The notes below the pieces were generated by a model that saw only the letters and a list, made by a program, of their open reading frames with translations, did no database searches and was not told where the DNA came from. This document shows positions 1-22,494 of a stretch of DNA of 22,494 nucleotides, one piece after another (within the stretch, counting starts at the first letter, position 1; each line of letters opens with the position of its first letter). Location: positions 1 to 22,494 of the forward strand of contig JBGPFC010000050.1 of the NCBI GenBank assembly GCA_041483195.1. Reading direction: 5' to 3'. The translations under genes were made by a program, and so were the position numbers. Source of the stretch: Candidatus Eiseniibacteriota bacterium (GTDB lineage Bacteria; Eisenbacteria; RBG-16-71-46).

Positions 1-137
1 AGTCAGCTCAGCCCCCGCTGCGGCCCGGCGCACGCCCGCTGTCCCCGCCGGACCCCTCGCCGTATCATCCCGCGGTGACAAGGTCCCGCGTTTCTGCAAT
101 CACGCCGTCCAGACCGAGCCTTCATGAATAGGTCGGG
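1..137. mobile_element. Possible terminus of an insertion sequence, ending ...TTCATGAATAGGTCGGG and followed by CTAG (138-141)
   Basis: The FG-GAP repeat frame continues upstream of the ORF Met (ARSDYAAGTEPM) and breaks at ~137, with an in-frame TGA at 125. The junction is CTAG, a common IS target tetranucleotide. No transposase is in the window, so this is an inference. Confidence 0.35.
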
Positions 138-1312
138 CTAGGAGCGACTACGCCGCTGGGACTGAACCCATGTGCGTTGCGCTCGGGGACCTGAATGGCG
201 ATGCGAAGCCAGACTTGGCAGTCGTGAACAATGGGGCCGCCCCAGGCTCGGTTGCTGTGCTCTCGGGGAACGGGGATGGGACGTTTGGGCCAAAGAGCGC
301 CTACGGGACGGGGATCGGCCCCGCCTCCGTGGGGATCGAAGATCTAAACAGTGACGGCAAGCCGGACTTGGTCGTCGCGAACCGTGGCGCCTACAGCCCA
401 GACTCCGGGAGTGTGTCGGTGCTTCTTGGGAACGGTAACGGCACGTTCGGGCCCAGAAGCGACTATGCGGCAGGGAGCAGCTGCTCCTCCGTGGCAATCG
501 GGGATCTGAACCTTGACGGCAGGCCCGATTTGGCGGTCGCAAATTACAATTCCAGCTCGGCTTCAGTTCTCCTGGGCCACGGGGATGGTACGTTCGGGTC
601 GAAGAGCGACTATGTGACGGGGATCGGCCCCACTTCCGTGGCGATCGCGGATCTGAATCTTGATGGCAAGCCGGACCTGGTGGTCGCAAACTACTACTTC
701 TCTCTCCCAGTCTCGATACTGCTGGGGATCGGTGATGGAACATTCGAGCCCAAGCGTGACTTTGCTACGGGGAGCGCTTCCTTCTCCGCGGCGATCGGGG
801 ATCTGAACCTTGACGGCAAGCCGGACCTGGCGGTTGCGAATTATTATTCCAACAGTGTCTCAGTTCTCCTAGGAGGTGGGGACGGGACTTTCCAGCCTCA
901 CAGCGACTATGGCACGGGGGGCGGTCCCGCGTCCCTTGCCATTGGGGATCTGAATGGTGACGGCGAGCCGGACTTGGCGGTCGCGAACGGCCATTCGAGC
1001 ACTGTCTCAGTTCTACTCGGAAACGGGGACGGCACAGTTGGGCCGAAGGGCGACTACGCAACGGGGCCCTATCCCTCCAGCGTGACGATCGGGGATCTCA
1101 ATGGGGACGGAAAGCTGGATCTAGCGGTGGCGAACAGCTACAACACGGTGTCGGTGTTGCTCGGGTACGGGGACGGGAAGTTTGGGCCGAAGGCCGATTA
1201 CGGCACAGGGAACTCTCGCGGTTCCGTGGCGGTGGGAGACCTCGACAGAGACGGGAGATCGGACTTGGCGGTGACAAGCCCTCGCTCGAACACCGTGTCG
1301 GTGTTGCTGAAC
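137..1312 (+). repeat. Eight tandem ~150-nt coding repeats (FG-GAP units)
   Basis: Recurrent GGGGATCTGAA(C/T)...GACGGCAAGCCGGAC(C/T)TGG motifs at roughly 150-nt spacing. Confidence 0.9.
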
Positions 1313-1645
1313 ATAGGAGGTTTGCGTCCTGGCCTCGATTCTTTACCTGCCACCGTGCGGACCCTTTCGCTGTGGTTCGCGCCGCCGTGGCCGAATCCCT
1401 CGCGCGGGTCAACGCAACTTCGCTGTTTTCTCCCTTCAGCGCGCATTGTGGACGCCGAAATCTTTGACGCAGCGGGTCGCAGGGTACGAAGCCTCGGATC
1501 AGGCCATGAGATGCCCGGGGGCGAGCATGCCTTTACCTGGGATGGACGTGACAGCGGTGGCAGCTCTGTGCCCGACGGTATCTATCTCGCCCGGATGCGT
1601 GCGGGTCACGAGATCGCTTGGAAGAAGATAGTCCGCTTGAGGTAG
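170..1645 (+). CDS. FG-GAP/VCBS repeat beta-propeller protein with C-terminal FlgD-type Ig-like domain; probably a 5'-truncated fragment
   Basis: Eight repeats of (G/A/E)DL(N/D)xDGxxDLxVxx...VSVLLGxGDGTF. C-terminal PNPSRG...IFDAAGRRVRSL...WDGRD..G..VPDGIYLARM. No signal peptide, and the ORF starts mid-repeat. Confidence 0.85.
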   Translation: MCVALGDLNGDAKPDLAVVNNGAAPGSVAVLSGNGDGTFGPKSAYGTGIGPASVGIEDLNSDGKPDLVVANRGAYSPDSGSVSVLLGNGNGTFGPRSDYAAGSSCSSVAIGDLNLDGRPDLAVANYNSSSASVLLGHGDGTFGSKSDYVTGIGPTSVAIADLNLDGKPDLVVANYYFSLPVSILLGIGDGTFEPKRDFATGSASFSAAIGDLNLDGKPDLAVANYYSNSVSVLLGGGDGTFQPHSDYGTGGGPASLAIGDLNGDGEPDLAVANGHSSTVSVLLGNGDGTVGPKGDYATGPYPSSVTIGDLNGDGKLDLAVANSYNTVSVLLGYGDGKFGPKADYGTGNSRGSVAVGDLDRDGRSDLAVTSPRSNTVSVLLNIGGLRPGLDSLPATVRTLSLWFAPPWPNPSRGSTQLRCFLPSARIVDAEIFDAAGRRVRSLGSGHEMPGGEHAFTWDGRDSGGSSVPDGIYLARMRAGHEIAWKKIVRLR

Positions 1646-2027
1646 CACGGAGTCACCGAGGTCGTGCGCCCTAGGGTGGATGCAGATCTCCGTCGAGGCA
1701 CATGTGCCACGCATGCCGGGCATCGTGTGAGCTTGGCTCCAACGGGGACTTGCATGGGGGTCGAACCGCGGGCTCTCCGATGGCGCCGGCCCGCGTGGCC
1801 TGCTGCCGAAGCGCTGTCGACGCAGAGTGTTTTCGCGCCCGATGCTGTCCGGGTTTGTCCGCTCGTGAAACCGAGCCCCACGGGGCACCAACATCATGGG
1901 GCACGATTCATTCCATTACCGCGCAAGGCCCTCAATGAGTTCCGGCGTTCGTGGTCGGCCTTCGCCTGTAGCAGTTTTCGAGACCGTCTCCGCCCCACGC
2001 GCTCCAATCTGACCGCCCGCCCCGCCC

Positions 2028-2447
2028 TCACTCCAACCTCGTCCCCCTCACCCACCCCGCGTCGCCCTCCGCGAAGAACTCCTTCTTCCACACGGGCACC
2101 GTGCGCTTGAGCTCATCCATCACCCACGCGCACGCTTCGAAAGCTGGGGCGCGGTGCGCGGCGGCGACCACCACCACCACGCTCGTCTCGCCGATCGGCA
2201 CCTCGCCGAGGCGATGGACGATGCGGCAGGTCGCGATCGCGAAGCGGGCGACGGTCTCGCGCTCGAGGCGCTCGAGCGCGGCGAGCGCCATGGGCTCGTA
2301 GCCTTCGTACTCGAGCCTCGTCACGCGGCGGCCCTCGTGATGGTCGCGCGAGGTGCCGACGAACAGCGATATCGCGCCGCAGTCGGGACGCGAGGCCTCG
2401 GCGATCAGCCGCGCCGCATCGATCGGCGCGCGCACCAGCTCAGCCAC
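2028..2447 (-). CDS. moaE: Molybdopterin synthase catalytic (large) subunit
   Basis: CGAISLFVGTSRDHHEG, LEYEGYEPMA, HRLGEVPIGE, HRAPAFEAC, ELKRTVPVWKKE motifs. GTG start at 2447 overlaps the GNAT stop (GTGGCTGA). Confidence 0.95.
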   Translation of the reverse strand: MAELVRAPIDAARLIAEASRPDCGAISLFVGTSRDHHEGRRVTRLEYEGYEPMALAALERLERETVARFAIATCRIVHRLGEVPIGETSVVVVVAAAHRAPAFEACAWVMDELKRTVPVWKKEFFAEGDAGWVRGTRLE

Positions 2448-3039
2448 GGCGTGCGCTCCCGCGCGGCGCACCGGCGCCTGCACCCGCCCGCACCGCCCGC
2501 CGCACGATCGGCCGCGTGCGCGCGCGCCGCGCGACCTCCATGAATCCAGCCTGCGTGAAGCACGCCATCACGCCAGTCCACACGAACGCGTCGGCCTGTC
2601 GCGCCTTCGAGTCAGTCGGATAGCCCTCGACGATTCGCGCGCCGTGCGCCGCCGCGAACCGCACCGCCTCCTTCAGCAACCGCACCGAGAGCCCGCGCCG
2701 TCGATGCGGGCGCGCGATGAAGAAGCACGTCACCGACCACACCGGCCTCTCGTCCACCGGCTGCAGGTTGCGCGAGGCCTCGAGCCGGCGATACACGGCG
2801 CGCGGCGCGACCGCGCACCAGCCGGCGGGCTCGCCGTTCACGTACGCGAGAATCCCCGGCGGATCGCCGGAGCCGACGACGCGGCGAAACGCGCGCTTAT
2901 TTCTCGCGCCCACTCCGGCCTTGAACTCCGCGGCCGGCAGCCGCGCCCACATGCACCAGCACCCGCCGCACGCGCCGCGTTCCCCGAACAATCGCTCGAG
3001 GTCGGGCCAGCGATCGGGCGTGAGCGGATGAAACTCCAT
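2440..3039 (-). CDS. GNAT family N-acetyltransferase (GGCWCM-type)
   Basis: LTPDRWPDLERLFG..GACGGCWCMW N-terminus, acetyl-CoA motif A (CFFIARPHRRRGLSVRLL), VEGYP, F..AGF. Confidence 0.9.
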   Translation of the reverse strand: MEFHPLTPDRWPDLERLFGERGACGGCWCMWARLPAAEFKAGVGARNKRAFRRVVGSGDPPGILAYVNGEPAGWCAVAPRAVYRRLEASRNLQPVDERPVWSVTCFFIARPHRRRGLSVRLLKEAVRFAAAHGARIVEGYPTDSKARQADAFVWTGVMACFTQAGFMEVARRARTRPIVRRAVRAGAGAGAPRGSARRG

Positions 3040-3050
3040 CGCCGCCACCG

Positions 3051-3296
3051 CTAGCCCCCGCTCACCGGCGGCAGCAGCGCGACCTCGGCGCCCGATCGCA
3101 ACACCGCGTCCGCGGGAACCAGCACGCCGTCCACCGCGATCGCGAGGTGCGGCCACAGATCATCGAGCGACGGATAGTCGCGGCGGATCGCGCTCAGCGC
3201 GTCGGCCACGCGGCCGCCATCGGGAATCTCGAGCGCGGCGCTCGAACGCCCCGCGCGCTCGCGGGCCTGCGCGAAGAACAACACGTTCACGAACAT
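3051..3296 (-). CDS. moaD: Molybdopterin synthase sulfur carrier subunit (MoaD/ThiS family)
   Basis: VLFFAQARE N-terminus and C-terminal LLPPVSGG di-glycine; 81 aa; GGAGAG RBS upstream; near moaE. Confidence 0.95.
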   Translation of the reverse strand: MFVNVLFFAQARERAGRSSAALEIPDGGRVADALSAIRRDYPSLDDLWPHLAIAVDGVLVPADAVLRSGAEVALLPPVSGG

Positions 3297-3299
3297 GAA

Positions 3300-3328
3300 T
3301 GGACGCTCTCCGAGTGAGTGGCTATGCT
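3300..3328 (+). promoter_or_regulatory. Sigma70-like promoter for a leaderless CPBP mRNA
   Basis: TGGACG-N17-TATGCT-N6-ATG(3335), no Shine-Dalgarno. Confidence 0.5.
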
Positions 3329-3334
3329 CGCCGG

Positions 3335-4498
3335 ATGCCCCCCGATAATCAAGTGCCCGAGGGCGATTCGCCGCGCATCGAGCCGCCCGCGCCCGCGCCG
3401 ATCGAGGCGTCGGACGCCGCGCCCACGCTCGCCGCGCCGGAGACGGCCGTCCCCGCACCCGCCCCGCTCGAAGCCGCCCCACGCCACGGCCCCGAGACCG
3501 GGCTCCTGATCTGGCTCGGCATCCTCGTGGTGTGCGGCATCGGTGGCCTGCTGTTCGGCGGGCAGGAGCTGGCGGCGCTGGTGGCGCTCGCGGGGATGTT
3601 CATCGCGGCCCAGGCCGCGGATCTCGATCCGCGCTGGGGCGTGCTCTACCTCTCGCTCGCGTGGGTGGTGCCGATCGGCGGCGGCGCCACGTTCGCGGCC
3701 ACCACCGTGCTGATCGCGCAGAGCGATCTCGCGGGCCCGCTGCGCATCGGCATCCTCGCGCTGTCGGTCGCGAGCGGGCTGGTCTGCCTCGCGACGCTGT
3801 TCCGGCCGATCTCGGATCCGCTCACCCGCCTGCTCATGCGCACCGCGACGCCATCGCACACCCTGCGGCTCGGGGCGCGGCTGGTGATCGCCGGGATTCT
3901 GCTCGCGGTCCCCGGCTGGTACGCGTTCCGCAACATCATCCAGACCCTGTTCCAGAACTCCGAGCAACTCATGGACCAGTTGCCGCAAGTCGGAGGTTTG
4001 GTGGGCTACGTGCTGCTCGCGCTCGCGGCGGTCGGGTTCCTGGTGCGCCGCGATCTGCGCGCGACGCTCACGCGCCTCGGGATCGCGCGCATCGGCCTGC
4101 GCGAGCTCGCGGTGATCGCGCTCGGCGTGGGTGTGCTGTTCGTGCTCGACTGGGGCGCCGATTCGCTCCAGCACCATTTCTTCCCCGCGCTCTGGAAGAG
4201 CGACCAGCAGTTCAACGAGGCGCTCGCGGGCGGGCTCAAGCCGGTGCAGGTCGTCATGCTCGGCCTCACCGCGGGGATCGGCGAGGAGATCACGCTGCGC
4301 GGCGCGCTCCAGCCGCGGCTCGGGATCAGGCTCACCTCGCTGCTGTTCGCGGCGCTCCACGTGCAGTACTCGTGGTACGGCATGCTGGTGATCTTCGTGC
4401 TGGGGATGGTGCTGGGCACGATCCGGCAGCGCACCAACACCAGCGTGGCGATGACGGTGCACGCGATCTACGACGTGATCGCGGTAATGACGTCCTGA
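3335..4498 (+). CDS. CPBP family (Abi/CAAX-like) intramembrane glutamic endopeptidase
   Basis: Multiple TM helices; motifs GIGEEITLRG, FAALH and HAIYD; Pro/Ala-rich N-terminal tail. Confidence 0.9.
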   Translation: MPPDNQVPEGDSPRIEPPAPAPIEASDAAPTLAAPETAVPAPAPLEAAPRHGPETGLLIWLGILVVCGIGGLLFGGQELAALVALAGMFIAAQAADLDPRWGVLYLSLAWVVPIGGGATFAATTVLIAQSDLAGPLRIGILALSVASGLVCLATLFRPISDPLTRLLMRTATPSHTLRLGARLVIAGILLAVPGWYAFRNIIQTLFQNSEQLMDQLPQVGGLVGYVLLALAAVGFLVRRDLRATLTRLGIARIGLRELAVIALGVGVLFVLDWGADSLQHHFFPALWKSDQQFNEALAGGLKPVQVVMLGLTAGIGEEITLRGALQPRLGIRLTSLLFAALHVQYSWYGMLVIFVLGMVLGTIRQRTNTSVAMTVHAIYDVIAVMTS

Positions 4499-4503
4499 GT
4501 TCG

Positions 4504-5243
4504 TTGGATCGCACGCGCTACTCCACGCTCGCGCATCGCGACCACGTCTTCTGCAGCCCGCTGAGCGATGAGCGCGCGAGCCGGCTGCTCGATTCGCTCG
4601 CGCTCGCGCGCGGCGCCCGTGTGCTGGACGCGGGCTGCGGCAAGGCCGAGCTGCTGATCCGCGCGATCGAGCGCTTCGATGCCGACGGCGTTGGCCTCGA
4701 CTGGAATGGCGCGTTCCTGAGCGAAGGGCGCGCCCGCGCGGCCGGCCGCGTGCGGACCGATCGCCTGGTGCTGCTGGAGACCGACGCCGCGAAGTTCCGC
4801 GCCGCGCCCGAGTCGTTCGACGCGATCTTCTGCCTGGGCGCGAGCCAGTGTTTCGGCGGATATCGCGGGGCGCTCGCCACGCTCGCACCGTGGACGCGCC
4901 GCGGCGGCGTGCTGCTGTTCGGCGAGGGCTACTGGAAGCGCGAGCCCGATCCCGAATACCTCGCGGCGCTGGGCGGCACGCGCGAGGAGGCGGAGACGCA
5001 CGATGGCAACATCGCGCTCGGCGTGGCGGCGGGGCTCACGCCGGTCGCCGACGAAGTCAGCTCGGAGGCCGAGTGGGACGCGTACGAACGCATGTACGCG
5101 GGCGCCCTCAAGCGCTTCGTGGCGGAGCACCCGGACGATCCCGACGCCGATGCCAGCTCGCGCGCATTCGCCCTTGGCGTGACGCCTACCTGCGCTGGGG
5201 CCGCGACACGCTGGGGTTCGGGTACTACGTGTTTCGGAGGTAG
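4504..5243 (+). pseudogene. Class I SAM-dependent methyltransferase with a 1-nt frameshift at ~5155 (pseudogene or sequencing error)
   Basis: TTG start; VLDAGCGKAELL motif I, FDAIFCLGASQ, GEGYWKREP, EWDAYE. The protein-like C-terminus (LARIRPWRDAYLRWGRDTLGFGYYVFRR*) is in another frame. Confidence 0.8.
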
Positions 5244-6538
5244 GGGGCGGCCCTCCGCCCGCCGCGCGCCGCGAAGTAGATCACGACGCCGAGCCCCAAC
5301 GCGATCCCCACGTCTCGCGCCTCGTGCCAGGTACTCTGGGTGAGCAGCCACAGGCAGAGCACGATCGTGAACACCGCGAGCGCAGCTCCCAGCGGCGCGT
5401 GGAACGCGGCGGGCGGAGCATCGGGCTTGCGCCTCAGCGCCGGCAGCGCTGCGCAGATCGCGATGTAGCTGAGCAGCCGGACGATCGTGCTGATGGTGAG
5501 CGCTCCGATGAACGACCCGGTGAGCGCGAGCACCAGCATGATCGCGGAGGAGATGAGTATCGCGACCCACGGCGTGTGAAACCGCGGGTGGGTCGCGGTC
5601 AGGAACCGCGGCAGCTGGCCCTGCTCGCCCATCGCGAACAGCAGCCGCGGGGCGACGAGCGTGATGCCGTTGAGCACGCCGAGGATCGAGACCAGCGCGC
5701 CCACCGAGATGATCGCGGCGCCCGAGGAGCCGAGCACCCGCGCGCCGACGTCCGCGAGCGGACGCTCGGAGCCCGCGAGCCCCGGCAGGACGCCGACGCA
5801 CACCACCTGCACCAGCTCGTAGATCACGGCCACCACGATGATCGCGATCAACATCGACCACGGCAGGTTGCGGCGCGGGTCGCGGATCTCGCCGCTCGGG
5901 ATCATCACGGCCTCGAAGCCGGTGTACGCGTAGATCAGCAGCATCACGCCCTTCGTGAACGAACCCGCCGCGGGGAGCGACCCCAGCGCGAGCCGCGACG
6001 GCGCGACGAAGAAAAGCCCCACCGCGATCAGCAGCAGCAGCGGGGCGAGCTTGCCGACCGTGAAACCGTTCGAGGTCACCGCCGCGCGGCGGACCCCGGC
6101 GAGATTGATGGCGGTGAGCGTCACCACCACGGCCGAGATCAGCACCGGCCGCCACAGCGCCGAATCGGCGGCGGGCCACAGGGCGTGGAGGTACGAGATG
6201 AACAGGTTGCAGAGCGCCGCGAACGACGTGACCCGCGCGAGCCACAGCAGCCAGCCCACCTGGAAGCCGACCGCGGGCCCGAACGCGTCGCGCGCGTAGA
6301 GGTAGGGTCCGCCGGTGCCTTCGAAGCGGCTGCCGACTTCGGCGAAGCACAGCATGATCGCCGCCACCACCAGCGCGCAGACCGCGAACGCGATCACGCT
6401 GTAGGGGCCGATCAGCGCGTAGAGCTTGGACGGCAGGCCGAAGATTCCCGCGCCGATGGTGCCGTTGATCATGAGCGCGAGCAGATCCCAGCGCAGGATG
6501 CCGCGCGTGAGTGCGGGGTGGAGCGGGCGGCCGCTCAT
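5225..6538 (-). CDS. APC family amino acid permease
   Basis: TIGAGIFGLP, GGPYLYARDAFG, YAYTGFE, EIRDPRRNLP, PRLLFAMGEQGQLP, HPRFHTP; about 12 hydrophobic segments. Confidence 0.95.
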   Translation of the reverse strand: MSGRPLHPALTRGILRWDLLALMINGTIGAGIFGLPSKLYALIGPYSVIAFAVCALVVAAIMLCFAEVGSRFEGTGGPYLYARDAFGPAVGFQVGWLLWLARVTSFAALCNLFISYLHALWPAADSALWRPVLISAVVVTLTAINLAGVRRAAVTSNGFTVGKLAPLLLLIAVGLFFVAPSRLALGSLPAAGSFTKGVMLLIYAYTGFEAVMIPSGEIRDPRRNLPWSMLIAIIVVAVIYELVQVVCVGVLPGLAGSERPLADVGARVLGSSGAAIISVGALVSILGVLNGITLVAPRLLFAMGEQGQLPRFLTATHPRFHTPWVAILISSAIMLVLALTGSFIGALTISTIVRLLSYIAICAALPALRRKPDAPPAAFHAPLGAALAVFTIVLCLWLLTQSTWHEARDVGIALGLGVVIYFAARGGRRAAPYLRNT

Positions 6539-6584
6539 CAGACGACCGGGGCCGGGCCGGGAACGCCGCGCCCGCGCTCCAACG

Positions 6585-7304
6585 TTACGTCAGCGCCTCG
6601 CCCGGCCGCAGCGCCACCACCTCGGCCTTCACGCCGAGCTTCTTCAGCTCGTCGCGCAGCGCGTCGGGCGTGCCGGTGAGCGCGGGGAACGTGCCGTAGT
6701 GGCAGGGCACGATCAGCTTCGGCTTCAGCATGCGCGCGGCGACCGCGGCCTCGCGCGGGCCCATCGTATACAGATCGCCGATCGGCAGCAGCGCGATCTC
6801 GGGCGCGTAGAGCTCCGCGATCAGCGCCATGTCGGAGTGCGGGCCGGTGTCGCCCGCGTGGTAGATCTTGGTGCCGTCCTCGAGCGCGATCACGAAACCG
6901 CACGGCTCGCCGCCGTACACGATCTGCCCGCCGTCCTCGATGCCGCTCGAGTGGATCGCGTGCACCATCGTGAACTTGATCCCGGCGGCTTCCTGCGTGC
7001 CACCTTTGTTCATCGGCGAGGTCGAGGCCACGCCCTTCTTCTGCAGGAACAGGTGAATCTCGTAGTTGCACACCACGGTGGGCTTGAACTTCTTGGCGAG
7101 CGTGACCGCGTCGGCCATGTGATCCCCGTGGCCGTGCGAGATGGTCATCACGTCGATCCGGTCGAAGGTCTTGAGCTCCTTAGGGCACGACGGATTGCCC
7201 TCGACCCACGGATCGATGAGCACGGTCTTGGAACCGCGCGTCACCAGCTTGAAGGAATTGTGGCCGAGCCACGTCAGCGAGAAACCGCGATTGAGTGTCG
7301 TCAT
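6585..7304 (-). CDS. Metal-dependent hydrolase, metallo-beta-lactamase fold (UPF0173-like)
   Basis: TWLGHNSF, LIDPW, SHGHGDH, AIHSS, YHAGDTG, LLPIGDLYTMGP, PCHYGTFP. Confidence 0.93.
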   Translation of the reverse strand: MTTLNRGFSLTWLGHNSFKLVTRGSKTVLIDPWVEGNPSCPKELKTFDRIDVMTISHGHGDHMADAVTLAKKFKPTVVCNYEIHLFLQKKGVASTSPMNKGGTQEAAGIKFTMVHAIHSSGIEDGGQIVYGGEPCGFVIALEDGTKIYHAGDTGPHSDMALIAELYAPEIALLPIGDLYTMGPREAAVAARMLKPKLIVPCHYGTFPALTGTPDALRDELKKLGVKAEVVALRPGEALT

Positions 7305-7368
7305 CGATCGTCCCCCGGGTGCGCCGCCGCCGGTCGCACCGCTCCCATCATCACGTCGTCCGTATTGC

Positions 7369-8772
7369 TCAATGCGCGGCGCTCACGGCCTCGGCCCCGC
7401 TCAGCTCCTCGAGGCGCGCCGTGAAGTGGCGAAGCATCGGCGCCTCGTAGGTGAGCCTGAGACCGCGCAGCCGCTCGCGCTCGCGATACAGTTGAATGAC
7501 CGATTCCGCGACGTAGCGGATGTGCTCGGTGGTATAGACGCGCCGCGGAATCGCGAGCCGCACCAGCTCGAGCGACGGGTACACCGCCTCGCCCGTCTTC
7601 GGATCGCGATGCCCGAACATGAGGCTGCCGACCTCCACCGCGCGGATGCCGAAGTCGCGATAGAGCGCGACCACCAGCGACTGCCCCGGAAACTGCGACT
7701 GCGGGATGTGCGGCATGAAGCGCTTCGCGTCGATGTACACGGCGTGCCCGCCGGTCGGCTTCACGATCGGCACGCCGGCGGCCGACAGCAGGTCGCCGAG
7801 GTGCGCGACCTGGCCGATGCGGAACGCCAGGTAGTCCTCGTTGAGCACTTCCTTCAGCCCGCGCGCCATGCCCTCGAGATCGCGCCCGGCGAGACCGCCG
7901 TAGGTCGGAAAGCCCTCGACCAGGATCAGGAGGTTGGTGATGCCCTCCGCCCACTCCGCGTTGTTGAGCGCGAGGAAGCCGCCGATGTTCACGAGCCCGT
8001 CCTTCTTGGCGCTCATGGTGCAGCCGTCGCCGTAGGAGAACATCTCGCGCGCGATGTCGGCCACCGATCGGCTCGCGTAGCCGGGCTCGCGCGACTGGAT
8101 GAACCAGCAGTTCTCGGCGAAGCGGCAGGCGTCGAAGATGAGCGGTACGTGGTGGCGGTTGCACACCTCGCGCACCGCGCGCACGTTCGCGATCGAGACC
8201 GGCTGGCCGCCGCCCGAGTTGTTGGTGACGGTGATCATCACCAGCGGCACGCGCTTCGCGCCCAGCTCGTTCAGCGCGCGTTCGAGCTTCACCGGATCGA
8301 GGTTGCCCTTGAACGGGTGGTCGGCGACCGGGTCGAGCCCCTCGTCGATCACCAGGTCGAGCGCCTCGGCGCCCTGGTGCTCGACGTTGGCGCGCGTGGT
8401 GTCGAAGTGGATGTTGTTGGGCACCACGTCGCCGGGCTTGAGGATGGTCGAGAACAGGAGATTTTCGGCCATCCGCCCCTGATGCGTGGGGATCACGTGG
8501 CGATAGCCGAAGATCGAGCGCACGGTTTCGACGAGGTGGAAAAAATTGCGGCTTCCCGCGTAGGACTCGTCGCCCATCATGAGCCCGGCCCACTGGTTGT
8601 CGCTCATCGCGGAGGTGCCGCTGTCGGTGAGGAGATCCACGTAGATGCTGTCCGCGGGGACGGCGAAGATGTTGAGGCCGGCGTCGCGGATCAGTCGCTC
8701 GCGCTCTTCGCGCGAAACGCGGCGCAACGGCTCGACCACCTTGATGCGGAACGGTTCTGCGGGAAATCTCAT
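7369..8772 (-). CDS. tnaA: Tryptophanase (tryptophan indole-lyase), PLP-dependent beta-eliminating lyase
   Basis: EPFRIKVVE, DLLTDSGT, GDESYAGS, PLP-lysine motif MSAKKD, EGFPTYGGLAGRD. C-terminal LRHFTARL has His, as in tryptophanase; tyrosine phenol-lyase has LRFF. Confidence 0.88.
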   Translation of the reverse strand: MRFPAEPFRIKVVEPLRRVSREERERLIRDAGLNIFAVPADSIYVDLLTDSGTSAMSDNQWAGLMMGDESYAGSRNFFHLVETVRSIFGYRHVIPTHQGRMAENLLFSTILKPGDVVPNNIHFDTTRANVEHQGAEALDLVIDEGLDPVADHPFKGNLDPVKLERALNELGAKRVPLVMITVTNNSGGGQPVSIANVRAVREVCNRHHVPLIFDACRFAENCWFIQSREPGYASRSVADIAREMFSYGDGCTMSAKKDGLVNIGGFLALNNAEWAEGITNLLILVEGFPTYGGLAGRDLEGMARGLKEVLNEDYLAFRIGQVAHLGDLLSAAGVPIVKPTGGHAVYIDAKRFMPHIPQSQFPGQSLVVALYRDFGIRAVEVGSLMFGHRDPKTGEAVYPSLELVRLAIPRRVYTTEHIRYVAESVIQLYRERERLRGLRLTYEAPMLRHFTARLEELSGAEAVSAAH

Positions 8773-8781
8773 GACGCACGC

Positions 8782-8810
8782 AGTCTAGCGGGGCGGCATC
8801 GGGCTCACAA
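8782..8810 (-). promoter_or_regulatory. Sigma70-like promoter of tnaA (leaderless or near-leaderless)
   Basis: TTGTGA-N17-TAGACT-N9-ATG, no SD. Confidence 0.55.
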
Positions 8811-8828
8811 GCCGCGCACATTTCTCCA

Positions 8829-8858
8829 TTGCATCCATGGCAGCGCCGCACCTATCCT
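8829..8858 (+). promoter_or_regulatory. Sigma70-like promoter divergent from tnaA, driving the intergenic transcript
   Basis: TTGCAT-N18-TATCCT in an AT-enriched patch. Confidence 0.55.
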
Positions 8859-8864
8859 TTCTGC

Positions 8865-9230
8865 GTCCGGGAGGCCCCCTCCCTTCGTTTGCCGAACGGA
8901 CAGCCCTTCGCGCCGCTCAACCCCCGAAGCACGCGTGCTGCGCTCGTCCGCGGTCCCTGACCGCGGCCGCGCCATTGGCTTTCCGCCGGCAGGCCGACAT
9001 CGCTCGTGCCGTTCGGCGAGCGCAAGTCACTGCGCTGTGGATCACGAAGGCGAGTGTGAGATCGGGGGACTCCCTCGTCGGCGTCGTGAAGCAGCGCAGC
9101 TAGAGGCCGCACTGGGGCGGCGTTGAGGCCGGCGCGATGCTGCGCGCGGACGCAAACCCTCGGTCTTCCGTCCGTGAGCGGAAGGCCTCGCAGGTTCGAG
9201 GAGGGCCGGTGACGACACCGGCCCTCTTTC
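8865..9230 (+). ncRNA. Candidate structured non-coding RNA of unknown class (~365 nt)
   Basis: Own promoter and terminator, no convincing ORF. Helices 8889-8899/9009-9019, 8948-8955/8959-8966, 9030-9037/9092-9099, 9042-9047/9084-9089, 9049-9054/9074-9079, 9162-9170/9179-9187. Confidence 0.5.
9201..9230 (+). terminator. Intrinsic terminator-like hairpin
   Basis: GAGGGCCGGTG-ACGA-CACCGGCCCTC perfect 11-bp stem followed by TTTCAATTC on the + strand. It also abuts the stop codon of the - strand Lon-N gene. Confidence 0.7.
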
Positions 9231-9894
9231 AATTCTGTTCGCCGCCTCCGGGCCGGGGCGGCGTCTCGCGCGCCTGCAAGCGTCGCTCCACCCGCGCGCG
9301 CACCTGGCGGCCGCGCTCGATCACGTTGTCGAGGGTCAGCAGATCGAGCTTCTCCTCGCCCCCGGCTTCGAGGCTCATGCACATGAGGTTCACGAGCGCC
9401 TCGTAGGACAGGTCGGGCCCCGGCGCGCGGGGCGCGGGCTCGCCGGCGAGCGATGAGGCGGCGGCGAGCAGCCGCTGGAACACCTCGCTGGTCGCCTGTC
9501 GCTCGATCTGCACCAGCGGATCGTCTTCGGTGTACGGCTCCTGCGGCAGCACGCGCACCCGCGCCGCGCGGTACGGGTACTCGCGCAGGCGCTGCTCCAA
9601 TCGCACGCGCGCGAGGCCCAGCACGCGCAGGTTGAAGCAATCGTTCGGGAGCCACTCGACTTCCTCGAAGCGCGCGAGGCAGCCCATCGGGAAGTAGTCG
9701 GGGCTGCCCCGGTAGTCGCGCTCCCAGCCCGGCTTCAGCAGCGCGAGCGCGATGACGCGCTCGCCCGACAGCGCGTCGCGCACCATGGTGCGGTAGCGCA
9801 GCTCGAAGACGTGCAGCGGCAGGAGCGTGTGCGGGAAGAGCACCACGCCGGGCAACGGGAACACGGGCACCGCGTGCCGCGGCTCGGACAGCAA
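9229..9894 (-). CDS. LON peptidase substrate-binding (N-terminal) domain protein, stand-alone
   Basis: PVFPLPGVVLFPHTLLPLHVFELRYRTMVRDAL signature; no ATPase or protease domain. Confidence 0.92.
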   Translation of the reverse strand: MLSEPRHAVPVFPLPGVVLFPHTLLPLHVFELRYRTMVRDALSGERVIALALLKPGWERDYRGSPDYFPMGCLARFEEVEWLPNDCFNLRVLGLARVRLEQRLREYPYRAARVRVLPQEPYTEDDPLVQIERQATSEVFQRLLAAASSLAGEPAPRAPGPDLSYEALVNLMCMSLEAGGEEKLDLLTLDNVIERGRQVRARVERRLQARETPPRPGGGEQN

Positions 9895-9913
9895 CGGGCC
9901 TCCGCAGCGAGAA

Positions 9914-10393
9914 TCAATCCTCGCTCACGAACTCCAGCACGTCCTTGATGTGGCCGTCCACCTTGACCTTCGGGTAGATCTGCGCGACGCGCCCGGTGCG
10001 GTCGATCACGAAGGTGGTGCGCTCGATGCCCAGGTACTTCTTGCCGTAGAGGTTCTTGGTCTTGTACACCCCGAACATCTTGGACACGGTCGCGTCTTCG
10101 TCGGAGAGCAGCGGGAACGGCAGCTTCTGCTTCTCGCGGAAATGCTGGTGCAGCTCCATCGGATCGTTCGAGATGCCCAGCACCACCACCTTCTGCTTGT
10201 CGAACTCCGCCATGTGGTCGCGGAAGTCGCAGGCCTCGCGCGTGCAGCCCGGGGTCTCGTCCTTCGGGTAGAAGTAGAGCACGACCGTCTTCTTGCCCTT
10301 GAACTGCTTGAGCGAAATGTTTTCGCCGGTGGTCGAAGGCAGCGTGAAATCCGGCGCGGGTTTCCCGATGACGGGCAAGATACTCGTCGGCAT
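9914..10393 (-). CDS. bcp: Thioredoxin-dependent thiol peroxidase (BCP/PrxQ)
   Basis: APDFTL, LYFYPKDETPGCTREACDFRD, LPFPLLSD, GIERTTFVID; GGAGG RBS. Confidence 0.96.
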   Translation of the reverse strand: MPTSILPVIGKPAPDFTLPSTTGENISLKQFKGKKTVVLYFYPKDETPGCTREACDFRDHMAEFDKQKVVVLGISNDPMELHQHFREKQKLPFPLLSDEDATVSKMFGVYKTKNLYGKKYLGIERTTFVIDRTGRVAQIYPKVKVDGHIKDVLEFVSED

Positions 10394-10412
10394 GCATCCT
10401 CCCGGAAGCGAT

Positions 10413-10436
10413 GCCGGGCTCCCGCGGGAGCCCGGC
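10413..10436. other. Perfect 24-bp palindrome between sod and bcp
   Basis: GCCGGGCTCCCGCGGGAGCCCGGC equals its own reverse complement. Confidence 0.8.
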
Positions 10437-10471
10437 TCGAGGAACGCGAACGCGTTCCGATTTCGGTGCCG

Positions 10472-11086
10472 CTACTTGTGAACCGCCTGCATGGCGAGCG
10501 CGCGGTCGAGGTTCTGCTCGACCACGGCCCAGTCCAGGTTGTTGAAGAACGCCTCGATGTACTTGGCGCGCGCCCGGCCGTAGTCGATCCAGTACGCGTG
10601 CTCGTACACGTCGAGCGCGAGAATCGGCGTGGCGTTCCAGAGCGGGAACGTGTTCTGAGCGTCGCCGGTCGCCGTGGTGAGCGTGTTCCAGTCATGGTCG
10701 TACGCGAGCCACACCCAGCCGCGCGCCGCGAGACCCGACGCCTTGAAGTCGGCGAGCCAGGCATCGTACGAGGGGTAGTCGCGCTTGATCATGTCCATCA
10801 CGCGGCCGCTCGGCGTGCCGCCCTTGCCGCCGAGGTGGGCGAAGTAGATCTCGTGGTTCTTCACGCCGCCGATCGCGAACGAGAGATCGGTGCGCAGCCC
10901 GCGCAGGTCGCTGTAGATCTGGTTCGCGGTGGCGCGATCGACCGTCATGAGCTTGTCCTGGATCTCGTTGGTCTTCGCGATGTAGCCCTTGTACAGCTCG
11001 TAGTGCTCTTCCATGGTGCGCGCGCAGATGCCGTTCAGCTCGCGGATCGACGCGAAGGTCTTGGGGCTGAGCTTCGGGAATGGCAT
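10472..11086 (-). CDS. Fe/Mn superoxide dismutase family protein
   Basis: Metal ligands EEHYELYKGY, NHEIYF and the DVYEHAY signature; GWVWL; AAGGAGG RBS before ATG 11086. Confidence 0.93.
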   Translation of the reverse strand: MPFPKLSPKTFASIRELNGICARTMEEHYELYKGYIAKTNEIQDKLMTVDRATANQIYSDLRGLRTDLSFAIGGVKNHEIYFAHLGGKGGTPSGRVMDMIKRDYPSYDAWLADFKASGLAARGWVWLAYDHDWNTLTTATGDAQNTFPLWNATPILALDVYEHAYWIDYGRARAKYIEAFFNNLDWAVVEQNLDRALAMQAVHK

Positions 11087-11150
11087 GTGTTCCTCCTTCA
11101 TCAGGGCCGGGTGGGACCAGCCTCGTGGGCTGCGCCTTCGGAGAGGGCCA

Positions 11151-11180
11151 AAGCTAGCGCCGCCGCGCGCGGGGTGTCAA
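11151..11180 (-). promoter_or_regulatory. Sigma70-like promoter of sod-bcp-lonN
   Basis: TTGACA-N18-TAGCTT. Confidence 0.6.
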
Positions 11181-11226
11181 CAGCCACGTGGAGCGGGAAT
11201 GCGGCGGGCGCGAACCGCTCGCCGCG

Positions 11227-11712
11227 CTAAGCCGGCCGGCGCCGGATGCCGCTGGTGCGCGTGATGAGCCCCGCCCGCACCGAGTCGAACAGCGAGCGGA
11301 TGCGCGGCAGGCTCACCTCGCACTCCGAATCGTAGCTGCGGCACGCCGCGAGCGTGAAGCCGCAGCCGCAGGTGCAGCGCTCGGCGTTCGCGAAGCGCAC
11401 GAAGATCTCGCGCCGCGGCGCGCTGAGCAGCGCGAGGTCCACGTCGCGTACCTCCTCCACCCAGCGCTGCTTGATCGCGACCGAGTCATCGCTGGTCTTC
11501 GCGCGCTCCAGCGCCTGCTGCACCACGCGCTCGTCGGGGTTGAGGTTCACGTCGGGAGCCGCGGTCGCGGGCGGCGCGGTCATCGCGGCGGGCGTCTCGC
11601 GCCGCGGCGGGCGCGCGAGCGTGTACCACGCGGCGAGCCCCGCGAGCAGCGCGACGATTGCGGCGAGCGCGATCCAGTGGGCGCGGCCGTGCTCATTGCG
11701 TGCATGGATCAT
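11227..11712 (-). CDS. Membrane-anchored hypothetical protein with C-terminal CxCxC-x5-C-x6-C domain
   Basis: N-terminal TM helix (WIALAAIVALLAGLAAWYTL), Pro/Ala linker, then VDLALLS...ANAERCTCGCGFTLAACRSYDSECEVSLP. Confidence 0.8.
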   Translation of the reverse strand: MIHARNEHGRAHWIALAAIVALLAGLAAWYTLARPPRRETPAAMTAPPATAAPDVNLNPDERVVQQALERAKTSDDSVAIKQRWVEEVRDVDLALLSAPRREIFVRFANAERCTCGCGFTLAACRSYDSECEVSLPRIRSLFDSVRAGLITRTSGIRRRPA

Positions 11713-11720
11713 GGCCGACA

Positions 11721-11788
11721 AGCGTACGAGCGGGCATGCCGCGTCGCAAGCCCCGCCGATTGACCCCCGCGCGCCGCGCACCTAGCAT
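11721..11788. promoter_or_regulatory. Back-to-back sigma70-like promoters
   Basis: Minus strand TTGCGA-N17-TACGCT-N8-ATG(11712); plus strand TTGACC-N17-TAGCAT-N9-ATG(11798). Confidence 0.6.
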
Positions 11789-11797
11789 CGCGCGTCA

Positions 11798-12394
11798 ATG
11801 AATGCCGACCCGGAGAAGAGCCCCAGCTGGACGCGGGCGATCGCGCCCGATGCGGCGGAGGGCGAGCTGCGCGCTGTGTACGAGCGCATGCGCGCGCGCT
11901 CGGCGAGCGGCTCGATCGCGAACCTGTGGCAGGTGCTCGGCCACGACGCGCGGGATCTCGAGGCCGTGCACGCGCTCTACCGCTCGCTCACCGATGACCC
12001 CGCGCCGCTCACGCGCGCGCAGGCCGAGCTGATCGCGGTGGTGGTCTCGGCCACCAACGGCTCGGCGTACGGCGTCGCGCATCACGGACCGGCGCTCGCG
12101 AAGGCGCTCGGCGACGAGGCGCTGGCGCGCGCGGTCGCGCTCGACTATCGCGAGGCGAACCTCACCGCCCGCGACCGCGTGCTGCTCGATTGCGCGGTGG
12201 CGCTCACCTGCGAGCCCGCCGAGCGCAAGCGCGAAGACGTCGAGCGGCTGCGCGAGTACGGCTTCGACGACGACGCGATCGTGAAAGCCACGGCGATCGC
12301 GGCCTGGTACAACTTCTCGAACCGGCTCGCGTGCGCGCTCGGCGTGGAGCTGGAGCCGGGGCGGGAACGATGGGAGTTCGGCGCGCAGCGATAA
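11798..12394 (+). CDS. AhpD/CMD-family peroxidase-related protein lacking the CxxC
   Basis: LTRAQAELIAVVVSATNGSAYGVAHHG, DVERLREYGFDDDAI, AWYNFSNRLACALG are typical of the uncharacterized peroxidase-related family. Confidence 0.85.
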   Translation: MNADPEKSPSWTRAIAPDAAEGELRAVYERMRARSASGSIANLWQVLGHDARDLEAVHALYRSLTDDPAPLTRAQAELIAVVVSATNGSAYGVAHHGPALAKALGDEALARAVALDYREANLTARDRVLLDCAVALTCEPAERKREDVERLREYGFDDDAIVKATAIAAWYNFSNRLACALGVELEPGRERWEFGAQR

Positions 12395-12401
12395 GCGACA
12401 C

Positions 12402-13619
12402 TCAGCCCGCCGCCATCGCCTCTCTGTAGATCGCAAGCAGCCCCTCGACGTGCCGCTGCGGATCCGCGATCGCGCGCACGCGCTCGCGGCCCGCTTCGCC
12501 CCAGGCCCGCGCGCCGGGATCGTGGATCGCGCGCATCGCGTGCGTGCCGAGCGTGTCCGCGTCGCCGGGCTCGGCGAGCAACCCCGTGACCTCGTGCTCG
12601 ATCAGCTCCGGGAGCGCGCCGATGCGCGAGGCGACCACCGGGCGCGCATCGAGCAACGCCTCGGCGGGCGCGTAGCCGAAGTGCTCGTAGAACAGGCTCG
12701 GCACCACGACCACGCGCGCGGCCGCGCGTGCGGCGGCGAGCGACGCCTCGGCGAGATGTCCGAGCCGCTTGATGTTCGGCACGGCCTGCGCGTCGAGCCA
12801 CGCGCCGAGCGGACCCTCCCCCGCGACGAACAGCCAGTCGGGCGCGATCTGCTTCGCGATCGCGGGCAGCAGCCTCACGCCCTTTTCCACAGAGAGCCTG
12901 CCGGAGAACAGCGCGTAGCGCGGATCGGGCGTTGCGCCCCCCGCGCCATCGGGCGTCACCGCCTCCACGCCGTGCGCGAGCGGGCGCAGGCGATCCGCGC
13001 TCAACCCCCACTCCAGCGCCTTCTCGATCACGAATCGTGAAGGCGCGATCCACAGGCGCACCGCGCGATAGGCGTGGCCCCACTCGTGCGCGTAGGCCTC
13101 GATCGTTCCGACCGCGCTCTTCAGGCGCGAGTCCTGCACGCAACCGGTCGCGAGCGCGTTCCAGTGGGCGCCGCCGCGGCAGCGCTCGCACGGGGCGCCG
13201 TGCGCGAACATGATGCGGTTCGTGCACCATGGCTTGAAATCGTGGAGCGTCATCACCACCGGCACGCGCGCGCGCTCGAGCGGCCGCAGGATCGACGGGG
13301 TGAGGTAGCGGCTCGGCGCGTGAAGGTGCGCGATCTCGGGTTTGAATTCCGCGATCAATCGCGCCATCGCGGCGGCGGCGGGCCGCGACCAGAGCGCGCG
13401 CGGCAATTGCGCGAGCTGGCCCAGGGCCGGCGCGCCCTCGCCGAAGTCGGCGGCCGGCGCGAACCGATCGGCGGTCGGGCTCGGCAGGTTCTTCGGGTCG
13501 CGGATCGCGAAGTGCGCGACCTCGTGACCGGCCGCGGCGAGCCAGCGCGACTCGTCGAGGTAGGTGCGCTCGACGCCGCCCTTCAGATAGTGGAACGCGT
13601 TGACCAGCAGGACTCGCAC
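12402..13619 (-). CDS. Glycosyltransferase family 4 (GT-B)
   Basis: RVLLVN..YLKGGVE, VMTLHDF, FSGRLSVEKG, VVPSLFYEHFGYAPAEA, VVASRIGALPELIEHEVTG; GGAGG RBS before GTG 13619. Confidence 0.92.
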   Translation of the reverse strand: MRVLLVNAFHYLKGGVERTYLDESRWLAAAGHEVAHFAIRDPKNLPSPTADRFAPAADFGEGAPALGQLAQLPRALWSRPAAAAMARLIAEFKPEIAHLHAPSRYLTPSILRPLERARVPVVMTLHDFKPWCTNRIMFAHGAPCERCRGGAHWNALATGCVQDSRLKSAVGTIEAYAHEWGHAYRAVRLWIAPSRFVIEKALEWGLSADRLRPLAHGVEAVTPDGAGGATPDPRYALFSGRLSVEKGVRLLPAIAKQIAPDWLFVAGEGPLGAWLDAQAVPNIKRLGHLAEASLAAARAAARVVVVPSLFYEHFGYAPAEALLDARPVVASRIGALPELIEHEVTGLLAEPGDADTLGTHAMRAIHDPGARAWGEAGRERVRAIADPQRHVEGLLAIYREAMAAG

Positions 13620-13682
13620 GCGTGTCCTCCGCTGATTGTCCGCACCGCCCGCGCCCCGTTCGCGCGGGGTCATCGCGCGATG

Positions 13683-14504
13683 CTACGTCGCGCCGCCCGC
13701 CGCCACGTCGGGCGCGTGCTCGACCTCCGCGAGATCGAATTCGACGAGCGCCTCGCCCACCCCGGGACCCGACTCGTAGCAGCGCACGGTGCCGGTCGCG
13801 TCGTTCCCGAGAAATCCCCGCATCACCTCGAGGTGCCGCAGCCCGGCTTCGGGCTGCGCCTTCTTCACCATCGCCGCGCTGCGCCTGCCGAGTTCGTCCC
13901 ACGCGCCGCGCGCAAGCGCATCGAGCGCCCATGCGTCGAACGCCGCGGACTCCGGGACGACGCGCCGCAAATTCCACGCGTGCTCGTTGCGCGACAGCAC
14001 GCCGCCCGCCACGAACGCGACGCGCTCCGGCCACGCAGCGAGCGTGCGCCGGATGCACGCGCCCCACGCTCGGCACTCGGCGGCCGGGCGCGGCGGCAGC
14101 GAGAGCGGAACCACGCGCAGCTTCGCGCGCGGCGCGAGGAAGTGCATCGGCACGGTGACGCCGCTGTCGACCCCGTACTTCGCGGCGGCCACGTGCACGC
14201 GGTCGCGCAGGCCGGCCTCGACCAGCGCCTTCGCCAGCGCCGGGTGCCCGTCGCAATCGTGGCGCACCTCGACGCCGAGGCCCGCGTAGTCGGTGAGCGT
14301 CGCGTGGCGGCGGCTCGCGTCGACGCGGAACGGGCCCGCCACGGCCCAGCGCGCGGAGAGCACGACGACCGCGACCGGAGATTCGGCCAGCAGCCGCTCC
14401 GAAGCCGCGGCGAGCGCGTTCAGCATCTCGGTGTGATGCTGGCGATGTTCGTCCATCAGCAGCGTGGGCAGGATCGGCGCGAGCAGCGCGTGCGAGGTCA
14501 GCAT
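13683..14504 (-). CDS. LigB/class III extradiol dioxygenase-fold protein with degenerate metal-binding motifs
   Basis: VVVLSARW, GHPALAKALVEAG, VDSGVTVPMHFL, VVPLSL, WGACIRR, VAFVAGGVLSRN, FDAWALDAL follow the LigB-family motif order. Confidence 0.75.
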   Translation of the reverse strand: MLTSHALLAPILPTLLMDEHRQHHTEMLNALAAASERLLAESPVAVVVLSARWAVAGPFRVDASRRHATLTDYAGLGVEVRHDCDGHPALAKALVEAGLRDRVHVAAAKYGVDSGVTVPMHFLAPRAKLRVVPLSLPPRPAAECRAWGACIRRTLAAWPERVAFVAGGVLSRNEHAWNLRRVVPESAAFDAWALDALARGAWDELGRRSAAMVKKAQPEAGLRHLEVMRGFLGNDATGTVRCYESGPGVGEALVEFDLAEVEHAPDVAAGGAT

Positions 14505-14519
14505 GGGATCGGCCGCGTC

Positions 14520-15566
14520 CTAGTGATGCCGGATGCGGAACTCGTCCCCGCCCGCGGCGTGCGCCGCCTGATCGGTCGCGCGCGCGGCCGCGCGCTCGTT
14601 GCCGGCGCCGACCGCGACCCCCTTGGCGCGCGCCGAGGCCAGCAGCTCGCCCGGGAGCGGAAACATGATGCGCTCCTCGACCAGCCGGAACGTCTCGACG
14701 CGGTATTCGCCCAGCGACCCGACTCGCTCCACGCAGGCCTGCACCACCGCCTCCGGCGTCGATGCGCCGGCGGTGATGCCGACGTCGCCCGCGATCCACT
14801 CGGTGCGGATGTCCTCTGCGGCCTCGATCAGGTGCGCGCTCGCGCCGTGCAGCGCGGCGACCTCGACCAGGCGATTCGCGTTGCTGCTGGTGGGCGCGCC
14901 CACCACCAGGATCACGCGGCAGCGGCGCGCCAGCTCCTTCACCGCGTCCTGGCGGTTCTGCGTGGCGTAGCAGATGTCGGCCTTGGCCGGCTCGTGGATC
15001 GCGGGATACTTGCGGCGCAGCGCCTCGACGATCGCGCGCACGTCGTCGACCGAGAGCGTGGTCTGCGAGATGTACGCCACCTTCGCGGGATCGGGAAGCG
15101 CGAGCGCCTCGACGTCGGCCACGGTCTCGACGATCACGGTCGAGTCCGGGGCCTCGCCCAGCGTGCCCTGTACCTCGACGTGATGGCGATGGCCGATCAG
15201 CACGATGGTGTAGCCCTCCTTCGCATAGCGGAGCGCCTCGAGGTGGACCTTGGTCACGAGCGGACAGGTCGCATCGAGCGTGCGCAGCCCGCGCGCCGCG
15301 GCCTCGCGCCGCACCGCCGGCGAGACGCCGTGCGCAGAGAAGATCAGCACCGCTCCGGGAGGAACGTCGGCGAGATCGTCCGTGAACACCGCGCCCTTGC
15401 GGCGCAGGTCTTCGACGACGTGACGGTTGTGCACGATCTCGTGCCGCACCCAGATCGGCGCGCCGAACACCTGGAGGGCGATCTCGACCACGTCGATCGC
15501 GCGGTCCACGCCCGCGCAGAAGCCGCGCGGAGCTGCGAGGAAAATCGTGTGCGGGGCGCTGCTCAT
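14520..15566 (-). CDS. ispH: 4-hydroxy-3-methylbut-2-enyl diphosphate reductase
   Basis: PRGFCAGVDRAI, HEIVHN, FSAHGV, DATCPLVTKVH, SQTTLS, DICYATQNRQ, SSNANRL, GITAGASTP. Confidence 0.97.
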   Translation of the reverse strand: MSSAPHTIFLAAPRGFCAGVDRAIDVVEIALQVFGAPIWVRHEIVHNRHVVEDLRRKGAVFTDDLADVPPGAVLIFSAHGVSPAVRREAAARGLRTLDATCPLVTKVHLEALRYAKEGYTIVLIGHRHHVEVQGTLGEAPDSTVIVETVADVEALALPDPAKVAYISQTTLSVDDVRAIVEALRRKYPAIHEPAKADICYATQNRQDAVKELARRCRVILVVGAPTSSNANRLVEVAALHGASAHLIEAAEDIRTEWIAGDVGITAGASTPEAVVQACVERVGSLGEYRVETFRLVEERIMFPLPGELLASARAKGVAVGAGNERAAARATDQAAHAAGGDEFRIRHH

Positions 15567-15693
15567 GCGGGCGTCGGGCCTCTCTGGGGGAGCGAGTTCG
15601 AGCGCGTGCAATCTACGTCGAAGGGCGCGGCGGGCGCAATGCGGGGGCTCGAACGGCCGCATCGCCCCGCGAGCCGAGCCGGCGGCCGGGCGT

Positions 15694-16950
15694 TCAACGC
15701 CGCTCCGCCTCGTGCTGCAGGCTGTCGGATGCGAACAGCGCGCGCAGTGAGTCGGGCGCGCCCGCGCGCAGGGTGGCGATCAATTGCCGCGACCGCGCGC
15801 GTCCCACCGAGTCGGGAAACAGCGTGGCGGCGCGGCGGAACGCATCGAGCGCGCCGCGCTTGTCGCCGGATGCGTCGAGCGCGACCCCGTGCATGAGACG
15901 CGCGTCGCCCGAGCGCGGCGCGAGGCGCACCGCCTCGCGCGCGATCTCGAGCGCTGCGTCGGCGCGCCCCTCGCCGACGAAGAACTGGATGGCCTGGAGC
16001 CGCGCCTCGAGATCGCCGGGGCTCGCGCGCAGCCAGCGCTTGAAAGCTGGGCCCGCCTCGCGCGCGCGCCCGAGCGCGACCAGCATCTGCGCCTCGCCGC
16101 GGATCGCGAGCGCGAGGCTCGAGTCGCGCCGCTCGGCCTCGCGGTACGCCGCGAGCGCCGCCTCCGATCGCTGCGCGCGCCGCTCGAGGTTTCCGAGGTT
16201 GAGCCACACCCCCGCGTCCTTCGGGTCCATCGCCATCGCGCGCCGGTACTCCGCGCGGGCCTCGCGCTCGCGGCCGAGCCCGGCGAGCGCCGCGCCCAGG
16301 TCGCGGTGCTCGGAGGCGCGTGCGGGGCCGAGCGCGAGCGCGCGTCGCAGCGCGGTCTCGGCGTCCTGCGCGCGCCCCGCCATGAGATAGGCGTAACCGA
16401 GCGCGCTCCACGCCTCGTCGTCCAGCGGACGCTTGCGCGCGAGCAGCTCGAGCTGCCGCACCGCGTCGCCGGTGCGGCCGATCTGCGCGAGCGCGATGCC
16501 CAGCTCGCGCGCCGCGTCCGCGTCGCCCGGAGAGCGCGTGACCTCGGCGAGCAGCAGGCGCACCGCGCGTTGCGGCTCGCCGAGCTGGAGGTAGATGTGC
16601 CCCATCCGGTAGCCGATGCCGGTGAGCGTGGTGTCGAGCGTCCACGCGCTGTGGTAGGCGGCGATCGCGGTCGTCAGCTCGCCGCGCGCTTCCATGTCGC
16701 GCCCCATCGCGAGAAACAGCCGCGCCCGCGCCTGCGGCGTGTTCAGCGTGTCGATCGGCTCCATCCGCCCGGGAATCAGGATCGGCGCGGGATCGCGCTC
16801 GGCGGGGTAGCTGTCGGGCACGGACGGCACGAACAGCCTGGGGCCGGGGGCGGGTCGAGGCGGAGCGCCTACGCCCGCGCCGGAGGTGACGCGCGCCGCG
16901 AGCGCGGCAGCGCACAGCAGGACCAGCACCAACGCGCGCGACGACTTCAA
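15694..16950 (-). CDS. Exported tetratricopeptide repeat protein
   Basis: GGAGG-N7-TTG start; signal-like MKSSRALVLVLLCAAALAA; multiple TPRs (AWSALGYAYLMAGRAQDAETALRRALALGP, VWLNLGNL). Confidence 0.85.
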   Translation of the reverse strand: MKSSRALVLVLLCAAALAARVTSGAGVGAPPRPAPGPRLFVPSVPDSYPAERDPAPILIPGRMEPIDTLNTPQARARLFLAMGRDMEARGELTTAIAAYHSAWTLDTTLTGIGYRMGHIYLQLGEPQRAVRLLLAEVTRSPGDADAARELGIALAQIGRTGDAVRQLELLARKRPLDDEAWSALGYAYLMAGRAQDAETALRRALALGPARASEHRDLGAALAGLGREREARAEYRRAMAMDPKDAGVWLNLGNLERRAQRSEAALAAYREAERRDSSLALAIRGEAQMLVALGRAREAGPAFKRWLRASPGDLEARLQAIQFFVGEGRADAALEIAREAVRLAPRSGDARLMHGVALDASGDKRGALDAFRRAATLFPDSVGRARSRQLIATLRAGAPDSLRALFASDSLQHEAERR

Positions 16951-16982
16951 TCGACGACCTCCATGGCCCGGATCGGAACTGA

Positions 16983-17047
16983 ACAGTATTGAGGAGCGTC
17001 GCGAGGGGGTCAATCGCCGCGCACCCTCCCGGCCGCTGTGCTACCGT
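16983..17047. promoter_or_regulatory. Divergent promoter region (TPR operon / MprF-like gene)
   Basis: Minus strand TTGACC...AATACTGT; plus strand extended -10 TGcTACCGT, 12 nt before ATG 17060. Confidence 0.4.
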
Positions 17048-17059
17048 TCCCGGCCGCAC

Positions 17060-18868
17060 ATGAAGCGAACCGTCGTACGGCACCTGCTCGCCCTCGCCGT
17101 GGCGGCGATGGGCGTGATCGACCTGCTCTCCGCGCTGCTGTCGCACCCCTCCGACCGGCTGCTCGCGCTGCGCCACCTGGTGCCGACCGACGTGCTCGAC
17201 ACCAGTCGCTCGTTCACGCTGCTCGCGGGGACCCTGCTGCTGATCACGGCGTGGGGGCTGCGCCGCGGCAAGCGCCGCGCCTTCGTCGGCGCGCTCTTCC
17301 TGTGCGCGCTCTCGGTGCCGGTGAACCTGCTCAAGGCTTTCGATTTCGAGGAAGCCACCGTCGCCGCCGGCCTCATGTTCTTCCTCGGCATGGCCGGCAA
17401 CGCGTTCCAGGTCAAGAGCCGCGAGCTGTCGCTGCGCGCGCTCCGGCCGGGCGCGCTGGCGATGGTGATCGGGCTCGCGATCTACGCGGTCGGCGGGTGC
17501 TGGGTGATCGAATCCATCTACAGCGTGCACGATCCTTCGATGGCACGCGCATTCGCAGAGGCGCTCTACCAGCTGTTCGGCGTCGGCGATCCCACGCTGC
17601 TCGTGCCGCGCGAGCACTGGGCGGTGCGCTGGTTCCTGGGATCGATCAGCGTCATGAGCTTCACCATGCTCTTCGTGCTCGCGGTCGCGTCGCTCCGGCC
17701 GGCGGTGCATCGCGGCCGCCATCGCACGGAGGCGGCGCGCGTGGCGGAGCTGCTCCGCCAGTACGGCGAGAGCACGGTGTCGTCCTTCGCGCTCGGCGAC
17801 GACGTCGATTACTTCTTCAGCGAGAACGGCCGCGCGGTGATCGCCTACCGCTTCGAGTCGGGGACGCTGCTCGCGATCGGCGATCCGATCGGGCCGGCCG
17901 AGGAGATGCCGGCGCTGCTCGACGCGTTCGAGCGCTTCTGCGTCGAGCACGACTGGCTGTTCGCCTTCTATCAGGCGCGCCCCGAGCGTCTGGATTTCTA
18001 CCGCCGCCGCGGATGGCGGGCGGTGCACATCGGCGAGGATCCGGTGATCCTCCCGGATCGATTCACGCTCGAGGGCTCAGCGGTGGCGTCCACGCGGCGC
18101 GCCGTGCGCAAGCTCGAGCGCGACGGCATCGAGGCGCGCATGTTCGTTCCCGGCGACAACCCGTTCGATCCCGCGAACGACCCGGACGGGCTGCTCGATC
18201 AGATGCGCGAGATCTCGTCCGAATGGCTGCGCGCGCATCACGGCGGCGAGAAGGGCTTCTGCATGGGCCGCTTCGATCCCCACCATCTGCCCGAAGTGTG
18301 GCTCGCGGTCGCGTACCACCCCGTCGCGCGACGGGTCGAGGCGTTCTGCTCGTGGGTTCCGATCTGGGGGCGGCGAGGGTGGGCGATCGATCTCATGCGG
18401 CGGCGCGCGGACAGCGTCCCGGGCGTCACGGAGTTTCTGGTGGTCAAGTCGGTCGAGAAGGCGCGCGAGCGCGGCGACGCGCTGATGTCGCTCTCGCTGT
18501 CGGCGCTCGCCAAGGTGGACGAGGAGGAGCCGGCCGCCCTCGAGACCCCGCAGGTGGCCGCAGCGCCGGCGATCGCGGCCCAGGCCGATGCGCCGCCCGT
18601 CGCCCCGGCCCCCGCCCCGGCGCCCCGCCCCGTCGCGTTGATGGAGGGCGCCATCACCGACGATCGCGCGCGCGAGTTCCTGATGGAGCGGCTCGGCCGC
18701 TTCTACGATTTCAAGGGCCTGTTCCGCTGGAAAAAGAAGTTCGATCCGTCCTTCGAGGACCGATACCTCATCTATCCCGAGCCGCTCGCGCTCCCGCGCA
18801 TCGCGCTGGCGCTGGTGCGAGCGAACAGCCCGGGCGGGCTGGTGACCTACTTCCGGCGCGCGGCGTAG
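17060..18868 (+). CDS. Aminoacyl-phosphatidylglycerol synthase-like protein (MprF C-terminal/DUF2156 domain, LysX-like TM region)
   Basis: N-terminal TMs (GLRRGKRRAF, LLKAFDFEEA), DYFFS, LAIGDPIG, HIGEDPVI, EKGFCMGRF, AIDLMRR, FYDFKGLFRWKKKFDPSFEDRYL. Confidence 0.9.
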   Translation: MKRTVVRHLLALAVAAMGVIDLLSALLSHPSDRLLALRHLVPTDVLDTSRSFTLLAGTLLLITAWGLRRGKRRAFVGALFLCALSVPVNLLKAFDFEEATVAAGLMFFLGMAGNAFQVKSRELSLRALRPGALAMVIGLAIYAVGGCWVIESIYSVHDPSMARAFAEALYQLFGVGDPTLLVPREHWAVRWFLGSISVMSFTMLFVLAVASLRPAVHRGRHRTEAARVAELLRQYGESTVSSFALGDDVDYFFSENGRAVIAYRFESGTLLAIGDPIGPAEEMPALLDAFERFCVEHDWLFAFYQARPERLDFYRRRGWRAVHIGEDPVILPDRFTLEGSAVASTRRAVRKLERDGIEARMFVPGDNPFDPANDPDGLLDQMREISSEWLRAHHGGEKGFCMGRFDPHHLPEVWLAVAYHPVARRVEAFCSWVPIWGRRGWAIDLMRRRADSVPGVTEFLVVKSVEKARERGDALMSLSLSALAKVDEEEPAALETPQVAAAPAIAAQADAPPVAPAPAPAPRPVALMEGAITDDRAREFLMERLGRFYDFKGLFRWKKKFDPSFEDRYLIYPEPLALPRIALALVRANSPGGLVTYFRRAA

Positions 18869-18893
18869 CGAGGCCGCGCGGGAGACGCGCTTC

Positions 18894-19055
18894 ATGAAAG
18901 GCATGCTCTCGATGTGCGCGGGGCTGCTGGGCGGGTGGATCGGCTGGGGGATCGGCGCGCGTTTCGGGTTCACGACGGGCTTCATCGTGAGCCTGATCGG
19001 CTCGGGCCTCGCCGTGTACTTCGCCAACCGCCTCAGCAAGCACTACCTGGGCTGA
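18894..19055 (+). CDS. Small (53 aa) glycine-rich two-helix membrane protein, absent from the ORF track
   Basis: MKGMLSMCAGLLGGWIGWGIGARFGFTTGFIVSLIGSGLAVYFANRLSKHYLG*; GGGAG RBS upstream; GC3-rich codons; followed by a terminator. Confidence 0.8.
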   Translation: MKGMLSMCAGLLGGWIGWGIGARFGFTTGFIVSLIGSGLAVYFANRLSKHYLG

Positions 19056-19082
19056 TGCGCGGGGGCACGCTCCCGGCCACGA

Positions 19083-19122
19083 CGAAGCCCCGCGATCTCG
19101 CGGCCGCGGGGCTTCGCTCTTT
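19083..19122 (+). terminator. Intrinsic terminator between convergent genes
   Basis: CGAAGCCCCGCG (19083-19094) / CGCGGGGCTTCG (19105-19116) 12-bp stem followed by CTCTTT. Confidence 0.75.
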
Positions 19123-19155
19123 CGGTTGCCGCGCGACGAGCGCCGCGCTTCGAGC

Positions 19156-19962
19156 CTACTTGCCGCTGAAGTTCGCCTTGCGCTTCTCGACGTAGGCGCT
19201 CAGGCCTTCCTTCGCGTCGTCGCTCTGGAAAAGCTGCTGCTGCAGCTCGCGCTCGATCGCGAGCGCGCTCTCGAACGGCACCTCGGCCCCGCTCTGCACC
19301 GAGCGCTTGATGCGGCCCACCGCCTTCGACGCGCGGTTCGGCGGGCAGAACTGCTCAGCATACTTCTGGATCTTTTCGATGAACTCGTCGGCGGTGGCCG
19401 TCTCCCAGATCTGGTTCACGATGCCGAGCGACAGCGCCTTCTCGAAGTCGAAGGTTTCGCCGGTCACCATCAGCTCGATCGCGGTGGACTTGTTCACGAG
19501 CCGCGCGAGCCGCTGCGTGCCGCCGGTGCCAGGCAGCACGCCCAGCGACACCTCGGGGAGCCCGCACTTGCCTGCGCCCTTGCGCGCGATGCGGAGGTCG
19601 GCCGCCATCGCGATCTCGAGCCCGCCGCCCACCGTGTGGCCGTTGAGCGCGGCGATCACCAGCTTGGGCGTCTGCTCGAGACGGTTGAGCGTCTCGTTCG
19701 CGTGGAGGCAGAAGTAGTACTTGAAGACCGGGTTCACGGTCTTGAGCATGTTGATGTTCGCGCCGGCGCAGAAGAACTTCTCCCCCGCCCCGCGCAGCAC
19801 GACGACGTGCACGGTCTCGTCGAAGCGCGCCTGCAGAATGGCGTCGTCGAGATCGCGCATCATCTCGTAGGTGTAGGTGTTGGCCGGCGGATCGGTGAGC
19901 TCGATCCAGGCGACGCCGTTCTTCACGCGGTAGTCGACGAGCTTGGTCTTGGTGGCTTCCAT
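19156..19962 (-). CDS. Enoyl-CoA hydratase/isomerase (crotonase) family protein
   Basis: FFCAGANI, IAALNGHTVGGGLEIAMAADLRIA, GLPEVSLGVLPGTGGTQRLARL, DAKEGLSAYVEKRKANF. Confidence 0.95.
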   Translation of the reverse strand: MEATKTKLVDYRVKNGVAWIELTDPPANTYTYEMMRDLDDAILQARFDETVHVVVLRGAGEKFFCAGANINMLKTVNPVFKYYFCLHANETLNRLEQTPKLVIAALNGHTVGGGLEIAMAADLRIARKGAGKCGLPEVSLGVLPGTGGTQRLARLVNKSTAIELMVTGETFDFEKALSLGIVNQIWETATADEFIEKIQKYAEQFCPPNRASKAVGRIKRSVQSGAEVPFESALAIERELQQQLFQSDDAKEGLSAYVEKRKANFSGK

Positions 19963-20048
19963 GTGAGTGATCTCCGGTGGAGGGTCGGTCCGAGAGCCGG
20001 CGCCTCCCGTGGAGGCCGCGGGCGAATGAATGCGTCGAAGGAGCGCGG

Positions 20049-20078
20049 ATTATAGGGAGGCGCGGCGACGAGCGTCAA
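20049..20078 (-). promoter_or_regulatory. Near-consensus sigma70 promoter of the crotonase gene
   Basis: TTGACG-N18-TATAAT. Confidence 0.7.
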
Positions 20079-20128
20079 CGCGGCGTGTGCCGCGTGCGCG
20101 GAGCCCGGACGCGTGCGAGAATCCGCGC

Positions 20129-21016
20129 ATGATCTCCCGCCTCGCCCGATCGCCCTTGCGGGTCGCCCGCCTGGCCCTGGTCGCGATCGCCCTGCCGCTC
20201 GCCGCGGCGGGCGCGGAGGCTCCGCGCGGGACGATCGCCTCGTACAAGATGGCGGCGCCATCGCTTCACGACCCGCAACGCAGCGTGCGCGTGTACCTGC
20301 CCGCCTCGTACGCCCGGGCGGGCGGCCTTCGCTACCCGGTCGTGTTCCTGCTCCACGGCTGGCCGGGTGGGGACGGCAACTGGCCGGGCAGCGGCCGGGC
20401 GGGCGACATGCTCGATTCGCTGTCCACGAGCGGACGCATCCCCGAGGTGATCGCGGTGATGCCGAACGCGAGCGGTCCGGGGTTGCTCGGACGCTCGATG
20501 TACCTCAACTCGTACGACGGCGCCTCGCGCATGGCGGACTTCATCGTGCGCGACCTGGTCGCGTGGGTGGACAGCACGTTTCGCACGCGGCGCGAGCCGC
20601 GCTATCGCGGGCTGATCGGCCTGTCGGAGGGCGGAAGCGCCGCCGTGAATCTCGCCTTCCAGCACCCCGACGTGTTCGGCGCGTGCGGATCGCACAGCGG
20701 GGACTTCCGGCTGAGCCAGGGCATGGGTGAGGGCAGGATCCTGGGACCCGACCCCGGCGCGAGCCGCATCCTCGCCGAGAACAGCCCGCTCGATTACGTG
20801 GAGCGCATCGCCCCCCGGCTGAAGGGGCTGTCCATCTACTTCGACTGCGGCCGCGACGACGGCGACGAGATGAAGGACAACCGCGAGCTGCACGACAAGC
20901 TCACGGCGCTCGGCCTGCCGCACACCTTCAACGAATTCCCGGGCGGACACACCTGGGGCTACTGGCGATCACACCTGCACGAATCGCTGATCGCGGTCAC
21001 CGCGAACATGCGGTAA
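20129..21016 (+). CDS. Exported alpha/beta-hydrolase, putative esterase (antigen 85/Fes-like family)
   Basis: Signal peptide; VYLPASY, YPVVFLLHG, nucleophile elbow GLSEGG, YFDCGRDD, PGGHTWGYW. Confidence 0.9.
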   Translation: MISRLARSPLRVARLALVAIALPLAAAGAEAPRGTIASYKMAAPSLHDPQRSVRVYLPASYARAGGLRYPVVFLLHGWPGGDGNWPGSGRAGDMLDSLSTSGRIPEVIAVMPNASGPGLLGRSMYLNSYDGASRMADFIVRDLVAWVDSTFRTRREPRYRGLIGLSEGGSAAVNLAFQHPDVFGACGSHSGDFRLSQGMGEGRILGPDPGASRILAENSPLDYVERIAPRLKGLSIYFDCGRDDGDEMKDNRELHDKLTALGLPHTFNEFPGGHTWGYWRSHLHESLIAVTANMR

Positions 21017-21103
21017 GTGCCAGCGGCCGCGGCCGGTTGGCCCGGGGCCCGAGGGCCGATCGGCGAGCCTCGAAAAATGATCTTGCACCATGGTCCGTTC
21101 TGA

Positions 21104-21125
21104 TTCATCGTAGATTGCCGATGAA
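21104..21125. promoter_or_regulatory. Probable ArsR operator overlapping the promoter
   Basis: Inverted repeat TTCATCG-N8-CGATGAA upstream of arsR; TTGCAC -35-like element at 21083-21088. Confidence 0.65.
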
Positions 21126-21161
21126 CGATAGGTCAGACGCACGCGAACCCGTGGAGAACCC

Positions 21162-21506
21162 ATGAGCCCCACGCAACAGGCCCGGGCCCCGGTCCGGAAA
21201 GGCCGGCGGAACTCACCCGCCGCCCCGCCGGACCCATCTCCCACCGACGTCGCCCTCGCGCGGCTCGCGAAGGCGCTCGGGCATCCCACCCGCGTCACGA
21301 TCGTGCGCATGCTGTCCGCGCAGGGGGTGTGCAACTGCGGCGACATCGTGTGCCAGCTCCCGCTGGCGCAGGCCACGGTCTCGCAGCACCTCAAGGTGCT
21401 CAAGGACGCGGGGCTGGTGCAGGGCGAGATCGACGGGCCACGCGTGTGTTACTGCATCCATCCCGAAACCGTGAAGAAGCTCAAGGCGCTGGTCGGAGCG
21501 CTGTGA
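21162..21506 (+). CDS. arsR: ArsR/SmtB family metalloregulator
   Basis: [45 protein letters not shown]; directly upstream of arsM. Confidence 0.92.
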
Positions 21507-21531
21507 CCGGCATGACGAGGAGAACGCAGCC

Positions 21532-22356
21532 ATGAACGATTCCAGAAGCAGGGAGCCCGAGATCATCCTGACCGCTGACGTGGACGTGCGCCCGATCGTG
21601 CGCGAGAAGTACGGCGCGATCGCCGAGGGCAAGTCGTCGGGATGCTGCGGCGACGGCTGCGGGTGCGGCTCGGGCGAGACCGACGTGCTCACCGCGATCG
21701 GCTACAGCGCCGATCAGGCCGCGGCGATTCCGGATGGCGCGAACCTGGGCCTGGGCTGCGGCAACCCGCTCGCGTGGGCCGAGGTGAAGGCGGGTGAGAC
21801 CGTGCTCGATCTGGGTTCTGGCGCCGGCATCGACTGCTTCCTCGCGGCCCGCGAGGTGGGCCCGGGCGGGCACGTGATCGGCGTGGACATGACGCCGGCC
21901 ATGATCGAGAAGGCGCGCGCGAACGCGGCGAAGAGCGGGGTCTCCAACGTGGAGTTCCGTCTCGGCGAGATCGAGCACCTGCCGGTCCCGGACGCGAGCG
22001 TGGACCTCGTCATCTCGAACTGCGTCGTCAACCTCTCGCCATTCAAGGACCAGGTGTTCCGCGAGGCGCACCGCGCGCTCAAGTCCGGCGGCCGGATGCT
22101 GGTGAGCGACCTGGTGCTCACCCGCACGCTCGCGCCGGAGCTGCGCCAGCGGGTAGATCTACTGGTGGGCTGCGTCGCCGGAGCCTCGCTCAAGGACGAC
22201 TACCTGCGCCTCATGCGCGAGGCGGGCTTCACCGGCGTCGAGGTGGTGAGCGAGAGCGGTTACGACGTTGGCGTCTCGGGCCTCGCGGAGGGCAGCCCCG
22301 AGCGCGAGGCGTTCGCGGCGGTGCGCTCTGTGAAAGTGCGGGCGCGGAAGAAGTAG
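21532..22356 (+). CDS. arsM: Arsenite S-adenosylmethionine methyltransferase
   Basis: N-terminal CC, GLGCGNP, VLDLGSGAGID, GVDMTPAM, ISNCVVNL, GCVAGA (conserved Cys present); GAGGAG RBS. Confidence 0.93.
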   Translation: MNDSRSREPEIILTADVDVRPIVREKYGAIAEGKSSGCCGDGCGCGSGETDVLTAIGYSADQAAAIPDGANLGLGCGNPLAWAEVKAGETVLDLGSGAGIDCFLAAREVGPGGHVIGVDMTPAMIEKARANAAKSGVSNVEFRLGEIEHLPVPDASVDLVISNCVVNLSPFKDQVFREAHRALKSGGRMLVSDLVLTRTLAPELRQRVDLLVGCVAGASLKDDYLRLMREAGFTGVEVVSESGYDVGVSGLAEGSPEREAFAAVRSVKVRARKK

Positions 22357-22494
22357 GTTGTGCTGCGAGGAATGGGTCCGCGGTGGGAACTCGCGGTCGC
22401 GAGCGGGCGTCCACCGCTTCAATCGGCGTAGCGCAGGCGGTGGGTGCGGCCGCGCGGGATGCGGCGGGTGGGGATCGCTCCCCGGTAGTAGCGC

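Follow-up and report, generated by a model that had tools for sequence, protein, structure and literature searches.

We identified an RNA gene on the + strand of a bacterial genome (Candidatus Eiseniibacteriota bacterium, GCA_041483195.1, contig JBGPFC010000050.1), at positions 8829-9240 of the 22,494-nt stretch of DNA that was analysed as a whole (the window, in whose coordinates the positions below are given). The best explanation for it, to which we give a probability of roughly 55%, is a free-standing structured noncoding RNA of ~370 nt that lies outside Rfam 15 and would be a regulator acting in trans. Comparison with relatives argues for an RNA gene, as opposed to a chance GC-rich fold, because the core is conserved and covaries, the promoter is conserved in its position, and the terminators are biased toward the + strand. 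The preliminary description of this DNA had proposed a structured + strand RNA of ~365 nt, divergent from tryptophanase and of no recognised class, and all tests that we ran supported this proposal.

The elements of that description that could be located directly are present (Table 1), i.e., the promoter TTGCAT/TATCCT with its 18-nt spacer, the 5′ hairpin GGGAG/CTCCC, the helix CCGCGGTC/GACCGCGG, the interrupted hairpin that constitutes the conserved and covarying core, the short helix GCCGC/GCGGC, the helix GGTCTTCCG/CGGAAGGCC, and the + strand terminator hairpin. It had also read the sequence in between as largely helical. The fold z-score is -3.23 for the + strand and -2.40 for the minus strand, and the evidence that the window alone offers against a chance fold is modest.

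Table 1. Predicted features of the RNA gene, in window coordinates.
Feature	Position	Strand	Remarks
-35-like hexamer TTGCAT	8829-8834	+	Preceded by T-rich stretch CATTTCTCCA
-10-like hexamer TATCCT	8853-8858	+	18-nt spacer; predicted start near 8865
Predicted transcript, long form	8865-9235	+	~370 nt; both ends predicted from promoter and terminator
5′ hairpin GGGAGG-CCC-CCUCCC	8869-8883	+	Holds first C-rich tract CCCCCUCCC (8875-8883)
Second C-rich tract CCCCCGA	8921-8927	+	Complementary to UCGGGGG of core loop (7-nt match)
Hairpin CCGCGGUC-CCU-GACCGCGG	8948-8966	+	4 of 5 pairs changed on both sides in a 4-sequence genus-level alignment
Local hairpin CGCUCG...CGAGCG	9001-9022	+	Immediately before core; in minimum free energy fold; rivals the closure 8889-8899/9009-9019
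Conserved core hairpin	9030-9099	+	70 nt; covariance model score 76.3 bits
P1 of core	9030-9038/9091-9099	+	
Internal loop of core, GGAU/UGAA	9039-9042/9087-9090	+	4x4, purine-rich
Apical region of core, UGUGAGAUCGGGGGACUCC	9055-9073	+	~19 nt, nearly invariant
3′ hairpin a, GCCGC-ACUGGG-GCGGC	9106-9121	+	Present in long-form RNAs
3′ hairpin c, GGUCUUCCG(U)-CCGUGA-(G)CGGAAGGCC	9162-9187	+	
Intrinsic terminator, GGGCCGG...CCGGCCC	9198-9240	+	Stem-loop 9198-9229, then U-rich tail

The core is a covarying hairpin with a nearly invariant loop

Base pairing in the core was evaluated in 58 distinct sequences, where 95.9% of the cells pair and 12 of the 25 pairs carry compensatory changes, values that none of 500 shuffles reached. 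The covariation on which the preliminary description had made its proposal depend is therefore found. A 20-sequence alignment gave 95.3% of cells paired, as compared to 33-52% when the partners were slid against each other, with compensatory changes in eight pairs. Sequence variation is pronounced in P2, where nine of the ten pairs covary. Its lower part departs from the family consensus in the window, where pairing offset by 2 nt (UCACGA/UCGUGA) gives the better fit. The cells of the core contain 200 G-U pairs against 4 A-C combinations, and the RNA strand is therefore the + strand, the same one that G-U wobbles had pointed to earlier.

The unpaired nucleotides behave differently. While the surrounding stems vary freely, the ~19 nucleotides of the apical loop and the GGAU/UGAA internal loop are fixed in 53-58 of the 58 sequences. 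Part of this invariance comes from how the set was selected, because the pattern used for retrieval fixed 19 bases of the loop as well as P1 on its 3′ side. A set collected by BLAST, which is free of this bias, gives the same invariance. Among the alignments, A2 was fitted to the model. One decayed copy (L019) was left out of A1, two sequences cut by contig ends (L211 and L149) were left out of A2, and a chance hit (L134) was left out of the flank sets.

A putative promoter and an intrinsic terminator delimit the predicted RNA

Upstream of the core, we observed the pattern TTGnnn-N16-19-TAnnnT on the + strand in 43 of the 54 relatives whose upstream sequence measures 230 nt or more, at a distance of 122-188 nt. 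All 44 of the + strand matches within 300 nt upstream of the core fall between 100 and 225 nt, against a background of a single match in 30.4 kb of flanking sequence and 0.065 matches per kb genome-wide. The commonest -35 element is TTGCAT (14 of 43), and the spacer measures 17-18 nt in 41 of 45 matches. The position of this sigma-70-like promoter is conserved across genera. A scan of the window for consensus promoters returned no sites because TTGCAT/TATCCT fits 7 of the 12 consensus positions, while the threshold of the tool is 9. Promoters of the same type were not found upstream of the 6S, SRP, RNase P, and tmRNA genes of this genome, which leaves the promoter type without a cross-check from those genes.

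At the other end, the terminator stem, for which the scan counts 14 pairs, is followed by CAATTCTGTT and abuts the stop codon (9229-9231) of the convergent Lon-N-domain gene. Terminator-like hairpins were found on the + strand in 36 of 57 relatives and on the minus strand in 15, and three of the eight pairs of the terminator stem covary. In between, the core is followed by zero to three further hairpins. Among the 19 relatives for which both ends could be predicted, the RNA comes in two sizes, with 11 long forms (356-386 nt) and 8 short ones (232-269 nt).

Variable 5′ and 3′ domains surround the core

The 5′ domain is C-rich and G-poor, measures about 120-185 nt, and cannot be aligned between genera. 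It contains UCCCC tracts that vary in position and number between relatives. Runs of four or more C occur in 39 of 43 5′ domains (G4 runs in 9 of 43), 52 of the 86 C-runs are preceded by U, while U makes up ~26% of the non-C bases, and CCCCCG is found in 13 of 21 5′ domains, its reverse complement in none of the 21, although these counts overstate independence because the sequences are related. Runs of four to five C are not rare in DNA that is 38% C. Of 19 RNAs that were folded, 10 have one or more C-runs with a predicted unpaired fraction of at least 80%.

The core loop CGGGGGAC is complementary to (G)UCCCC(CG) tracts. When this complementarity was compared with that of a reversed-motif control, the true motif won in 27 sequences, lost in 7, and tied in 10; the mean longest match was 6.7, versus 5.9 ± 0.2 in shuffles. 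The second C-rich tract may accordingly be one that pairs with the core loop.

The hairpins of the 5′ domain could be followed within the genus. In relatives at this level, the 5′ hairpin takes the form GAGG...CCUC with a C/U-rich loop, and the GCCCC loop, which had been put forward as a pseudoknot partner, is not conserved as such. Two long-distance pairings had been proposed in addition. The first, a multibranch closure between TTGCCGAACGG (8889-8899) and CCGTTCGGCGA (9009-9019), is complementary in the window with one T-G, but relatives form local hairpins there instead, and the hairpin 9001-9022 is kept with compensatory changes in three of them (L002, L003, and L210). The second, between TGCGTCCG (8862-8869) and CGGACGCA (9147-9154), is indeed complementary; it is kept only within the genus, however, with a shifting register, and lies partly upstream of the predicted start. 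Several of the helices drawn outside the core are unsupported or open to alternative pairings.

In the 3′ domain, two of the four pairs of hairpin a show compensatory changes among 22 long-form sequences. Within the genus, its 3′ half is predicted to pair alternatively with the 5′ domain, and a long-range helix, 5′(CUUCGCGCCGC..CCC) with 3′(GGGGCGGCG..GAGG), may form as an alternative to the local hairpin. The MAFFT alignment of the 3′ domains, to which L001 was added by hand because the terminator heuristic had dropped it, and from which L008, L170 (its 3′ segment being the same as that of L210), and L199 were left out, resolved only hairpin a and the terminator. Reading by eye, we observed that the stem around the loop CYGYGA of hairpin c is kept in relatives with differing stem sequences.

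The RNA matches no known family

A search of the whole window with Rfam 15 (4227 models) gave no match at the gathering threshold. At E ≤ 10, the region 8700-9350 yielded six weak matches of 13.9-18.5 bits, as compared to thresholds of 36-45 bits, most of them on the terminator and none over the conserved core loop. A divergent 6S RNA, which had been named as an example of a known family that would remove novelty, was not among the matches even at this E value. The housekeeping RNAs of this genome are encoded elsewhere, with SRP RNA (RF00169) at C44:16002-16100 (81.4 bits), RNase P RNA (RF00010) on C9 (263.3 bits), tmRNA (RF00023) on C11 (175.3 bits), and the sole 6S match (RF00013) at C5:48550-48742 (67.5 bits), all four above their cut-offs. 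ARAGORN found no tRNA or tmRNA in the window. The earlier view that the RNA is none of RNase P RNA, SRP RNA, tmRNA, or tRNA thus holds. The searched literature on Candidatus Eisenbacteria reported nothing on its RNAs.

Genomic context and distribution

The RNA occupies the gap between a Lon-N-domain gene and its neighbour. It stands tail-to-tail with the former, and its other side lies back-to-back with a promoter that belongs to a gene for tryptophanase or, alternatively, a metal hydrolase. Both neighbours are encoded on the opposite strand. In all of 24 loci, both flanking genes are antisense to the RNA. The stand-alone Lon-N-domain gene is tail-to-tail with it in 22 of these and non-adjacent in 2, and in 6 the tryptophanase gene is replaced by a hydrolase gene while the RNA is still kept. 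Among RNA-bearing loci, the Lon-N proteins are 38-79% identical. We examined this locus in five genomes that lack the RNA. The Lon-N gene was kept in all five, and in the three where the next gene was clear, the gap between the two measured 42-184 nt, versus 456 nt here. A filter-free model search of these five syntenic loci gave at best 16.3 bits (E = 0.026), and no divergent copy was accepted.

Searches recovered the core from 32 of 89 species-level genomes (20 of 28 genera) of one bacterial family, as well as from 37 metagenome contigs. The number of strong core matches per genome is one, as for a single-copy gene. Public titles of the core-bearing genomes are mostly Candidatus Eisenbacteria, of which we know of no cultured member. 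No convincing match to the core was obtained outside this one family as far as we searched, and, to that extent, the RNA family is confined to it. Since the core is present in only 32 of the 89 genomes, the RNA must be dispensable or replaced in many lineages.

The RNA gene is an annotation that gene callers currently miss in at least these 32 species-level genomes and 37 contigs, and the 43 aligned promoters are supplied for a phylum without a described promoter consensus. The family is well defined, combining promoter and terminator with a stem that covaries and a loop of unusual rigidity. The 70-nt module is compact and ready for biochemical work on its binding partner and structure, while the presence and absence of the RNA among sister genera provide a natural contrast for finding a partner or pathway.

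Possible functions of the RNA

We estimate the chance that the RNA acts in trans as a regulator at about one in three. In such a mechanism, the RNA would use its exposed UCCCC/CCCUCC tracts to bind mRNAs at G-rich stretches that resemble Shine-Dalgarno sequences, and the invariant hairpin would either dock a conserved partner or lock the molecule internally. Such pairing of C-rich tracts with G-rich, Shine-Dalgarno-like mRNA sequences is known from sRNAs with C-rich loops, e.g., staphylococcal RNAIII and RsaE. Against this mechanism, we found no Hfq gene in the genome that contains the window (96.8% complete). For the complement of the 19-nt loop, this genome contains 12 sites with at most four mismatches, one of which is the RNA gene itself. 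The best of the others, a 16-nt match with one G-U inside the coding region of bamA, would be expected by chance ~0.05 times by our estimate. We checked bamA at 30 orthologous loci, 8 of which were not locatable, and rejected it as a loop target, attributing the match to chance, as 21 relatives show runs of only 6-11. Neither the own-genome search nor the bamA orthologues revealed a conserved target of the invariant loop.

A bolder reading, which we hold tentatively, is that this is not an ordinary base-pairing sRNA but a ribonucleoprotein RNA or a ribozyme, and as such a new mid-size class of functional RNA peculiar to uncultured Eisenbacteria. The 19-nt loop, the tandem G-A internal loop, and a pseudoknot between the loop and a C-tract would then make up a fixed 3D module that binds a conserved cellular partner or catalyses a reaction; a link to the Lon-N-domain protein is possible.

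A rival reading, which we regard as rather doubtful, is a protein-binding RNA. Here, a conserved protein would bind both the apical loop and the internal loop with its tandem G-A, and would be sequestered or scaffolded much as by 6S, CsrB/RsmZ, or Y RNA, with the variable 5′ and 3′ domains as accessories. Fixed loops amid freely varying stems, at loci whose Lon-N proteins diverge as far as described above, are what one would expect of a surface for recognition more than of a simple seed. The constancy of the neighbouring Lon-N-domain gene would suit such a partner, but the genomes without the RNA retain this gene too, and no partner was identified. CsrA offered a candidate, as its gene is present in the genome and each of the two invariant loops contains GGA. 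However, CsrA occurs in 83 of the 89 genomes of the family with or without the RNA, and the 132 GGA motifs in 19 RNAs (105.6 ± 8.7 in shuffles) include 38 that are the two invariant copies, beyond which GGA is not enriched. We therefore consider the link to CsrA uninformative.

An improbable alternative is that the RNA is catalytic or senses a ligand, as a ribozyme of a new kind or as a trans-acting sensor similar to a riboswitch. Its active site or pocket would consist of the invariant nucleotides, possibly with the G5 loop and a C-run joined in a pseudoknot. Strictly invariant unpaired nucleotides beside freely covarying stems would fit this, and the complementarity of the loop to the 5′ tracts suggests a tertiary contact; against it, no Rfam ribozyme or riboswitch matches at E ≤ 10, no downstream gene on the same strand is available for control, and nothing indicates a cleavage site or a ligand.

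A cis element of the minus-strand genes, such as a tryptophanase leader or riboswitch, the Lon-N 3′ untranslated region or terminator, or a transcript whose sole effect, as antisense RNA or insulator, is to block read-through, is already disfavoured and very improbable. The RNA does keep its position between the same two genes, its terminator hairpin abuts the Lon-N stop codon, and some relatives have terminator-like hairpins on the minus strand also. But read from the minus strand, the 200 G-U cells of the core become A-C mismatches, and the RNA persists both where the hydrolase gene has replaced tryptophanase and where the Lon-N gene is not adjacent. The opposite orientation of the neighbours in every locus and the terminator that ends the RNA also differ from what a riboswitch or 5′ leader would present. 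Furthermore, tryptophanase has a promoter-like site of its own, whose -10 element ends 9 nt before the ATG in the window, and 17 of 21 minus-strand promoter matches in the 54 scanned sequences cluster 225-300 nt upstream of the core, which leaves no room for a leader.

Least probable of all, and likewise already disfavoured, is the reading as a small gene for a protein or as GC-rich spacer DNA that pairs by chance, since, despite an 88-codon + strand ORF at 8837-9103, a minus-strand frame of the core that is open in 61 of 61 sequences, and the negative fold z-score of the minus strand, the ORFs have no Pfam match, the substitutions in the core are compensatory across helices and not three-periodic, conservation of the core extends across genera that share no other alignable intergenic DNA, and its length of 71-75 nt, with differences of 1-4 nt between relatives, rules out the coding that the preliminary description had named as a refutation.

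Comparison with known RNAs

The C-rich-loop sRNAs (RNAIII, RsaE, and the "UCCC motif") resemble the present RNA in being free-standing, with their own promoter and terminator and several hairpins, and in carrying repeated U-C4 tracts, often predicted to be unpaired, that could mask G-rich ribosome-binding sites. The lack of an Hfq gene among those found in this genome adds to the likeness. The two differ in that they have no sequence or model similarity, that the G-rich loop and not the C-rich tracts is most conserved here, and that the present RNA comes from a lineage that is uncultured and has no relation to Bacillota.

With 6S RNA, it shares a mid size, the free-standing, abundant-type character, a long and irregular hairpin whose internal loops are conserved, and possibly a protein-binding role. 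It differs by the absence of a large central bubble, by its extra domains within a total of 230-390 nt, and by the missing RF00013 match. A symmetric, purine-rich internal loop within a hairpin also occurs in bacterial SRP RNA, and the 3′ strand here reads GAAGCAGC, which resembles the strand of SRP domain IV; yet a conserved 19-nt apical loop stands here in place of the GNRA tetraloop of SRP, and there is no Rfam match. The CsrB/RsmZ sponges are alike in the GGA of the two invariant loops and in the presence of CsrA, but here only two GGA sites are conserved, none are enriched elsewhere, and CsrA occurs independently of the RNA.

Last, this RNA can be set beside orphan structured RNAs that came out of comparative genomics, such as raiA motif/ModT, OLE, ROOL, and HEARO (PMC8632094, PMC11109978, PMC11706538). 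It matches none of them in Rfam, its spread over one family is narrower, and it is smaller than OLE, ROOL, and GOLLD. Like them, it combines covariation with conserved unpaired nucleotides, is restricted to a lineage, and has a function that is not evident from its neighbours.

A structured RNA with a conserved, covarying core

The predicted RNA gene (8829–9240, plus strand), present as one copy in its own genome, is associated with a 456-nt gap (8773–9228) flanked on both sides by minus-strand genes, of which the tryptophanase was assigned to NCBIfam subfamily NF009709 (683 bits versus a cut-off of 285). Although every sequence feature listed in the preliminary description could be located where it had been placed, the evidence for an RNA from the window alone is only moderate. 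The plus strand folds more stably than chance, at −196.8 kcal/mol (z = −3.23), but the minus strand is also negative (z = −2.40). A consensus scanner reported two terminator-like sites on the plus strand and no promoter-like site in the gap, where the proposed TTGCAT/TATCCT matches 7 of 12 consensus positions as counted by hand. The second of the terminator-like sites is the small 5′ hairpin (8869–8883), which, followed by TTCGTTTGCC (to 8892), could conceivably terminate the RNA early.

Features of the locus and of the RNA gene
Feature	Coordinates	Strand	Details
Beta-eliminating lyase (tryptophanase)	7369–8772	−	PF01212, 273.8 bits
Tryptophanase promoter-like site	TTGTGA 8805–8810, N17, TAGACT 8782–8787	−	Read in the window
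Promoter of the RNA gene	8829–8858	+	TTGCAT/TATCCT
Core hairpin	9030–9099	+	P1, internal loop, P2, apical loop
P1 of core		+	UGCGCUG(U)/(G)CAGCGCA; aligned relatives
Symmetric internal loop of core		+	GGAU/UGAA; aligned relatives
P2 of core		+	Variable stem; aligned relatives
Apical region of core		+	UGUGRGAUCGGGGGACUCC, invariant; aligned relatives
Hairpin a	9106–9121	+	3′ domain
Hairpin c	9162–9187	+	CYGYGA loop; 3′ domain
Terminator-like site	9198–9229	+	14 pairs
Lon N-terminal substrate-binding domain protein (Lon-N), 221 aa	9229–9894	−	PF02190, 104.7 bits

Upon comparing the gap with 60 relatives by BLAST, we found whole-gap alignments to be confined to the genus (one genome at 75% identity, query positions 41–446; another over positions 250–430), while ~70 nt, the core, aligned at 75 to 87% in about 20 genomes from other genera. 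RNAalifold recovered the same core structure. In a 20-sequence alignment, 95.3% of the cells pair, versus 33 to 52% with partners slid by 1 to 3 columns, and both sides change in 8 of 25 pairs. We built a covariance model, R1, from the core and then enlarged the set by an exact degenerate pattern search. Over one genome per species (GTDB), the pattern yielded 68 loci, 24 of which pass R1 (76 to 94 bits); the 44 that fail it come from many different phyla. Over metagenome contigs, at least 37 pass R1 among the 80 fetched of at least 120 matches. The enlarged alignment comprises 64 matches (29 genome loci and 35 of the 37 metagenome matches) in 58 distinct rows, with 95.9% of cells pairing. Covariation in homologous regions, suggested earlier as a check, is evident there: compensatory changes occur in 12 of 25 pairs, 9 of the 10 P2 pairs covary, and 0 of 500 shuffles reached any observed measure, figures to be read with 19 bases fixed by the pattern, an alignment fitted to the model, and related sequences. 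In the window itself, a register of lower P2 shifted by 2 nt (UCACGA/UCGUGA) fits better than the family consensus.

The pair cells of the 58-row alignment (1176 Watson-Crick, 200 G-U, 4 A-C, and 55 other) also bear on the strand: Since every G-U cell would be a mismatch on the minus strand, the RNA corresponds to the plus strand, opposite both neighbours, as the wobbles in the window had hinted. Core lengths of 71, 72, 73, 74, and 75 nt (in 1, 6, 11, 37, and 6 sequences) exclude a conserved reading frame, and ORFs in the gap had no Pfam match. A decayed copy in one relative (G012, L019:1498–1572; 27.6 bits, E = 0.0068) retains the promoter and, within the core, the 5′ half as well as the invariant loop; its P1 is unable to form because the GUGAAGCAGCGCA strand is replaced.

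Outside the core, a genus-level alignment of four related full-length RNAs keeps the hairpin at 8948–8966, as previously drawn, a local hairpin at 9001–9022, and the terminator along with the core, several with compensatory changes. The multibranch closure drawn for 8889–8899 and 9009–9019 gives way to local hairpins in the relatives. The suggested 5′-3′ pairing (8862–8869 with 9147–9154) fared unevenly: One relative carries a compensatory change, but the register shifts in two, and three of its eight bases on the 5′ side precede the predicted start. From the same four related sequences, RNAalifold proposes alternative long-range helices that may join the 5′ domain to the region directly 3′ of the core and the 5′ hairpin to the hairpin c region.

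Promoter and terminator positions are conserved

In the raw flanks upstream of the core, a T-rich stretch, TTGCAT, 17 to 18 nt, and TAnnnT recur. Among 61 distinct loci, 54 came with 230 nt or more of sequence upstream; in 43 of these, TTGnnn-N16-19-TAnnnT occurs on the plus strand, ending 122 to 188 nt before the R1 match, and it is absent in 11. All 44 plus-strand matches within 300 nt upstream lie between 100 and 225 nt, against a background of 1 match in 30,416 nt of downstream flanks and 0.065 per kb genome-wide. Given this positional conservation, the promoter initially proposed (start near 8865) is a conserved feature. Most minus-strand matches (17 of 21) lie 225 to 300 nt upstream of the core. 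In the window, the −10 of the tryptophanase promoter-like site ends 9 nt ahead of the ATG at 8772, so close that the conserved element could not fit in as a tryptophanase leader; tryptophanase would be transcribed from a back-to-back promoter of its own into an mRNA almost without a leader. Several relatives (L004, L005, and L021) display similar spacing, with TAGACT or TATTCT, 9 nt, and ATG.

A strict hairpin-plus-T test over up to 220 nt after the core found a site on the plus strand in 36 of 57 loci versus 15 of 57 on the minus strand, in line with the plus-strand terminator read earlier from the window. Terminator ends cluster at 28 to 65 nt (12 loci) and 86 to 162 nt (24 loci) after the core. 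With a looser test, both ends were predicted in 19 genome loci, giving 11 RNAs of 356 to 386 nt and 8 of 232 to 269 nt; the window RNA, predicted at ~370 nt, belongs to the longer class. Covariation was seen across 22 long-form 3′ domains both in hairpin a and in the terminator stem (for example, GC:11/AU:8 and AU:8/CG:8 in the terminator). Relatives also keep a stem of differing sequence around the CYGYGA loop of hairpin c, as judged by eye where the alignment did not resolve it.

C-rich tracts in the 5′ domain

The 5′ domain, which cannot be aligned between genera, contains 38% C and 31% G. Runs of C4 or longer occur in 39 of 43 5′ domains and G4 runs in 9, while C5 runs are found in 28 versus G5 in 4. 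The base before the C-run is U in 52 of 86 cases, and CCCCCG, UCCCCC, and CCCCUC are each present in 11 to 13 of 21 5′ domains, their reverse complements in 0. At least one C-run is predicted to be ≥80% unpaired in 10 of 19 folded RNAs. The (G)UCCCC(CG) tracts complement the invariant loop CGGGGGAC: The longest match averages 6.7 versus 5.9 ± 0.2 in shuffles, and the true orientation outscores a reversed-motif control in 27 sequences, against 7 losses and 10 ties, which is suggestive of pairing between tracts and loop.

Distribution and gene context

Of the 89 genomes in the bacterial family (GTDB) to which the window genome belongs, 32 have one strong R1 copy each; the RNA was found in 20 of 28 genera and in 16 of the 44 genomes of high quality. 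In a phylum sample of 151 genomes, where only a few dozen first-look candidates were scored per genome and misses are possible, 24 of the 59 genomes sampled from the family carried the RNA, and 91 genomes of 16 other families gave a single weak match (28.8 bits). A filter-free model search at the syntenic locus of five RNA-less genomes returned nothing above 16.3 bits; the gap after Lon-N measures 42, 100, and 184 nt in the three with a clear next gene. The 24 matching species records are mostly titled Candidatus Eisenbacteria, and three are labelled otherwise yet classified in the family. The RNA occurs in three public MAGs (L109, L128, and L131) recorded under the names Saccharimonadaceae, Limnocylindria, and Udaeobacter, with the same scores as genomes placed in the family; these titles are probably wrong.

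Long flanks were available for 24 loci. At 22 of them Lon-N is encoded downstream on the other strand, and 20 of these 22 have a peroxiredoxin gene beyond it; upstream lies tryptophanase at 18 loci and a metal-dependent hydrolase at 6. Between genera, tryptophanase and its orthologues share 83 to 91% identity, whereas in the same genera the neighbouring Lon-N reaches only 38 to 79% and a BamA segment 49 to 76%; judged by these identities, its conservation is unusually strong for this enzyme in the family.

Possible function and relation to known RNAs

The RNA gene is not cis-regulatory: Its strand is opposite to that of its neighbours, a terminator closes it, and it is retained at loci where one or the other neighbour differs. 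In our leading model, given a probability of about one in three, the RNA regulates in trans: Its UCCCC/CCCUCC tracts would pair with G-rich ribosome-binding regions, and its invariant hairpin would provide a docking site or else an internal lock over the C-rich tracts. The best candidate target of the invariant loop elsewhere in the window's genome is a 16-nt stretch within the bamA coding region (G000:C24:62434-62449, minus strand), complementary with one G-U, which is not conserved in relatives and was taken as chance. The main rival, that the RNA acts by binding a protein, we regard as somewhat less likely; a link to CsrA was examined and proved uninformative, and no Hfq gene was found in the window's genome.

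That the RNA belongs to no recognised class, as first supposed, is borne out by Rfam 15, which gave 0 matches across the whole window at gathering thresholds. At E ≤ 10, six weak matches (13.9 to 18.5 bits) fall within 8700–9350, mostly on the terminator, and none covers the conserved core loop. ARAGORN detected nothing in the window, and SRP RNA, 6S RNA, RNase P RNA, and tmRNA each lie elsewhere in the genome, above their own family cut-offs. No description of the RNA family was found in Rfam 15 or in the searched literature. The RNA is a new family, from a phylum without cultured members; its general kind is familiar, and its conserved module is unusually rigid.
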